Assembly: GCA_963815195.1 (NCBI GenBank)
Contig: CAWFGE010000017.1
Location: 128,001 to 192,000 of the forward strand
Reading direction: 5' to 3'
From: an uncultured Planctomycetaceae bacterium
GTDB lineage: Bacteria; Planctomycetota; Planctomycetia; Planctomycetales; Planctomycetaceae
Length of the DNA stretch: 64,000 nt
In this document: one piece after another, positions 1-64,000 of the stretch
Layout of the letters: every line of letters starts with the position of its first letter
How positions within the stretch are numbered: position 1 is the first letter of the stretch
Made by a program: the position numbers and the translations under genes
The notes under the pieces: model-generated
What the model saw: the letters and a program-made list of their open reading frames with translations, nothing else
Databases searched by the model: none
What the model was told of the DNA's origin: nothing

Positions 1-24
1 AACGCGTTTTTCCACGATAGCGGT

Positions 25-567
25 CTATTTTTCAAGAAATCTTCTGATCTTATTAATCGTGTGCGGCAATTCCATTGCTTGCATTTCCCAGATTTCCGGT
101 TCAGAATACCCCCGGTCATGAGTCATCGCGAGTATCTCGCCATCGTTAAAACATTCGACGTCGGCATATCGACTTCCTGACCAAAATCCAATGCAAACTG
201 CATCATCAGTGGAGGGTTCGATTAGGCTCGGTTTAAGGTTATCCTTGTCTAATTGTGTTAATACCAAACCGGAATTCTGAATAGCAACCTGATTTGGTGC
301 TTCGGCACCATTGGAATCCCAGTTATCTGGCAGCTTTTCGATCGCCGCTAGCGTACGCAGCGCGTCCTGTAACCAGTCGCTTGATGAATCGAGGCGATGA
401 ACGTCGATCGTTGAAGAAATGTCGATAGGAAGCGCGGCCCCCTTTAATCTTTTACGATTAAAGCCGAAATCGGGCGGTGCATCATCTTGCCCTGTTGTAT
501 CGAGGGGTCGAATCTCGTCCTTGATATATTCAACTTCCTGGGTGCAAACGGCCGCATAATCTATCAT
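25..567 (-). CDS. Hypothetical acidic protein, translationally coupled to the TIGR04255-type gene
   Basis: ATG at 567 overlaps the upstream TGA (ATGA). Contains an 'LPDNWDSNGAEAP' motif typical of partners of TIGR04255-type genes. Low GC relative to the window. Confidence 0.7.
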   Translation of the reverse strand: MIDYAAVCTQEVEYIKDEIRPLDTTGQDDAPPDFGFNRKRLKGAALPIDISSTIDVHRLDSSSDWLQDALRTLAAIEKLPDNWDSNGAEAPNQVAIQNSGLVLTQLDKDNLKPSLIEPSTDDAVCIGFWSGSRYADVECFNDGEILAMTHDRGYSEPEIWEMQAMELPHTINKIRRFLEK

Positions 568-1378
568 GGTATATTTCCCCAAATTTTGTGCATTTTTTTC
601 GTGGTAAGATCCGCGAAGCCGCGTACAATCCATTCTCTTCCAAGGTCAAACCAATTGAGTATATCTGCCGTTTCTGTTGATCGTGGTTTTCCGCGGGCCA
701 CGAGGGAAAAGGCTATTGCTTGAGACCCATCCGATTTGCGAATCACAGGGTTTGCCTCGACTCGCAACCTGCCGGATCTATCGGGCATCAAATAGGAGTA
801 ATTGAAACGCGCCACTTCCGGTGCGGGAAGAAAGTCAGCTGGTTGATTTTTTCTAATAACGTTGAAAACTTGCTCCCATTCATCAACTGAAGCCCATCCT
901 TCATTCCGTTTTATGTGGTTAACGTATGTGATCTCACATTGATTAACCGAAGGAGTAGCGAGTCCTTCCTTAGTTAAGAAGCTCAAAAAGCTTTGCCAAT
1001 ATTCTTCAAAACCCGGGCGAACGAAATCCTCGTATCGCGGGTATTCGAGATCCGAGTCGAGTTTTCGCCAGTTGAAAACAAGCCTGTCATTTTGCAACTG
1101 AATCAGGCTATGTTTGTCTTCGCTGGCAAACCAACAGCGAACTTCGGGAACATTAACCTGCTCGATTCGCAACTCAGTCCGAACAAAGGGCGGTTTCTCC
1201 ACATCTTCGGATTGCGGTTGGATGGGAGTCAGAACGCTCACCTCGGGAGAGATTGGCGAACAGACTGCCAAAACAAGCCGAAGTGTGGAATCGTCCAGCC
1301 TTCCACCGGTTGAAATTGGACACTCAAGGCTGTCTCAACAACCGGTGGATTCTTAAACTGTGGGAGGGGTTCAGTCAT
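564..1378 (-). CDS. TIGR04255-family protein, frameshifted near 1250
   Basis: ATG 1378 reads MTEPLPQFKNPPVVETALSVQFQPVEGWTIPHFGLFWQSVR, then the frame changes into ORF 564..1271 (RCWF...LIQLQNDRLVFNWRK...YPRYE...CEITYVNHI...FADLTT...WG). Confidence 0.75.
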
Positions 1379-1414
1379 AGAATTAGCAGGCATCGATGAT
1401 ATTCGAGGTTGGTG

Positions 1415-2485
1415 CTAGCTGACTTTGTTGAGTTTCGTCACGCGGCCGGTGACGACCCACTCGGCGACGAAGATGTTGCCGGCCTTGTCGAAGCAGGCAT
1501 CGTGGGGGTGCACGAATTTGCCGGGCTTCCATTGGGGGCGCTGGCTGCGCATTTTGAAGCCGTTGGCGAGGACCTGTTTTCGCCACTCGGGATCTTCGCC
1601 GAGGTGCGTGATGACGTTGTTGTCTTTATCCAACAGCGTGACCCGGGCGTGCAGGTCGGGGACGAGCATGATGTCCCCCTGAATGTCGATGTCGGCCGGG
1701 AACAAGAACCCGTCGAGCTTTTTGAGGAAGTTGCCCTCGAGGTCGAACCATTGCAGGCGTTTGTTGGCCCGGTCGCAGACGGCGATTTTGGGCGTGCCGT
1801 CGCGGTCGTCGAGCCATTGGCCGTGCGGGGTTTTGAATTGGCCGTCGGCGGTGCCGGTGCCGCCGAAGCTGCTCACGTATTTGTCGTTTTTGTCGTAATG
1901 ATGAATCCACCCGCTGCCGTAGCCGTCGCCCAGGTAATACCCGCCGTCGGGGGCGAAGTTGACATTCGTGGCGCGGAAGGGGGCTTTGCCTTCGTACTTC
2001 CCGGAGTCCTTGGTGATGGTGTCTTTATCCTTCTGCCAGACGATCTCGCCGGCGAGGGTCATCTTGGAGAAGCCGAAGGTGGCGTTATTGGGGGAGAGGT
2101 ACAGAAACTCTTCGCCGGCTTCTTTGCGGATGTCGATGCCGTGCCCGACGCCGCGACCGTTTTCCTGGTGCTGTTTGCCCATCGCGCGGATGAATTTGCC
2201 CTCGGGATCGAAGACGAAGATCGACCCCGGGCCGCCGTGATGGGTAATGTAAATCAGCCCCTGGCTGTCGATGGCCACGCCGTGCGAGGCTCCGCCGTAT
2301 TCGTGGCCGCCGGGCAGGTTGCCCCAGTCGTGCTGGCATTCGTACTGATGTTCGCCTTCGCCGACGAGGACCTGCTTGGGGTCCGTTTTGCGGGCGGTTA
2401 GAATCATGGGGGCCGCAAACGTGGCGGCGGCACCGGCGACGGCGGTTTTGGTGAACTCGCGCCGGGACAGGGAACGGTCGGTCAT
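1415..2485 (-). CDS. Tat-exported NHL-repeat beta-propeller (peptidyl-alpha-hydroxyglycine lyase-like)
   Basis: Twin-arginine SRREF signal; repeated NHL motifs (HGVAIDSQGLIY, FKTPHG, FVHPHDACFDKAGNIFVAEW). Confidence 0.85.
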   Translation of the reverse strand: MTDRSLSRREFTKTAVAGAAATFAAPMILTARKTDPKQVLVGEGEHQYECQHDWGNLPGGHEYGGASHGVAIDSQGLIYITHHGGPGSIFVFDPEGKFIRAMGKQHQENGRGVGHGIDIRKEAGEEFLYLSPNNATFGFSKMTLAGEIVWQKDKDTITKDSGKYEGKAPFRATNVNFAPDGGYYLGDGYGSGWIHHYDKNDKYVSSFGGTGTADGQFKTPHGQWLDDRDGTPKIAVCDRANKRLQWFDLEGNFLKKLDGFLFPADIDIQGDIMLVPDLHARVTLLDKDNNVITHLGEDPEWRKQVLANGFKMRSQRPQWKPGKFVHPHDACFDKAGNIFVAEWVVTGRVTKLNKVS

Positions 2486-2586
2486 GATGGCTCTCTCCGA
2501 AAGAGGTCGGCAAAAATTGCCCAATGCGAAAAGTATTCCAGAATGCATGGTAACCAGCCGAGCGACCCATCGCCATCAAAACGGCA

Positions 2587-3538
2587 TTACTCCGGCAGGT
2601 CCAGCAGTTTGGCGGCGTTTTTGTGGCTGAGTTTGTCGATTTCGGGCCCCGTAAAATTCTCTTCGCGCAGTTCCAGGAGGAAGGCTTTCATGCCGTCGGT
2701 GTGGATGGGATTCAGATATTGCCCCAGATCGGACGACAGCACGAAATGATCCGCCCCCACCGCGGATGGCTTTGGCGTATTCCTTCGTCGAGACGTGCTT
2801 CCACTGCCTTTGAGACGGCAAATGCGACTGCGGGCCTTGCAGGTTCGACAGCCACACGCATTCCAGTTTCGCCCCCAGTCGGGCGGCTTCTTTCATCTGG
2901 TCGATCGACATGCGAACCGGATCGGCCATGGCATGCGTGACGAGCAGGCGTTTCACGCCGGCTTTCTTCGCCGCGCGGATCAGGATCAAACATTCCTCCG
3001 CCGAGGAATGCCCGGTCTCCAAGACGAGGTCGTGTTTGGCGGCGAGGTCGAAGATCGGCTTAAGCTCCGGCACGGGTTTTCCGTCGCGGACCACGGACAC
3101 GAACGGCCGCTTCTCCTGGAACCGGGCCACGTGATTCTCGGCATCGAAGGTCGGCAGCCAGACGACTTTTCCCCGCCCGCCGGTGAATGCCACCATCTGC
3201 TCGACGGCGGCGGCGTTCAAACCGCCCACCGCGCGGTTGAGCACAATCCCGCCGTAACACCGCATGCCCGTCGCGCGCTCGGCCAGCCACGCGCGGTCGG
3301 CGGTCATCGTGAAATGGTTCTTGAGCACGATCGCCTGCATGCCGTTGGCTTTGGCGATTTTGGCGATCTCCAGATCGGTCACGCTGCGGGTGAAGCTGTC
3401 CGGGCCGGAATGCACATGAAAATCAATCGCCCCCTGGAGCGGATTGCCGGTGAGCGTGACCGGAGCCTGAGCTATGGCCGCTCGTCCGGAAAGACACAGC
3501 ATCCCGATTCCCCAAACCAACATCTTTGCCGCACGCAT
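2587..3538 (-). CDS. Secreted amidohydrolase/PHP-like protein (DUF6282-like), frameshifted near 2761
   Basis: Signal peptide; DFHVHSGPD, VLKNH, VVWLPTFDA, LETGH, LVTH. The C-terminus continues in another frame (VGADHFVLSSDLGQYLNP...KNAAKLLDLPE*). Confidence 0.75.
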
Positions 3539-3653
3539 CGCGCCCGTCCCTTGTCTCGATCCCCCGATTCACCGGCCGACACGACCGGTTTCTCGGACAT
3601 TACAACCGATCGGCCGGGAAATGAAAAGTCGCCGCGGGATGCGTTGCGGGCCG

Positions 3654-4256
3654 TCAAGCGAGGATCAGGGGTTTTCGTTTTTGCGCGGTCTCGGCGTCGC
3701 GGGTGAGTTGCAAGGGGCCCAGGGTTCCGTCTTCGCCGGCATCGAACGCCCGGCCCCAATCGGGGAAGCGGCCGAGGTTCAACCGGCAGAGAATCTGATA
3801 GTCGCGGATCATCTTGTGGCGGATATCGGGATCGACGACGAGCGCGGCATCGGCGGCGGTCACGACCGCGGCGATGACTTTACTGCCTTCGGTCGCCCGG
3901 CTCGGGGCTTTGACGGATTGCAGCGCCAACGCCGCCGCGTTGACGGCGGCATAGGCCGCGTTGCAGCTTAAGGCGGCCCGCGTGTCCGGCGATTCGCCTT
4001 CGCTGACGGCCATCAACGCATGCACCACCCGCTCCTCCGCCGAGACCACCACCTGCTCCTCTTGCAGACGGCCGGCCACGAAGTCGAGCGAAGTCTGGAC
4101 GGCCTCCCGCACCGCTTCCTCCGCCAAATATCCCGCGGGATGTCCCGCCGGCAGAGAAAAGTACGGGGCCACCCGCTGGGCACACCGGGCGGCATAGGCC
4201 ACCAAAGCCCGCAGCGGCAATTTCTTCAACAAATTCCCATTGGGGATTCCAGCCAT
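3654..4256 (-). CDS. Hypothetical Ala-rich helical protein
   Basis: AAGGAG SD before ATG 4256; 'LPLRALVAYAARCAQRV' N-terminus; codon usage typical of the window. Confidence 0.6.
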   Translation of the reverse strand: MAGIPNGNLLKKLPLRALVAYAARCAQRVAPYFSLPAGHPAGYLAEEAVREAVQTSLDFVAGRLQEEQVVVSAEERVVHALMAVSEGESPDTRAALSCNAAYAAVNAAALALQSVKAPSRATEGSKVIAAVVTAADAALVVDPDIRHKMIRDYQILCRLNLGRFPDWGRAFDAGEDGTLGPLQLTRDAETAQKRKPLILA

Positions 4257-4700
4257 CGAACGCTCGTGCTCCTTGAAAAAATGCGGCCCGCACTTTGGCA
4301 TCGATGAATGACAACCGGCAGGGCGACGCGATTTTGCCGCGACGCGTTTTTTTTCGTCAGAAGCCGGCCTTAAGAAAACCTACATCACAGTCCGAAGCGT
4401 GCAGGCGAATGCCGCTCGCGGCCTGCGACATCCTCCCAAACGGCGGGGCAGATTCCCGAGAATCCGCAAATCCGGCACGACTGGTCCGGGAATCCCCTTG
4501 TTCGGCATCCTGCGATCCATTTTTTTCGGGCAAGGGAGAAAATGGAATCAACATTTACTAACGCAGCGTGCGCAAATCCGCACGTTTTTCCGATTCAAAA
4601 TCCCAAATCCGAATTTCGAGGTTTGCATTTCGGATTTTCCCGTCCCCGGCTTTTCCCCTCTTCCGCTTTTCGATCCTTCGACTTGGAACGGACGACGATC

Positions 4701-5624
4701 ATGATGCCGACCCTCACCGAATCCGTGGATGCCGTCGATCGGCTGATCGACCGCATCGGACAATTGCACGCCTCCCCGACCGTGTCGCAAAGACTGTTGC
4801 AGTTGACGCGTCATCCGGAGTTTTCCATTTCGGAAGTGGCCGACTGTCTGGAGCACGACCCGGCGCTTGCCGCCCGGATCTTGCGCGTGGTCAATTCGTC
4901 CCGGTACGGGTTGTCGCGGAAGGTCAGCAGCATCCGGCACGCCGCGGCCTATTTGGGGCAGCGGTCGCTGCGGATGTTTGCGATCACGTTTGCCCTCGTG
5001 GAAACGCTGACCTCGAAATCGCCCGTCTCCACCGGATACTGGCCGCGGGCGATTACGATGGCCTCGTCGGTGTCGCTGCTCTGTGAGAATCGCGCCCCCA
5101 AATGCCGAGACGACGCCTACACGAGCGGGCTGTTGGCGGACGTGGGGATTCTCGTCTTGGCCCAACTCGAAGCCCCGCGGTACGAGCCGCTGTTCGCCAC
5201 GCACGAGCACGGATCCGACCTGCTAACGGTCGAGCAAGAGGCATTTCAGTTTACGCATCCCCTGCTGGGAGCGCGGTTGTTGCAAATGTGGGAAGTGCCC
5301 GATCCCGTCGTGAATGCGGTCGCGATGCACCACGGCCCGGCTTCGACGGGCGATATGCTGGAACGGGTCGTGCAAGCGGGGGACATTCTCGCCTCGGCGG
5401 TGGTCGATCCCGAGCCCGAGAAAATCGCCCGGGTCCGATTGCGATTCTCCGACGAGTTCGACTTCGACCGCGCGAGTTTCCTGGCGTTTGCGGAAACGCT
5501 TCAGCAACGGATCATCCAAGGCGAAGACCTCGCCGATTGCGGAACCCGCCTCGCCGGGCGGTTTGCCGAGTTCTTGCAGTTCCTCCGCACCGAGCCCGAT
5601 CAAACCGAAACGGTGGTGATGTGA
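4701..5624 (+). CDS. HDOD domain signal-transduction protein
   Basis: DPALAARILRVVNSSRYGL...VSSIRHAAAYLG; AYTSGLLADVGILVL; THPLLGARLLQMW...AVAMHH. Confidence 0.9.
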   Translation: MMPTLTESVDAVDRLIDRIGQLHASPTVSQRLLQLTRHPEFSISEVADCLEHDPALAARILRVVNSSRYGLSRKVSSIRHAAAYLGQRSLRMFAITFALVETLTSKSPVSTGYWPRAITMASSVSLLCENRAPKCRDDAYTSGLLADVGILVLAQLEAPRYEPLFATHEHGSDLLTVEQEAFQFTHPLLGARLLQMWEVPDPVVNAVAMHHGPASTGDMLERVVQAGDILASAVVDPEPEKIARVRLRFSDEFDFDRASFLAFAETLQQRIIQGEDLADCGTRLAGRFAEFLQFLRTEPDQTETVVM

Positions 5625-6072
5625 AGAGAGCCGCGCACGCCGTAAGCGGATTTTTTTGGAGTCCCGCTTACTGCGTGCGCGGCTCTTTCTGTGCGCGGCG
5701 TTTTCTGTGCGCGGCGTTTTCTAATGCGAAATTCAATCGTTTTGGCCGCGGGCTGGAAATCTTGACAACCCGCACAATCGGCAGGGGTTGTCGCGCGTTT
5801 TCGGGCGGAAGTTCAAATTCCCCAAGTAAAGCGCTATTTGGGGGATTCCCTTGACGATGAATGTTCCGTGCGTGTCGGTGATGCTGCGGAGCACTCCACA
5901 CCCAGTCCTTGGGCGGCTCCTTCACGTTGAAAACGCCGTCGCCGGAAGCCGCCCGGAGGATTGCCTTTGTTTCGGGAGAAGTTTATGCCTCACGGGACCG
6001 TCGAGGAATGGCCGTCCCGGTCATTTTTCTCGTTTTCCGTTACGCCGGTCCGCTGGAGAAGGAGTTCAAGTG

Positions 6073-6297
6073 ATGCTAGTGCTGTCAAGACAGCGGGACG
6101 AGAGCATCATCATCGGGGACGACATCGTAATTACGATTGTCAATATCCGAGGTGATAAAGTTCGCCTGGGGATTCAGGCCCCCAAAGAGATCCCCGTTCA
6201 CCGCCAGGAAGTTTACGACGCGATCAAGAGACAGAGCGCTTCGCCGAACGCGCCGGACTCGGTTGCGGATCCCACGGATTCGGAAAATGCTTCCTGA
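6073..6297 (+). CDS. csrA: Carbon storage regulator CsrA
   Basis: [56 protein letters not shown]. Confidence 0.97.
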
Positions 6298-6859
6298 CAG
6301 CCCGCCTGCGGATTGGCCCCTGAGACCCGTCCCGCCCGCTTCCCCTTTTGGCACTGGCGCGATTCATCCGCGCGGGGTTTCCCTAAGGGCCAAGCCCATG
6401 CGGTTGTTCTGGGCGCGAATTGAAGGATGCCCCCTCGGCGACGGTTGCATCGGCCGCAACGATCTTGACGCCGTGATTCCCATTTCCATCGCATTCCGGG
6501 AATTCCCTTTAAGTTCCTCAGCGTTTCCCATTTTTTCTGACCGATAGTTTGCTGAAGAGAAGTTTCACGGGCGTTTCCGCTTTCCAACCGCGCGATGCGG
6601 GATGACAACGAAGACAGCGGGGGCGTCGTTTGGATGAAACCGATCCCCCAATCCGCTTCCGAAGGACTCGGCCGACTCCCCAGAACCCCGGCCCCTTCCC
6701 AAAGCGACCACGAAACACAACAAATGCGGTGACACGTTTTTCCGGTGGAAACCCGATCGGCGGGTCATCCAGGACGAAAACAACCCCTTTGCCAGCCGCA
6801 GGAACAATCGGTCCGGCAGTTTCCAACGGAACCAGCACACAGAGAAAGGGTCTTCCTTC

Positions 6860-8989
6860 ATGTCTCGAATCAACACAAACATCGCCGCCCTCACGGGCCT
6901 CAGGAACTTGAATAAAGCCAACGACCTGTTGAACACGTCGTTGACGCGGCTCTCGACGGGCCTTCAAATCAACTCCGGCAGAGACAACCCGGCCGGTTTG
7001 ATCGCCAGCGAATCGCTGCGGTTGCAGGTCACCAGCATCGAGCAGTCCATCAAAAACAGCAACCGGGCCAACGACGTGATTTCCACGGCGGACGGGGCAC
7101 TTGGGGAAATCAACGGGCTCTTAAGCCAGGTTCGCGGCCTGGTGCAGGAAGGCCTGAACGACGGGGCGTTATCCCAGTCGGAAATCGAGGCGAACCAGCT
7201 CCAAATCGACGCCGCCCTCTCCGCCATCAACCGGATTTCCTCGAACACCACCTTCGCCGGCGACAAGCTCATCGATGGCAGCAAGGCGTTTACGACCACC
7301 GTCTCCACGGCCGACTCGGCCAAGCTCGACGACTTCCGCATCAACGAAGCCTTGCTCGGCACGAGCGGTCAAATCGATTTGAACACCGAGGTCACCTCCG
7401 CCGCCGAGAAAGCCCAACTGCGATACGCCGGCGGCGACTTGACGGGCGCGTCCACAATTGAAATCTCCGGCTCCAACGGCCAGGAAGTGTTGTTCCTGGG
7501 CGGGTCCAGCACGGTGCAAAACATCCGCGACGCCGTGAACAACGTCTCGGATTCCACCGGCGTGACAGCCCGCGTTTTGGACGGGGCATCGCAGACGATC
7601 GCCGCCACCCAATCCGCCGCGACCTTGGATTCCGCCGCCGCCAATGCCGACGTGACCTTCACGCGGGTCGACGCCGGCACCGATGCGACCTTGGGCGGAA
7701 AAGTCTCTGTGTCCTTTGTCGATCCCGGGGCCGCCAGCCAGAGTCTGGGCGTCAACACCACCGTCAATTCCAACGGCGACGTGGACATTGTGGTCAGCCT
7801 GGCCACGGACGGGGCCTCGGCCATCACCTCCACGGCCGACGACATTCAAAACCTGATCAACAACGACGCCACCGCCAGCCAATACGTCACGGCGGCCGAA
7901 GAAGGCACGGGAGCGGGTGTGGTCGATGCCATCGCCGCGACCGACCTGACCGGTGCCCTGGACGCGGGCACGCTGAACTTCATCGACGCCCGCCCCACCG
8001 GCTCGGCCGGGACCGTGAACGTCGTTCTGGCCGATCCGGGTGCCAACAACTCGCCCTTGGGCGTGTCGGTGTCCACGAGCGGCAACGATTCCACGGTGAC
8101 CGTCAATCTCGCCACCGACGGCACCGGCACGATCACCTCGACCCTCGATGAGATCGCCGCCGCGATTCAGAACGACAGCACCGCCAGCGGGTTGATCGAC
8201 GCCAGCGTGACCGGCGAGGGCAACTCGGTCTCCACCGCCCTCGGCTCCACGGCGCTCGACCAAACGAACGGCTCGGTCCTCGCCTTCGAAAGCGCGAACT
8301 ACGGATCCCGCGAGTTCGTGGGCCTCAACGTCCTCGACGGCACCTTCGACACCACCGGCTCCGACAACACCACCGAATCCCGCCGGGACACCGGAGAGGA
8401 CATCGGCGTCACCGTCAACGGCCAGGCCGCCGAAGGCGACGGGCTGAAAGCCACCGTGCGGAACTCCACGCTCGACGCCTCCTTCAGCTTCGACAAAGAC
8501 AGCAACGCCGTCGGCACCACCGCGACCGTTCAGATCACCGGGGGCGGGGCGCTGTTCCAGATCGGCCAGGAAGTCTCCGCCGCCGGCCAGGTCGGGATCG
8601 GCATCGACGCCGTCAACACCGCCCGTCTCGGCGGCATCACCGGGAAGCTCTACGAACTCGGCACGGGCAACGGCAAAAGCCTGCTGGACGTGAGTGCCGG
8701 AAAAGCCAACGGGGCCGACCTGGTCAGCATCATCGAAGAAGCCCTCGACCGCGTCTCCACGCTCCGGGGCCGATTGGGATCGGTGCAGAAAAACGTGATC
8801 GAGACCAACGTCTCCACGCTGGGCGTGGCCTTGGAAAACATCTCCGCGGCCCGCAGCGAAATCACCGACACCGACTTCGCCTCCGAAACCGCCGCCCTCA
8901 CCAAAGCCCAGATTCTGCAACAATCGGGCATCTCCGTGTTGTCCATCGCCAACCAGGCCCCGCAGCAAGTCTTGAAGCTGCTCGGATAA
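6860..8989 (+). CDS. fliC: Flagellin (709 aa) with a large variable region
   Basis: N-terminus SRINTNIAAL...RLSTGLQINSGRDNPAGL; C-terminus SEITDTDFASETAALTKAQILQQSGISVLSIANQAPQQVLKLLG. Confidence 0.97.
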   Translation: MSRINTNIAALTGLRNLNKANDLLNTSLTRLSTGLQINSGRDNPAGLIASESLRLQVTSIEQSIKNSNRANDVISTADGALGEINGLLSQVRGLVQEGLNDGALSQSEIEANQLQIDAALSAINRISSNTTFAGDKLIDGSKAFTTTVSTADSAKLDDFRINEALLGTSGQIDLNTEVTSAAEKAQLRYAGGDLTGASTIEISGSNGQEVLFLGGSSTVQNIRDAVNNVSDSTGVTARVLDGASQTIAATQSAATLDSAAANADVTFTRVDAGTDATLGGKVSVSFVDPGAASQSLGVNTTVNSNGDVDIVVSLATDGASAITSTADDIQNLINNDATASQYVTAAEEGTGAGVVDAIAATDLTGALDAGTLNFIDARPTGSAGTVNVVLADPGANNSPLGVSVSTSGNDSTVTVNLATDGTGTITSTLDEIAAAIQNDSTASGLIDASVTGEGNSVSTALGSTALDQTNGSVLAFESANYGSREFVGLNVLDGTFDTTGSDNTTESRRDTGEDIGVTVNGQAAEGDGLKATVRNSTLDASFSFDKDSNAVGTTATVQITGGGALFQIGQEVSAAGQVGIGIDAVNTARLGGITGKLYELGTGNGKSLLDVSAGKANGADLVSIIEEALDRVSTLRGRLGSVQKNVIETNVSTLGVALENISAARSEITDTDFASETAALTKAQILQQSGISVLSIANQAPQQVLKLLG

Positions 8990-9025
8990 TCTCCACGCCG
9001 GATTTGATGACCCGCAACAACGCCC

Positions 9026-9070
9026 CAACCGGCGGCTTCGCCCTCCAGCGAAGCCGCCGGTTGTCGTTTT
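9026..9070 (+). terminator. Intrinsic terminator after fliC
   Basis: CAACCGGCGGCTTCGC-cctcca-GCGAAGCCGCCGGTTG followed by TCGTTTT. Confidence 0.8.
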
Positions 9071-9147
9071 CGCGTTTAGAACATGTATTGAAATTGCATT
9101 GATATAAAGAACCGCTACAACTCGACGGCACCGATTCCCGATTCCGC

Positions 9148-10554
9148 TTAACTCAAGAACCACTTCGCTTTGGAAATCTGCTCTTCCGCGTAGCGCTCTT
9201 GGAAGGATTCGCGATCGAGGGCGTACAGCGGGCTGATTTCGACCTCGCCGAAGGGCTTGTCGGCGACGGACTCGAGCCATTCGCGGTGGATTCGCAACAG
9301 GGCTTGCCTGGCTTCGGCGGGGGAGTCGTGGCCTTCCGCGTTTTTCACCGCGTTAAACTCCGCCGCGCGGTCGGCTTCCACCACCAGCGCAGTGCCCGCT
9401 TGCGGCAGGGCATCGAATATGAACCGCTCGAACTTCCACGCGTTCGGCGCCTCCGGCTCGACCAGGTCGCCGGCTTCGTTTAAGTGCGGCACCTTTTTGT
9501 GGGCGCGGTGGAAGGGCAGACTCAGTTCATCTTCGAGCAGTCGCTCCAGAAATGATCGGCTGAAGACGTGCATCGCCGTGTTCCCGGCCCAAAACCGCAG
9601 TTGTCCGTTTTCGGTTTGCTGCTTCACCTCGTCGGGCATGTCGCTGTATTCGATGATCTGGGTCCGGCCGTCCACATCGACCAGAACGCCCATTTTTTCT
9701 TCCGCCGAGCGCTTGGCGACGACCTTGGTGGACAGGTCGGAATCTTTCAGCACATGAAAGCCGAGAAACGCCGGGTCGCACACCTGGGCCGTGGGATTGT
9801 CCACCTGGTGATAGTGGAGATACTCGACGCCCCGGCGGTTCATGTCGTCGATCAGCCCGGCGTCCTTGAGGGCGAAGAGCAACCCCCCGTGCCCGTTGGG
9901 GCTGAGGCACAGCCGATGTTTGTCCGCCAAAAGCAGCCGGCCGGTCTCGGCTTCGACCGCGGGCATGTTGCCTTGCTTGAAAAAGTGCACCTCGCCTTCC
10001 GAGAGACCGAAGTTCCGATGCTGCTCGAAGTACTCCACCGTCTCCCGATGGGTGGCATCGCTGGTCATGATGTAATAGGGAATCGGATAGCCGGCAATCT
10101 TCGCGCGGGCCTGGACCTGCTCCGCGAGGATTTGAAACAGCGAATGCCCGCTCACGGGGCCGATGGGAAACATGCCCTTGGGATGCGGAAAGCCCAGCCG
10201 GGTTCCCTGGCCGCCCGCGACCAGAATCGTCCCCACTTTCCCGGCGGCGAGGAGTTCGTGGCCCTTTTTCGCGGCGGCCCGCCATTGGTTTTGCTCGGCC
10301 TCCGACTTTGGCAGGCGGACGATCTGATGCGGCGGCTCGGCCCGGCGGGCTTTCTCGGCGGGCGATTCGCTCGGCGTTTCCGCTTTGCCCCCGGCACAAA
10401 GTTCCCGCAGCTGCGCAAAATCCACCGCCGCCATTTGGCCCGCCAAGGTGTTTTGCTGGTCGGCAGTCAATTCCCCCCACCAGCGGAGCACATGCGATTG
10501 GTCGAACTGTTCGAGCGTTTTTACCAATGAAGCCGGCGGCGTTTGCTGAGTCAT
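9148..10554 (-). CDS. UDPGP-family uridylyltransferase (UDP-GlcNAc/UDP-glucose pyrophosphorylase)
   Basis: ILVAGGQGTRLGFPHPKG, FKQGNMPAV, SPNGHGG, HQVDNP, IIEYSD, KFERFIFD, EFNAVKN. Confidence 0.92.
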   Translation of the reverse strand: MTQQTPPASLVKTLEQFDQSHVLRWWGELTADQQNTLAGQMAAVDFAQLRELCAGGKAETPSESPAEKARRAEPPHQIVRLPKSEAEQNQWRAAAKKGHELLAAGKVGTILVAGGQGTRLGFPHPKGMFPIGPVSGHSLFQILAEQVQARAKIAGYPIPYYIMTSDATHRETVEYFEQHRNFGLSEGEVHFFKQGNMPAVEAETGRLLLADKHRLCLSPNGHGGLLFALKDAGLIDDMNRRGVEYLHYHQVDNPTAQVCDPAFLGFHVLKDSDLSTKVVAKRSAEEKMGVLVDVDGRTQIIEYSDMPDEVKQQTENGQLRFWAGNTAMHVFSRSFLERLLEDELSLPFHRAHKKVPHLNEAGDLVEPEAPNAWKFERFIFDALPQAGTALVVEADRAAEFNAVKNAEGHDSPAEARQALLRIHREWLESVADKPFGEVEISPLYALDRESFQERYAEEQISKAKWFLS

Positions 10555-10599
10555 TTTTGTCCGTCGAGATTTGAGATTCGCTTGAAACCGAAAACTGAA

Positions 10600-10968
10600 C
10601 TAAGAGTGCCGGAGGTACAGGACCAGACTGTAAACCACGACTCCACCCACGACAACCGTGGCAAATTGGAGAAGGCGGGCGGCGATGTCTTCGCGTTTGC
10701 GGGCGATGATTTGTGAGATCACGGTGACGAAGGCGACCATGAAAAACTTGTAAAACACCATGCCCTTGATGTTCCAACGGTGAAAGAAGTACGCCGCCAC
10801 CGGGTTGCCTTCGGTGAAACCGGGCTGCCGGAGGAGGAAATACGTCATAAACACGTCCAAAGCGCTCACGAGCAGAAACGCGACGGTTTCGGCCTCCAGC
10901 GGCAATTGTCCGCCGAGGAGCGACTGGCTTTTCTTTCGTTTCGTCCGTTTTCGCGTTGGCTTGGACAT
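10600..10968 (-). CDS. Small membrane protein (DUF5658-like)
   Basis: LLVSALDVFMTY...EGNPVA...YKF; three hydrophobic helices. Confidence 0.75.
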   Translation of the reverse strand: MSKPTRKRTKRKKSQSLLGGQLPLEAETVAFLLVSALDVFMTYFLLRQPGFTEGNPVAAYFFHRWNIKGMVFYKFFMVAFVTVISQIIARKREDIAARLLQFATVVVGGVVVYSLVLYLRHS

Positions 10969-10997
10969 CGGGCGGCATTCGTGGGTGATGGCTCGTT

Positions 10998-11327
10998 TCG
11001 GTTTCCTGAAAACGTGCAGGAACTGACGTGACAAGTCGCCGTTTTTCGCTTGTAACGACCCACCACAACGTTCACTTTCGGGAGTGTTTCGAGTGCGTTC
11101 AGATACACTTGTTGGCGATCTCCGCGAGTTCCCATCCTAAGAGCGGTAAAATAATAGATCGAGATCACATCGTCGTCTTGTCGCAGTAACTCGAAGTATT
11201 TCTGAAGGTTAAGCCATTTGTGGGCCGTCCCCTTTATTGATCCATTGTACATGTTGAAGCCATCAACATACACAAAGCTGCGGGGTTTTGGATTTTTCGT
11301 GAACGAATTCCCTTGATTTTGCGTCAT
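10998..11327 (-). pseudogene. Truncated NYN (LabA/DUF88, PIN-like) nuclease
   Basis: VYVDGFNMY...KWLNL...IYYFTA...RQQVYLNALETLPKVNVVVGRY. The C-terminal EKxxDV and SGDSD acidic motifs are absent. Low GC. The 3' boundary is approximate. Confidence 0.75.
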
Positions 11328-11671
11328 CACAATATAAACTTCCTGCTGGATTTGACGATAAATGAAAACGACTCCCCGGCGTTTTTGCCGGTTAGGCGAC
11401 CTATATGGTCGCTTTTTTATTTGGCGACATCCAAATAGCCTCGCCACGACCACGCCTCCCCGCGATCATTCCGGGTTTTTCCCCAACTCCGTGAATGTCA
11501 TTTTTGCAAAAACGGATCCGAAATGCTTTGTAAACTTTGCATTTTCGGAAGAATCCGCAGTCCCAGCCCTCGGAATTCCCCTAGAGGTCGTTTTTCACAA
11601 GTCGTTTTATAATAACATGTTGCGGAATATGCCTGCCTCAATTCCCCATTTTCGCGGTCCGAAAATCCCCA

Positions 11672-11688
11672 CTGGCACACGGCGTGCT
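11672..11688 (+). promoter_or_regulatory. sigma54-type -24/-12 promoter
   Basis: CTGGCACACGGCGTGCT: GG(11674-5)-N10-GC(11686-7), close to the YTGGCAC-N5-TTGCW consensus. Confidence 0.6.
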
Positions 11689-11698
11689 TTGGTTTGGG

Positions 11699-11902
11699 AG
11701 CAGAGTGAGAGAGGCTCAAGAGATGCAAAAACAAGGGTGAGAGCTTGTTTCCCGCGACACTCTTGAGCAGAGAAAGAGAGAGAAATTGACCCGCCGGCCC
11801 GTGGAGACGGGCCTCCCCCACCTCAACATTGGCACCCCCCGTGCCACACTCCCCGACAGAGCCAAGAGGATTCCCGCATCCTCTTGGCTCCTTTCCTTTT
11901 TT
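11699..11902 (+). ncRNA. Candidate ~200-nt structured sRNA or leader RNA
   Basis: Three hairpins (11714-11768, 11796-11813, 11830-11846) and a terminator, directly downstream of the sigma54 motif; no long ORF. Confidence 0.55.
11859..11902 (+). terminator. Intrinsic terminator
   Basis: GAGCCAAGAGGAT-tcccgc-ATCCTCTTGGCTC followed by CTTTCCTTTTTT. Confidence 0.8.
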
Positions 11903-12330
11903 GGATCCCATTGAACCTTCCCGCAAACCGCGTGTCCATTTCTGTGCCGTGACAATGAGTCGGAACCGGGGCTAGTTTTCAAACGGTTTTCGCGTCGGAA
12001 AGAACGTGATTGATATGAGCCTGACTCCGGCGTAAAATCAAAGTGAAATACACGGGGGCTTCCCATCAACGAAGCCCTTGATCGAATGCCATCCATTCAG
12101 GGTCGTTGCCGATTGTTGGATCGCCCAGCCGTTATTCAAACATTTCTCGCGGAACTTCGAGCCGAAGATTGGCCCCGAACATGCGCCATCTCAAGTGATC
12201 CCCACCTCAGTTCTTGCCCGGTCCGCCGCCTCGGCGTGATGCGGACGGGACCGCTGCTTCCAGTGATCCCCAATCTCTTTTCCCGGTGCCTTGGCCTAAT
12301 GCGCTTTCGCGATCTTTTTGCGCACGCCGT

Positions 12331-12347
12331 TTGGCACCGCCCTTGTT
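12331..12347 (+). promoter_or_regulatory. Possible sigma54 promoter of hflX
   Basis: TTGGCACCGCCCTTGTT: GG-N10-GT (non-consensus -12), about 30 nt upstream of the start codon. Confidence 0.35.
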
Positions 12348-12375
12348 CCTTTTCTGCACTGCATGAGGAAATTCC

Positions 12376-13707
12376 TTGACGCAATCTCAACGCGAACAAC
12401 TGAAAGTTCAACACCAGAAAGCGATTCTGGTGTCCGTCTTGTCCAAAGATGACCCGACGCCCAAGGAGCACGCCGTCGATGAATTGGCGGGCCTCGTGAA
12501 AACCGCCGGGGCCGAGGTTGTGGGGACGTTGGTGCAAATCCGCGAGCATCCCCATCCCGCGACCTGCCTGGGGCCGGGGAAACTGTTGGAGCTCAAGCAG
12601 CTCATCGGCATGCACGATGCGGAGTTGGTCGTGTTCGACAACCATCTCACGCCCGCCCAGGGCCGGAAGCTGGAAGAGGAAACCAAAACGATCATCGTCG
12701 ATCGCAGCGAGGTGATTCTGGACATCTTCGCCACCGCCGCCCGCACGCACGAAGCGAAACTGCAGGTGGAACTGGCCCAGCTTCTCTACTTCCGGCCGCG
12801 CTTAAAGCGGATGTGGACGCACTTGGAGCGGATTACCGGGGGCATCGGAGCCGGGCGCGGGCCGGGGGAGAAGCAGTTGGAAACCGACCGCCGGCTGCTC
12901 GACCGCCGGGTCTCCGAACTCAAGCGGAAGCTGGCCGAGATCGAAAGCCGACGCGAACGCACCGTGGCGAATCGGCACGATGACATGACGGTCTCGCTCG
13001 TGGGCTACACGAACGCCGGCAAGAGTACGCTGATGAACGCCCTCACCGGGGCCGGGGTTTACGTGGCCAACAAACTGTTCGCCACGCTCGATACCCGCAC
13101 GCGGAAGTGGAATATCCCGCACTGCGGGGATGTGCTGTTGAGCGACACCGTCGGGTTCGTGCGGAACCTGCCGCACCATCTGGTGGCGTCGTTCCGTTCG
13201 ACTTTGGAAGAAGCCCGCCGGGCCGACTTGCTTTTGCACGTCGTGGACGCGAGCCATCCCGATGCGACGCAACAGATTGAAACGGTTTACAAGGTCCTCG
13301 AAGAAATTGGCGTGGACTTTAGCAACGTCGTCCTGGTCCTCAATAAGGCCGATGCGATCAGCGACCGCTCGCTGTTGGATGTGCTCCGCCGGAAGTATGA
13401 AAACAGCATTTCGGTCAGCGCCAAAACGGGCGACGGCTTGGACCGCTTGACCGAATCCGTCATAAGCCGGCTGTCGGGCGGCTATGTCGAGGCCGAGATC
13501 CAAACCGGCGTGGGCAACGGAAAGTTGTTCGCGTATCTCGCCGAGCATGGGGAGATTCTGCGGCGGGAGTACGAGGATTCCCGCGTGACGCTCACGTGCC
13601 GATTGCCCAAGCGGCTCGCGGAAAAAATCGCGGATGCGGAGACGACGATCACCCTCCCCCACGGAGAACTCGCCGCCGCGGAAAAAAACGGCCGCGACAC
13701 GTGGTAG
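12376..13707 (+). CDS. hflX: Ribosome-splitting GTPase HflX
   Basis: ILDIFA...EAKLQVELAQL, GPGEKQLETDRR, GYTNAGKST, LFATLD, DTVGF, NKAD. Confidence 0.97.
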   Translation: MTQSQREQLKVQHQKAILVSVLSKDDPTPKEHAVDELAGLVKTAGAEVVGTLVQIREHPHPATCLGPGKLLELKQLIGMHDAELVVFDNHLTPAQGRKLEEETKTIIVDRSEVILDIFATAARTHEAKLQVELAQLLYFRPRLKRMWTHLERITGGIGAGRGPGEKQLETDRRLLDRRVSELKRKLAEIESRRERTVANRHDDMTVSLVGYTNAGKSTLMNALTGAGVYVANKLFATLDTRTRKWNIPHCGDVLLSDTVGFVRNLPHHLVASFRSTLEEARRADLLLHVVDASHPDATQQIETVYKVLEEIGVDFSNVVLVLNKADAISDRSLLDVLRRKYENSISVSAKTGDGLDRLTESVISRLSGGYVEAEIQTGVGNGKLFAYLAEHGEILRREYEDSRVTLTCRLPKRLAEKIADAETTITLPHGELAAAEKNGRDTW

Positions 13708-13813
13708 TTTGGACGGATTGGTAAAACCGGCGAAGTTGGTGTTGTGCAATTTTCGGGTTTTGTACAATACGGGGAAACGAGTCTGCCGTTTCCCCTTTTA
13801 GGAGGCAAATCCG

Positions 13814-14323
13814 ATGCTTCGACGTTTGACGAGAAACACGCTGCCGGCCCTGCTCTTGTTTTCGATCGCGACCGTGTCCTTGGCCCAGGATCAGGCTCCG
13901 AAGTCCAAGAACGGCGGCCAAGAGCCCAGCCGGGAAGATTTGGAAAAGCAATTCAGCGAGAAGATGGCGAACTCGGTCCTGGTCGGCCAGTTTACCGTGG
14001 ACGGCCAGAACACGACTCCAAAGCCCGAGCGGTACGAAATTGAAAGCGTCACCAAGACCAAGGACGATTATTGGACGTTCCTGGCCCGCGTCAAATACGG
14101 GAAAGTGGACGCCAAGGTTCCGATCACGGTCAAAATCCTCTGGGCGGGCGACACGCCGGTGGTCTCGCTCACCGACTTGACCATTCCGGGCATGGGCACG
14201 TTCACCGCGCGGGTCCTGTTTTACGAAGACCGCTACGCCGGCACCTGGCAGCACGGCAAAGTCGGCGGCAATCTGTTCGGCCGCATCGAAAAAGCCAACG
14301 CCGAAGGCGCCAAGCAGGAATAA
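13814..14323 (+). CDS. Secreted hypothetical protein
   Basis: AGGAGG SD; signal peptide; beta-rich body (WAGDTPVVSLTDLTIPGMGTFTARV). Confidence 0.85.
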   Translation: MLRRLTRNTLPALLLFSIATVSLAQDQAPKSKNGGQEPSREDLEKQFSEKMANSVLVGQFTVDGQNTTPKPERYEIESVTKTKDDYWTFLARVKYGKVDAKVPITVKILWAGDTPVVSLTDLTIPGMGTFTARVLFYEDRYAGTWQHGKVGGNLFGRIEKANAEGAKQE

Positions 14324-14362
14324 ACGATTCCGCGAGGTTCCTCTCAGACGCTTTCGAGTTTG

Positions 14363-14510
14363 ACGCAAAGGCGCAAAGAGAAACTTCTGCTTAATCATTC
14401 GTGCCGATTAGAGCAGACCAATGTTCTCTTGATTTCGCCGAATGGAAAAATGGAATGACACGCACCACTCCTTTGCGTTCGCTGCGTCTTCCCTTTGCGC
14501 CTTTGCGTTA
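14363..14510. repeat. Degenerate (A)CGCAAAG(G) short-unit inverted repeat
   Basis: ACGCAAAGGCGCAAAG at ~14364 and CTTTGCGCCTTTGCGT at ~14493; similar GACGCAAAG/CTTTGCGTC units at 22278-22345. Confidence 0.55.
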
Positions 14511-14681
14511 AAAACCGGGCGGCGGGAAATGTTTTGACTCCGTGGGATTTGCATTCGATCCTGCCGGTTGGTATGACCTGACGATTCCGTCCTGAATTGA
14601 GTTTCCTTCCTCGAACGACAGCACTTGAAGATCGGCCGCCTCGACAGATTGCGCCGTCTTCCCTTTTGAAGCCTACTCCTG

Positions 14682-15131
14682 ATGAGCAACAGATTGGGTG
14701 TCCGCGTGGGGCGGGTTCCGTATGGGCGGGGCGTGTTCGCGACGCGGACATTTTCCCGGGGCGAACTGGTGGCCGTGATCGCGGGCGAAGTCATCGACGA
14801 TGCCGACTACTCCTCCGACTACTGCATGGATTTGGGCGGCACGCTTTCGCTCGAGCCGGGTGCCCCGTTCCGCTACATCAACCACAGTTGCGAGCCGAAC
14901 GCCCAGTTGTTTCTGGTCCCGCCCGAGCGTCCCGACGACGACCCGGTGCCGGTGATGATTTTGGAGGCCGTCCGCACGATTCGGCCCGGCGATCAGGTGA
15001 CCATCGATTACGCCTGGCCCGCCGAGCATGCGATTGCCTGCCATTGCCGAAGTTCCAAATGCCGGGGCTGGATCGTGGACCGCGATCAATTGCAGGAGCT
15101 TCTCGACCGGGAGCCGGATCCGGCACGTTAA
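14682..15131 (+). CDS. SET-domain protein-lysine methyltransferase with post-SET zinc motif
   Basis: GRGVFA, RYINHSCEPN, IRPGDQVTIDY, CHCRSSKCRG. Confidence 0.92.
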   Translation: MSNRLGVRVGRVPYGRGVFATRTFSRGELVAVIAGEVIDDADYSSDYCMDLGGTLSLEPGAPFRYINHSCEPNAQLFLVPPERPDDDPVPVMILEAVRTIRPGDQVTIDYAWPAEHAIACHCRSSKCRGWIVDRDQLQELLDREPDPAR

Positions 15132-15159
15132 CCTTGGGCGCACGAAACCGGGAGGACGC

Positions 15160-16086
15160 ATGACCGACAACGCGAAGCTCAATCATCCCTGGCTGGTCGC
15201 GGTTTGGCCCGGCATGGGGCACGTGGCGGTGAGTGCGGGCTATTATCTGATGGCGAAGCTCGGCATGGAGCTTCTCGCGGAGTTCTCGCCCGCCGAGGTA
15301 TTCGACGTCGAGCACGTGGATGTCAAAGATGGAATCATCCAGCCGGTCCAGCGGCCGCGGAGCCGGTTGTTCGTCCGCCACGACCCGGACGGCGAGCGGG
15401 ACATCGTGGTGTTCATCGGCGAAGCCCAGCCGCAGGCCGGGAAGTACGCCTTCTGCCACAAGCTGATCGAGACCGCGAAAGACCTCGGCGTCGAGCGGGT
15501 CTTCACGTTTGCGGCCATGGCCACGCAGATGCACCCCGAGCACGAATCGCGGCTGTTCGCCGCCGCCACGGATGAAGCCAGCCTCGGGGAGTTGCGGCAG
15601 TTGGAACTCACGCTTTTGGAGGATGGGCACATCGGCGGTCTCAACGGCGTGCTCTTGGGGGCAGCGGCGGAAGCCGGTTTGCCGGGCGTTTGCCTGTTGG
15701 GCGAAATGCCCCACATCTTTCTGCAATTCCCCTTTCCCAAGGCGTCGCTCGCGGTGCTGGAGACATTCACCACCATCGCCGGGCTCACGCTCGACATGAC
15801 GAACCTGTCCGCAGAGGCCGAAGCGATGGACCAGAAGCTGGGCGAAATGCTGGCCCGCGTGCAAGAGGCGATGGCCCAAGGCGAATCCATCGAAGAGGAC
15901 TACAGCCCCGAACCGCCGGAGGAACCCGCCCTCTCCGCCCAAGACGAGCGGCGAATCGAAGACCTTTTCGATCGGGCGGAAAAAGACCGCTCCAAAGCCT
16001 ACGAACTCAAGCAGGAACTGGATCGGCTGGACGTTTTCAAAGATTACGAGGATCGCTTCCTCGATCTGTTCAAGCCGCCGGAGTAA
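15160..16086 (+). CDS. PAC2-family (proteasome assembly chaperone-like) protein
   Basis: GGAGG SD; WPGMGHVA, FIGEAQP, IGGLNGVLLG, CLLGEMP...PFPKAS. Confidence 0.85.
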   Translation: MTDNAKLNHPWLVAVWPGMGHVAVSAGYYLMAKLGMELLAEFSPAEVFDVEHVDVKDGIIQPVQRPRSRLFVRHDPDGERDIVVFIGEAQPQAGKYAFCHKLIETAKDLGVERVFTFAAMATQMHPEHESRLFAAATDEASLGELRQLELTLLEDGHIGGLNGVLLGAAAEAGLPGVCLLGEMPHIFLQFPFPKASLAVLETFTTIAGLTLDMTNLSAEAEAMDQKLGEMLARVQEAMAQGESIEEDYSPEPPEEPALSAQDERRIEDLFDRAEKDRSKAYELKQELDRLDVFKDYEDRFLDLFKPPE

Positions 16087-16105
16087 CGCTCGGCATCGCG
16101 CGCGG

Positions 16106-16309
16106 TCACTTCTTCGCCGATTCCTGATGGCTTTTCCGGACGACGGTTTCCGTTGGGCCCACGCTCTGTTCATCGTCTTGGTAGCTAATATGGGCCACGG
16201 CTTGGGCCATTTTTTCCCCGCAGCATTCGGGGACTTCACTTTCGTGCTCAGCACTCAAAACGCGGCCGCATTTCTGGCAGTGGTAAATATCGACATCATG
16301 GATCGTCAT
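16106..16309 (-). CDS. Small desulforedoxin-like/Zn-ribbon protein
   Basis: AAGGAG SD; YHCQKCG...PECCGEKM (CxxC-x12-CC). Confidence 0.75.
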   Translation of the reverse strand: MTIHDVDIYHCQKCGRVLSAEHESEVPECCGEKMAQAVAHISYQDDEQSVGPTETVVRKSHQESAKK

Positions 16310-16464
16310 CGTCGTGTCTCCTTGACTTGAGGGACGGGCATGAAAAAACCTCTCAGGGATTCTTCCCGAGAGGCTGCCATCGCCGGGCGGAGGCGCTTTT
16401 GCGCGGATCTTCGCGCCGAAACGTGGAGCCTCCTCAATGAATCATAGATCCGGACCACAAATTG

Positions 16465-18072
16465 TCAATGGCCTTTGTGAATGAGCGCTTTGCCGGCGCG
16501 GGCCCCAGTGGGAGTGCCGCGAAAGACCGCGGGCTGACCGTTGACATACACGTAACGAATGCCCAAGGAATACTGGTGCGGGTTGTCGAAGGTGGCCGCG
16601 TCGCGGATGGTCTTGGGATCGAACACAACGATGTCCGCGGCTTTTCCGGTTTCGATCGAACCGCGATCGGCGAGGCCCAAAATCTTCGCGGGAAGCGAAG
16701 TCGCGCTTCGCACCGCGGCTTCCAGGGGCAGGACTTTTTCCTCGACGGCGTAGTAGCCGATCTTCCGGGAAAAGGTGCCGTAGTTGCGGGGATGCGGCCG
16801 ATCGGCACCGGGCAGATACGACCGACCGTCCGATGCCGTCGCCACCCAGGGGACCTGCATGACATGCCGGACGTCGGCTTCGTCCATGCTGAAGTTGACG
16901 ACCGACGCCCCGCCGCTTTTGGCGATGATGACGCCGATGTCGGTGGGCGATTGCTTTTCGGTCTCGGCGATCTCGGCCAGGCTTTTGCCGACCCAATCCT
17001 GCCGCTTCCCATAGCGGGCAATGCGAATCGCCGCCCCGCCGTCGCGCTTTTCCAGGTTGCCCGTCATCTCCTGGCGAATCCGCGTGGACAACTGCGGATC
17101 GTCCAATCGCTTGATCAATTCCTTGCGTCCGCCCTCGAGCGCCCAACTCGGAATGATCGTCGCATCCAACGAGGTGCTCGAGGCGATGTAAGGATACTGA
17201 TCCGCCGTCACAATCTGCCCGCGCGACCGGGCGGCTTCAACCTGATCGACCGCCCGGCGAACGAGACCCCACGCGTCCCGCCCCGTCGATTTGAAATGCG
17301 AGATGTGCACCGGCAGCTTGGCGTCTTTGCCGATGCGAAGCGCCTCGTCCACCGCCGCCAAGAGGTTCGTGCTCTCGTTGCGGATGTGGCTTGCATAGAT
17401 GCCTTTGTGCTTCGCGATGACTCTGGCGATTTCGATGAGTTCCCCGGTCTCGGCGTAGGTTCCAGGGACGTAGATCAACCCCGTGGACATGCCCCAGGCT
17501 CCATCCTGCATGGCTTGGTCGGCCAGTTGCCGCATGCGTTCGAGTTCTTCGTCCGTCGGAGCCCGCAAGGCGGAGCCCATCACCTCGCTCCGCAAAGAAC
17601 CGTGCGCCAGCAAATGCGCGATGTTCGTGCCCACGCCGACGGCTTTGAGTTTTTTGTGATAGTCGGCCACATCCACCGGACCGAACCCGCAGTTCCCGGT
17701 GACGACCGTGGTGCAACCCTGGGTGAGATAATTCACCAGCCCCGAAAGCTGCGGATCGATCGCCTGGTAGTCGCTGTGGTTGTGCAGATCGATAAAGCCC
17801 GGCGAAATCACCAGGCCTTGGCAGTCCAGTGTCAGGGCCACATCGCCCAACTTAAACTTTCCCACGCCCACAATCTTGTCGCCCTGGATCGCCACATCCC
17901 CAACGGCGCCCGGCTTCCCGGAGCCGTCCACAATTGTCCCGCCCTTGAGAAGAATTTCCGCATTCACCGGCTTCTCCTGGGCAGAAAGAACGCCAACGCC
18001 CAGCGGACTGAAGAGAAGAACAATCGCAAGAACGAACGGCGTGAGTTGTCGATTGGAACGGGCGAGTCTCAT
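16465..18072 (-). CDS. N-acyl-D-amino-acid deacylase (D-aminoacylase family), signal peptide
   Basis: PGFIDLHNHSD, GNCG, GMSTGLIYVPG, SHIRNE, HISHFK, DQYPY, PHPRNYGTF. Confidence 0.93.
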   Translation of the reverse strand: MRLARSNRQLTPFVLAIVLLFSPLGVGVLSAQEKPVNAEILLKGGTIVDGSGKPGAVGDVAIQGDKIVGVGKFKLGDVALTLDCQGLVISPGFIDLHNHSDYQAIDPQLSGLVNYLTQGCTTVVTGNCGFGPVDVADYHKKLKAVGVGTNIAHLLAHGSLRSEVMGSALRAPTDEELERMRQLADQAMQDGAWGMSTGLIYVPGTYAETGELIEIARVIAKHKGIYASHIRNESTNLLAAVDEALRIGKDAKLPVHISHFKSTGRDAWGLVRRAVDQVEAARSRGQIVTADQYPYIASSTSLDATIIPSWALEGGRKELIKRLDDPQLSTRIRQEMTGNLEKRDGGAAIRIARYGKRQDWVGKSLAEIAETEKQSPTDIGVIIAKSGGASVVNFSMDEADVRHVMQVPWVATASDGRSYLPGADRPHPRNYGTFSRKIGYYAVEEKVLPLEAAVRSATSLPAKILGLADRGSIETGKAADIVVFDPKTIRDAATFDNPHQYSLGIRYVYVNGQPAVFRGTPTGARAGKALIHKGH

Positions 18073-18212
18073 CCATCTTCCTCCGATGTGGTGATGCTGA
18101 TGGCCAGCGGGCGAGATAATGAATGATCCTGCCAACAAACGATTCCGCCGTCAACTGTTTCGTTCCCTGGCGTGTGCCACTGGCTCCGCCGGTGCGGTTT
18201 AGCAAACGGGTC

Positions 18213-18290
18213 GGGTGGCACGTCCCTGAGCGCAGCGAAGGGCGTGGCGACCTCCAGACCACGCCCTTCGTTCCTCAGGGCGTGCCACCC
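18213..18290. repeat. REP-like long palindrome
   Basis: GGGTGGCACGTCCCTGAG...CGAAGGGCGTGG / CCACGCCCTTCG...CTCAGGGCGTGCCACCC. Confidence 0.75.
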
Positions 18291-18431
18291 AAGTTCGTAC
18301 CTGCTTCTGTAAGACACATGCGGCCGGATCGTTACAGACACGTTACACCGTCCTTACGGAGAAGCGACTACAATGCGAGGCGTGGGGGAAGTGGTTTCCC
18401 ATCCCGTACCCAAATCTCTTGGAGGTGACTC

Positions 18432-19589
18432 ATGGTTCGACGTTTCATGACTCTGGCAATGGCGGCCGCGTTGATTTCCGGCGGCATACTTCAGGCCGAG
18501 ACCAAGACCAAGCCGGCGGCTGATAAAGCGGCCGCTTCGAAAGCCGATCAAGGCGCTCCGCTCGTGCAGATGGCGATTCTGCTCGACAACAGCGGCAGCA
18601 TGAGCGGGCTGATCAACCAGGCCCGCCAGCATTTGTGGAAGATCGTCAACGAGTTCGCCACCGTCCGGCGGAACGGCCAAGTGCCCCGGCTCGAGGTCGC
18701 CCTCTACAAATACGCCAACGGCAAGCCCGAGCGTCTCGTGGAGTTCACCGAGGATCTCGACAAGGTCTCGGAGATGCTGTTCGCGACCAAGATCGAAGGC
18801 GGCTCCGAATTCTGCGGCCAGGTGATCCAGGCGGCGGTGGATGAACTCCAGTGGTCCAAGGCCGACGCCGACCTCAAGTGCATTTTCATCGCCGGGAACG
18901 AACCCTTCACGCAAGGCCCGGTGGATTACAAAGGCGCCTGCAAAAACGCGGTCGCCAAAGGCATCACCGTGAGCACGATTTTCTGCGGCAACGAAACCGA
19001 AGGTGAAAACGGCAAATGGCACGATGGCGCGGTGCTCGCGGACGGGACGTTCGTCAATATCGATCAAAACCAGGCCGTCGTCGTGATCGAAACGCCCCAG
19101 GACAAGAAAATCGCGAAGTTGAGCGAGAAACTCAACACGACTTATATCGCGTTCGGTTCGACGGAGAAGCGCAAAGAGTTCACGGCCAATCAAGCCGCCC
19201 AGGATTTCAACGCTGTCAAACTCAATTCCTACGCGGTCGCGGGACGGGCGGCGGCGAAGGCCTCGATGCTCTATAACTGCGAATGGGATCTGCTGGATGC
19301 CTGCCGGCTGGGTCAGGTGAAACTGGAAGAAGTCAAAAAGGAAGACCTGCCCAAGGAACTGCAAAAACTCTCCCAAGAGGAACTCAAAACCTATGTGGAG
19401 AAAAAGCAGGCCGAGCGGAACAAGATCCGCGATGAGATCAAGGAGTTGTCGAAGATACGCACGGCCTACATCGAAGCCGAGCAAAAGAAACTCGCCAAGA
19501 CCGATCCCGCCGCGCAGGCGTTGGACGCGGCGATCATCCAATCCGTCCGCACCCAAGCCGTGCGGAAGAACTACACGATCCAGAAGTAG
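18432..19589 (+). CDS. Secreted vWA (MIDAS) domain protein
   Basis: GGAGG SD; signal peptide; LLDNSGSM, GGSEFCG, IFIAGNEPF. Confidence 0.9.
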   Translation: MVRRFMTLAMAAALISGGILQAETKTKPAADKAAASKADQGAPLVQMAILLDNSGSMSGLINQARQHLWKIVNEFATVRRNGQVPRLEVALYKYANGKPERLVEFTEDLDKVSEMLFATKIEGGSEFCGQVIQAAVDELQWSKADADLKCIFIAGNEPFTQGPVDYKGACKNAVAKGITVSTIFCGNETEGENGKWHDGAVLADGTFVNIDQNQAVVVIETPQDKKIAKLSEKLNTTYIAFGSTEKRKEFTANQAAQDFNAVKLNSYAVAGRAAAKASMLYNCEWDLLDACRLGQVKLEEVKKEDLPKELQKLSQEELKTYVEKKQAERNKIRDEIKELSKIRTAYIEAEQKKLAKTDPAAQALDAAIIQSVRTQAVRKNYTIQK

Positions 19590-19596
19590 TCTTCCC

Positions 19597-19688
19597 GGCG
19601 AGCGCGGGGCGTCAGCCCCAGGATCATTTTCAACAACGACACGTGCTATTTTGCGGCGCAATCCTGGGGCTGACGCCCCACGCTCGCC
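19597..19688. repeat. REP family A, inverted pair
   Basis: GGCGAGCGCGGGGCGTCAGCCCCAGGAT ... ATCCTGGGGCTGACGCCCCACGCTCGCC. Confidence 0.85.
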
Positions 19689-19723
19689 TTTTCGATTCGG
19701 ATGTTTTAATCGAGGAACTTCTC

Positions 19724-21925
19724 ATGCGTTTTCAACTGTTCATAGCCGTCGCGGGGAGTCTGATGATGCTCTCCTCGGCGTCGGCGTGTTTTATGCGGTC
19801 CCCGCAGCCCGTGCAGGTCTGGCTCGATCACATTCACGTGGACATCACCGACCAGGTCGCGGTGAAGACTTATCATTGCACGTTCAAGAATCCCAACGGC
19901 AATGCGATCGTGGGCGGCACGTGCTACATGGAACTCGAACCCGGCGCCCGCGTGGACAACATGGCCGTCGTCGTCAACGGCGTCAGCGCCCAGGCCGAGA
20001 TCCTGGACGTCGAAAAAGCCAACAAGGTATTTGCCGAGATCATTAAAGAAGGCGGCTCGCCGGCTTTGCTCGAATACTACGGCAACCAGTTGATTCAAAC
20101 CAAAGTCCCCAAAGTCGCCGCGGGCGAAACGATCACGGTCAAGCTCAAATACACGACCGTCCTCAAAAAGCGGGGCGGCCTCGTGCGCTTGCAGATGCTC
20201 AACACCAACCCCAAAGCCCTCATGCAGCCGTTGAAAAGCGCGAGCGTCACCGTCAACATCCGCAGCAAGACGCCGATCAAAAACCTGTATTCGCCGACGC
20301 ACGAAATCAAGATCGTGGAAACGCCCGATTGGGACGTGTCCGCGAAGTGGGAACAGGCGGACTATCTCCCCGAAAATCCCTTCGTGCTCTACTACCAAAC
20401 CACGGAAGAAGCCGTGGGCGCCAGCCTGCTCGCGCACCGCGAACTGGGCGAAGACGGGGCGTTCATGCTGATGCTTTCCCCCACCGTCGGCAAAGGGGCG
20501 GGCCAAATCGCCGAGTCGCAAATCCTCCCCAAGGACATTGTGTTCTGCGTCGATACGTCGGGATCGATGATCGAAAACAAAAAAATGGAGCAGGCCCAGG
20601 ACGCCCTCAAATACTGCATCGAGCATCTCCGCGCGGGCGACCGGTTTAACATCGTCGACTTCGGCACGACGAGCCGAAACTTGAGTTCCGACGGACTGAT
20701 TCCGTTGAACGACACCAACCGCGCGCGGCGCTTCGCTATGTCGAGAAACTCAGCGCCCGCGGGGGCACGGCGATTCAAGAAGCCCTCGAGCAATCGCTCG
20801 CCCAACTGAAACGAGGTCCAAAAGACGGCCGGCTGAAGATGATCGTGTTCGCCACCGACGGCCTGCCCACCATCGGCGAGCGCGAGCCGAACAAGATTCT
20901 CGACCGCATCGACGAACTCAACACCGACAACGTGCGGGTGTTCGTGTTCGGCGAGGGATTTAACGTCAACACCAAACTCTTGGATTTTCTCGCCCTCAAT
21001 CATCGCGGCGAAAGCGAATACATCCTGCCCAAGGAAGACATCACTGAAAAAATCAGCCGGTTCTTCGACCGCGTCGGCTCGCCGTTGATGACCGATTTGA
21101 AGCTGGAATTCGACGGTTTGGAAGTCACCGATGTGTTCCCGCGAAACATCAAAGACGTGTTCCGCGGCGAGCAGGTCGTGATCTACGGCCGGTATACCGG
21201 GCACGGCGAAAAGACGCTCCGCCTGACCGGAATGGCGGCAGGCGAAAAACGCACTTTCGAGTACAAGCTGGAATTCCCCGAAGTCTCCGAAGACGACCGC
21301 AACAGCTTCGTGCCCCGCTTATGGGCCGGGCAGAAGGTGGATTTTCTGTTGAACGAAATCCGCAAAAGCGAAACCGAAGACAAGGAGTTGATCGATGAAG
21401 TCACGTTCCTCGCCAAGCGGTACGGAATTGTGACGCCGTTCACGAGTTTTCTCGTCGTCGATGACAACTGCAACGCCCCGCAGCCGCAGCAAGTGGCGAA
21501 CTTTACATTTCGCATGCGGAACGAAAAAGGCGGACTGCGGAACGAAGCGGTGGGCGGATATGCGGTGACGAATGCCTATCAGCAAGCGATGAACCGGGCC
21601 GACCTGGGCCGCCAGGGCGCCGCCCGCAACCAGCTCAAACAAGTGGAATTCGCCTTGGAGAAAGAAGGCGTTCAGAAACAGCAAGCCATCGCCGCGGTGC
21701 AGGTACGTCGGCAGCCGCTGTTTCTATAACGCCAACAACCGCTGGTACGACAGCCAGTTTGACAACACGAAGCAGTCGATGCTGCAAAACGTGGACATCG
21801 GCTCGCCGGAATTCGTGAAGCTCATCAGCGAGAACCCCAAGCTGGTCAAATACATGGCCCAGGGGGAATCCGTGGTGGAGATCAAAGGCCAATGGTACCA
21901 GTTCAATGCCCGCATGCGGAGTTAG
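19724..21925 (+). CDS. Secreted VIT + vWA domain protein (~733 aa), frameshifts near 20728 and 21700
   Basis: VIT N-terminus; FCVDTSGSM; GGTAIQEAL; FATDGLPT; RLWAGQKV...YGIVTPFTSFLV. A third frame gives RYVGSRCFY...WYQFNARMRS*. Confidence 0.85.
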
Positions 21926-21950
21926 CAGGATGCGATGGTTCTTAGGAACT

Positions 21951-22129
21951 CAAACTGTAAGTCGAAAGTGAAGGGTGGCTGGGCGCAAAGGAATGTTCCA
22001 AGGAAAAAGCAGATTTGAGGCCTGGGGCCGTGAAAGATTTTTCTCGCCCGGCCGTAGCCCCAGCATTCACAGTTCGAGCCTTACTCCAAGGGGAATTTGC
22101 GCCCCAGCCACCCAAACGCTTACAGTTTG
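21951..22129. mobile_element. MITE-like ~180-bp element, copy 1
   Basis: Terminal inverted repeats CAAACTGTAAG/CTTACAGTTTG, inner GGGTGGCTGGGCGCAAA/TTTGCGCCCCAGCCACCC; second copy at 23125. Confidence 0.7.
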
Positions 22130-22151
22130 CGTTGGGAACTGTTTGAAACTC

Positions 22152-22272
22152 TGAGCGGTCGGCGCTAGCCTCCGGCTTTAATAAAAGGTTACTCACAAAA
22201 TTAAGATCCGCGGCAGCCGCTCACGGTTGCTGAGACCGGCGGCTAACCACTCAGAGGGTACCCCGGCCGCTC
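22152..22272. repeat. REP family C (TGAGCGG...CGCTAG...CCGG), degenerate
   Basis: Similar to 45858-45940 and 53714-53740. Confidence 0.55.
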
Positions 22273-22534
22273 AAGCTGACGCAAAGAACGAAACCGGGAA
22301 GACGCAAAGATCCGCTCAAAGATCTTTGCGTCTTCTCTTTGCGCTACCGGCCACCGAATCCGTCAGATCCACGGTTGCCCGGTCCCTGCGGTGGTGGTAC
22401 GCTGGTGAGTTAACTCGTTCCTTGCGAATCTAAAACTTTCGGCCGCAAGGCGGCGGCCGTTTCGCTTTTTACTTTTCGCGGCGTCGGCGGCAGGCAGCCG
22501 AACCGGGGCCGCGGTTTCAGTGGAGACTGGGAAA

Positions 22535-23119
22535 ATGAAACGTTTGGCCGGACTGTTCGCGGTGCTTTCGTTGGCGATGCTGCTGGCCTCGCCCGCGTCC
22601 GCTCAAGAAAAACCGAAACAAGCCGGGGCGAAAAAAGCCCAGGCCGGCAAAGGCGCTCCCAAGAAAGCCGGCAAGAAAAAGGCCGACCGGCAAGGCAAGG
22701 GGGCGTCCTTGGCCGATTCCACCTTGAAGAAACTCGCGGAACTCAAGCTCAGCGAAGACCAACAGGCCCAGATCAAAAAGATCGCGGCCGAGTTTGAACC
22801 CAAACTGCACGCGGCCCAGCAGAAGCTAAGTTCGCTGACCACGCCCGAACAGCGCAAAACCCGCCGGGACGCCATCGCCAAAGCCAAGGCGGAAGGCAAA
22901 AAGCCCCGCGAAGTCGTGGAGGCCTACAAACCCACCGAAGCGCAAGCCGCCGCCCAGAAAGAAGTCCGCGAAGTGCAAATGGCCTTCAACAAAAAAGTCA
23001 ACGAAGTGCTGACCAAAGAGCAGCGGCAATCGCGGCGAAAAAGTCGCCAAACCACAAAAAAACCCGCCGGCGAAAAGAAACCCGCCGCGAAAAAACCAGC
23101 CAAGAAGAAGCCCGCATAA
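22535..23119 (+). CDS. Secreted Lys/Ala-rich helical protein (Spy/CpxP-like)
   Basis: Signal peptide; LSEDQQAQI, LTTPEQ and VLTKEQ (LTxxQ-like motifs). Confidence 0.8.
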   Translation: MKRLAGLFAVLSLAMLLASPASAQEKPKQAGAKKAQAGKGAPKKAGKKKADRQGKGASLADSTLKKLAELKLSEDQQAQIKKIAAEFEPKLHAAQQKLSSLTTPEQRKTRRDAIAKAKAEGKKPREVVEAYKPTEAQAAAQKEVREVQMAFNKKVNEVLTKEQRQSRRKSRQTTKKPAGEKKPAAKKPAKKKPA

Positions 23120-23124
23120 CTCCA

Positions 23125-23295
23125 CAAACTGTAAGTCGAAAGTGGAGGGGGTGGCTGGGGCGCAAAGGAATGTTCCCAGGAAAAACGCGATTTGAGGCCT
23201 GGGGCCGCGTCAGATTTTTGTCGCCGGTTACTGCCCCAGCATTCGCAATTCAAGCCGCGTTCCAAGGGGAATTTGCGCCCCAGCCACCCAAACGC
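23125..23295. mobile_element. MITE-like element, copy 2 (right end degenerate)
   Basis: Colinear with 21951-22129 (CAAACTGTAAGTCGAAAGTG...GGAATTTGCGCCCCAGCCACCCAAACGC). Confidence 0.7.
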
Positions 23296-23482
23296 ATACC
23301 TTATCACCCGCGCCGGCGGTTGCAAATTGCCGGTGCGGGTTTTTCGATGGGGTGGTGCGGTGCGCCGGAAGCGTCGCCTGCGTTGTGGTTCGGCGGGGTT
23401 CGCCGTATCGTATTATCAAGGCCGGTTCGTCCGGTTTGACGACATGGTCAACATTGCTCAACCTTCCCAAGGATCGCTCCCG

Positions 23483-24559
23483 ATGAAAAAACTGACGCCC
23501 GCGTGCCTGGCCTTGCTGTTTGCCTCTCTTGCTTTCGCGAGCGCGGCGTTTGCGGAAGAAAACACGGTCAAGGTGTTTATTCTCGCCGGGCAGTCCAACA
23601 TGGAAGGCAAGGCCAAGAACGAGCTCATGAACCATCAGGCCCAGGATCCGAAAACCAAAGAGTTCTTCGCCCATCTGCGGAAAGACGGCGAGTGGGTCGT
23701 CCGCGAGGATGCGTTCATCAAGTATCTGAACCGCAAAGGCGGTTTGACCGTCGGCTACGGTTCGCCCGGCCGCACGGGCGTGGAACTTGAGTTCGGCACC
23801 GTGATGGCCGACCGTCTGGACGAGCCGGTGCTGCTCATCAAGACCTGCTGGGGCGGGCATTCGCTGTTCAAGCTGTTCCGTTCGCCCTCCGCGGGACTGC
23901 CCAGCGAAGAGGCTCTCCAAGCCGAGTTGGAGCAGGCCCAAAAACGCGTCCAAAACAACAACGAAAAACGCAAGCGCAACGACCCGTTGCCCACGATGGC
24001 GGACATCAAAGAAAAGTACGGCGAGTCCTACCGCAACATGCTCAAGGAAGTGAAGCACACCTTCGCCAATTACGAAACCCTGTTCCCGGAACTCAAAGGC
24101 AAGAAACTGGAGATCGCGGGGTTCGTGTGGTTTCAGGGTTGGAACGACCAGTACGGAGCACAAGACGAATACGCCTCCAACATGGCTCACTTCATCAAGG
24201 ATGTCCGCAAGGACTTGGATGCTCCCAAGATGCCGTTCGTCATCGGCGTGATGGGCCAGAACGGTTCCACGCCGGCCAAAGGGGCAATGGCAGTGATTCA
24301 AAAAGCCCAGCTCGGCATGGAAAAAATGCCCGAGTTCGCGGGCAACGTCAAAGCCGTCCGCACCGATGTGCTCGTCGACAAAGCCGCCGAGGAACTCTAT
24401 CCCCACTGGCGGGAGAATGTGGAGAAGTGGGAGCAGACCGGATCGGACTTCGGCTACCATTACATGGGCAGCGCGATCTGGTTCACCCGCATCGGCCACG
24501 CGATGGCGGATGCGATGCTCGACCTGATGAAAAACAAAAAAGGCGAGCGTGGGGCGTAA
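23483..24559 (+). CDS. Sialate O-acetylesterase (SASA/SGNH) family esterase
   Basis: Signal peptide; FILAGQSNMEG, WFQGWND, SDFGYHY. Confidence 0.9.
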   Translation: MKKLTPACLALLFASLAFASAAFAEENTVKVFILAGQSNMEGKAKNELMNHQAQDPKTKEFFAHLRKDGEWVVREDAFIKYLNRKGGLTVGYGSPGRTGVELEFGTVMADRLDEPVLLIKTCWGGHSLFKLFRSPSAGLPSEEALQAELEQAQKRVQNNNEKRKRNDPLPTMADIKEKYGESYRNMLKEVKHTFANYETLFPELKGKKLEIAGFVWFQGWNDQYGAQDEYASNMAHFIKDVRKDLDAPKMPFVIGVMGQNGSTPAKGAMAVIQKAQLGMEKMPEFAGNVKAVRTDVLVDKAAEELYPHWRENVEKWEQTGSDFGYHYMGSAIWFTRIGHAMADAMLDLMKNKKGERGA

Positions 24560-24570
24560 GCCCCATGATT
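24542..24570 (+). repeat. REP family A half-site overlapping the esterase stop codon
   Basis: GGCGAGCGTGGGGCGTAAGCCCCATGAT. Confidence 0.75.
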
Positions 24571-24611
24571 TCGTCGAATCGTTGTCCCGTCCCCATTCGA
24601 GATCAGAACTC

Positions 24612-26843
24612 ATGCAGCACAAAGCCCTCTGGTTGACGGTTTGGATTACGACCTCTTCCATCGCAAACATTTCGATGGCGGAGGAAAAATTCGATCCGAA
24701 GGCCTGGTCGCCGGTGAAATCGTCCCGCGTGAAAGGCTCGCCGGAACCGCCGCTGCCTTACACGACGAAGAGGATGTATCCGAAGCTGCGGCTCGATTTT
24801 CCGGTGTTCATGCTCTCGGAACCCGGCACCGGGCGGCTGTATTTCCTCGACCAAAAAAACCCCTACGTCAAAACCCGGTTGTGCCGAACGAAAGGCGATC
24901 CCGCGACCGGCGAGTACGAAGTGCTCTTGGAGTTCGATCCCGCGGTCGCGTATTCGTTGTGCTTTCATCCGCGCTACGAAGAGAACGGCTATCTCTACGT
25001 GGGCGCGAACTCCGTCTGGGAAAAAGGCCAGCCGAAGAAGTCGCGGATCGTGCGCTACGCCGTGGACCGCAAACCGCCCCATAAAATCGATCCCGCGTCG
25101 GCGATGACGATCATCGAATGGGAATCGGACGGCCACAACGGAGCCGCGATCACCTTCGGCTTGGACGGCATGCTGTATGTCACGTCGGGCGATGGCACCT
25201 CCGACTCGGATGAAAACATCAAAGGCCAGGGCCTCGACCATCTCTTGGCCAAGGTGCTCAGGATCGATGTGGATCATCCCGCCGCCGGCAAAGCCTATTC
25301 GGTGCCGAAGGACAATCCCTTCGCCGGCCAGAAGAACGTCGTCCCCGAGACTTGGGCCTATGGACTCAGGAACCCCTGGCGAATGACGACCGACCCCAAC
25401 ACCGGCCACATCTGGGTCGGCAACAACGGGCAGGACCTTTGGGAGCAGGCCTTCCTGATCCAAAAGGGAGCCAACTACGGTTGGAGCGTTTACGAAGGCA
25501 GCCATCCGTTTTATTTGGGCCGCCAGCTCGGCCCGCATCCCGTCGTCAAACCCACCGTCGAGCATCCCCATTCCGAGGCCCGCTCGCTCACGGGAGGCGT
25601 GGTGTATTACGGCTCCCAACGGCCGGGGCTTCGCGGAGCCTACATCTACGGCGACCATTCCACCGGGAAGATTTGGGGCGTCAAACACGATGGGCGAAAG
25701 GTGACCTGGCATCAGGAACTCGCCGACACGCCGTTTAACATCACGGCCTTTGCCTTGGATGCCGAGGGCGAACTCTTGATCGCCGACCATCGCGGCCAGC
25801 AGGAAGGCGGGTTTTACACGCTCGTTCCCAATGACAAACCCGGTTACGACCCCGCCGATTTTCCCAAAAGGCTCAGTCAAAGCGGCTTGTTCGATTCTGT
25901 CGCCAAGCATGAGATGGCGGCGGGGTTGATTCCGTATTCCGTCAACTCGCCGCTGTGGTCGGACGGGGCGTTCAAAGGCCGATGGATCGCGCTGCCGGCC
26001 GTGAAAGATGAAGCCGGCAAAGACCAGCCGCCGAACATCGAGTACCGCGACAAGTGGGGCTGGAACTTCCCGGACAATACGGTGCTCGTCAAATCGTTCG
26101 GGCTGGAAACCAAAGCCGGCGATCCGAAATCCCGGCGGTGGATTGAAACGCGGTTCCTCACCAGGCAGCAAGGCGAGTGGGTGGGCTATTCCTACGCCTG
26201 GAACACGGACCAGACCGACGGCGTGCTGGTCGAAAAAACCGGCCGGGACCAGACGTTTTCCATCACCGGCAAGAACGGCAAACGGCACACGCAAACCTGG
26301 CATTATCCCAGCCGGACCGAGTGCATGGTCTGCCACAGTCGGGCCGCGAACTTCGTCTTGGGCCTTTCCACCGCGCAGATGAACAAGACCCACGACTACG
26401 GAAACATGACGGCCAACCAGCTTGAAGTATTGGAACTGTTGGGCGTCTTGAAAGTCAAAACCAAAAAAGGCGAACCACTGCCGGCCCTCGCCGATCCGTA
26501 TGATGCGACCGCCGATCTCGATGCGCGGGCCCGGTCTTACCTGCACGTCAATTGCGCGGCGTGCCACATCAAAGCGGGCGGTGGGAACGCCCAGATGGAT
26601 CTGGAACTCACCACCACGCCAAAAGCAATGAACGTGATCGATGTCAAACCGCTGCATCATCAATTCAACATCGAAGACGCGCGCCTGATTGCTCCCGGCG
26701 ACCCGGACCGCTCGGTGCTGCTCCACCGCATGAGCATCCGCGACCGCGGCCAAATGCCCCAACTTGGCACCAACCGCGTGGACGAGAAATCCGTCGAACT
26801 CCTCAAAACCTGGATCCGCTCGCTGGGGAAACCAGCGTCGTAG
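24612..26843 (+). CDS. PQQ-dependent sugar dehydrogenase (GSDH) family protein with cytochrome c domain
   Basis: HNGAAITFGLDGMLYVTSGDG, YGLRNPWR, GANYGW; two CxxCH motifs (CMVCH, CAACH). Confidence 0.9.
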   Translation: MQHKALWLTVWITTSSIANISMAEEKFDPKAWSPVKSSRVKGSPEPPLPYTTKRMYPKLRLDFPVFMLSEPGTGRLYFLDQKNPYVKTRLCRTKGDPATGEYEVLLEFDPAVAYSLCFHPRYEENGYLYVGANSVWEKGQPKKSRIVRYAVDRKPPHKIDPASAMTIIEWESDGHNGAAITFGLDGMLYVTSGDGTSDSDENIKGQGLDHLLAKVLRIDVDHPAAGKAYSVPKDNPFAGQKNVVPETWAYGLRNPWRMTTDPNTGHIWVGNNGQDLWEQAFLIQKGANYGWSVYEGSHPFYLGRQLGPHPVVKPTVEHPHSEARSLTGGVVYYGSQRPGLRGAYIYGDHSTGKIWGVKHDGRKVTWHQELADTPFNITAFALDAEGELLIADHRGQQEGGFYTLVPNDKPGYDPADFPKRLSQSGLFDSVAKHEMAAGLIPYSVNSPLWSDGAFKGRWIALPAVKDEAGKDQPPNIEYRDKWGWNFPDNTVLVKSFGLETKAGDPKSRRWIETRFLTRQQGEWVGYSYAWNTDQTDGVLVEKTGRDQTFSITGKNGKRHTQTWHYPSRTECMVCHSRAANFVLGLSTAQMNKTHDYGNMTANQLEVLELLGVLKVKTKKGEPLPALADPYDATADLDARARSYLHVNCAACHIKAGGGNAQMDLELTTTPKAMNVIDVKPLHHQFNIEDARLIAPGDPDRSVLLHRMSIRDRGQMPQLGTNRVDEKSVELLKTWIRSLGKPAS

Positions 26844-26888
26844 CACATTGGCCAAGCCCACGGATGAAACGCGGATCTTGCCCCTCGT

Positions 26889-29282
26889 TCATTCAAACTC
26901 GTTCCAATCGACGAGTTCGATGGGCGGGCGGAGGATTTCTTCGAAGCCGCTTCTTTGGCTGGTTTTGACGCCTTTGCCGGCGCGGGAGGTGACATTGTAT
27001 TTCATCTGCCCGAAGCTCAACTGCTTGCCGTTGGTATTTGTGACCCGCAGGCAATCGCTGGGGCGGGACAGAAGCTGCGCTCCCAACACGCGGTCTCCCG
27101 CTTCGAGCTTGATGCCCATCACGCCTTTGCCGGGATTGACCAACAGCGGAACTTCCTCCAAGGCGAAGTGGATGATGCGGGCGTTTTCGCTGGCGAGGAA
27201 CAACGTCTGTGCGTCGTGAATCAGTTCCACATGCACCACGCGGTCGTTCGGGCGGAGCCGGCAGAACTTGCGGCCGGCTTTCGTCGAGGCGGTGCGGTAA
27301 GGGCTCAGCGAAATCCGCATCACCTGTCCCGAAGCCGTCGCGATGAACAAAAACGGAGCCGGCGTCGGCTCTTTTTTGACCTTGGTATCTTCCGGCGTGA
27401 AGCGGGGATCGGTGGTGAGCGCCCCGATGATGCTCACCCCGTCGCCCAGCCGGGCGTGCTTGGACAGCGGCTCGCCGTAACCGGAGGAGACCGGGATTTG
27501 ATCGATGGGCAGCGTATAGGCGATGCCGTCGGAGGAGAAGAAGATCATGTGCTCCAAGGTGCTGCCGGGCAGGACGTCCAGGACGCTGTCGCCTTCGCGG
27601 ACGCGGGTGGTTTCGACTTTTTGCAGCCGATTGACCCGCTTGATCCAGCCCTCCCGCGTGACGACGACGTTCGTGTTCTCCCGCACGATGTAGGCTTGCG
27701 GATCGTACTCGGCGATGTCTTCGGTCGAGCCGATGATGGTCCGGCGTTTGTCGCCGAACTTCTCCGCGATCTCTTCCAGTTCCGTCTCGACGACATTCCA
27801 CAAGCGTTTGTCCGAAGCCAAGAGCTTGCGGATGTCGTCGGCTTCTTTTTGCTTCTGGCGGAGTTCTTCGAGGATGTTGTCGATTTCCAGTTGAGAAATC
27901 TTATAGAGCATCAATTCCAGAATGGCGTTCGTTTGCTCGGCATCCAAGGGGAACGCGGCCATGAGTTTTTCGGCGGCATCCTGTTTGCCGGCGCTGTTGC
28001 GGATGATCTTGAGGGCCTTGTCCAGCCCGTCAAAAATGATCGCCAGGCCTTCCAGAATGTGGATCCTTTTTTCCAACTGCTCCAACTGGAATTGGAAGCG
28101 GCGTTTGACGGTTTCAAAGCGGAAGTCCAAGAAATGCCGGAGCATCTCCGCCAGGCCCACGCGGGCGGGGACCATCACGCCGGCTTCGTCGGGAATGAGA
28201 CACGTTAAATTATAGGCGAAGTTTTGTTCGAGGGCGGTGTGCTTGTAGAGGTACTCCATCACCGCGTCGGGATCGGAGCCGGGCTTGAGCTCCAGAATGA
28301 TCCGCAGCCCGTTGGCATCGTTGGTTTCGTCGCCGACGTACAAAAGTTGCGGCAGTTTGCGGCCTTCGCAAATCTGGCCCAAGTCCTCGAGCAACGGCCC
28401 GGTGCTGACCATATAAGGCACCGAATAAATCACCAGCCGGTTCGGAACTTCCTTTTTCTTTTCGGCGTCGAACTGCCACTCGGCCCGGACTTTGACCGAA
28501 CCCCGGCCTTCTTCGTAAGTCGTCCGCAGGGTTTTCCGGTCGGTGACGAGCTTCCCGCCCAAGGGAAAATCCGGGCCTTTGACGTATTTCATCAGTTGGG
28601 CGACGGTGGCGTCGGGATGGCCGATGAGATGCACGCAGGCTTTGATGACCTCGCCCAAGTTGTGCGGCGGGATGCTGGTCGCCATGCCCACGGCGATGCC
28701 TTGCGTCCCGTTGACAAGCAGGTTCGGAAACCTCGCGGGCAAAACGACCGGCTCCTGCTGTTCGCCGTCGTAGTTGGGCCGCATCTCAACCACGCGATAC
28801 CGCAGTTCCGACATCAACTCTTCGGCGACCCGAGCGAGTTTGACTTCGGTGTAACGCGCGGCGGCGTGGGGCAGGCCCATCACCGAACCAAAATTCCCCT
28901 GCCCACTGACGAGCGGGTAGCGCAACGTGAAATCCTGAGCCAACCGCACGAGGGCTTCATAAACCGCGGCTTCGCCGTGCGGGTGAAAGTTCCCGGTCGT
29001 GTCGCCGCAGACTTTCATGGACTTGCGGCGTTTGGCATCGGCGGTGAGCCTGAGGCCCTGGTACATCACGAACATGATCCGCCGCTGCACGGGCTTCAAA
29101 CCGTCCCGCACGTCCGGGAGCGCGCGGGAGGTGATGACCGACATGGCATAGTTCAAATATCGCCGGCGGGTCTCGTTGCTGATGGAGACGTATTGAATCC
29201 GGTCCGATTCATCCACCGCGTCCGCGCCGTTGGTGTTCGATTTTCCGTTCTTCGATCGAGGCTTCTTCGCCAAGGGGGTCAA
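26889..29282 (-). CDS. parC: Type IIA topoisomerase A subunit (ParC/GyrA family, short CTD)
   Basis: RALPDVRDGLKPVQRR, FHPHGE, AAARYTE (catalytic Tyr), GIAVGMATSIPPHNL; no QxRGGKG GyrA-box at the start of the CTD. The parC versus gyrA call is tentative. Confidence 0.85.
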   Translation of the reverse strand: MTPLAKKPRSKNGKSNTNGADAVDESDRIQYVSISNETRRRYLNYAMSVITSRALPDVRDGLKPVQRRIMFVMYQGLRLTADAKRRKSMKVCGDTTGNFHPHGEAAVYEALVRLAQDFTLRYPLVSGQGNFGSVMGLPHAAARYTEVKLARVAEELMSELRYRVVEMRPNYDGEQQEPVVLPARFPNLLVNGTQGIAVGMATSIPPHNLGEVIKACVHLIGHPDATVAQLMKYVKGPDFPLGGKLVTDRKTLRTTYEEGRGSVKVRAEWQFDAEKKKEVPNRLVIYSVPYMVSTGPLLEDLGQICEGRKLPQLLYVGDETNDANGLRIILELKPGSDPDAVMEYLYKHTALEQNFAYNLTCLIPDEAGVMVPARVGLAEMLRHFLDFRFETVKRRFQFQLEQLEKRIHILEGLAIIFDGLDKALKIIRNSAGKQDAAEKLMAAFPLDAEQTNAILELMLYKISQLEIDNILEELRQKQKEADDIRKLLASDKRLWNVVETELEEIAEKFGDKRRTIIGSTEDIAEYDPQAYIVRENTNVVVTREGWIKRVNRLQKVETTRVREGDSVLDVLPGSTLEHMIFFSSDGIAYTLPIDQIPVSSGYGEPLSKHARLGDGVSIIGALTTDPRFTPEDTKVKKEPTPAPFLFIATASGQVMRISLSPYRTASTKAGRKFCRLRPNDRVVHVELIHDAQTLFLASENARIIHFALEEVPLLVNPGKGVMGIKLEAGDRVLGAQLLSRPSDCLRVTNTNGKQLSFGQMKYNVTSRAGKGVKTSQRSGFEEILRPPIELVDWNEFE

Positions 29283-29312
29283 CTCCGAAATTGATTAGAC
29301 TTCTAAGCAACG

Positions 29313-29403
29313 GGCGAGCGTGGGGCGTCAGCCCCATGATCTTCCGACACTCGATGTTTCTCGCTTTTTCAATTCAATCATGGGGCGTACGCCCCACGCT
29401 CGC
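29313..29403. repeat. REP family A, inverted pair
   Basis: GGCGAGCGTGGGGCGTCAGCCCCATGAT ... ATCATGGGGCGTACGCCCCACGCTCGC. Confidence 0.85.
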
Positions 29404-29787
29404 TACGCAACATTTGTTCAGTTATTTTATATGGCCGGGGCCGATTTGGCAATGGGTGTTTCGGTCATTGGGGTTAGTGGGCATGATTGGAAACTTCTTG
29501 TTGTGCGGGCGGCCGATTTTGCGGATTCTAACACGATTGCGGCTTGGAGTCATGGGAAGGATTCTCACGCCGGGAGCCTTGGGTTATTCCGGTTGTAAGG
29601 TATTGATGGCCAATGGGTTCCGAATCGGAGTTTCATACCGGTTCGCCTGGCGAACGGGCTCATTCCTGGCTGGCCTGCCGGTCGAAACCGATAAAGCTCT
29701 CCGAGCAAACTCTCGCTTGAGGATTGGACGCAGGCGGGGGATTTTTTTCCGCTCGGCCGACGAAACCTACCCATGGAGGGAATCTCG

Positions 29788-30351
29788 ATGCCACGAATGC
29801 TCCTGCGAGCCGCGGTCGTGACTGTGTTGGCTTCGGCCGCGGCGGCCTCATCGGTGTTTGCCCAGGCTCCGCTGCCGAACCCCGGCGCGCCCGGAACCAT
29901 CCCCGATGCCGCGTCCGCCCGCCCGGTGACGCCTCCCCAGCCTTATGGAATGAACCAGGGAGCTTACGGCGTTTCCCAGCCGCCCGTGCCCATCCAGGGC
30001 GGGCAGGGGCAGCTGCCTCCGACGTATTTGCAGCAGCCTGGATACGTCTATCTCAACGCCCCCCTGTATCCGTCGCCTCAGCCGTATGTCCCGCCGGAAG
30101 TCGGAAGCACGGTGATTACGAACCAGGCCCTGGCTCCGCACGAGATGCTTTACAAACACCAATACCACGCGATGTATCCCCCGTTCTATTACAAGGTGAA
30201 CGGCCGGTGGTTCATCACGCGGAACGGCATGTTGAACCGCGAAACCTGGAAGCTGCAAGGCACGGAAGTGAAGGTGAAATACCACTCGCACATCAGCCCG
30301 TTCGCCCTGTTCTGTCCGCCGGCGACATCGTTCCACCATTTTCATCAGTAA
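29788..30351 (+). CDS. Secreted Pro/Tyr-rich hypothetical protein
   Basis: GGAGG SD; signal peptide; LNAPLYPSPQPYVP...TNQALAPHEMLY...YPPFYYKV. Confidence 0.8.
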   Translation: MPRMLLRAAVVTVLASAAAASSVFAQAPLPNPGAPGTIPDAASARPVTPPQPYGMNQGAYGVSQPPVPIQGGQGQLPPTYLQQPGYVYLNAPLYPSPQPYVPPEVGSTVITNQALAPHEMLYKHQYHAMYPPFYYKVNGRWFITRNGMLNRETWKLQGTEVKVKYHSHISPFALFCPPATSFHHFHQ

Positions 30352-30410
30352 ACCCCACACGCACATTTCAGGAAGTCATTTTCACGCAGACAGATTCAGG
30401 GAACGAATTT

Positions 30411-31860
30411 ATGCCCACAAACCATTTTCGCATGATGCGGCTGTTGGCGATGACGGGGCTGTTGATGCTGGTGACGTTTACGTCGGCCAAAGCGCAAGAG
30501 CCGCCGGTGAATCCCAACGTGACGGACATTGAACTTCCGCCGAAACAGCCGGCCGAGCTCGAGCCGCCCAGTCAGTTGGCCGTGCCGGAAATCGATTATC
30601 CCGACTGCGGTCCCGCGCCGGGGGCGTGGTATCCGCCGGTGTATTATCCCAATCCGACTTTGGGCTGCCCCACGGGCGTTGTGCACCGGGACTGGTGGCG
30701 GGAGACGACCTTGTGCCATCACATCCGTCACCGCCAGCGGATGCTGGAAAAAGACGATCTCTGGCGGGCCCAAAACGCCGGCCAGCCCACCTGCTGTCCG
30801 CCGCCGTCTTGCTGGGGCCATTATGACGACTGCTGCCCCGGCATCGGCTCGCGTTCGCGGTGTTTCGGTTTGAACTGGTTCGGCCTCGGTCGGAAGTGCG
30901 GCTTTTGCGGAAGCTCGTGCGGCGAAATGCCCTGCTCCCAACCTCCGGCCACGGGATGCCAGGCCGGTCCCGCGCCCGTTGGCGAGGAAACCTCGGCCCT
31001 GGAGCCGATCACTCCCGCCGCGTTCGCTCCCGAACCATTGACGGACGGGCAAACCTCGGGGGCCGTCGCAATCCTGGCGGTCGAGCAAATCGTGGAGACC
31101 GGCCCAGCGGAAGGCATCCAACTCGTGGGGCACGAACAGTCCCCATACGCGGGCGTTGAATCGGCGGGGTATTGCACCGTCAGCGACAGATGCACCCAAG
31201 GCAGCCTGCACCCAAGGCGGCTGCCGAGGATACGGCTCCGGCGGCTGGGCGAACTCCGCTCGTTGCCCGCTGATTTCCCGCTCGCATTTGTGCCCGCCCT
31301 GGTGCAAGACCCGCGGATCGGAATACTGCTACGACGACGGCTTCTGCGAATGGGACGACTGCCAAGAAGACCATTGCGACTGCATCTTCTGCCGGATGTG
31401 CTACTGCTGCAAGCTCCCCTACTGCCATCTGTGCAACTGCCTGTATGCGGACTGCCATTTGTGCAAATGCCTGTATGCCGAAGGCCCTTACCGCCGCGGC
31501 GAGCGGGGCGGCTGGCATCGCGAGGTTCCGGCCATCGGCTGCTACTACATGGCCTATCCCGTGAACCCCTATCATTTCGATCAACGGGACGGGCGGATTT
31601 ACGCGGCCCAGGGCTACGGACACCCGGTCGCCGTGCCGCTCGCGCCGAACGTCGAGCACACCTACAACTACGGATGGGGCATTCCTTCGAGCCGATTGTC
31701 GCCCGTGTCGCGGATGCCCGGCGCTCCCGGCGTCGCGAATCCCGCCGCGCCCAATGCCGCCGGTCCGGGCGTGTTTCCGCCGGGGTATCTCGCACCGCGG
31801 ATCGTTCCCGGCAGCATCAGAATTGTCCCGGAAGAAAATGCCTCCACGGAAGCCAAATAG
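30411..31860 (+). CDS. Secreted Cys-rich hypothetical protein (~482 aa), frameshift near 31206
   Basis: Signal peptide. One extra C inside the tandem TGCACCCAAGGC repeat joins the ORF 29724 frame to the ORF 31156 frame. C-terminus AYPVNPYHFDQRDGRIYAAQGYG...YNYGWGIPSSRL. Confidence 0.75.
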
Positions 31861-31983
31861 TCACCATCTATTGTTGATTCAACATCTCCGTTCCAGGCCT
31901 CCCACGCGGAGGGAAGATTTTTAGAATCCGCCCCCCGTCGTGCGGAGTGCCTTGGAGCGGATATTGGATTTGTCTTGAAGGCC

Positions 31984-32132
31984 GCAAAGGCCACAGAGGA
32001 GCAAAGGCCACAAAGTGGTGGATTCTAAAAGTTGGTGGATTCCCAAAGTTGGTGGATTCCCCAAAAGTCGAATGCCTCGATTGCAAAGGTTTTGTCCCCT
32101 CTCCCCTTGGGGGAGAGGGTTAGGGTGAGGGG
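31984..32132. repeat. Mosaic of short tandem repeats plus a CCCCTCTCCC-type palindrome
   Basis: GCAAAGGCCACA x2; AAAGT(T)GGTGGATTC x3 (32012-32068); CCCCTCTCCCCTTGGGGGAGAGGG at ~32096. Confidence 0.65.
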
Positions 32133-32239
32133 CGGAAGGTGAGAGTCTTTACAAATTCAATTTCGACGCCACAAACTCGCCCGCATCCATCCCTCCATGT
32201 CTCTTTTTTTGATCGAATCCTTTCCCCCAGGAATAACGC

Positions 32240-33083
32240 GATGCCCAAAATTACCGTTCACCTTGCACTTGCCCTGGCAATGGCCGGCGTCAGCCTGGGC
32301 GAAGCGATCCCCGTGAATGCTCAAGACAGCGATGTGGGCGAAGTCACCATCACCGACTCCCGCCCGGAGCCGATCACGGAATCGGAACCCTTGCCCATCC
32401 CCGGCGAGGGAACCGCGGAGCAATCGCCCGCCGGCATGGCGGATTATGCTCCCTATGCCCTGGCGAATTATGGCGGCCAAGGTTCCCCCCCAATGCCGGG
32501 CGGCGGCACGCCGATTCACGACAAGCACTGGTACGGCTACGTCAATCAGGGCCCGTGGATGCGGCCGATTCGCCGGCCGCTTTACCGTGTTCCGGTGCAA
32601 TACGCCCGCTACTGGCCGAGCTCGTATTACACGGGAGGCTATAGTCCCGCCGCCCGTTACGCCCAGCCGCTGCCGATGGTCTATCAACCCACGGACACGA
32701 CGCAGTTGGGCTTTTATCATCAGCGCGTCCCGCAATGGCAGCCGCGCCCCGATGCGATCCCCGGACCGCCCTGGCCTCCCGCCTGGCATTACGCGATCCC
32801 GGTCCGCTACGGGACCTATCGCTATCCCTGGGGGCAGCGGCCAGGCATGGATGGCTACGCCGGCTCTGGTGGATGGAATAATCACGGCCTCGGCGGCCCG
32901 GCCAACGATCCCAATGGCATCGCAGGCATGCCCTATGGCGCCGCCATGCCCTATGCGACCGACATGTCCGGGACGATGTCCGAGGGCGGTTCGCAAATCA
33001 TCGAATCCTCGCCCGCAACCGACGGCGGCACCAGCGGAATCATCGAAGCCCCCAACCCGCTGCCCACCGACGCCGGCAACTGA
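32240..33083 (+). CDS. Secreted Pro/Tyr/Gly-rich hypothetical protein
   Basis: Signal peptide; RVPVQYARYWP, LPMVYQPTDTTQLGFYHQRVPQWQP. Confidence 0.8.
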
Positions 33084-33099
33084 CGGCCGTGCGCGGGCA

Positions 33100-33128
33100 T
33101 TGACGGGCGCGAGATTGGAATCTATAGT
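33100..33128 (+). promoter_or_regulatory. sigma70-type promoter
   Basis: TTGACG-N17-TATAGT. Confidence 0.7.
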
Positions 33129-33172
33129 TTCCCTGTCAGTGATTACGAATGTCACTCATCCGAGCAACGACT

Positions 33173-33215
33173 GCCCTTTTGGTTCCCCCGTGCGAACCAA
33201 GAGGGCGTTTTTTTT
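33173..33215 (+). terminator. Intrinsic terminator
   Basis: GCCCTTTTGGTTC-loop-GAACCAAGAGGGC followed by G and a T8 run. Confidence 0.8.
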
Positions 33216-33277
33216 GCCTGACGGCGCGAGTGACGGAACGATTCCGCGGTTTTTAAGCGGGCTGTTGGGGAATTCCT

Positions 33278-34861
33278 ATGTTGTACCGATGGTTGGCGGC
33301 AATTTTTGTGTCGGCGGCGTTTTTGGTTCCGGGGCCGGCGCGTGGCGAAGACTGCGTCCGCGTCGAAGCCTTCGTCCGCGGGGACTCGGCTCAGAGCCAA
33401 AAGGCGGTGAAATTCCTGAGTGCCTTGAAGAGCCGTTGGCCGGGGTTGGCGGTGCAGATTTCGGATGTCCAAAAGGACAAGGACGCACTGCTCCGGGCGC
33501 ACCAGCTTCTCCAGCAATACCAGATCAAAACGCCGGGGGTGCCCATTGTTCATGCTGCGGGCCAATTGCTTGTCGGCTACCGGGATGACGCCAGCACCGG
33601 CCAACAGATCGAGGACATGCTGACGATCCACGCCTACACCCGCGAAGGCTGTCCGCACTGCGCCAAGGCGAAACGGTTCCTGGCGAAGATGAAACAGAAA
33701 TACCCCGGCTTTCACATCCAGATTCACGAAATCACTCGCGATCCGAACGCCCTCGCGGAACTTCAAGACCTGACTCGGCGGCACAACATGCTCGCCACCA
33801 GCGTGCCGGTGCTGTATTTCTGCGGGCAGATTATGGTCGGCTATGACGAGGACGAGACGACCGGCGTCCGCATCGAGGATCGGCTGCGGGAGAACTGCGT
33901 CCGCTGCGAAGACGGTCCTCCGCTTCGAGGGGCTTCCGACCGCGGAGTGATGACGATGGCGTCCTACAATTCCCGCACGGAAACCGGGTCCGAAGATGCC
34001 CAACCCGAAACGGAACCGGGAAACGACGAACCCTCTTTGGAGGAAGTCCCGCTGACGGAATTGCCCGAAGCGGACAACAGCGGCCCCACCGTGGCGACCG
34101 CCCCGAAAGAAGAACGCCCCCACGAAATCGAACTCCCCTGGTTCGGGACAGTGAGCGCGGAGGCCATCGGCATGCCCTTGTTCACAATCGCCGTGGGCCT
34201 GGTGGACGGCTTCAATCCGTGCGCGATGTGGGTGCTGCTGTTTTTGTTGTCGGTGCTCGTCAATCTGCACGACCGCTGGAAAATCCTCGCGGTCGCGGGC
34301 ACGTTCGTCGTGATCAGCGGTTTGGCCTATTTTGCCTTCATGGCGGCCTGGCTCAACGTGTTTTTGTTCGTGGGCTATCTGCGGGCGGTGCAGATTGCGT
34401 TGGGGGTGTTGGCGTTATTTGTGGGGAGCGTGCACGTCAAGGATTTCTTTGCGTTTCACCAGGGCGTCTCGTTGTCCATTCCCGACTCGGCGAAACCCGG
34501 CATCTATGCGCGCGTGCGCGGGATCGTGACCGCCCAGCATTTGTGGGGCGCCTTGATCGGAGCCTCCGTCCTCGCGGTGCTGGTGAACATCATCGAACTG
34601 CTGTGCACGGCCGGTTTGCCGGCGCTTTACACTCAAATCCTCATGCTGCAGAAGCTGCCCGCGTGGGAGAACTATCTCTACCTGGCATTGTACAACGTGG
34701 CCTATATGTTCGACGATTCGGTGATGGTCGCCGTCGTGGTCGTCACGTTGGGGCGGCGCAAGCTCCAACAGCAGCAAGGCCGCTGGCTCAAGCTTGTCAG
34801 CGGGCTTGTGATCGTGCTGCTCGGCCTGGTGTTGTTGTTCAAACCGGCATGGCTGATTTAG
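33278..34861 (+). CDS. Glutaredoxin-like domains fused to a DsbD/CcdA-like membrane domain
   Basis: Signal peptide; first thioredoxin-like domain lacks CxxC, second has REGCPHC; transmembrane part with DGFNPCA and ELLCTAG. Confidence 0.85.
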   Translation: MLYRWLAAIFVSAAFLVPGPARGEDCVRVEAFVRGDSAQSQKAVKFLSALKSRWPGLAVQISDVQKDKDALLRAHQLLQQYQIKTPGVPIVHAAGQLLVGYRDDASTGQQIEDMLTIHAYTREGCPHCAKAKRFLAKMKQKYPGFHIQIHEITRDPNALAELQDLTRRHNMLATSVPVLYFCGQIMVGYDEDETTGVRIEDRLRENCVRCEDGPPLRGASDRGVMTMASYNSRTETGSEDAQPETEPGNDEPSLEEVPLTELPEADNSGPTVATAPKEERPHEIELPWFGTVSAEAIGMPLFTIAVGLVDGFNPCAMWVLLFLLSVLVNLHDRWKILAVAGTFVVISGLAYFAFMAAWLNVFLFVGYLRAVQIALGVLALFVGSVHVKDFFAFHQGVSLSIPDSAKPGIYARVRGIVTAQHLWGALIGASVLAVLVNIIELLCTAGLPALYTQILMLQKLPAWENYLYLALYNVAYMFDDSVMVAVVVVTLGRRKLQQQQGRWLKLVSGLVIVLLGLVLLFKPAWLI

Positions 34862-34871
34862 TTCCCGCGGT

Positions 34872-36444
34872 TTACATCGGCGCGGCGGGGTTGGATTCCG
34901 GCGCGGAACTCGGCGCGGCTTCTTCTTCCGGTTGCTCCAGGCGGACGAGGAGCCAGTTTTCGGTCTTTTCCTTGCCGAAGTGCACCAGCAGCGGGGCCTC
35001 GTTTTGGGTGAGGTTGTAAAGCCCGGTTTCCGCGACGATGTCTTCGCTGTCGCCGATCCGGAACGCAACCCGCTGCGTGTCCTTGTCCACCTGGCCTTGC
35101 ACCGTTTGGGCTTCGTCGGTTTCGGTGTTGTAGAGCGTTCCGCTGACGACCCCCTGCCGATCCACGGCCAGTTGAATGATCCGCGTGGGATTTACGTCCT
35201 TCTCGTTCGCCGAAACGCCGAACGTGCCCAGGGGCATCCATTCCGCTTGCTCGGCGGCTTCCTGGTTGGGTGGCGGCGCGACGGTGGCGAGTGCCGCGGC
35301 GGATTGGGCGAACTCGTCCGCGGTCGCGACGGGTTGGTTGTCGATATAAACCATGCTGTTCTGATAGACCACGTTTCCGCCGGGGCCGTAATCGTAGTAA
35401 ACCGGCTGCGTCCAGACGCCTGCGGGCGCGGTCCAGGCGAACCAATTCGTCAGGCCGACGAACGTGGGCACGCCCCACCAATAGGTCCACGGGTAGCGGT
35501 TGAACCGATAGCCGTAATGCCAGCCAGAGAGCGCGTGGGGATGCCGGTTCCACCAGTTGTTGTTGAACCAGCCGTAGCGGGCGTAATTCCCCCAGTGGCT
35601 CCGCACGCCGTTGCCCCAGCCGTGCCAATACGCGGTGCGGGCGGGGAACCGGGTGTTCCAGTTGCGCAGGCCGCCCAACTGGTTCTGCCAGCGGGTGTTG
35701 ATGGAGTTGACGCGGTTGTTATTGATGTTGACCCACGTCGGCCGGTTGTTGATCACGCGGTTGCCGGCATTGACGTTTCCGAGATTGATGGGCCGATTGA
35801 TCCCGGCGTTCACGCGGTTGCCGGCATTCACGCGATTTCCGAAGCGGTTCTGGTCGATCACGCCGGGCCGGGTGCCGGGGGCGATGGGGCGGTCCATGCC
35901 TAAAAAGTCGCCCAAACCGCCCGGCGTCGGGCGATTGCCGGCCGGCCGGTTGCCGCCGATGTTGGAGAAGTTCGGCCGCGAGTCGCCGCCCAAATGGGGC
36001 ACGCTGGGACGCGTGGCGGGCAGCGTGGTCGGGCGATTGCCCGGGCGGGAGACGTAGGGATTGTCCATCACCTGGGATCGCGAAATGTTGGAGCGAGAGG
36101 ATTCCGCAGGCCGAAAGCCTCCCCCGCTGGAGAATTGCGTACGGGACCCGGACGGCCGGCTCACCGCGGAGGGCCGATTGAATTCTCCTCCGCTGAATTG
36201 CGGCCGGGAGATCGACCTCGATCCGCCCAGGTTGGAAACGCTGGGACGGGATTGAATCTGGGACCCGCTGAAAGAGCGCCCGCCACCCGGGTTCATCTGC
36301 GCCTCCGCCGCCAGCGCGGAATCCGCCGCCACCGCCGCGAAATCCACCACCGCCGCCGCCGCCGCGAAATCCCCAGCCATAGGCATTCGGTCCGGCCGAG
36401 AGGATTCCCAACAACACCACGACACTTAGAAGCTTGATTTTCAT
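34872..36444 (-). CDS. Secreted low-complexity (RGG / Asn-Trp-rich) protein of the planctomycete 'mu-protocadherin-like' type, frameshift near 36300
   Basis: Signal peptide MKIKLLSVVVLLGIL in one frame. The body (…YYDYGPGGNVVY…EWMPLGTF…VDKDTQRVAF…ETGLYNLTQNEAPLLVHFG) is in ORF 34872..36425. Confidence 0.75.
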
Positions 36445-36460
36445 GGTTGGTCTCCGTCGT

Positions 36461-37417
36461 TCAATTGTTGGGCGTTTTTTTGGGGTCAGTTTCGCTCTGA
36501 GGTGTTTCCTCCGCGGCGCGGACCATCGTCACGGGTTCGCTGGCCGGTTGCGGGGTGCCCTCGATGGCATGGCCGATCAACTGCAAGCCGAGGGTGTCGT
36601 CGCCGGTTTTTGTCAGCACATAAGTTCCCGAAGCGGCCCGTCCGTCGGCCAGGGTTTGCGCGGATTTGATCAGCCAATCGCTTCCGTTTTTGGACCAGAT
36701 TCCTTCGCCGAAGGAACCGTCCGCGTTAAAGACCCACGAGCGGATGTGCCGGGCCCGCGGGTCCCAACCGATGATCTGTGTGCCTTCCTGGGCCGCCCCC
36801 GCGTCGGTGTGCACCGTGAAGGACCTGAGCAGAAAATTCTTGTTGGCGGACCAGCGGACGGCCGTTTCCACACGGGCGGTCTTGGCGTCATCGATCCAGC
36901 GGCCGACGAACCATTCCAAATCTTGGAGGGCCTCGTGGGCGGTTTGAGGTTCCGGAACGGCCGACTCTTCCAGGGACGCAATTTGCCAGCGACCGGCGTT
37001 CTGGACGAGAATCGCCGAGAACAAGGCCGCCTGCGGTTCGTGGGTGGGGCTGCTCATCACGGTTTGTCCCTCAACGTGGGCCACGTTGCCCGTGATGTAT
37101 TTGATGCGATCCACGGTGCCGGCCAGCTTCTGCTTCGGTTGTTTGGCAAACGCCGACTTCAAATCGGACGCGAGGGCGTCGCGGCCTTCGATTCGCTCGC
37201 CGGTGTCGCGGGCCAGATAACTGCAATCCTCGGCCCACGCCTGGGCCGCCTTGTCCAGGTCCTTTTTATTGAAGGCCTCTGCGTAGGATTTCACGAACGC
37301 CTTGACCGTCTCGTCGCGCGGATCGGTTTTCGGCTGCGAGGTCTGTGCGTTCGCGCGGGGAAGGGTTCCGCCGAGAATCATTATTGGGAGGAGCGTGAGT
37401 CCAAGGAGTCGAAACAT
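36461..37417 (-). CDS. Secreted NTF2-like (SnoaL/DUF4440, SgcJ/EcaC-type) protein
   Basis: Signal peptide; YAEAFNKKD...IEGRDAL...WQIASLEE; LEWFVGRW; QIIGWDP...IRSWVF. Confidence 0.85.
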   Translation of the reverse strand: MFRLLGLTLLPIMILGGTLPRANAQTSQPKTDPRDETVKAFVKSYAEAFNKKDLDKAAQAWAEDCSYLARDTGERIEGRDALASDLKSAFAKQPKQKLAGTVDRIKYITGNVAHVEGQTVMSSPTHEPQAALFSAILVQNAGRWQIASLEESAVPEPQTAHEALQDLEWFVGRWIDDAKTARVETAVRWSANKNFLLRSFTVHTDAGAAQEGTQIIGWDPRARHIRSWVFNADGSFGEGIWSKNGSDWLIKSAQTLADGRAASGTYVLTKTGDDTLGLQLIGHAIEGTPQPASEPVTMVRAAEETPQSETDPKKTPNN

Positions 37418-37566
37418 CGCAAGTCTTTCCTCAACAGAGTGAAGGTTCCCGGACCGAATCCAGACGGCCTGAGCCGAGATGGTGACGCAATTATAGCGGA
37501 ATCCACGCGGATGCCAGATGGGATTGCAAGGATTTTCTCCGACGGCAAATGAGGTGGAAAAACGTT

Positions 37567-37596
37567 TTGACAACCGGCCTGGTTCCGTGTTAAAGT
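37567..37596 (+). promoter_or_regulatory. sigma70-type promoter with extended -10
   Basis: TTGACA-N18-TAAAGT with TG at the extended -10 position. Confidence 0.45.
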
Positions 37597-37743
37597 CAAT
37601 CATCAACCTCTGCTAATGATGGCGGATGGGTTTGTGGCACTGTTGCCTTTCGCTGCCCAAGCGGTAACGAGGGGCTTTTTTCGTTTTGATGCCCCGCGTT
37701 TTGTTCCCGCCCGTTTCACCCCGCCCCGTTCAGGAGTCACACC

Positions 37744-38084
37744 ATGTCCCCCGCCGACCGCGCCCTGCGCATGTGTATTTTCGGGACATCGAGGCGTGTC
37801 CTTTCGCCCGCACGTGCGGGTATGCGAGATTCTGCGTGTACCGGGGACAGAACGCCCACCGCCACGCCAACCGGGTGCGGGAGATTCAAGCCGTGGCCTT
37901 CACCGCGGTGCAAGCGATGCTGGGAGTGTTGCTGTTTGTGATCGGGGCGGCGCTGTCCTTGACATTGTTTTTGGTTCCCGTTGGGCTGCTTTTGGCCTTG
38001 TTGGGAATCGTGCTGTTGACCTACCGGGCCGCGGGTGCGGGGGGGTTCTTCAAAAGAAAAGAACCGCCCGACGGCGGAACGTGA
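37744..38084 (+). CDS. Small two-helix membrane protein, probable 1-nt indel in a C-run just after the start
   Basis: AGGAG SD then ATG 37744; one extra C would join it to the ORF 37686 frame (CPFARTCGYARFC plus two TM helices). Confidence 0.5.
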
Positions 38085-38292
38085 CAAACAAGGCGGGCGG
38101 TTTGGCGAAACTTTGCGGGGGGTCCAAAGCGGCCTTGCGGATCGTACCGGGAATCTCCTGATCAAACGGGTCCGCTGGGGAGCCTCCTGACGATCATCTT
38201 CTTGTATCACCCTGAAACGTCCACACCTTTTCGGTGGGAATCGCCTGGGAAAGGTGTGGCGTTTTTCGGTGAGCGTGCATCCAACCACCCAG

Positions 38293-38333
38293 AAAAACGC
38301 CGCATTTCCACCCCAGGGGATGCGGCGTTTTTT
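38293..38333. terminator. Bidirectional terminator between convergent genes
   Basis: AAAAACGCCGCAT...ATGCGGCGTTTTT. Confidence 0.8.
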
Positions 38334-38363
38334 GGTGGGAGGGAGACTTTCGGCTTCGGGGAA

Positions 38364-39152
38364 TCAGGCTGCGTTCTCGTGGAGTTGGATCATCGTGAAC
38401 GTCCCGCCCTTGGGGTCCGAGACGACCGCCACCCGGCCCACGGGGATTTCAAAAATCGGCACACAGGTGTTGCCGCCCGCTTCCCCCAACCGGTTTACGC
38501 TCTGGTCGATGTCGTCCACGGAAAAATACACCATCCAATGCGGCGGAGCCTGGCCCCAGCGGTCGTCCATCTGGATGATCCCGCCGATTTTGCGGTCTTG
38601 GTTGACGATGTGGGCATAAGGCAACTCGGAACCGGGATTGGCTTCATATTCCCAACCCAAGAGATTCCCGAAGAACGACTTGGCGGAGTCCAGGTCGCGG
38701 GTCGCCAGTTCGTTCCAGCAGAACGTGCCGGGCACGTTGACGAGGTCCGCCCCGTGGTGCTGGTTCTTTTGCCAAAGCCCCACGATGCCGCCCGTCGGAT
38801 CCTGGAGGAACGACATCCAGCCGTGGTCCATGATTTGCATAATAGGCATGGTCAATCGGCCGCCGAGTTCCGCCGCTTGCTTCGCGGTAGCGTCCAGGTT
38901 GTCCACGTTGATGTAACTGCTCCACATCGGCGGCAGGCCTTGGGACTTCATCTCCGCCGGCATCTGTCCCATTCCCGCCACCGTTTGCCCATCGAGTTCA
39001 AACTGGGCATAAGGCGGACCGCCTTGGGTGTCGAGGTCCTTCGTGGTCCAGCCGAACAGCGATTCGTAAAATTGCCGGTCCGCCGCCGTGTCGTGGGCCG
39101 CCAAGTCCACCCAACAAAACTCCCCGTGTGCAAAATCCCGCTGGTCGGACAT
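38364..39152 (-). CDS. Two-domain VOC (glyoxalase/bleomycin-resistance) protein
   Basis: HGEFCWVDL...FYESLFGW; PGTFCWNELATRD; HWMVYFSVDD; DPKGG. Confidence 0.92.
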   Translation of the reverse strand: MSDQRDFAHGEFCWVDLAAHDTAADRQFYESLFGWTTKDLDTQGGPPYAQFELDGQTVAGMGQMPAEMKSQGLPPMWSSYINVDNLDATAKQAAELGGRLTMPIMQIMDHGWMSFLQDPTGGIVGLWQKNQHHGADLVNVPGTFCWNELATRDLDSAKSFFGNLLGWEYEANPGSELPYAHIVNQDRKIGGIIQMDDRWGQAPPHWMVYFSVDDIDQSVNRLGEAGGNTCVPIFEIPVGRVAVVSDPKGGTFTMIQLHENAA

Positions 39153-39450
39153 GTGGGATCCCCTCTGTGCCAAAAAGTGGAAAAAGAAAGATATATGTAC
39201 GTTAGTACAAATTGAGCTGGAATGCAAGAGTTTTTCTGGAAAACTTCACGAATGGGCGACGCGGAGGCATTGAACCCTTGAGAATCGATAAGAAATGGGA
39301 ACTTTCCCGCAAAGCCGAACGTCCATTTCCCGCGGGGATGCTACGCTTTGGCAGTTTCCCGCGGGGGCGAGTGGGCTCCCGTGCCAGCCGGCGGGCGTCT
39401 GCGTATCCTAGACCCTCACGAATCCGAGCGTTCAAACTGAGAGAGAGACC

Positions 39451-42400
39451 ATGTCCCGTTTTCCCCTGTTGTTGGTCTTGGCGATGAGTATTGGATTGAT
39501 GGCCCCCCATGCGGGCAAGGCGGAAGAGATCGGCTACATCGAGCGTTTCGCGCTGGCGGCGGACCGGGCCGAGGCCCTCAAGGAACTCGTTCCGGGGACC
39601 GAGGACTATTACTACTTCCACTGCCTCTCCTATCAAGAGACGGAGCAGTTCGCCAAGGTGCCGGCGATGCTGAAACTCTGGGTCGCCCGGCACGGCGAGA
39701 CAGCCCGCGTGCGGGAAATCGAAAACCGCCAGGCCCTGTTGACCTATCAAAAATCGCCCGAGGAAACGCTCGAGTTCTTGCGAAAGCGGTTGAACCTCAC
39801 GTTCAATCACCAGCGGGAACGCCTCGGCGAAAAACCGAACCTGCCCAACGTGCTCGATCAACAACGCATCTCGCGAAACGCCCTCGCCCAGCGGGCTTAT
39901 CATCCGCAGAACAACCTCTCGGGGTTTGAAGACCGGGCCTTCGATTGGCTCATCAAGGAGAACCTCAACCCCCAACGATTGCGGGCGCTGCTGTCGCGGT
40001 TGAATCGGCCCGATCACGCGAACCTGCCCAAGCTGATCGTCCAGGATCTCAAAGCCCCCTACAGCAGCGGGTTCGGCTCGCTGGGCATTCATCGGCAGTT
40101 GCTTTTGTCCCAGTTGGACGAGTGTTTGAAACTGTATCCCGATCTCAGGAACCAGACGAATTTCGTCAACACCTACCTCGTCAAGCTCCAGCCCAACCCC
40201 GATGTGGATTGGCGAAACAACCCCGACGAGAAAAAAGCCTACCTCGCCCGGTTGTGGGATTATGTAACGACGCTGGACCCGGTGCACAATTCGCTCAAGG
40301 CGCACGTGCTTTACCATCGGCTGGAGTTTGACCGCACCCAGGGCGTGTACGACAAGGACCGCTTTCTCACCTACCTCAAACTGCCCCGCCCGCTGCCTTA
40401 CATGGACCGCGACTATCTGAACCGCGACGAGAACCGCCGGTATCCCGTGAATCTCCAGGCGAATTACACCGGGATCACCTACTGGCCGCCCATCGGCAAT
40501 GATGAGCCGCTCGTCCGCGATTACCTCGCTCACTTCTTCCTGGAGGAAACCACCTGGAAGCCCTATGCGACCTACGTGAACGATCTGTACCTCAAGCATC
40601 TGTTCGCGGAGACCAAGATCGTCAATGGGTTAGGCGATGAGGAGCAATGGGCCTCGCTGTTGCCGCCGGAGTCGTTTCAGGCCCTCAAAGAGCGGATCGA
40701 TCTGGACTTTCTTCCGACCAATAAAAACCGCTTCGCCCCGGACGATGTCGTCAGCCTCGATCTCCACGTGAAGAACGCGAGCACGCTGATCGTGAAGGTC
40801 TTCGAGATCAACACCAAGTCCTACTTCCGCCAGAACCTGAAAGACATCACCACCGACGTCAATCTCGACGGCCTCGTGCCCAATTCGGAACAGACGCTGC
40901 GTTACGCGGAGTCTCCGCTCCGGCGGGTCCGCAGGCATTTTGAGTTCCCCAAGCTCACGGGGCGAGGCGTGTTTGTGATCGACTTCATCGGCAACGGCAA
41001 AAGCAGCCGGGTGCTCGTCCGCAAGGGGCGATTGCATTACCTCGCCCGCACCAGCGTCGCCGGGCAAGTGTTTACTGTCCTTAATGAGAAAAACCAGATC
41101 GTCCCCGATGCGAGCCTCTGGCTCAGCGGGCATGAATACAAAGCCGACGAAGACGGCGAGATCGCGGTGCCGTTTTCCAACCAGCCCGGCCAGCAGCCGA
41201 TCGTGCTGTGCAGCGGGGATTTCTGTTCCTTCGACCGCTTCGGGCAGAAAGCCGAGAGTTACGAACTGCGGGCCGGCTTTTACGTCGATCGCGAAGCGCT
41301 CATTAAACGCCGACTCGCCAAACTCTTGATCCGCCCGCAACTGTTGGTCGACGGCACCATTGCGCCCTTGAAACTCTTGGAGAACGCCCATCTGGAACTC
41401 GTCTCCACCGACCATGCGGGCGTCTCGACCACCAAAGTTTTCAGCGGCGAAGATCTCAAACTCGAGCACGGCGAAGACACCGTGATCGAGTTCCGCGTCC
41501 CCGATCGGCTCGCGAAATTGCAGTTCGCGTTGAAAGCCCAGGTGAAAAACCTCAGCCAGGGCAAAACCCAGGACCTCGCGGCGGGGGATCAGGTTACGCT
41601 CAACCAGATCGACGAGACCGACAAAACGGAACAACTCCTGTTGGCCCGCGTGAACGGCGAATATCTCGTGTCGCTGTTGGGCAAGACCGGCGAAGCGCTG
41701 CCCGAGCGGGCCGTGCAGTTTTCCCTCAAACACAAGGACTTTCGCCAGCCCCTCCCGGTATCGCTGGAAACCGATGTGCGCGGATTCGTGCGGCTCGGAT
41801 CGCTCCCGGGAATCGATCACGTCACCGCGACCAGTCCGGAAAATGTGCAACAGGCCTGGACGTTGATCGAAGACCAGCACACGCACCCGCAGGAACGCAA
41901 CGGCCAGGCGGGGCAGGCGATCGAAATTGCCTTGATGACCGCTCAGCCAAAACCCAGCCGCGATGAGTTGTCGCTGTTGGAACTCCGTGGCGGCACGTTC
42001 TACGCGGATCATTTTGAGAAGCTCTCGCTCGAAAACGGGATTCTCTCCGCCAAGGATCTGCCCCGCGGCGATTACGATTTGCTGCTCAAACCCACCGGCG
42101 AACACGTTCGCTTGAAGCTGACGGAAGGCGAGATTTCGCGGAATTGGGTGCTCGGCGAACATCGGCATCTGGAGATCAAGGACGCCCAACCTTTGCAGAT
42201 CGCCGGCGTCTCGCTCGGCGAGAAGACGCTCGATGTCCAACTGGAAAACGCCGGCAGCCTGGCCCGCGTGCACGTGTTCGCTACGCGGTATCAGCCCGCG
42301 TACTCGGCGTTTGGCGGATTCGCTCGAGTCCGGCCGTCGGAACCGGCGTCGATGATCGCCCCCAATGCCCTCTCATATTATGTCGAAGGCCGAAACATCG

Positions 42401-45400
42401 GCGATGAATACCGCTACATCCTCGAACGCAAATATGCGAAAAAGTTTCCAGGCAATATGCTCAAGCGGCCGGGACTCTTGCTCAATCCCTGGGCCATCCG
42501 CAATACGGAAACCTCGCAGCAGGAAGCCGAGGAAGGCAATTATTTCGCGGGCGGCGGTGAAGGCGGCGGCACCGGCGCGGCAGAAACGCCGGAACCCAAA
42601 GCCCCCCCCGTAAAGGCCCAGGATTTCAGCACCCTCGACTTTCTGGCCGAGACCTCCGCGGTCTTGGTGAATTTGAAGCCCGATGACAAGGGCCTCGTTT
42701 CCATTCCCCGCGAGCAGTTGGGGCCGCATCAGGAAATCCATGTGGTCGCCTTGGATATTGACAGCACCGCGGCCCGGCATGTGTCACTGCCCTCGGCGGA
42801 TCGGCGGTTTTTGGATCTCCGCCTCGCGCGGGGGTTCGATCCCGACAAACATTTCACCCAGCGAAAGCACATCAGCGTTTTGAAGACAGGCGACGAGTTC
42901 ACGCTGTCGGACATCTCCACCGCCAAGTTCGAGAACTACGATAGCCTCGCGAAGGTTTACAGCTTGTACGCCACGCTCTCGGGCGATGCAAACCTCGCGG
43001 AGTTTCGCTTTATCCTGGATTGGCCGACACTAAAGCCGGAAGAGCAGCGCGAGAAATATTCCAAGTACGCCTGCCACGAACTCAACTTCTTCCTGTTGAA
43101 GAAGGACCCCAAGTTCTTCGCGCAAGTCGTCCGGCCGTACTTGGCGAACAAAAAGGACAAAACGTTTCTGGACGAATGGCTGGTTGGGGCGGAGTTGGCT
43201 CCCTATCTCAAATCCTGGGAGTACCATCAGCTCAACGTGGTCGAACGGATTTTGCTGTCACAGCACATTCGCGGCGAGCAGCAATACACGCTCCGGCACG
43301 TTCGCGATGTGAACGCCCTCACGCCGCCGAACCAGGAACGGCTCAACCATTTATTCCTCACGGCCCTCAACACGTCTTCGCTGGAGCAAAACGACGCCAT
43401 CGGTTTTGTAGAAGCCGCCGAACGAGCCAAACTCGACGAGAAGCAAATAAACGGCGCGCTGGGCGGAATGGGCGGCATGGGCTTTGGGAACTTCGGGCGG
43501 CCGGGGGCCAATGACAAGTCCGAATCCGCCGCCGCGACTCCGCCAGCTGCGAAGGAGCCGGAGTCGGCCCCGGCCAAGCCGGGTTCTCCGGCAAACCGGG
43601 CCCGAGACGCCGCCGGCGAAAAGAAAAGCGGAGCCGGGCGCAAGGGAGAGTCTCTCAAACGCCTGCGCGAGGGAGAAGCCGACAGGCTGGCCAAGGACCT
43701 AGGCGCCATGAGGGATCGCCGGCAGGCGGCGAGGCAGTTTTATCGGGTCTTGGAAAAGACGCAGGAATGGGTGGAGAACAACTATTATCATCTGCCCATC
43801 GATCAGCGGAACGCGGACTTAATCACCGCGAACCCCTTCTGGACGGATTACGCCGCGTATAATGGCGACGGGGCGTTTTACTCGGAGCACTTCGCCGAGG
43901 CGTCGCGGAACTTTCCGGAGATGATGTTTGCGCTCGCCGTGCTCGATCTGCCTTTCCAATCGCCCAAGCACGAGACCGAATTCGCCGAGGCGAAGATGCA
44001 GCTCAAAGCCGGCGGGCCGATGATCGTCTTGCACGAGGAAATCGAGCCGGCGAAAGCCGTCCTCGCGAACTCGCCGATTTTGGTCAACGAAAACTTCTTC
44101 CGCCACGATGACCGCTACCGCTACGAGAACGGCGAGCGGCTGGACAAGTTCATCACGAATGAGTTTATTATCCACACCGTTTACGGCTGCCAGGTCGTGG
44201 TGACCAATCCGACGTCCTCCAAACAGAAGCTGGATTTGCTGTTGCAGATTCCGACGGGGGCGGTTCCGGTGCTCTCCGGGCAGGACACGCGGAGCGTGCA
44301 CCTCGAGTTGGAGCCGTTCCACACGAGCACCTTGGAATACGATTTCTATTTCCCCGCCGCCGGGGACTATGCGCATTATCCCGTCCAGGTCTGCGCGGAA
44401 CGAAGAAATCGTCGCCCACGGCAGTCCGCTGACAATGCACGTCGTCAACGAGCCGAGCCAAATCGACCGGCAATCGTGGCCTTACCTCTCGCAGTTCGGC
44501 ACCGACGCCGAGGTCCTCGAATATCTCCGCGACCACAACCTCGAACGCACCGACCTTGCGAAGATCGCCTTCCGCATGAAGGACAAAGCCTTCTTTGAGC
44601 AGGTGATCGATCTCTTGTCCACCCGGCACGCGTATAACGACACGCTCTGGTCCTACGGCATCAAGCACGACGATGTCCTGGCGATCGGGCAGTATCTCAA
44701 GCATGCCGAGAGCTTCATCCAGGAGACGGGGGATTATCTCGACAGCCGGCTGCTCTCGATCGACCCGGTCGCCCGCAGGACTTACGAGTTCCGCGAATAC
44801 CGCCCGCTGGTCAACGCCCGCAGGCATCCGCTGGGCCGGCGGCGGGAGATTTTGAACGACCGGTTCTACGAGCAGTATCACCATTTTCTCAAAGTGCTGT
44901 CTTACCATCGCAGCTTGAACGATGAATACCAAATCGCGGCGGTGTATTACCTGCTCCTCCAAGACCGCGTGGCCGAGGCGATTGCGTTCTTCGATCAGGT
45001 CAATCCCGAAAACCTGCCGACGAAGCTGCAATACGATTACTGCGCGGCTTATATCGCGTTCTACCGCGAGAACCTGGAACTCGCCAAAGACATCGCGGCC
45101 CGGCACAGTCACCATCCGGTGGACCGCTGGCGGAATGCATTTTTGAGCATTTCCAATCAACTGGACGAAATCGCCGGCGGCACGGTGAAGATCGCCGACG
45201 AGGACGACCAGCAACAGCGGCAAACCAAACTGGCCGCGACGGAAAGCACCTTCAACTTCACGTTGGAAGGCACGAACGTGAAGCTGCGGGCGCAGAACCT
45301 GTCCCAGGTGCGGGTGAATTATTACCTGATGGACATCGAACTGCTCTTCAGCCGGAATCCCTTCGTGCAGAAGTTCTCCGGCGAGTTCTCGGCGATCAAG

Positions 45401-45817
45401 CCCAACCAGACGCAGATCGTCAAACTCCCCGAAGGCAAACCCGAGCACACGTTCGAGATCCCCGAAGATTTGCAAAATCAAAACGTGCTGGTCGAAATCG
45501 TCGGGGCGGGCGAGACGCAAACGGAAACCTATTACGCCAACTCGCTCGCGGTGCAGATCATCGAGAACTACGGCCAGCTTCGGGTTCGCCAGGCGAAGAC
45601 GGGCAACGCCGAGGCCAAGGCATACGTCAAAGTCTATGCCCGCATGAAGGACGGCCGGGAGGTGTTCTACAAAGATGGCTACACCGACCTGCGGGGGCTG
45701 TTCGATTATGTTTCGCTGAGCACCGACAAGCTCGATGGCGTGGACCGCTTTGCGATCCTGGTGTTAAGCGAAGACCACGGGGCCGTCGTCCGCGAAACGA
45801 CGCCGCCCAAACGGTAG
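39451..45817 (+). CDS. Giant secreted hypothetical protein (~2120 aa), frameshift near 44390
   Basis: Signal peptide. ORFs 39451 and 44369 join on removing one base (CAG GTC t GCG CGG AAC GAA). Ends YVKVYARMKDG...YKDGYTDLRGLFDY. Confidence 0.85.
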
Positions 45818-45857
45818 CGAAGCCCTCGTCCCGTCCGCTATCTTTCGTGAAGAAAAC

Positions 45858-45940
45858 GTGAGCGGCACGGCGCTAGGCACCGGTTTTGATGACGTGTTAT
45901 TCGCAACGTCAAAACCGGCGGCTAGCGCCGACCGCTCACA
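45858..45940. repeat. REP family C, inverted pair
   Basis: GTGAGCGGCACGGCGCTAG...CCGGTTTTGA / TCAAAACCGGCGGCTAGCGCCGACCGCTCAC. Confidence 0.8.
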
Positions 45941-45974
45941 TTGGAGGACGTTGTGCTTCACGGAGGAATCGCTC

Positions 45975-47393
45975 TTGGCGAAAGACCATTTCGACACATT
46001 CGCCTCGTTCCAAGACCGCCGGGTGACCGTGATGGGCTTGGGGCGGTTCGGCGGCGGGGTTGCGGTCACGCGGTTTTTGATCGAGCGCGGGGCGATGGTG
46101 ACGCTCACCGATCTCGCGAACGAAGCCGCGCTTTCGGCATCGCTCCAAGCGCTCGAACCGTTCCGTCCCGCCCGGCTTGTGTTGGGCCGGCATGAGGAAA
46201 CCGATTTCCAAAACGCCGATCTGATCGTCGTGAATCCCGCGGTCCGGCCGGACAACCCGTTTTTGAAGATCGCCGAAAAAGCCGGGGTGCCGCGGTCGAG
46301 CGAGATGAATCTGTTCTGGCGGTTCCACCGCGGGAAGACCGTGGCGGTCACGGGGAGCAACGGCAAGTCCACGACCGCCGCGATGGTTCACGCCATCCTC
46401 GACAGGACGGGTTTTCGCGCGCGGCTGGGCGGGAACATCGGCCAGAGCCTGTTGAATAAAGTCGAACACATCACGCCTGACGATTGGACCGTTTTGGAAC
46501 TCAGCAGCTTTCAACTCGCGGACTTGGGCCGCATCAAGGCGCGGCCGGATGTGGCCGTCGTCACGAATTTTTCTCCGAATCATCTGGATTGGCACGGGGC
46601 GCTCGCGGAGTACCGGGCCGCCAAGCAGAACGTGCTCCGTTGGCAAACCGCCGAGGATGCCGCCGTTTTGAATGTTGATGATCCCGAAGTTTCCCGCTGG
46701 CCCACCGCGGCAAGGCGGTTGGGTTTTGGAGAACACGATCCCGGCGGCCCCGGCGTGTTTGCGGAATCGAGCACTTCGTCCGTTTGGCGGTGGCGGATGG
46801 ATGGGCGCGAAGCCTCCGTCCCCTTGGGGGATTGGCTGAAGATCCCGGGCCGGCACAATCAAACGAACGCCGCCGCTGCGATCACGGCCGCGCTTTCCGC
46901 CGGGGCGAATCTGGCCGCTGCGGAAGCGGCGCTCCGGGAGTTCCACGGTTTGCCGCACCGCTTGGAGTTGTTGACGGAAACCGCGGGCCGGCGGTTTTAT
47001 AACGACTCGATCGCCACGACGCCCGAATCCGTCGCCGTCGCCTTGGAGGCCTTTTTCGAGCCGATCGTGCTGTTGGCGGGCGGTTCGGACAAGGGCATCG
47101 ATCTCCGCGGGTTGGCGGAGAGCATCGCCCGGCGGGCGAAAGCCGTCGCCTTGATGGGCGAAACGGCATCGCTTCTCCAAAAACATCTGCAAGACCTGGG
47201 ATTCCCTGCATCGGCGATGCGGGTGTGTGCTTCGCTGTCCGAAGCGTTCGCGTGGGCGGGGGCGCAATCGCAACCGGGCGATGTGGTCCTGCTTTCGCCC
47301 GGTTGTGCGAGTTACGACTGGTTCCAAAACTTTGCCGACCGGGGCGAGCAATTCGCCCGGCTCGCGAAATCCTGGAAACCCGCAAAACCCTGA
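45975..47393 (+). CDS. murD: UDP-MurNAc-L-Ala:D-Glu ligase
   Basis: GGAGG SD and TTG start; VTGSNGKSTT, GGNIG, ELSSFQL, NHLDWH, HRLE, NDSIATT, LLSPGCASYDWF. Confidence 0.95.
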   Translation: MAKDHFDTFASFQDRRVTVMGLGRFGGGVAVTRFLIERGAMVTLTDLANEAALSASLQALEPFRPARLVLGRHEETDFQNADLIVVNPAVRPDNPFLKIAEKAGVPRSSEMNLFWRFHRGKTVAVTGSNGKSTTAAMVHAILDRTGFRARLGGNIGQSLLNKVEHITPDDWTVLELSSFQLADLGRIKARPDVAVVTNFSPNHLDWHGALAEYRAAKQNVLRWQTAEDAAVLNVDDPEVSRWPTAARRLGFGEHDPGGPGVFAESSTSSVWRWRMDGREASVPLGDWLKIPGRHNQTNAAAAITAALSAGANLAAAEAALREFHGLPHRLELLTETAGRRFYNDSIATTPESVAVALEAFFEPIVLLAGGSDKGIDLRGLAESIARRAKAVALMGETASLLQKHLQDLGFPASAMRVCASLSEAFAWAGAQSQPGDVVLLSPGCASYDWFQNFADRGEQFARLAKSWKPAKP

Positions 47394-47475
47394 TGTTCCG
47401 GCCCCGAAAACCAGCGGATCGGAGAATCCCCCAACAATCAGCAGTTCAAAACATCAACAAATTCCGATGGATGTA

Positions 47476-47504
47476 TTGACAGCCCGGTTTTCAGGGGTTA
47501 TTTT
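47476..47504 (+). promoter_or_regulatory. sigma70-type promoter for the DUF1501 gene
   Basis: TTGACA-N17-TATTTT. Confidence 0.55.
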
Positions 47505-47574
47505 GAGGGAAGATCGCATACCGAAACTGAACAAACACAACGAAGCCCAATTTCCCTCAGCCAGGAGCGCAGCG

Positions 47575-48879
47575 ATGCTGACATTCAACACCCGCAGACG
47601 GCACCAGGATTGCGATGGACAGACCCGGCGAGACTTTCTGAAAGTCGGGGCCTTGGGCATGGGGGCGTTGGGTCTCCCGGCGTTGATGGCCGCTCGCGCA
47701 CAGGCGGCCCAAACCGGGCAACGGGTGAAGGACACTTCCGTGGTTTGGCTGTGGCTGTCCGGCGGCCCGACCCATGTGGAAACCTTCGATCCCAAAATGA
47801 CCGCACCGGTCGAATTCCGCAGCACCACCGGCGAAGTCAAAACTTCGATTCCGGGAATGACCTTGGGCGGCACGTTCCCCCAAATGGCCCAACTCGCCGA
47901 CCAACTTGCCGTCGTCCGCTCCTTCGCCCACACCAACAGCGGCCACGGCGGCGGCACGCACTTCCTCATGACCGGCTACGACAACCGCAACATCGACAAC
48001 GGCGGCCTGCCCACCCGGCCGTCCCTCGGCTCGATCGCGGCCAAGGTCCGCGGCTCCAATCACCCGGTCACCGGCATGCCGACCTACGTCCGGCTGGGCG
48101 GCATCGGTGCCGACGGCCCGGCCTTTTTGGGGACACCCTATGCCCCGTTCGGCTCCAATCGCGAAGCCAAAGGCAACATGACCCTGCAAACCAGCATCGA
48201 CCGGCTCGACGACCGCCGGGAACTGTTGAGCGGCTTCGACCGCTTCAAACGCCGGGCCGACCAGTCCGGCTTGATGGAAGGCCTCGACGCCTTCGAGCAG
48301 CAGGCGTTCAACCTGGTCCTCGGCAAAGCCCCGGACGCGTTCGATCTGAAGAAGGAAGACCCGAAAATCGTCAAACGGTACGGTTCGCGGTTGGGCGAGC
48401 AGATGCTGATCGCCCGCCGGCTTTGCGAAGCGGGCTGCGGGTTTGTGACGCTCAACTACGGCGGCTGGGACATGCACGGCAACGTCAAACGCAGCATGGA
48501 ACAGCGCGGCCCCGAAGTCGATCACGCCGTCGCCGCGTTTCTGGAAGATGTGAAACAGCGCGGGTTGGATCAAAACATCCTGCTGGTCATCACCGGCGAG
48601 TTCGGCCGGACGCCCAAAATCAACCGCAGCGCCGGCCGCGACCACTGGGCTCCCTTGAGCACGCTGGCTCTCGCGGGCGGCGGACTCAAAATGGGTCAAG
48701 TCGTCGGCGAATCCGACGCCAAGGCCTACCGTCCCGCCAGCAAAGCCATCGGCCCGCAGGACTTGATGGCCACGCTCTTCGATGTCCTGGGCATCGACCG
48801 CAAGCTCCAATTCCGCAACCAGGCCGGCCGCCCGGTGTACATGCTCGAAAACGGCAAACCCATCGCGGAACTCATTTAG
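47575..48879 (+). CDS. DUF1501 family protein (Tat signal)
   Basis: TRRDFLKVG; WLSGGPTHVETFDPK; GWDMH; GEFGRTPKIN...GRDHW. Confidence 0.93.
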   Translation: MLTFNTRRRHQDCDGQTRRDFLKVGALGMGALGLPALMAARAQAAQTGQRVKDTSVVWLWLSGGPTHVETFDPKMTAPVEFRSTTGEVKTSIPGMTLGGTFPQMAQLADQLAVVRSFAHTNSGHGGGTHFLMTGYDNRNIDNGGLPTRPSLGSIAAKVRGSNHPVTGMPTYVRLGGIGADGPAFLGTPYAPFGSNREAKGNMTLQTSIDRLDDRRELLSGFDRFKRRADQSGLMEGLDAFEQQAFNLVLGKAPDAFDLKKEDPKIVKRYGSRLGEQMLIARRLCEAGCGFVTLNYGGWDMHGNVKRSMEQRGPEVDHAVAAFLEDVKQRGLDQNILLVITGEFGRTPKINRSAGRDHWAPLSTLALAGGGLKMGQVVGESDAKAYRPASKAIGPQDLMATLFDVLGIDRKLQFRNQAGRPVYMLENGKPIAELI

Positions 48880-48902
48880 CCCCAGAGCGTTGTTGAATGG
48901 AA

Positions 48903-48989
48903 AGGCGAGCGGGAGGTGTCAGCCTCCCGGTTCCTTTCCACTGGATCAAAACTCCACAAGACCAGGAGGCTTACGCCTCCCGCTCGCCT
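48903..48989. repeat. REP family B, inverted pair
   Basis: AGGCGAGCGGGAGGTGTCAGCCTCC ... GGAGGCTTACGCCTCCCGCTCGCCT; degenerate copy at 57673-57793. Confidence 0.8.
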
Positions 48990-49007
48990 GGATCTGTCAC
49001 ATTCGGC

Positions 49008-49496
49008 CTATTTCTTCCCCAGTGCCCGTTGTTGGGCGAAAAAATCTTGCAGGATCTGCCGGCATTGGTCCTGTAACACCCCGGCGGTGACCAGCACTTG
49101 ATGGTTTAATCGCGGATCGCTGGTGATCTGGTACAGCGAATGGCAGGCCCCGGCTTTGGGGTCCGGCGTGCCGTACACGACGCGCGGAATCCGGGCCTGC
49201 ACCAGGGCTCCCGCGCACATCGGGCACGGTTCGAGCGTGACGTACAGCGTGCAGTCCAACAGCCGCCACGATCCCAACGTTTCCGCCGCCTGGGTGAGGG
49301 CGATCATCTCCGCGTGGGCCGTGGGATCGTTCAGGGTTTCCCGCTGATTGTGGCCTTCGCCCACGATCCGCCCGCCCTCGACGATCACCGCACCCACGGG
49401 AACTTCCCCTTCCTCATACGCCTGCATCGCCTGATCCAGCGCAAACCGCATCCAATGCTCGGCGGGAAGCAATTCAGCATCAAACGGCAAAGTCAT
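49008..49496 (-). CDS. tadA: tRNA adenosine(34) deaminase
   Basis: [33 protein letters not shown]. Confidence 0.95.
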
Positions 49497-49555
49497 GGTC
49501 GGTCAATCCAAAACCACAGGCGAGCGTGGGGCGTCAGCCCCATAGGTATTTAGTT

Positions 49556-49825
49556 AAGGGGAACTCCTTTTATATACTGGGCTTAGGATTTACAGACCCA
49601 GGTGAAAAGGAGTTCCCCCATGAAGGATCAGGTTACAAAGTTGAGCGGGTATTTGACAATGTTGTTCTCGTCGGTGGCCGATGATCTGGCCCACGATACT
49701 CAGTTTGTAAAAAGAGAACGCGGCTACAGCGGCTCGAAATTTGTCCGCACGCTGGTCTTCGGATGGATTCCGAACGCGATGGCCACCATCGACGATTTTG
49801 CCGAGGATCTGGGAGTGACGGCGGG
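49556..49825 (+). mobile_element. 5' remnant of an IS4-like transposase
   Basis: ATG 49620: ...LAHDTQFVKRERGYSGSKFVRTLVFGW...DLGVT, then interrupted by repeats. Preceded by a GGGGAACTCCTTTT/AAAAGGAGTTCCCC inverted repeat. Confidence 0.55.
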
Positions 49826-50018
49826 GTGGCTGGGGTCAGTTTGTCGCGAGTTGCGGCGGGGTGGCTGGGGTCAGTTTGTCGCGAGTTGCGCTGCATCCAG
49901 AAAGGGCTCAATCGACAAACTGCCCCCAGCGATGTGCGCACCGGCTCACCTGGGGGCAGGCTGCCGATGCGGTCGCTTCTGGATTCCATGCCATTTGCGG
50001 CAGCCGGACCCCCGCCAC
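49822..50018. repeat. GGGTGGCTGGGG-family repeat with a 35-bp tandem duplication
   Basis: GCGGGGTGGCTGGGGTCAGTTTGTCGCGAGTTGCG twice, followed by CAAACTGCCCCCAGC. Confidence 0.7.
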
Positions 50019-50033
50019 GGTCCGAATACAAGA

Positions 50034-50240
50034 TCATCGGAGTACCGATGGATCAAGTTCCTTGGCTCGTTCATAATCCGCGGTGGACTTTTCCAAATCG
50101 CCAAGGTGTTCGTAGCATTTGTGGCGAGCAAAGTGACACCGTGCCCGACTCGTCGGATCCGTCTCGGAATCCATGCGATCTAGTGCTGCGGTGCAGTCGT
50201 CAATGCACAATTCGTAATACCCATTTTTGTAATGGGCCAA
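50034..50240 (-). pseudogene. TPR-repeat fragment
   Basis: YELCIDDCTAAL...YEHLGDLEKSTADYERAKELDP. Confidence 0.5.
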
Positions 50241-50319
50241 TGATCGATTGAGGTAGCATTCGATGGCAGGCAGGAGCTACAGAATGCGAACATGGGGCTG
50301 ACTGAGCAATTTCCAACGC

Positions 50320-50370
50320 AAAAAACTCCCACGGGCAACCGATTTTGAAAATCGGTTGCCCGTGGGAGTT
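50320..50370 (-). terminator. Long perfect inverted repeat, probable terminator of the HTH-REC gene
   Basis: 23-bp arms AACTCCCACGGGCAACCGATTTT-g-AAAATCGGTTGCCCGTGGGAGTT, with an A-run on the left. Confidence 0.75.
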
Positions 50371-50493
50371 AGGTTCCTTTGATTCGCTCGCGTGTCCCCG
50401 GGAGTCGGGGAGGAAACCGGGCTGGGTGCTGGGGTTTCCTGCCGCTCAATCGCCGCCACGGTTGGGGGGTTTGCTTTCCAAACGGGTCCCCAA

Positions 50494-51066
50494 CTAAGCG
50501 AGCTGTTTTTTGCGGCCGACGAGCGTCCGGATCCGTTCGGCGAGCAAGGCTGCGTCGAAAGGTTTGCGGAACGTTTCGTTGAACAACGTGCGGTCGAACC
50601 CGCTGGCGTTGTCGTCGTCGGTCAATAATCCGATCAACACGGTTTCGGTGTATTCCGTGTTTTTCTTCAGGTTTTGGGCAATCATCAGGGCTTCGTTTCG
50701 CCCCATTGCGAAGTCAACGACCACGCAATCCGGATGCAGGCTTTCCGCCTGAATGCCGGCTTCAAACCCGCTGGCAGCCGATTCAATTTTGAAATCGGTT
50801 TCTCCGATCATCTCGCCGAGACTCAAGCGCACCTGGGAGTCGGCACCGACGAGCAAAACTTTGCCCATCACTTCGTCTTCCAACTCGCCAAGCGGCATCC
50901 CATGCTCTTTCAGAAATCGGATCAAATGTTCGCGGGGGATGCGGCGATCCTGGCTACCAGGAATACGGTAACCACGAAGCCGACCCGAATCGAACCATTT
51001 GCTGACAGTGCGGGGTGCAACTTTGCAGATCTTGGCTACTTGTCCAGTAGTGAAGATCGTCCTCAT
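50494..51066 (-). CDS. Excisionase-like HTH (HTH_17) plus atypical receiver-domain regulator
   Basis: MRTIFTTGQVAKICKVAPRTVSKWFDSGRLRGYRIPGSQDRRIP; REC with HPDCVVVD and FRKPF but lacking the N-terminal acidic pair. Confidence 0.9.
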   Translation of the reverse strand: MRTIFTTGQVAKICKVAPRTVSKWFDSGRLRGYRIPGSQDRRIPREHLIRFLKEHGMPLGELEDEVMGKVLLVGADSQVRLSLGEMIGETDFKIESAASGFEAGIQAESLHPDCVVVDFAMGRNEALMIAQNLKKNTEYTETVLIGLLTDDDNASGFDRTLFNETFRKPFDAALLAERIRTLVGRKKQLA

Positions 51067-52333
51067 CGCGGGCTCTCCAATTACATTGTCATTGCCAACA
51101 AAGAGGGTTTGTCGGGCCCTCCGGATCTTCACCCCTGCACGATGGCCGGCTCTTCCTGGCCAAACTGGGTCCGTGACAAACGAGTACCACCGTGGTTTTG
51201 GGTCGGGGCTGACTGTTTGGGAAAACCCTTCGGGCACGATCAAAGCAACCGCCCCAAAGTGGTTTCCACGTAACGATGGCTTCAGAAGTCTTCGAGAAAC
51301 TCCTGAACCCATAAAACGGCAATTACGGGAAATAAAAAGGGAAACCGTTCACGAATGGAGTCTTACAGATGAAGATCCACGGAACGAACGGCTGGAGGGC
51401 GGGACCGGAGGCTTTGCGCAGAGCATCCGGCTCTGTCGGTAGGTAGATCCGAATTGTCCTTCCCCCCTGAAGTCGGTCTCATCGGACAGCCGCGGACTGC
51501 ATCCCTGCAATCGCCATGAAGCATTCAGCGGTCTGTTCCAAATTCAACCGTCTGACCCATTGTATCGAACCATATCTTATGAAATCTTTAGAATGTTTGG
51601 GTTGACACAGGTAGCAATGTTGCTCTCAGCAAATCGATGTTGGGGAAGTTGAGGCCAAAACTGGTTGATCGCATCCTATGCACAAGGAATGCCGAAGCCG
51701 ATTTTCCCAAAAAAACCAGATCAACTCCGCGATAATCGTGAGTCGGAACTGAAGATGCGCTTTGGGTTTACGTCAAGGGATCGGCGTGATCCCGCCCGCA
51801 TCGCCACAAACGGCCCGCTTCTTTGCATTGTAGAATTGGCACCGATTAAAGGAAATCCTTTGTAAAACTCCAAACGCAAGGATTGTCCCGGAAGAATGGT
51901 TTTGCGGGCTGAAGCCGCGGGACAGCGTTCCTTGGCTTTGGCTTATCGAGGTTCTTCTTCAGGGACCAGGCCCGGGGGATTCCCGACGATGGAGAGCCGC
52001 GACCGGGAATGGAAATTCCAGGAAAAGGGGAACAGCTGTCCGAGAATTGATCTTGCTGCCTTGTAATTTTTTCACTAAAACACCCATTGCAATGTCGGCA
52101 AGGCGGTTTTGCAGGACGCGACCCGACCCGACTCTTTCCAGCAGGGACGCTGGGCCACAGAGCATTTGTCGCAGGGTTTTTTCGACGTTGGGACGCGTTC
52201 CCGATTCGAATGGCCTCGTGTTTGGGAGATGGTTTTTCATCCCCCCGGCAAGAGAATTGCATGGTTTTTGTGGTGGATCTTACCTGTTGAGATCCAACGG
52301 AGTGTCCCTGGAAAATTGGAAAGGAAGCCAGTC

Positions 52334-53144
52334 ATGCTGGTCCTCACCCGCCGCGAAAATGAAAAAATCGTGTTTCCCGAAGTCGGGATCACGGTCGAAC
52401 TGGTCTCGATCTCTGGCTCCCGTGCTCGATTGGGGATCCAAGCCCCGGCGGAAGTTCGGATCCTCCGGCACGAGATTGCCGACAAGGAAATGGCGGAGAA
52501 GCCGCTGACCTTCGCCGTCAAAAACCGCCCGCAACTGGCCGCCTTGGCGAAGCAGGCGCAATCGGGCAAGCCCTCGCACGCGGTGCGGAACCATCTCAAC
52601 TCGACCTCGATCGCCGCGCAGCTTCTGCGCGGCAGCTTGACATGGGGATGGTCGATGAAGCCGAGGCCACGGTGCAAACGCTGCTTTCCGAACTCGACGC
52701 GCTCAATACCGAAATCACGAACCCCGCGCCGGCCAAATCCTCAAAATCGGGGAAAGGCGAAGCGGCCCCCGCGCGCGGCCGGTGGCGTTGATCGTCGAAG
52801 ACAACGACAACGAGCGGCATCTGCTGGCCGGGTTTTTGAACATGGTGGGCTTTGAGGTGGTCACGGCGGAGAACGGCGTGGCGGCCCTCGAGTATTTGAC
52901 CTCGCACGAGCGGCCCGACGTGGTCCTGCTCGACATGCTGATGCCCGAATGCGACGGCCCGACCGCCGTCACCAAGATCCGCCGAAAAGCGGAATTGGAG
53001 GGCCTGCGGATTTTCGCGGTCAGCGGCACATCGCCCGCCCAATTGGGCCTGGAAACCGGGCCCAAGGGAATCGACCGCTGGTTCCATAAGCCGATCAACC
53101 CCGAAGAACTGGCCCGCGAAATGGCCAAGGATTTGGTGTCTTAG
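52334..53144 (+). CDS. CsrA-domain + H-box-like helix + receiver fusion (~270 aa), two 1-nt deletions near 52630 and 52777
   Basis: MLVLTRRENEKI...RARLGIQAPAEVRILRHE; SHAVRNHLNSTSIAAQLL; middle frame RQLDMGMVDEAEATVQTLLSELDAL; REC LIVEDND...LLDMLMPECDG...AVSG...FHKP. Confidence 0.75.
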
Positions 53145-53334
53145 TCGGCGTTTCAAGAAAGGAAGCGGGCGAGGAGGCCGCCCGAACTCTTGCCAGTGAT
53201 GCGTCCCTGTTTGCGAGGTGGCTGAAACATGCGGGCTGACACGACTCAAAGAGGACCATCCCGCCCTCGGGGACCGTTTGCCGGCAGGAGGAAAGTCAGA
53301 ACCCAACCAGAGTCCACCAACAGCGAGACGTTTT

Positions 53335-53652
53335 ATGCAAACAGATCTTGGAGAGCCGACATCCTCCAACGTGGCCCGGGCGGAATATGTTTTTGAACTT
53401 TACATTGTGGAGAACGAAGCGAGGCATCGGGAAATTCGAGATTCGGTGACACAGTTGTTCGACGCGCATTTGCGGGACGGCTACAAATTGCGCGTCATCG
53501 ATGTCGCCCGCGAGCCGGAAAAAGCCCATCGGGCGGACGTGCTGGCGACGCCCACCTTGATCAAGCTGCGTCCGAAACCCGCGCAACGGGTTGTGGGGGA
53601 TCTGATCGTGGGCGATTGTTTGCTCGAGGAGTTTGGAATCGCTTCAACTTGA
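53335..53652 (+). CDS. kaiB: KaiB-family protein
   Basis: YVFELYI...YKLRVIDV...PEKA...VLATPTLIKLRPKPAQRVVGDL. Confidence 0.85.
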   Translation: MQTDLGEPTSSNVARAEYVFELYIVENEARHREIRDSVTQLFDAHLRDGYKLRVIDVAREPEKAHRADVLATPTLIKLRPKPAQRVVGDLIVGDCLLEEFGIAST

Positions 53653-53907
53653 AATGTGTTTTCATAATCTGAGCCAGCTCGGGTCTCGACGGACGGAGAG
53701 ACGAACAATCAAGACCGGCGGCTAGCGCCTTGCCGCTCACTTTGGCGGCATGTCCTAGCGCGGACGAAATCAACGAGTGACATGGAAAGCACGATTTCCG
53801 GCAGGATGAGAAACAGCGGGCGAAGTTGAACGTCGCGGGCCGATCCGAAGATCACGGTCGTCATCGTGAGATTCCTTCTAAAACCCTGTTGACGAAGGCC
53901 TGAATGG

Positions 53908-55467
53908 ATGCGGGACATCCCTTTGAATGAATCGGACACCTGGGAATGGCTGAGAGCCGGTTGCGATGACTCCGCGCGGATTGCCGACTTGGAGCGGGCC
54001 CTGGATTTGTGCCACTCCGCCTTCAACGGGATTGTCGAACGCAGCGCCGACGGCGTGGTGGTCATCAACTTGTCCGGGGTGATTTGCTTTGCCAACGCGG
54101 CCGCCGAGGAGCTTTTGGGCCGGCCTGCGAAGCAGTTGATCGGGCAGCATTTCGGGATCCCGCTCACGCCCGGCGATACGGCGGAGATCGAGCTTCTGCG
54201 AAACGGCCGGCCGCACAGCGTGGCGGAAATGCGGATCGTCTCGACGGAGTGGCAAGGCGCCGCCGCGTATCTTGCGACGCTCCGCGACATCACGGAGCGC
54301 AAGCGGGCCGAGGAGCGCTCGCGGGAAGACATCCGCCGCCGGGATATGTTCCTGGCGATGCTGTCGCACGAACTGCGAAACCCGCTCGCGGCGATTTCGA
54401 GTGCGGTGGCGATTTTGGAGCGGACCGACGTCAACCCGCACATCGCCGAGCAGGCCCGGCAAATCATCGACCGCCAATGCAGCCAGATGACCCGCCTGCT
54501 CGAGGACCTGCTCGATGTCACGCGGATTTCCCAAGGCAAAATCGAGCTGCACCGCGAACCGCTCGATCTGGAGATCGTCGTCGAAGAAGCGGTCAAAGCC
54601 GTCGGCGCATTGTTTCATGCGCGGGAGCAGTCCCTGAATGTGGACTACCAGCCGCGGACGTTGTTCGTCGAAGGCGACAGCGTGCGGCTGCACCAGGTTC
54701 TGGTGAATCTGTTGTCGAACGCGGCAAAGTATTCCGATCCCGGCACGACCGTTTGGCTCAGCGTCGCCAGACAAGACCGCGAAGCGGTGATCCGCGTCCG
54801 CGACGAGGGCATGGGGATTCCGCCGGAAACACTGGAAACCATTTTCGAGCCCTTCACCCAGTTGGAAGCCACCCGTTCGCGATCGAAAGGCGGCATGGGC
54901 ATCGGCCTCGCGCTGGTGCGAAGCCTCGTGGAATTGCACGGAGGAAGCATTATGGCGACTAGCAAAGGCTCCGGACAGGGGAGCAAGTTCGAAATCCACC
55001 TGCCCCGGATTTCGTCGCGAACGAAAACCCAGGCACCGCCCAAGGCCCTGCCCTTGGCGGATACGCTGCGGATCCTCGTCGTCGAGGATCATCCCGACGT
55101 GCGGACGATGCTCAAGATGCTCCTCGAAATGCAAGGCTTCGATGTCGAGACGGCCGGCGACGGGGAACGCGGCGTCGAATTGATCGACTTCCAAAAACCC
55201 AACGTCGCTTTCGTGGACATCGGACTGCCCGGCATCGACGGCTACGAAGTCGCCCGCCAGGTGCGGTCCCGGCCGGAAAACCAGTCGGTGTATCTCGTCG
55301 CGCTCACCGGCTACGGGCAGCCGCAGGATTTGGAACTCGCCAAAGAAGCCGGCTTCGATTTCCACCTCGCCAAACCGGTGGACTTGAACGAGCTCACGCA
55401 GTTTCTGGGCGAACGCTCCAAACAACTCGCCGCCGAAACCGTCGCGGAATCGACAAAGCCCTGCTAA
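53908..55467 (+). CDS. PAS hybrid histidine kinase (PAS-HisKA-HATPase-REC)
   Basis: FANAAAEELLG...LRDITERK; LSHELRNPL; NLLSNAAKY; DEGMGI; GMGIGL; FVDIGLPGIDG. Confidence 0.95.
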   Translation: MRDIPLNESDTWEWLRAGCDDSARIADLERALDLCHSAFNGIVERSADGVVVINLSGVICFANAAAEELLGRPAKQLIGQHFGIPLTPGDTAEIELLRNGRPHSVAEMRIVSTEWQGAAAYLATLRDITERKRAEERSREDIRRRDMFLAMLSHELRNPLAAISSAVAILERTDVNPHIAEQARQIIDRQCSQMTRLLEDLLDVTRISQGKIELHREPLDLEIVVEEAVKAVGALFHAREQSLNVDYQPRTLFVEGDSVRLHQVLVNLLSNAAKYSDPGTTVWLSVARQDREAVIRVRDEGMGIPPETLETIFEPFTQLEATRSRSKGGMGIGLALVRSLVELHGGSIMATSKGSGQGSKFEIHLPRISSRTKTQAPPKALPLADTLRILVVEDHPDVRTMLKMLLEMQGFDVETAGDGERGVELIDFQKPNVAFVDIGLPGIDGYEVARQVRSRPENQSVYLVALTGYGQPQDLELAKEAGFDFHLAKPVDLNELTQFLGERSKQLAAETVAESTKPC

Positions 55468-55478
55468 AAAGAACGCGG

Positions 55479-57640
55479 CTATCTACGTCGGCGGGGGCGC
55501 GAGGGGCGTTTTTGCGGGCGGGCGGTGACCAGACGGAAGTCCAATTCCCGCCGGTCCACATCGACGTGAGCCACGACCACGCGGACGCGGTCGCCCAGGC
55601 GGTATTGCTTGCCAGTACGCCGGCCAATCAGGCTGAACGTCGTGCGGTCGTGATCGAAATACTCATCGGGATCGAGAGCCGTAATGTGGATCAAACCCTC
55701 CACCGGAATCTCCACGCCTTGGCAGAAAATCCCGAACCGCTCGACGCCCGTGATCACCGCGTCGAGTTCATCGCCGATCCGCTCCGCCATGTAGGTCAGC
55801 AGTTTGACCTTGGTCAATTCGCGCTCGGCGGCGGCGGCCCGGCGTTCCGTCAGCGAGCAATGGTTTCCCAGTTTCGCCAATTCGCTGCGGTCCGGCGCGC
55901 GCGGCTTGCCTTTCGCCGTCAGCACTTCATTGAACAGCCGGTGCACCGACAAGTCGGGATACCGCCGGATCGGGCTGGTGAAATGGCAATAGTTCTCGAC
56001 GGCGAGCGCATAATGCCCGAGTTCCGCTTCGGAATACTCCGCCTGTTTCATACTGCGGAGCAGCGCATAATTGATGGCATGCTCGGCCGGCTTGCCTTTG
56101 GCTTTATGAATCACCTCTTGAAGAGCCGGCCGGCTTTGGAATTGCTCCAGCGGAAACCCGAGCGCCTTGGCGAAGTCGGCGAAGGCTTTGAGCTTGAGGT
56201 AATCGGGGTCACCGTGGACTCGCCGCAAAAACGGGAGGCCCCGATCGGTGAGTTCCACCGCGACCGCGATATTGGCCGCCAGCATGAACTCCTCGATGAT
56301 TTGATGGCTCTCATCGTGCACGCTCTCGTGCGCGCCGGTGACCTCGCCGTCCTGGTTGAAGTCGATTTCGATCTCCGGCAGGTTGAGTTCCAGCGCCCCG
56401 CCGCGAACCGGCGATTGCGGAGCATCATCGCGAGCGTGTGCATGTTTTCCAGAAGCTGCCGGACTTTCGCGCTGACCCGCCCGCGAAACTGCTCCGGCTC
56501 ATTAATGATCGGCAGGACCTCTTCATAAGCGAACCGGCGGTTGACCTGGATCGCCGAGTTCGCGAACTCGGTATGGACGGGGACGCCCTCGGCCGTGAAC
56601 TCGACCAACACCGATTTCGTGTACCGCAGCTTGCCCTGCTGCAGACTCGCGAGGCCGTTCGAGATGACCTCCGGCAGCATGGGGATGACCCGCCGCGGGA
56701 GATACACGCTCGTGCCGCGAACCCGGGCCTCGGCATCGAGCAAGCTGCCCTCCTGGACAAAATGCGAAACGTCCGCAATGTGCACACCCAAATGCCAATG
56801 CCCGTCGCGGGTGCGTTTGAGGGAAATCGCATCGTCGAAGTCGCGGGCGTCTTTGGGGTCGATGGTGACGATGATTTCTTTCGTCAAATCGAGCCGGCCG
56901 CCTAAGACCGATTCATCGAAGCGGTCGGCTTCGCGGTGGGCTTCGTCCAAGGCGTCCTGGGAGAACTCCACCGGCAAGCCGAACTCGTGGATGATGGTCT
57001 CCGTATCGACGCCCGGTTCCCCGCGGGGGCCGAGGACTTTCGTGAGCACCGCTTCGCCGGGCCTTAAATGCGAGGGGAAGCGGAGCATTTCGATGACGAC
57101 TTTGTCGTCCGGGATCGCACCTTTGGCACCGGGGTCGCCGACGTACACGGGATCGGTGAAGGTGCTCCCGTCCACGCGGACAAAGCCTTCGTCGCCTTCC
57201 TCAAAATAGGTGCCGACGAAGGTATTGGTCGCCCGTTCCAAAATGCTGACAATCTGCCCGCAGCGGCGGTTTCCGGATCGTCTTCGGCGGGACAATCGCA
57301 CCAGAACTTCGTCGCCGGTGTGGGCGTCGCGGACATCTTCGGGGCTGACGAAAATGTCGCCTCCGCGAAAGCCCGGCACCGTTCCGTGGGGCACCACGAA
57401 TCCGCCGCCGCTGGAAATGCGTTTGAAGATCCCCGCGATCTCGCCGGCCGCTTCCCGCAGGCGGAGCCGGCCGTGCTGGTTCTCCGTGACCCGCCCGTCC
57501 GTGATGAGCCGGTCAATCGCCTCGCGAAACTTGGGCAGGTCCCGCTTTTTGATTTTCAAGTGCTTCGCGAGGGACCCCGCTTTCAAAGGCCGATATTCGG
57601 GATCGGAAAGATGCTCGAGGATTTGATCTTGGTAAGGCAT
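55479..57640 (-). CDS. rnr: Ribonuclease R, frameshift near 56398
   Basis: TIDPKDARDFDDA, HIADVS, RGTSVY; second frame IIEEFMLAAN, HFTSPIRRYPDL and an S1 domain; one base missing in a G-run. Confidence 0.92.
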
Positions 57641-57802
57641 CAATGGCATCGAGGATGGAATTGGGTCAAAATGGCGAGCCGGAGGTGTAAGCCTCGGGGT
57701 CACGTGGAATTCTCTGAAACCGGCGTTATCTCTAAACCCGGCGGTATTTCAAGCGCTCGCAACAAACCAGCCGGCTTACGCCGGCCGCCCGCCAGGGCCC
57801 GT

Positions 57803-58780
57803 CTATTCCTCGCCATTCGCTTCGCCTTTGAAGAGCTTGCGTTCCAGGCGGTTGCTGTAGGGGGTCCAGTTGGAGCCGGCGTTGGGGTCGTCTTCGATCG
57901 AGCGCGCGAACTCGTGCACCTTGGCGTCGAGGTTGTCCAGATGATGGAGGGCAATCGCCTCCGGCGTCATGGGGAGTTTGGCGCTCCCGTATTCCAGCCG
58001 CCCGTGATGGCTGAGGATCATGTGCTTCAGCCGCAAGAGCGTTTCCGTGGGGAACGGCTCGCCGGTAAGCTTCTCGGCCTCGGCGACTTTCTCATTGAGG
58101 ATTTCCACGCCGATCATCAGATGCCCCAAAAGCTGGCCTTCGTCGGTGTAGATGAACGACGCTTCGTAACCCAACTCGCGAATTTTGCCGATGTCGTGCA
58201 GAAAAATGCCCGCGAGCAGCAGGTTCAAATCGATCTTGGGATAGAGGTCCGCAATCCGCCGGGCGGTTTCCATGATGTTGACAACGTGCTCGATCAGCCC
58301 GCCGTGGTAGGCATGATGGGCCTTGATGCCGGCCGGAGCCTGGCTGAACTGCCGCATGAGTTCTTCATCGATCAGAAAGCACTCCATCAAGCTTTTGAGG
58401 GGCGGGTCGTCGATGGAGAGCAGAATCTCCTTGAGCTGCCCTTGCAGGCGTTCGACCTCCACGCCGGTGCTCGGATGAAAATCCGCCGGGTCCAAACCTT
58501 CCGAGGGCACGGCGTTGATGTGGGTCACGATGACCTGGAGCGTGCCCTGATAAAGCTGCACCTTGCCGCGGACGCGAACGTAATCTCCCGCATTGAGATG
58601 CGCCACCGAGTCTTCCGTCACGTTCCACATCAGCCCGCTGATGACGCCCGTGCAATCGCGAAGGCTGGCGAGCAGATACAGGTTCGCGTTGCGGTTCGCC
58701 CGAAGCTGTTTGTCGGTCAGGAGAAAAATATCGTCGACGGCATCGCCGTCGCCCAGTTGATTCAAAAAACGCCGCGTCAT
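57803..58780 (-). CDS. yhaM: YhaM/Cbf1-family 3'-5' exoribonuclease (OB fold + HD)
   Basis: OB-fold N-terminus; [39 protein letters not shown]. Confidence 0.9.
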
Positions 58781-59214
58781 AAGACCAATTGTTCTGTGGG
58801 GAAATTCGGAGCCTTAACACTGGCCCTTATGGTAGGCGGACGCCTTTGCGCCAACAAGGGTTGGGGGAGAAGTGAGAAGTGGCGGCACCCGGCGTGTGTT
58901 TCGCAGCGGAGTTTTTTTGAGTCTGGGCGGGCCCAGAGGAACCGAGATGTCTTGGGGCCTCGGCGGGTTGAGCAATCCCGCCGCTCATCGCGTTTGGCGT
59001 GCGGTCAGCCGCGCTTTATTTTCCCACGGCGATTTTTCCCACGCCCACAACCGGGTGGGGCTTCTTTCTCGGTCCTCCCAATCGAGTGCCGCAGGGCGGG
59101 CGAACTTGAAATGGTCACGAACCGACCTTTATCATTACAGTCAACCCAGCGTGTGTTGGTGGAACACCTTGAGAAGCGGCGCCTCAATCACTCTTTAACA
59201 CGAAGGAAACGACC

Positions 59215-59580
59215 ATGAACTTTGAAGTCACGGAAGTTGCGGAGGGGCGAATTATCGAGGTTCAGCTGACGGGGAAGCTGACCAAGGAAGCCTACGATCA
59301 TTTCGTGCCGTTGACGGAGGAGCGGATCAAGCAGTTTGGGAAGGTGCGGATGCTGGTGATTATGCACGACTTCCACGGCTGGACGGCCGGGGCGTTGTGG
59401 GAGGACATCAAGTTCGATGTCAAGCACTTCAACGACATCGAGCGGCTGGCGATTGTGGGCGAGAGCAAATGGGAAAAAGGCATGTCCGCCTTCTGCCGGC
59501 CTTTCACGACCGCGAAGATCAAGTATTTCGACATCGCCGACATCGAAGCCGCGAGGCAGTGGATCGAAGCGGAAGATTAG
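59215..59580 (+). CDS. STAS/SEC14 (SpoIIAA-like) protein
   Basis: GKLTKEAY...FHGWTAGALWEDIKFD...ERLAIVG...ARQWI. Confidence 0.9.
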   Translation: MNFEVTEVAEGRIIEVQLTGKLTKEAYDHFVPLTEERIKQFGKVRMLVIMHDFHGWTAGALWEDIKFDVKHFNDIERLAIVGESKWEKGMSAFCRPFTTAKIKYFDIADIEAARQWIEAED

Positions 59581-59625
59581 CATCCGACAGTGCAGCCGAC
59601 ATCGAATAGCCATTCGGAGGTCGGC

Positions 59626-59725
59626 ATAGCCGCGAAGCGGCGACAGCATATCGCTGCGGGCGTGAGCCCGCAGATTAGGCTCAAATCCCTTCAATGCGAA
59701 ATTGCTAGCGCCGCTTCGCGGCTAT
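59626..59725. repeat. REP-like palindrome (AGCCGCGAAGCGGCG type)
   Basis: ATAGCCGCGAAGCGGCG ... CGCCGCTTCGCGGCTAT. Confidence 0.75.
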
Positions 59726-59742
59726 CACTCTTATCGCTGTCT

Positions 59743-60921
59743 ATGACCAATCGCATCTACCTCGACAATGCTGCGACGAGTTTTCCCAAGCCGGTGGCGG
59801 TTTATGCCGCGATGGATAACTATCACCGCAACCTCGGGGCGCCGGTGGGGCGGGGGGCTTATCAGGCGGCGATGGATGTGCAGAGCGTCGTCCGGCGGTG
59901 CCGAAAGCGGGCGGCGGAACTGTTGGGGGCGGAAAGCACGGACCGAGTGCTGTTCACGTTCAACGGCACGGACAGTTTGAACATCGCGCTGCATGGCCTG
60001 TTGCAGCCGGGCGAGCATGTGGTGACGTCGGCGATGGAACATAACTCCGTCTTAAGGCCGCTCCGCTGGCTCGAAGAACACAAGGGCGTAAAAGTCACCC
60101 GCGTCCCGGCGGATGTCAATGGTCAAATCGAACCGGCGGAGATACGGCGGGCGATTCGGCCGGGCACCCGGTTGGTGGCGATGATTCATGCGTCCAACGT
60201 CACCGGCGGGCTTCAGCCGATTGCCGAGGTCTCGGAGATCGCGACATCGGCGGGGGCGTTGTTCCTGGTCGATGCAGCGCAGTCGGCGGGGCATGTGCCG
60301 ATCGATGTCCAAGCCCTCGGGATCGATCTCTTGGCCTGTCCCGGCCATAAAGGACTCTTGGGTCCGTTGGGGACCGGGTTACTCTATATCAAAACCGGCC
60401 TTGAGGATTCGGTCGAAAGCCTCCGGCAAGGCGGGACCGGGTCGCGGAGCGAGGATGATCACCAACCCGCATCGTTCCCTGACAAGCACGAATCGGGCAA
60501 CCACAATGCGCCCGGCCTCTTCGGTTTGGAAGCGGGACTGGCATGGCTCGCCGATCAGGATCCCGCTCGGCTCCGGCGGCATGAAATCGATCTCACCGGG
60601 CAGTTTGTGGAAGGCCTCGCGGGCATGCCGAATGTCACGGTGTATGGGGCGAAGGATCCGGAACAGCAAGTCGGCGTGGTGAGCCTCAACGTCGAAGGCT
60701 ACGAGCCGCAGGTCTTGGCTTCGATTCTGGATGAGAATTTTCAGATCCAGATCCGAGCGGGTTTTCATTGCGCCCCGCTCGCCCATCAAACGCTGGGCAC
60801 CGCGGACCTCGGCGGCACGGTCCGTTTCAGCTTTGGCCCTTTCACCACGAGCGAACATATCGAGGCCGCGCTCGAAGCCTTGAAAGAAATCGCGGGGGTG
60901 TCGCGCTGTTGCAAGCGGTGA
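59743..60921 (+). CDS. Cysteine desulfurase-family (class V PLP) protein
   Basis: IYLDNAATSFPKP, EHNSV, HASNVTG, DAAQSAG, PGHKGLLGP, RAGFHCAP. Confidence 0.92.
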   Translation: MTNRIYLDNAATSFPKPVAVYAAMDNYHRNLGAPVGRGAYQAAMDVQSVVRRCRKRAAELLGAESTDRVLFTFNGTDSLNIALHGLLQPGEHVVTSAMEHNSVLRPLRWLEEHKGVKVTRVPADVNGQIEPAEIRRAIRPGTRLVAMIHASNVTGGLQPIAEVSEIATSAGALFLVDAAQSAGHVPIDVQALGIDLLACPGHKGLLGPLGTGLLYIKTGLEDSVESLRQGGTGSRSEDDHQPASFPDKHESGNHNAPGLFGLEAGLAWLADQDPARLRRHEIDLTGQFVEGLAGMPNVTVYGAKDPEQQVGVVSLNVEGYEPQVLASILDENFQIQIRAGFHCAPLAHQTLGTADLGGTVRFSFGPFTTSEHIEAALEALKEIAGVSRCCKR

Positions 60922-60956
60922 CGAGCGGAGCTCCAGGTGGGGACTCTTTGTGGGGT

Positions 60957-62552
60957 TCATTGACCCGGACTTCGCTCCAACGGGGCGAACTGCTCGACCA
61001 GGCTGCGGGCGGAGCGGAGGCCGTCCACGGCTGCGGTGACGATGCCGCCCGCGTAGCCCGCTCCTTCGCCCACTGGATAGAGTCCCGCGATGTTCGGGCA
61101 CTGGCGGGTTCGGGGGTCGCGGTCGATGCGGACGGGCGAACTGCCGCGCATTTCGGGTCCGACGAGAATCGCGTGCTCCAAATAACTCCCGCCCCATTTG
61201 CGATTCAGCACCGGCAGACCCTTTTGTAGCGCCTTCACCACCGGCGGCGGGATGACCTCGGCGAGGTTCACCGAATGCGTCCCGCGCTCGTACGAACACT
61301 CCAAAACTCCATCGGACACTCGGTCGTCCAGAAAATCGCGGGCGGTTTGGATCGGCGAAAAATAATTCCCGCCCGCCAAGCGGAACGCGGCCGCTTCGTA
61401 CCGGCGCTGCACTTCCACACCCGCGAGCGGATGGTCGGACCCGAACTCTGCGGGTTCCAATGTGACGACCAGACCGCTGTTGGCGAACGGCGTGTCGTGC
61501 CGGCTGTTGCTCATGCCGTTGGAGCAGAACATGTTCGGCTCGGAGATGCTGGGAATAATGATCCCGCCCGCGCACATGCAGAAGGTAAACAGGTCCCGCT
61601 CTCCCGGCGCGACCAGCGAATAATCCGCCGCTCCCAAAATGTCGAGGTACTCCGGCCGGCCGTATTTATGGCGGTTGACCTCGACTTGCGAATGCTCGAT
61701 CCGAAGGCCCAATTGGAAGGCTTTGGGGACCATCGGCACGCCGAGCTCGTGAAGCATCCGGTAGGTGTCGCGGGCGCTGTGGCCAATGCCGAGGATCGCC
61801 TGCGACGTGGCGATGTCGCCGCTGGACGTGCCGATGCCCGTGATTCGGCCGTCCGTGATGTGCAGTTTTTCCAGTCGGCAGCCGAAGCGGTATTCGCCGC
61901 CCAGGGCTTCGATCCGCCGGCGAAAGTTGCGGCAGATCATCGGCAGTTTGTTGCTGCCCAGGTGCGGACGGTGCTCGTAAACCAGCGAAGGCCGGCCGCC
62001 GCATTCCACGAATCGCTCCAGAACCCAATCCACGTCGGGGCCGGTGATTCGGCAGGTCAGTTTGCCGTCGCTGAAACAGCCCGCCCCGCCTTCGCCGAAG
62101 AGATAATTGTTCTCTTCGTCGTGCGGGCCGCCGGCGTCGAAGGCCCGGATCGCGGGCACGCGTTCTTTCACGGCCTGTCCGCGTTCGATGACCAGCGGAC
62201 GGTAGCCTTTCTTCGCCAGGTAATAGGCGGCCAACAACCCCGCCGGGCCCGATCCCACCACCACCGGCCGCTCGGTTAACGGCGACTCGCCCGGGACCGG
62301 ATCATAAAACGGCTTCGAGACAAACGAATCGACATCCTTCTGCCGGGACAGCGTCCGCGATTCGGCGAACTCGGCGGGAAGTTGCACGACCGCGGAATAC
62401 ACAAACCGCAACTCGTACCGCTTCCGGGCGTCGAGGCTCTTTCGCAAAATCCGCCACGACAAGAGGTGCTCCACCCCCACGCCTAAGCGGGCCGCGATCT
62501 GCCGAGGCAGTGCAGTCTCCGGTTCCTCCACGGAGAGCCGCAGATTCGTCAC
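60957..62552 (-). CDS. NAD(P)/FAD-dependent oxidoreductase
   Basis: RKSLDAR, VGSGPAGL, FGEGGAGCFSDGKL, GHSARD, FCMC, GEGAGYAGGI. The start codon is uncertain. Confidence 0.9.
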   Translation of the reverse strand: MTNLRLSVEEPETALPRQIAARLGVGVEHLLSWRILRKSLDARKRYELRFVYSAVVQLPAEFAESRTLSRQKDVDSFVSKPFYDPVPGESPLTERPVVVGSGPAGLLAAYYLAKKGYRPLVIERGQAVKERVPAIRAFDAGGPHDEENNYLFGEGGAGCFSDGKLTCRITGPDVDWVLERFVECGGRPSLVYEHRPHLGSNKLPMICRNFRRRIEALGGEYRFGCRLEKLHITDGRITGIGTSSGDIATSQAILGIGHSARDTYRMLHELGVPMVPKAFQLGLRIEHSQVEVNRHKYGRPEYLDILGAADYSLVAPGERDLFTFCMCAGGIIIPSISEPNMFCSNGMSNSRHDTPFANSGLVVTLEPAEFGSDHPLAGVEVQRRYEAAAFRLAGGNYFSPIQTARDFLDDRVSDGVLECSYERGTHSVNLAEVIPPPVVKALQKGLPVLNRKWGGSYLEHAILVGPEMRGSSPVRIDRDPRTRQCPNIAGLYPVGEGAGYAGGIVTAAVDGLRSARSLVEQFAPLERSPGQ

Positions 62553-62670
62553 CCGCAGCGTCAGCCGGTTCTTTGGGTTCGGTTTTGATGTGTGGACTCT
62601 CTTGCAATGCTTCCGACGTTCCGACGGTTGTTCTCAAAGCATTGTAGGGAGTGCGTGACGAATGAAAAGT

Positions 62671-63465
62671 TCACCGATTCATGGACGCCGGCTGAGGCAA
62701 ATACCGCATCGCCGGCAATCGCAGGACTTGCGTATGATACCCCGTCTCGTCCAGATCGAAAATCCGATAGCCCGGCGGATCGTCAGTATAGGAGGATTCC
62801 TCGCCGGTGGGCTCGAATTGGATCGCGGTCGAGGGCGTGGTCAGCACGTCGGCCCGTCCAAGCTTTCCCTCGAACACATGATGCACGTGCCCCGTCGCCA
62901 CGCAACGGATTTCCGGGTGGGCCGCGATGAGTTCCCGCAGCGGTTCGGGATGCTCGAGCGCGATCCGATCCAGCCAAGGGCTGCCGACCGGGATCGGCGG
63001 ATGATGCATGAACACGAGCGCGGGCCGGCCCTCGTTCTGTGCCAGTTGCTCTCGGAACCACTTCCGTTGCGCCGTCGAAATGCGGCCCGAAATTTCGCCG
63101 GGCCGGTGCGTGTCCAGGCCGAGAATTCTCCAGCCGCCGATGCTTTCCGCAAAGGACAAAAACTCGCCGGTTTGCGGGACGATTTGGGGAAACACCTCCC
63201 GCAGGCCGGGACGGTTGTCGTGATTGCCCGGCACAAGCCGGCAGCGGCCGAGCCAATCGCCCAAATCCTCCCGCAGCAGCCGATACGTTTCCGCGAGTTC
63301 ATCGTGGGCCAAATCGCCCGTCAGCACCAACAGATCCCAAGGCTCCGCATGGTCCCGCAGGTGACCCAGGACCTCGCGAAACGTCTCCCAAGTCGGCACG
63401 CCCTTCAACCGTTCCCCCCGATCCTTGCACAAATGCAAATCGGTCAATTGCACAATCCGAGCCAT
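62671..63465 (-). CDS. cpdA: CpdA/Icc-like cyclic-nucleotide phosphodiesterase (metallophosphoesterase)
   Basis: QLTDLH, LTGDLAHD, PGNHD, FMHHPP, GHVH, TPSTAIQF...PGYR. Confidence 0.85.
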   Translation of the reverse strand: MARIVQLTDLHLCKDRGERLKGVPTWETFREVLGHLRDHAEPWDLLVLTGDLAHDELAETYRLLREDLGDWLGRCRLVPGNHDNRPGLREVFPQIVPQTGEFLSFAESIGGWRILGLDTHRPGEISGRISTAQRKWFREQLAQNEGRPALVFMHHPPIPVGSPWLDRIALEHPEPLRELIAAHPEIRCVATGHVHHVFEGKLGRADVLTTPSTAIQFEPTGEESSYTDDPPGYRIFDLDETGYHTQVLRLPAMRYLPQPASMNR

Positions 63466-63776
63466 GATGCTCCCTGAAACCACGAAACAAAAAAGAAGAA
63501 ACCACGAATTCCACGAATAACACGAATGGAGGGGAGATTCAAAATGGAATCTATGAATAAAATAGGAAGACTGGGTGGAAACAAGCCGCTTCCCACGTTT
63601 CCATCCGCAATCCTCACCCTGCATTAACTGGGGCTTGCGGGCTTAGTCTTGGTGATTTCGTGCTTGACGAGCTCAATCTCCCCGTCTCCCCTCTTGGCTT
63701 CCCCCTGGCTTCCGAGACCGGGTTTATGCAACAATAACCTTCGATGCGAACGCAAAACGACCGAGCGGAGGTGGGC

Positions 63777-64000
63777 ATGCGGATTCTGGTATTGGGGGTT
63801 GGTCTTCTCTGCGGGCATGCCGCGCTGCTCGTGGCGGAGGAAACGCCCGAGCGGGCCGAGAAGGATTTGAGCCATTCCGCCGCGGTCGCCGTTTCGCGGA
63901 CGCACCAAGCCTGGTTCCGCGAAGCCGAGACGCAAATCCAAGCCGGCGAATACGCGGCCGCGGTCGAGCGGTTGCACGCTCTGCTCGTTGCCGAGCCGGT
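63777..64000 (+). CDS. 5' part of a secreted protein (TPR-like helix), runs off the window
   Basis: GGAGGT SD; MRILVLGVGLLCGHAALLVAEE...AETQIQAGEYAAAVERLHALL; frame open to the end. Confidence 0.65.
   Translation, partial: MRILVLGVGLLCGHAALLVAEETPERAEKDLSHSAAVAVSRTHQAWFREAETQIQAGEYAAAVERLHALLVAEP

Follow-up and report, generated by a model that had tools for sequence, protein, structure and literature searches.

The window, that is, the whole 64,000-nucleotide stretch of planctomycete DNA analysed here, contains a gap of ~1 kb between a minus-strand open reading frame (ORF) and the gene of the GTPase HflX. The plus strand of this gap carries a promoter motif, hairpins, and a terminator. The original prediction had proposed a sigma-54-driven structured RNA at this site; its hairpins, linkers, C-rich tracts, and 13-bp terminator were all recovered where it had placed them, and its description of the anatomy was accurate. 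From 5' to 3', the features are:

10866-11327, minus strand: ORF without Pfam match, the 5' boundary of the gap
11496-11508, plus strand: distal enhancer-like dyad TGTCATTTTTGCA, where an enhancer-binding protein (EBP) is predicted to bind; kept in all four genomes of the genus
11529-11541, plus strand: proximal enhancer-like dyad TGTAAACTTTGCA
11643-11661, no strand assigned: inverted repeat ATTTTCG-N5-CGAAAAT, abutting the -24 element on its upstream side
11673-11688, plus strand: sigma-54-type promoter TGGCAC-N5-GTGCT, with the -24 GG at 11674-11675 and the -12 GC at 11686-11687
11699-11902, plus strand: predicted transcript of ~204 nt, its start deduced from the promoter geometry and its end from the terminator
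11701-11714, plus strand: conserved purine-rich 5' motif CAGAGUGAGAGAGG, predicted to be unpaired
11714-11768, plus strand: hairpin 1 (from the fold), which differs between genera and holds a non-conserved 5-codon upstream ORF (uORF, 11723-11740)
11769-11789, plus strand: AG-rich linker AGAGAAAGAGAGAGAAAUUGA, with a conserved GAGAGAGA-type tract
11790-11795, plus strand: C-rich motif 1, CCCGCC (CCCACC in most genera), unpaired
11796-11813, plus strand: hairpin 2, GGCCCG(UGGAGA)CGGGCC with the loop in brackets, the best-conserved element
11814-11826, plus strand: C-rich motif 2, UCCCCCACCUCAA (consensus UCCCACC), unpaired
11830-11846, plus strand: hairpin 3, UGGCAC(CCCCC)GUGCCA, found in many homologues though not in all
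11847-11854, plus strand: C-rich motif 3, CACUCCCC (consensus CACACC), unpaired
11859-11902, plus strand: intrinsic terminator with a 13-bp stem, the conserved loop UCCCGC (11872-11877), and the pyrimidine tail CUUUCCUUUUUU
11913-11936, plus strand: ECF-sigma-like promoter GAACC-N14-GTGTC, assigned to hflX and not to the RNA
12010-12038, plus strand: sigma-70-like promoter TTGATA-17-TAAAAT, also assigned to hflX
12376-13707, plus strand: hflX, the downstream neighbour (Pfam GTP-bdg_N, GTP-bdg_M, MMR_HSR1, and HflX_C)

The region 11695-11905 folded with a minimum free energy of -81.4 kcal/mol, whereas 200 dinucleotide shuffles averaged -63.6 +/- 4.9 kcal/mol (z -3.6) and none of them folded as well. 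Of 38 full-length homologues, 37 had a fold z below -2 (median -4.1). Covariation, which had been suggested as a check on the prediction, was assessed in an alignment of 31 core sequences (A5) and was present in both core helices. Hairpin 2 and the terminator were 96.8% paired across these sequences, and 14 of the 18 pairs showed compensatory changes (four of six in hairpin 2 and 10 of 12 in the terminator). None of 500 column shuffles matched any of the five covariation measures, and a control in which the partner was slid by 1-3 columns gave 29-57% paired. The terminator stem, at 11859-11890 and followed by CTTTCCTTTTTT, covaries freely (GAGAGGA/UCCUCUC, GAAAGGA/UCCUUUC, GGUUGGA/UCCGACC, and others), whereas its loop CCCGC is constant. 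The GGAG loop of hairpin 2 is near-invariant; some homologues carry a loop without GGA, namely UUGAGAAA in L030 and L033 and GUGACA in L035. The inner stem of hairpin 1 stays paired in two other genomes of the genus (G002 and G003) by way of changed bases, and in other genera the hairpin is replaced by unrelated ones. Between the AG-rich linker and the 3' tail, 69.6% of the alignment cells can pair, mostly through A-U and G-U pairs in low-complexity sequence. A protein-coding reading of the region was rejected: the ORFs overlapping the RNA on either strand gave no match in a Pfam search, and the pattern of conservation is that of a paired RNA.

The 8.87-Mb genome of the window holds one copy of the RNA stretch. 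By DNA search it was detected in five of 41 related genomes, the window's own genome (G000) included: all three other genomes of the genus matched (93, 85, and 85% identity), as did, weakly, one other genus. The four genus sequences were used to build a covariance model (R1), which reached farther and gave exactly one match per genome in 63 of 151 sampled genomes of the same family, representing 44 of 92 genera. The carriers include several genomes that are complete as one contig, such as G141, G077, G142, G022, and G047. As R1 leaves over half of the sampled family genomes without a match, the gene is either dispensable or fast-diverging. One genome without an R1 match (G011) does hold a diverged copy upstream of hflX, recognized by eye from its sigma-54 motif, GGAGAGUGACACCC 5' end, C-rich tracts, and terminator; nothing comparable was seen by eye upstream of hflX in four other R1-negative genomes.

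A second model restricted to the conserved core (R2) was applied to a sample of the class and matched 17 of 151 genomes, among them G000 and 14 of the 35 genomes of family f1. Sixteen other families of the class, sampled with 115 genomes, contributed two weak matches. One of these, in family f3, has a perfect TTGGCAC-N5-TTGC promoter and the terminator loop UUUCCCGCU, and it carries two more UUCCCGC motifs, which brings UUCCCGC to three occurrences; judged by its sequence, this match looks like a real relative. Genome contigs were also scanned with a hairpin 2 pattern of low specificity, which matched at least 120 stretches; among the matches listed, most lay in GC-rich genomes of other phyla. 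When R2 was run on 80 of these loci, seven matches in five loci were obtained (E <= 0.01), and among those 80 loci strong scores (94-108 bits) were confined to L111, L136, and L137. By their database labels, two of these three are "uncultured Planctomycetaceae bacterium" and one is "uncultured Alphaproteobacteria bacterium". The proposed search across relatives yielded a conserved structured RNA that recurs in one family and is rare outside it.

The motif TGGCAC-N5-GTGC at 11673-11687 predicts a +1 near 11699. It is invariant across the four genus genomes and its flanks vary. In the genus alignment, identity starts at the -24/-12 element, drops in the ~12-nt spacer, returns at CAGAGTGAGAG (position ~11701 of the window), and continues to the T-tract, where it stops; sequence farther upstream of the promoter could not be aligned. 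A wider set of loci gave a similar picture. Of 43 loci, 39 had a single occurrence of the pattern GG[CT]A[CT]-N5-N[TCG]GC on the RNA strand, no more than 260 nt before the core; the background in the same loci was 0.19 per kb. This count includes L027, whose motif falls within the RNA and probably arose by chance, and the four loci lacking the motif include L014, which has only 49 nt of contig upstream. The spacing between the promoter motif and the conserved 5' motif GAGUGAGAGA is fixed: with +1 set 12 nt after the -12 C, most loci have GAGUGAGAGA at +3 to +8. The RNA lengths predicted in this way were 175-224 nt in 36 of 38 homologues, the exceptions being 114 and 325 nt. A search of public sequencing runs for this DNA listed DNA metagenome runs and no RNA run. 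The motif counts and the spacing support the sigma-54-type promoter that had been postulated for a structured, terminator-bounded RNA of ~200 nt.

In 22 of 38 loci, a dyad of the form TGT[AC]A-N3-T[TG][AG]CA precedes the promoter GG by 135-181 nt; no such dyad occurred in 102 kb of locus background. Five of the 38 loci, the four genus genomes among them, have two. The arms of the inverted repeat next to the -24 element differ in sequence in G001 and G002 and, by eye, are still complementary. The genome encodes one rpoN gene and at least 12 full-length EBP domains (E <= 5e-51). Promoter, dyads, and the rpoN and EBP genes together are the classical layout of an enhancer-dependent promoter, from which binding and transcription are predicted. 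Given the conservation, the covariation, and the promoter statistics, the locus is very probably a real, conserved small RNA (sRNA) gene under enhancer/sigma-54 control.

The window's own genome holds 52 dyads of the enhancer type, few of which are followed by a sigma-54 motif 110-185 nt downstream. Those few precede two hsp20 pairs, dnaK, a GroEL-like gene, the gene C10 for a 215-aa protein without Pfam match, and the sRNA; the enhancer type thus appears to serve very few promoters in this genome. Pfam HSP20 and HSP70 confirmed one hsp20 pair and dnaK, and the GroEL-like gene was identified from its N-terminal translation only. The dyads at the heat-shock genes read TG(C/T)CA-N3-TG(G/A)CA, and the same form was found upstream of hsp20 in four of five other genomes examined. 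The sRNA dyads have the consensus TGT(A/C)A-N3-TT(A/G)CA and hold T at position 10, giving a second half-site TT(G/A)CA across genera. Because the second half-sites of the sRNA and heat-shock dyads differ, a single activator for the sRNA and the heat-shock genes was rejected; judging from the half-sites, the two groups of dyads are more likely served by related but distinct activators. We make no claim that the sRNA gene is itself a heat-shock gene. Upstream of the sigma-54-dependent dnaK, groEL, and hsp20 genes of this genome lies an enhancer of which that of the sRNA is a variant, and this may be noted as a hint of a link to stress. In the available sections of a study of predicted sigma-54 promoters in Planctomycetia, chaperone and CsrA COGs were enriched (PMC12316311), and the chaperone enrichment reported there agrees with the heat-shock dyads seen here.

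The position of the RNA beside hflX invites the reading as an attenuator of that gene, which the original prediction had offered as one of two possibilities. The RNA is indeed followed by hflX on the same strand in 12 of 31 loci, spread over several genera, and one further, diverged case was found. The other 19 loci have different genes downstream, such as malate dehydrogenase, Mur ligase, Nramp, or citrate synthase, or convergent genes such as DUF1501 or RNase III; five of these 19 loci have a transglutaminase-like gene upstream of the RNA. Where hflX is present, the gap between RNA and hflX is 170-700 nt long, and it contains putative promoters of both types marked in the window. GAACC-N12-18-GTGT[CG] was found in 11 of the 12 gaps (genome background 0.008 per kb) and TTGNN-N17-19-TANANT likewise in 11 of 12 (background 0.018 per kb), both patterns having been fixed post hoc, with the data already seen. 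The adjacency of the RNA to the gene of a ribosome-rescue GTPase with an ECF-type promoter can be recorded as a second hint of stress.

The elements of an attenuation switch fared differently in the window and in its relatives. The ATG of the 5-codon uORF (11723-11740) is present in the window as had been noted, but it is missing in G002 and G003, two of the three other genus genomes, and the uORF is therefore not conserved. The two mutually exclusive folds that had been suggested also have a basis in the window, where a duplex of -17.6 kcal/mol (native stem, -23.6 kcal/mol) is possible between the 5' segment, which is the 5' arm of hairpin 1, and the 3' arm of the terminator; 38 of 1000 composition-preserving shuffles reached this value. 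This did not extend to the family: across 38 loci the complementarity between the 5' domain and the terminator 3' arm had a median z of -0.14 and was below -2 in none, with six of the 38 loci uninformative as the automatic arm choice had picked a trivial 3-4-nt stem. The variable neighbours, the intervening promoters, the lost uORF, and the weak and unconserved alternative pairing argue that the RNA is not an attenuator of hflX, and the attenuator reading was rejected. The start region of hflX was also considered as a target of the sRNA and was discarded, since in 11 loci it paired no better than shuffled controls (z -0.75 to +1.43).

A weaker form of dependence on the neighbour would be that the locus serves hflX in cis, as a leader or an additional promoter, with partial read-through of the terminator adding an enhancer-controlled input to hflX expression, possibly tuned by refolding. 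Apart from the same-strand arrangement in the 12 loci and the diverged case, and the alternative pairing in the window, the tail CUUUCCUUU speaks for it, being an imperfect, C-interrupted U-tract. The 19 loci with other and partly convergent neighbours, the two promoter types in the gap, the unconserved uORF, the chance-level pairing in the family, a pairing of the hflX start region no better than in shuffled controls, and the cost of about 17 kcal/mol for freeing the terminator all count against it, and we regard it as quite improbable. From the varying flanking genes and the promoters of hflX itself, the RNA appears to be independent of hflX.

The RNA is bipartite, with a purine-rich 5' half and a pyrimidine-rich 3' half. 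GAGUGAGAGA-like hexamers averaged 4.2 per RNA and 0.14 in shuffles and are located in the 5' third; CCCRC-type motifs averaged 5.0 per RNA and 1.9 in shuffles. Both motif classes were defined post hoc, which makes the comparison with shuffles partly circular. Among the conserved elements, the C-rich tracts had mean unpaired probabilities of 0.7-0.8 (about 0.7-0.8 for C-rich motif 1, with column identities of 0.8-0.99), and the loops of hairpin 2 and the terminator reached 0.8-0.9. The exposed elements accordingly are CCCRCC before hairpin 2, UCCCACC after it, CACACC before the terminator, and both loops.

An architecture with several C-rich motifs, as in RsaE/RoxS and sX13, makes base-pairing in trans the most likely mode of action. 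The RNA probably regulates in trans by base-pairing through its exposed C-rich motifs, and among the functions originally envisaged the data agree best with a trans-acting sRNA whose C-rich tracts are exposed. The genome's possession of Hfq also counts in favour of this reading. Taking gene and function together, we read the locus as a conserved single-copy structured-RNA gene with a predicted sigma-54 promoter, an enhancer, and its own terminator, likely encoding a trans base-pairing sRNA (probability about 0.6). A dedicated EBP would sense a signal and switch the RNA gene on. The unpaired pyrimidine-rich elements would then pair with purine- or G-rich sites in mRNAs and alter their translation or stability. 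Candidate seeds are the three CCCRCC-type tracts, the terminator loop UCCCGC, and the CUUUCCUUU tail, and the purine-rich 5' end (GAGUGAGAGA) may serve as a second seed.

Searches for partners of these seeds returned little. Target prediction, recommended as a check, was carried out as a duplex scan of the whole genome with 8-mer seeds and gave no standout match; most of the top matches lay inside coding regions, and the list was dominated by GGUGGGGG-type sites there. Exact complements of the 5' motif amounted to four to five 10-mer sites in the genome, which was uninformative. The ribosome-binding sites of the genome read AGGAG, AAGGA, or GAGGA. At 1412 start regions, GGTGGG was present in 0.35%, compared to 0.21% in a control window, and no enrichment was called; GCGGGA was not enriched at these start regions either, the gene calls being rough. 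To call the C-rich motifs anti-Shine-Dalgarno seeds, as the original prediction had done, is therefore a loose description at best: neither of their complements, GGUGGG and GCGGGA, showed enrichment at these start regions.

Equally, the repeated motifs could serve to bind a protein. In that case the RNA would act as a sponge or decoy whose GAGAG/GGAG or CCCRCC repeats bind a CsrA paralogue, Hfq, or a C-rich-binding protein, and its induction would titrate that protein. CsrB/RsmZ and CrcZ titrate proteins, and CrcZ offers a precedent of a sigma-54-dependent sponge RNA. The genome has nine CsrA-domain matches above the Pfam cut-off, one of them a gene at 6073-6228 of the window beside flagellin, and one Hfq. 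The near-invariant GGAG(A) loop of hairpin 2, the resemblance of the purine-rich motifs to the genome's own ribosome-binding-site pentamers (AGGAG, GGAGA, GAGAG, and AGAGG), the three- to fivefold repetition of each motif class, and the lack of an mRNA target in the duplex scan would all suit such a function. However, the RNA in the window contains just two GGA and its homologues 3.4 on average, which we roughly estimate to be near what composition would give and which is far below CsrB-type RNAs. The loop GGA is moreover lost in L030, L033, and L035, and we know of no protein that binds CCCRCC. A sponge is the main rival reading, though an unlikely one, and the CsrA binding that had been considered in the original prediction finds little in the GGA counts to recommend it.

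If the RNA is a trans-acting base-pairing sRNA, it likely regulates the messages of other genes and is not a switch for the neighbouring hflX. This corrects a tempting misreading, as the RNA lies beside hflX and yet is not its attenuator. More tentatively, the RNA might be the output of a dedicated EBP/sigma-54 pathway comparable to Qrr/GlmY, a global riboregulator tied to stress with a purine-rich 5' seed and CCCRCC/UCCCGC seeds; this extended picture is possible, though we would sooner expect at least part of it to be wrong. The readable control region, with its dyads and sigma-54 promoter, and the clear core mean that genetics in a cultured carrier could reveal the activator, the signal, and the targets.

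A comparison with known RNAs began with Rfam 15. A permissive scan (E up to 10) of positions 10500-13000 gave four sub-threshold matches with best scores of 19.8, 18.4, 17.1, and 16 bits (E values 1-3) compared to gathering scores of 35-46.6, so that no family was reached and the match to a known family that would have spoken against a new RNA did not occur. The RNA shares a similar size with catalogued families such as 6S, CsrB/Rsm, Qrr, GlmY, RsaE, or sX13, a sigma-54 promoter with Qrr and GlmY, and C-rich motifs with RsaE and sX13. None of the four sub-threshold matches was to any of these, however, and it is hardly to be expected that the RNA is a diverged member of one of them or of a similar family. 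The "Rhodopirellula-1" motif of Weinberg 2010 was compared as well, using the main text and supplements, and is another element with a consensus of its own. No regulatory sRNA described from Planctomycetes emerged from a keyword search of the literature, and the part available of a stress-array paper on R. baltica mentions rpoN and no sRNA.

The leader of Listeria hflXr is reportedly an attenuator upstream of an hflX paralogue and resembles the present locus in that a structured RNA with a terminator precedes hflX. The planctomycete RNA differs from it in being linked to hflX in 12 of 31 loci only, in having hflX promoters after the terminator, and in conserving neither a uORF nor an anti-terminator. 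The sponges CsrB, RsmY, and RsmZ carry many GGA loops. Abundant CsrA genes in the genome and a conserved GGA-containing hairpin loop recall these RNAs, whereas two GGA in ~200 nt and the lack of an Rfam match set the planctomycete RNA apart.

RsaE/RoxS of Firmicutes (PMC4409812) and sX13 of Xanthomonas (PMC3771888) regulate, according to the sections available of these papers, through C-rich motifs whose pairing partners are G-rich sites in or close to ribosome-binding sites. As far as these sections go, the likeness lies in conserved C-rich tracts placed in loops and single-stranded linkers, the terminator loop included. The planctomycete motif is CCCRCC/UCCCGC and not a plain run of four to five C, and its complements were not enriched at the ribosome-binding sites of its own genome. 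A sigma-54-type promoter, an additional long purine-rich 5' domain, and no homology in Rfam distinguish it further from both RNAs as they are presented in these sources.

In its control region, the RNA resembles Qrr of Vibrionaceae (LuxO, sigma-54) and GlmY/GlmZ of Enterobacteriaceae (GlrR, sigma-54), with which it shares a -24/-12 promoter, its own intrinsic terminator, and dyad activator sites about 100-180 nt upstream of the sRNA promoter. The LuxO site is TTGCA-N3-TGCAA. In the Qrr and GlmY systems EBPs are dedicated to sRNA genes, and the enhancer type described here likewise appears to serve very few promoters. For GlmY, the comparison draws on the abstract of PMC3045617. Unlike Qrr and GlmY, the planctomycete RNA has no sequence or structure match in Rfam, is single-copy, and belongs to a different phylum, and it is about twice as long as Qrr. 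As neither Rfam nor the literature held a match, the RNA family itself appears to be new, and it belongs to a kind of regulator known from other bacteria.

Outside the RNA gene itself, a single other strict sigma-54 motif in the window's own genome (G000), at C10:188859(-), was found to be accompanied by the enhancer-like dyad type TGT(A/C)A-N3-TT(A/G)CA that lies upstream of the sRNA's promoter. The dyad, TGTAAGTTTTACA, is located 139 nt upstream of the motif (loci L184 and L201), and the motif is followed by a 215-aa ORF without a Pfam match and then by scpB. Given this combination of dyad and strict motif, the gene may belong to the regulon of the sRNA's activator.

In the same genome, -24/-12 motifs were also present upstream of dnaK, two hsp20 pairs and a GroEL-like gene (C15:606011(+), C22:81935(-), C13:664814(+) and C13:435194(-); loci L181-L183 and L185). 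One to three TGTCA-N3-TGGCA dyads per gene were found 80-185 nt farther upstream, and similar dyads preceded hsp20 in four of five other genomes of the family. This arrangement and its recurrence at hsp20 in relatives suggest a heat-shock regulon that depends on an enhancer.

Further features of the window are as follows.

6073-6228 (+): CsrA-domain match, directly upstream of the flagellin gene
6860-8989 (+): flagellin gene, 709 aa
11394-11414 (+): terminator-like hairpin AGGCGACC..GGTCGCTT plus TTTTATTT, in the divergent gap
11643-11661: inverted repeat ATTTTCG-N5-CGAAAAT, adjoining the -24 element
11830-11844: hairpin 3 of the RNA, reading TGGCAC-N5-GTGC
11913-11936: ECF-sigma-type element upstream of hflX
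12010-12038: TTGNN-N17-19-TANANT element upstream of hflX
12086-12379: ORF of 97 codons, ending in TTGA and overlapping the hflX start
12100-12200: invariant blocks GCCGATTGT..ATCGCC and GAAGATTGGCCCCGAACATGCGCC in the long hflX leader
52334-52486 (+): CsrA-domain match

The arms of the inverted repeat, compared by eye, were changed yet complementary in two other genomes of the genus, G001 and G002 (CTTTTC..GAAAAG and AATCT..AGATT), a hint that the repeat forms a hairpin or serves as a dyad site. Hairpin 3 presents a second sigma-54-like motif within the gene; since its spacing is N3-N4 in the other genus genomes, the motif is probably a coincidence of the GGCAC/GUGCC stem. The terminator-like hairpin in the divergent gap has no plus-strand gene upstream, and a match to SorX at 11308-11386 (16 bits, below threshold) is probably due to chance.

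The invariant leader blocks are common to the four genomes of the genus. In their alignment these blocks lacked a third-codon pattern; the 97-codon ORF lies here, but the alignment contains indels whose lengths are not multiples of three. The conserved region may represent a leader RNA element.

Two promoter-like elements, GAACC-N12-18-GTGTC of the ECF-sigma type and TTGNN-N17-19-TANANT, were each conserved upstream of the family's hflX at 11 of 12 loci. The hflX start codon was apparently TTG, preceded by a GGAGG-like site, at all 11 loci inspected. The loci given for promoters and start are L009, L010, L004, L028, L017, L023, L027, L020, L034, L018 and L015.

Nine CsrA-domain matches in the genome exceeded the Pfam cut-off, including the two in the window.

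In G011, a family genome negative with covariance model R1, the stretch between about 380 and 120 nt ahead of hflX (locus L204) carries a diverged copy of the RNA. This copy comprises TGGCAC-N5-CTGCA followed by GGAGAGUGACACCC, the C-rich tracts CCCAUCCCGCC and CCCCUUCCCCCCCC, and a GC-rich terminator. As both models missed this copy, the RNA family is wider than the count of 63 of 151 family genomes.

Follow-up and report, generated by a model that had tools for sequence, protein, structure and literature searches.

A CsrA-receiver fusion beside an orphan KaiB and a PAS hybrid kinase in Planctomycetia: a possible phosphorelay to an RNA-binding regulator

What might a KaiB protein do in a genome where its usual partner was not found, when its gene stands between a histidine kinase and a CsrA domain that is fused to a receiver? 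The question is raised by a stretch of 64,000 nucleotides from an uncultured Planctomycetaceae bacterium (the window; the genome, G000, is 94.6% complete), in which an earlier note, made from the letters alone, had described three co-oriented genes and read them as a phosphorelay, possibly KaiB-gated, that could act on an RNA-binding regulator. We arrive, tentatively, at a related reading, in which a KaiB-tuned kinase would feed a His-Asp relay that switches RNA binding by CsrA. The three genes are indeed found where the note had placed them, and the features are as follows:

52246..52261, + strand: sigma-54-type -24/-12 promoter-like element, recognized by its conservation in the genus
52318..52325, + strand: Shine-Dalgarno sequence with a tandem second GGA, a candidate autoregulatory CsrA site recognized by leader comparison
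52334..53144, + strand: fusion gene, CsrA-His hairpin-receiver (270 aa; the assembly is 1 base short after 52629 and 1 after 52775)
52334..52486, + strand: CsrA domain (PF02599, 59 bits versus a cut-off of 27; aligned to 1y00)
52577..52722, + strand: His-bearing helical hairpin (H-x-x-R-N-x-L; His codon at 52577), DHp-like, with no ATPase domain
52785..53141, + strand: receiver domain (PF00072, 71.9 bits; phospho-Asp codon at 52932, Lys codon at 53088)
53335..53652, + strand: orphan KaiB-like gene (His at 53425, where the usual residue is Ser; Glu at the G88 position and Gly at the D90 position)
53908..55467, + strand: hybrid kinase gene, PAS-HisKA-HATPase-REC (Pfam domains; catalytic motifs)
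53962..54342, + strand: kai-cluster-type PAS domain (alignment; complex model)

Pfam matches above cut-off cover all three genes: CsrA (52334-52486, E = 4.6e-16) and Response_reg (52782-53141, E = 6.1e-20) in the fusion gene, KaiB at 53335-53649 (E = 9.2e-19), and PAS-HisKA-HATPase_c-Response_reg at 53908-55464. The N-terminal CsrA domain and the PAS-HK-REC protein following kaiB, both named in the note, are thereby borne out. Moreover, the dN/dS values within the genus indicate purifying selection on all three genes.

In the assembly, the fusion gene is spread over three frames, and the note had treated this as two repairable single-nucleotide deletions. Short-read contigs from run X1 restore the missing base at each site (an additional C follows 52629 in one and 52775 in the other, with 0 further letter differences), each correction coming from one contig, at depths of 4.1 and 2.9, and X1 being possibly the window's own sample; the small share of run X2, like runs X3 and X4, did not cover either indel. 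Additionally, the three congeners compared here, which belong to the same genus as the window (G001, G002 and G003), encode the fusion as a single ORF of 271, 271 and 269 aa, respectively, and the gap is directly visible at the first indel site in the DNA alignment with them. Both gaps are assembly errors. A doubly frameshifted pseudogene, or a fusion that is merely a read-through artefact, could appeal to the two frameshifts and to the shallowness of the correcting contigs, one for each site, but is largely refuted by the extra base at both positions, by the intact ORFs of the congeners and by hundreds of full-length homologues; we regard it as exceedingly improbable. The adjoining RNase R gene is also frameshifted in the assembly, which thus contains such errors.

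Of 8000 candidates scored, 646 proteins are homologues at E ≤ 1e-30; PF02599 and PF00072 occur together in 120 of 120 family members among the matches listed, and the hairpin is present in 89 of 401 Planctomycetia genomes. Proteins with this CsrA-His hairpin-receiver layout make up a family of the Planctomycetia. A phylum-wide search with the full alignment, in which eight candidates per genome were scored, found it in at least 8 of 301 genomes, a count that gives no estimate of prevalence. Cultured carriers include Stieleria marina (L041) and Lacipirellula limnantheis (L074). In the literature covered, which did not extend to Galperin's output-domain reviews, we found no description of the fusion, nor of a KaiC-less pair of KaiB and PAS kinase, and CsrA does not occur in the text of two P2CS papers.

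Can the fused CsrA domain be expected to bind RNA? CsrA and RsmA are translational regulators, controlled by CsrB/C-type sRNAs or by FliW, and their RNA-contact residues in β1 and β5 are R6, R7 and R44. The window fusion has the CsrA fold and these positions in common with them (PF02599; 1y00, 2bti, 2jpp): R6 and R45, the latter equivalent to E. coli R44, are invariant in all 64 representatives (<70% identity) and all 57 loci compared, and position 7 is Arg or Lys in 49 of the 57, whereas the position of E. coli His43 is taken by Leu. The fusion differs from CsrA/RsmA in carrying a His hairpin and a receiver, in belonging to a genome in which no FliW was found, and in its putative control by phosphorylation. 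Neither is it a small stand-alone protein, and it scores below the NCBIfam equivalog cut-off (TIGR00202, 44.5 versus 70.1 bits); nonetheless, dN/dS for the CsrA domain is 0.02-0.06. We consider it likely that the domain binds RNA.

Its own leader may be one target. Among fusion leaders with a Shine-Dalgarno GGA, 33 of 55 have the tandem second GGA, compared with 121 of 1426 control starts in the genome and 5 of 67 same-locus controls, an excess that is partly explained by the long anti-Shine-Dalgarno sequence and is set against uncertain control starts. Conversely, the CsrA domain might titrate stand-alone CsrA paralogues by heterodimerizing, or provide an RNA-sensing input to the relay, with no independent RNA output. 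Such a role would suit a genome with 10 CsrA matches and no FliW found, and a fused domain that is divergent; it sits poorly with the invariance of R6 and R45 at 57 of 57 loci, the low dN/dS of the domain, the enrichment of tandem GGA in its own leader and the fact that no member of the genus shows linkage to a stand-alone csrA, and we judge it improbable. The more specific proposal of the note, heterodimerization with the csrA at 6073 and a link to flagellin expression, is not supported: that gene lies 46 kb away and is one of the 10 CsrA matches, and its orthologue in G001 is on another contig. A sponge RNA in the interval that separates the fusion from kaiB was also considered and set aside, the GGA counts of four congeners (6, 9, 1 and 0) showing no conservation, and an Rfam search of 51200-54100 giving no match.

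The receiver contains the acidic pair, the Asp, the Thr/Ser and the Lys of its class, and its fold matches RR468; with the Asp kept at 56 of the 57 loci and the Lys at 55, and PF00072 over its cut-off, it is the intact catalytic domain that had been claimed. The preceding segment, likened in the note to an H-box, proved to be a helical hairpin with a conserved His, but one that falls below every Pfam cut-off and is accompanied by no ATPase domain. In the AlphaFold2 model, the hairpin has a pLDDT of 94 and the His lies on helix 1, near its start, in HisKA register. When the hairpins of 52 members were searched in isolation, 14 matched HisKA (E = 1.8e-5 at best) and 4 matched SPOB_a (E = 4e-4 at best), all below cut-off, and hhalign against the H-box of the neighbouring kinase returned a probability of 63.6. 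Pfam found neither HisKA nor HATPase in 13 full-length fusions, and a family-specific profile of the hairpin had no full-length kinase among its best 150 matches. Fold searches with the hairpin yielded generic helical hairpins only, with no match at E ≤ 0.001; a profile search of the PDB gave nothing significant, and the model of the full-length fusion matched receiver domains only. By the marks of the HisKA class (a PF00512 score over cut-off, the H-E/D-x-x-T/N-P motif and HATPase_c), the hairpin is not a kinase domain.

The hairpin does resemble the Spo0B/ChpT phosphotransferases and the DHp domain of HisKA in its two helices, with the His placed early on the first, and the HisKA and SPOB_a matches are weak; it differs from them in remaining below cut-off, and in having no ATPase or pseudo-ATPase domain and no Pro at H+5. 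The 57 loci were collected by CsrA or receiver patterns, and not by the hairpin. The His is present at 54 of them, in keeping with the conservation that the note had required; Asn occupies H+4 at 46, an acidic residue H+1 at 21, and Pro is not seen at H+5 in any. Among the representatives, the His and the Asn are each found in 63 of 64, and dN/dS for the hairpin is 0.05-0.07. At L019, the only locus where the receiver has decayed, the His motif has decayed too; at three loci (L056, L062 and L070) the His is lost and the receiver Asp and Lys are kept. We lean slightly towards a hairpin that dimerizes on the CsrA dimer to give a Spo0B/ChpT-like four-helix bundle, the His of which would carry phosphate.

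In HisKA proteins, Thr or Asn is needed for phosphatase activity and an acidic residue for kinase activity (PMC3510030). Since the hairpin has Asn at H+4 and mostly no acidic residue at H+1, the His-Asp-His-Asp relay has a rival in a role as phosphatase or docking site. The hairpin would then be a built-in phosphatase, or a docking or dimerization scaffold, with a His that is no relay station; the kinase His would phosphorylate the fusion receiver directly, and the output would still be a CsrA switched by phosphorylation. Besides this HisKA phosphatase signature, the three loci without the His but with an intact receiver speak for such a role. Yet the His is retained more often than the Asn (54 versus 46 loci), SPOB_a is matched in 4 of 52 members, and the partner kinases examined mostly have a receiver of their own. 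In known relays, a kinase with its own receiver calls for a His intermediate. On balance, the phosphatase or scaffold role appears doubtful, and we retain the relay, in which phosphate would pass from the receiver of the kinase to the hairpin His, and from there to the receiver of the fusion.

The donor is probably the neighbouring kinase. A kinase core lies within 5 kb of the fusion at 27 of the 34 loci with full flanks, and at 41 of 57 overall, compared with 4.9% of random positions in G000, so that the kinase synteny anticipated in the note holds; at the remaining 16 loci there is no kinase within the sequence covered. The most frequent partner, at 19 of the 57 loci, is a hybrid kinase of the CheB/CheR type. 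Partner types cluster on the fusion-protein tree, the backbone of which is unresolved and thus does not give the order of events. In the window, HisKA, HATPase_c and a receiver with catalytic motifs identify the third gene product as a hybrid histidine kinase: the H, N, G1, F and G2 boxes and the receiver Asp and Lys are intact (His154 at 54367, Asp437 at 55216), and no membrane domain is annotated.

How, then, does KaiB enter? The gene product matches PF07689 with 67.4 bits (cut-off 27), but stays below the NCBIfam cut-offs for clock KaiB (50.7 versus 110, and 48.4 versus 145.3); the match is to KaiB proper (E = 1e-11), that to the SasA N-terminus being weak (E = 6e-4). kaiB occurs at 8 of the 57 fusion loci, each time with a kai-type PAS kinase, and at none of the 19 CheB/CheR loci; it is, therefore, an accessory outside the core system that travels with one type of PAS kinase. 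Ten orphan KaiBs share unusual residues: the usual Ser is replaced by His in eight and by Tyr in two (0 of 12 other rows), and of the residues typical of fold-switching KaiB, G88 is replaced in nine and D90 in all ten. The double change G88A/D90R locks KaiB in its fold-switched state (PMC9478674, PMC11665890), and the orphan protein probably adopts a fixed thioredoxin-like fold.

A complex model of KaiB with the PAS domain reached an ipSAE of 0.79, compared with 0.00 for the best of three controls, the runs agreeing in at least 98% of contacts and the partner pLDDT being at least 88; among solved complexes 116 of 157 attain this ipSAE mark, and among mismatched pairs 2 of 215, figures that apply only approximately here. 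The predicted interface comprises an invariant Phe-Gly and the next strand of the PAS domain; a KaiB-kinase model was among the checks that the note had proposed. The custom alignments had 22 rows, and as 12 of these do not represent orphan pairs, what the model picks up could be ancestral to kai cassettes; the predicted KaiB surface may also be remembered from solved KaiB complexes, and conservation at the PAS interface is no higher than in the rest of the domain (0.69 versus 0.68). There is precedent in KidA of Synechococcus elongatus, the PAS domains of which bind fold-switched KaiB, and PAS genes are found beside kaiBC outside cyanobacteria as well (PMC9478674). PAS-KaiB binding, shown for KidA (PMC9478674), is predicted for the window pair, where, unlike KidA, the PAS domain belongs to a hybrid histidine kinase, neither KaiC nor KaiA was found, and the KaiB is without the G88 and D90 residues. 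The SasA analogy of the note survives insofar as a KaiB-like unit lies upstream of a histidine kinase core; however, the window KaiB is a separate gene, nearer to KaiB proper, the kinase has its own PAS domain and receiver, and KidA is the closer precedent for KaiB on a PAS domain. We think it rather probable that KaiB binds and tunes the PAS domain.

Alternatively, kaiB could be the relic of a lost kai cluster, riding along or serving an unrelated role, while the CsrA-kinase pair works without it. The gene is missing from 49 of 57 loci, and at L020 and L034 the same PAS type stands with no kaiB nearby; the orphan KaiBs evolve faster than their neighbours and have long branches, their grouping (93/79) not being starred in the tree; and L158, where a fragment of kaiC separates kaiB from the kinase, shows that such clusters do decay. 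Against a relic, dN/dS for the orphan KaiB within the genus is 0.12-0.26, far less than 1 with dS close to 1 or higher (neighbours 0.02-0.17), kaiB is an open frame next to this kinase in genomes of families f1 and f8, as well as in a Thermoguttaceae record, the His/Tyr and G88/D90 changes are held in common, and the complex model exceeds the mark. We consider the relic unlikely. Of the KaiB gating proposed in the note, purifying selection, the single PAS type and the complex model support a partnership with the kinase, but the presence of KaiB at only 8 of 57 loci places it outside the core.

The absence of kaiC, noted for the window alone, extends to the genome: no two-domain kaiC was found in G000, where the sole KaiC-like match is an unlinked, 295-aa, single-domain RecA/KaiC-like ATPase with 21% identity to KaiC. 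Altogether, a two-domain KaiC was not found in nine of the ten orphan-KaiB genomes (G000, G001, G003, G029, G356, G494, G660, G362 and G408); G002 has an unlinked KaiC-like gene (31% identity). In relatives, the full order is fusion-X-kaiB-kaiC-PAS kinase, and complete kai clusters follow or flank the fusion at L049, L060, L071 and L145-L148. The reduced form, with neither X nor kaiC, is seen in the window, L013-L015, L017, L033, L143 and L144, and tblastn with X and kaiC gave no match in G000; at L153 and L156, kaiB and the PAS kinase occur without the fusion. X is helical by inspection and bears a receiver in L148; we infer that it is the KaiA3 C-terminal domain, although it has no significant Pfam or PDB match to this effect (RsbU_N in 1 of 12, at E = 0.03). 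The X-kaiB-kaiC order at the same locus in relatives recalls the KaiA3-KaiB3-KaiC3 system, for which the excerpts of the source mention no CsrA output (PMC11372060); the window has neither X nor kaiC, both of which are present at L049, L060 and L145-L148. Presumably, a CsrA-hairpin-receiver output with partners among several types of kinase would have joined an X(KaiA3-like)-kaiB-kaiC-PAS kinase cassette, from which X and kaiC were later lost, KaiB being retained as the kinase partner. More speculatively, Planctomycetes might couple Kai clock modules directly to translation. Where the cluster is complete, a KaiA3-like/KaiB/KaiC timer would act by way of KaiB to set the PAS hybrid kinase, which in turn would switch CsrA by an intramolecular His-Asp relay; in the window lineage, KaiB would have turned, after the loss of KaiC, into a sensory subunit of the kinase that is locked in its fold and bears a His.

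The trio is likely to be one cytoplasmic signalling unit. As CsrA is joined to a receiver beside a sensor kinase predicted to bind KaiB, a signal would likely reach mRNA translation directly, by phosphorylation; that phosphorylation of the receiver changes the binding of CsrA to GGA sites in mRNA leaders seems fairly probable. If so, the locus would combine a KaiC-independent function of KaiB with a direct phosphorylation switch on CsrA, and such a covalent His-Asp switch would be a third mode of control beside sponge RNAs and FliW-type proteins. For a non-cyanobacterial KaiB, the sequence here suggests not only a partner, in the form of one PAS type with a predicted interface, but also an output, in the form of CsrA. 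Response regulators with RNA-binding ANTAR outputs include AmiR, PdtaR and Enterococcus RR17 (PMC12471899). They likewise tie a receiver to an RNA-binding output, beside which the fusion would be a second type, differing in its CsrA output, in the extra His hairpin and in that control of translation, rather than antitermination, would be expected. All three proteins are small and soluble-looking, and amenable to work in vitro.

As to transcription, scans for sigma-70 promoters (1 versus 1.3 in shuffles) and terminators (9 versus 5.5, sd 2.6) were near shuffle level. The element upstream of the fusion gene fits the -24/-12 consensus of sigma-54 and occurs in each of the four genomes from the genus, within leader DNA that has otherwise diverged. 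It is not general, since the 3 matches among 63 related loci (0.11 expected from shuffles) are all in the genus. It is a putative promoter, and rpoN is present in the window genome.

Three co-oriented genes lie at window positions 52334-55467, as first noted, and their products give Pfam matches, all above cut-off, to CsrA plus a receiver (first gene), KaiB (second) and PAS-HisKA-HATPase_c-receiver (third). In the window assembly, the reading frame of the first gene, encoding a CsrA-His hairpin-receiver fusion, is spread over three frames. Contigs from the short-read run X1, a single one per break (depth 4.1 and 2.9) from what may be the window's own sample, carry an additional C at each break (after 52629 and after 52775) and otherwise agree with the window letter for letter. 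Moreover, three genomes of the same genus encode the fusion in a single ORF (269-271 aa), with kaiB and the same kinase gene next in line. Both frame breaks are assembly errors, and the true protein has 270 aa; to judge from sequence, the trio is real and conserved. Kinship with named records would place the source organism in the Planctomycetia. Further features of the window are as follows.

6073-6297: stand-alone csrA that precedes a flagellin-like gene (6860-8989, named by its sequence)
50494-51231, minus strand: gene combining HTH_17 with a degenerate receiver, pointing away from the fusion on the other side of a 1-kb gap
53715-53742: short element resembling an inverted repeat, located between kaiB and the kinase gene
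55479-57703, minus strand: RNase R gene, next to the trio, split by one frameshift near 56400

The RNase R frameshift is probably another assembly error. The window's genome contains 16 copies of the 22-nt core of the inverted-repeat-like element, a point where many X1 contigs accumulate. The proposed link of the fusion to flagellin expression found no support, and no fliW was found in the window's genome.

Using an alignment of 15 fusion homologues as the query, 646 of 8000 scored candidates match at E ≤ 1e-30; all 120 matches listed contain both PF02599 and PF00072, and their existing annotation is CsrA or response regulator only. Among 30 ESM Atlas matches, there are five fusion-type clusters, the three shown being mostly from Planctomycetota. 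Fifty-seven loci were analysed, namely 15 of 20 from the first searches (dropping L024, with no hairpin, and L027 and L030-L032, with no receiver) and 42 of 80 from a later search (dropping 38 receiver-only matches); L071, among the 42, is assigned to Alcaligenaceae, which may be a binning error. A hairpin-only profile, built from 52 of the 57 (leaving out L014, L015, L019, L059 and L067), has matches in 89 of the 401 class genomes and, at E ≤ 0.001, in 380 cluster representatives. The best 150 of these 380, many of which look like fragments, comprise 88 with CsrA and receiver, 36 with CsrA only, nine with receiver only and 17 with neither; none is a full-length kinase. Some proteins of 66-105 aa (P0204, P0193, P0189, P0149 and others) consist of the His hairpin alone, and may be free phosphotransfer-like units or fragments. 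Variants elsewhere include a pair of CheB/CheR kinases flanked by two CsrA-hairpin-receiver genes (L162:3879-14275), two such genes in tandem (L159:4085-6204), and a CsrA-receiver fusion without the hairpin adjoining a hybrid kinase (L024:754-1332, minus strand).

AlphaFold2 predicts CsrA strands, a pair of helices (82-103 and 107-129) and the receiver, with low-confidence linkers between them; the isolated hairpin reaches pLDDT 94. The conserved hairpin His proposed earlier is borne out: it is kept in 63 of 64 representatives under 70% identity, as are Asn at H+4 and the receiver Lys (63 each), and in 54 of the 57 loci, which were chosen without regard to the hairpin (receiver Asp 56, Lys 55). 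The likeness to the H-box of the neighbouring kinase holds in part: hhalign gives a probability of 63.6, but resemblance to HisKA stays below cut-off (14 of 52 members; SPOB_a in four of 52). There is no ATPase domain in the fusion, which therefore cannot be an autokinase. The hairpin may have a phosphatase role, given that PMC3510030 assigns Thr/Asn at H+4 to phosphatase activity and an acidic H+1 to kinase activity; read against this, Asn+4 in 46 of the 57 loci and an acidic H+1 in 21 speak for the main rival to a His-Asp-His-Asp relay, somewhat unlikely in our judgement, in which the phosphorylation switch is kept and the hairpin serves as phosphatase or scaffold.

In the CsrA domain, R6 and R45 are, like the receiver Asp, invariant among the 64 representatives; R45 aligns with R44 of Escherichia coli CsrA, a residue with a role in RNA binding. 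That the CsrA domain instead acts through paralogues, or as an input, we regard as improbable.

The expected kinase synteny was recovered: 27 of 34 full-flank loci, and 41 of all 57, have a kinase core no more than 5 kb away. For random positions in the window's genome the figure is 4.9%, although kin are not independent. In the DNA examined, the partners are CheB/CheR hybrids (19), PAS kinases of the type found here (10), others (12) or none (16); thus, the CsrA fusion stays constant while its input changes from locus to locus.

Synteny with kaiB is seen at 8 of 57 loci, always alongside a kai-type PAS kinase; in the class sample, kaiB lies within about 5 kb of the hairpin gene in six of 88 other hairpin-bearing genomes. 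The full arrangement (fusion, X, kaiB, kaiC, PAS kinase) occurs in L049, L060 and L145-L147, is rearranged in L148 and lacks X in L071, whereas the reduced one (fusion, kaiB, PAS kinase) occurs in the window, L013-L015, L017, L033, L143 and L144; L153 and L156 have the kaiB-PAS kinase pair without the fusion. Two genes are relevant here.

L060:9056-9562 (also in L049 and L145-L148): X, upstream of kaiB-kaiC
L012:1498-2385 (record of the window's genome): KaiC/RecA-like single-domain ATPase, 295 aa, unlinked; the sole KaiC-like gene of that genome

The X domain is conserved, either standing by itself or following PAS or receiver domains, and has no significant match in Pfam or the PDB; judging by gene order and by the receiver that L148 carries, it may be a KaiA3 C-terminal domain. 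A search with the L060 KaiC, which passes the NCBIfam KaiC cut-offs, detected no two-domain KaiC in the window's genome, extending the absence first noted for the window, or in G001, G003, G029, G356, G494, G660, G362 or G408 (completeness 85-100% where given); G002 has an unlinked 31% match. Weak matches similar in extent to the 295-aa ATPase occur in several relatives. In L158 (4357-5253, minus strand), only a kaiC fragment separates kaiB from the PAS kinase, possibly an intermediate of kaiC loss.

Within the genus, dN/dS is 0.12-0.26 for the orphan KaiB, 0.09-0.12 for the kinase and 0.02-0.17 for the fusion; the orphan KaiB, above the other two yet well below 1, is evidently not merely decaying, which argues against its being a passenger, a reading we consider unlikely. 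A KaiB tree of 63 rows (two skipped, L157 mis-cut) places the ten orphans together to one side of a branch whose support, 93/79, is not starred; the branches are long. One site is His (8/10) or Tyr (2/10) in the orphans, and Ser, Ala or Gly in the 12 other rows of an alignment. The fold-switching residues G88 and D90 are replaced in 9/10 and 10/10 orphans, respectively; since mutating them locks KaiB in the thioredoxin-like fold (PMC9478674 and PMC11665890), a fixed fold of this kind is likely. The replacements are shared with four KaiC-linked rows (D90 alone in a fifth, L158) and are therefore not unique to orphans.

Folding KaiB with the kinase PAS domain gave an ipSAE of 0.79 (best of three controls, 0.00), and three runs gave 0.78-0.79 with at least 98% shared contacts and partner pLDDT of at least 88; 116 of 157 solved complexes attain this mark, as do two of 215 mismatched pairs, counts that apply roughly here. 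In the predicted interface, the Ala-Thr-Pro and Gly-Asp loops of KaiB pack against the invariant Phe-Gly motif of PAS and the next strand. The model supports KaiB binding to the PAS domain. By name, none of the PDB matches is a KaiB-PAS co-structure, but KaiB complexes with other partners are already solved, and 12 of the 22 alignment rows are non-orphan pairs. For KidA, PAS binding to fold-switched KaiB has been shown by experiment (PMC9478674), whereas here binding is predicted.

The phosphorelay reading, to which we give not quite an even chance, is that the orphan KaiB would tune the hybrid kinase, which would pass phosphate along a His-Asp-His-Asp relay to the fusion, where its arrival would switch RNA binding by CsrA. 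The fusion would then be a response regulator with an RNA output, whose His hairpin is specific to the family and which is joined in this case to a clock-derived input. CsrA is reportedly among the output domains in Galperin's response-regulator surveys, and the CsrA-receiver architecture may therefore already be catalogued in print. Full-text searches turned up no account of the fusion, of its hairpin or of a KaiC-less KaiB-PAS kinase pair in literature including the covered portions of PMC12471899, PMC13443453, PMC4682653, PMC9478674, PMC11372060, PMC11665890, PMC12316311, PMC13478517 and PMC5520375; term searches in PMC2716373 and PMC4384028 gave no match, and one supplementary text file of PMC13443453, whose other data files may list fusions, contains neither 'response regulator' nor 'IVFP'.

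Of 55 fusion leaders, 33 have a second GGA just 5' of the SD (controls, 8% and 7%), as do 5 of 13 leaders of stand-alone csrA genes. The tandem GGA would fit autoregulation by the CsrA fusion, but the long anti-SD accounts for part of the excess, and the two-base gap is shorter than one CsrA dimer would be expected to bridge. The sigma-54-type element at 52246 is conserved throughout the genus (4/4 genomes) and not outside it; CsrA genes are reported to be over-represented in the sigma-54 regulons predicted for Planctomycetia (PMC12316311).
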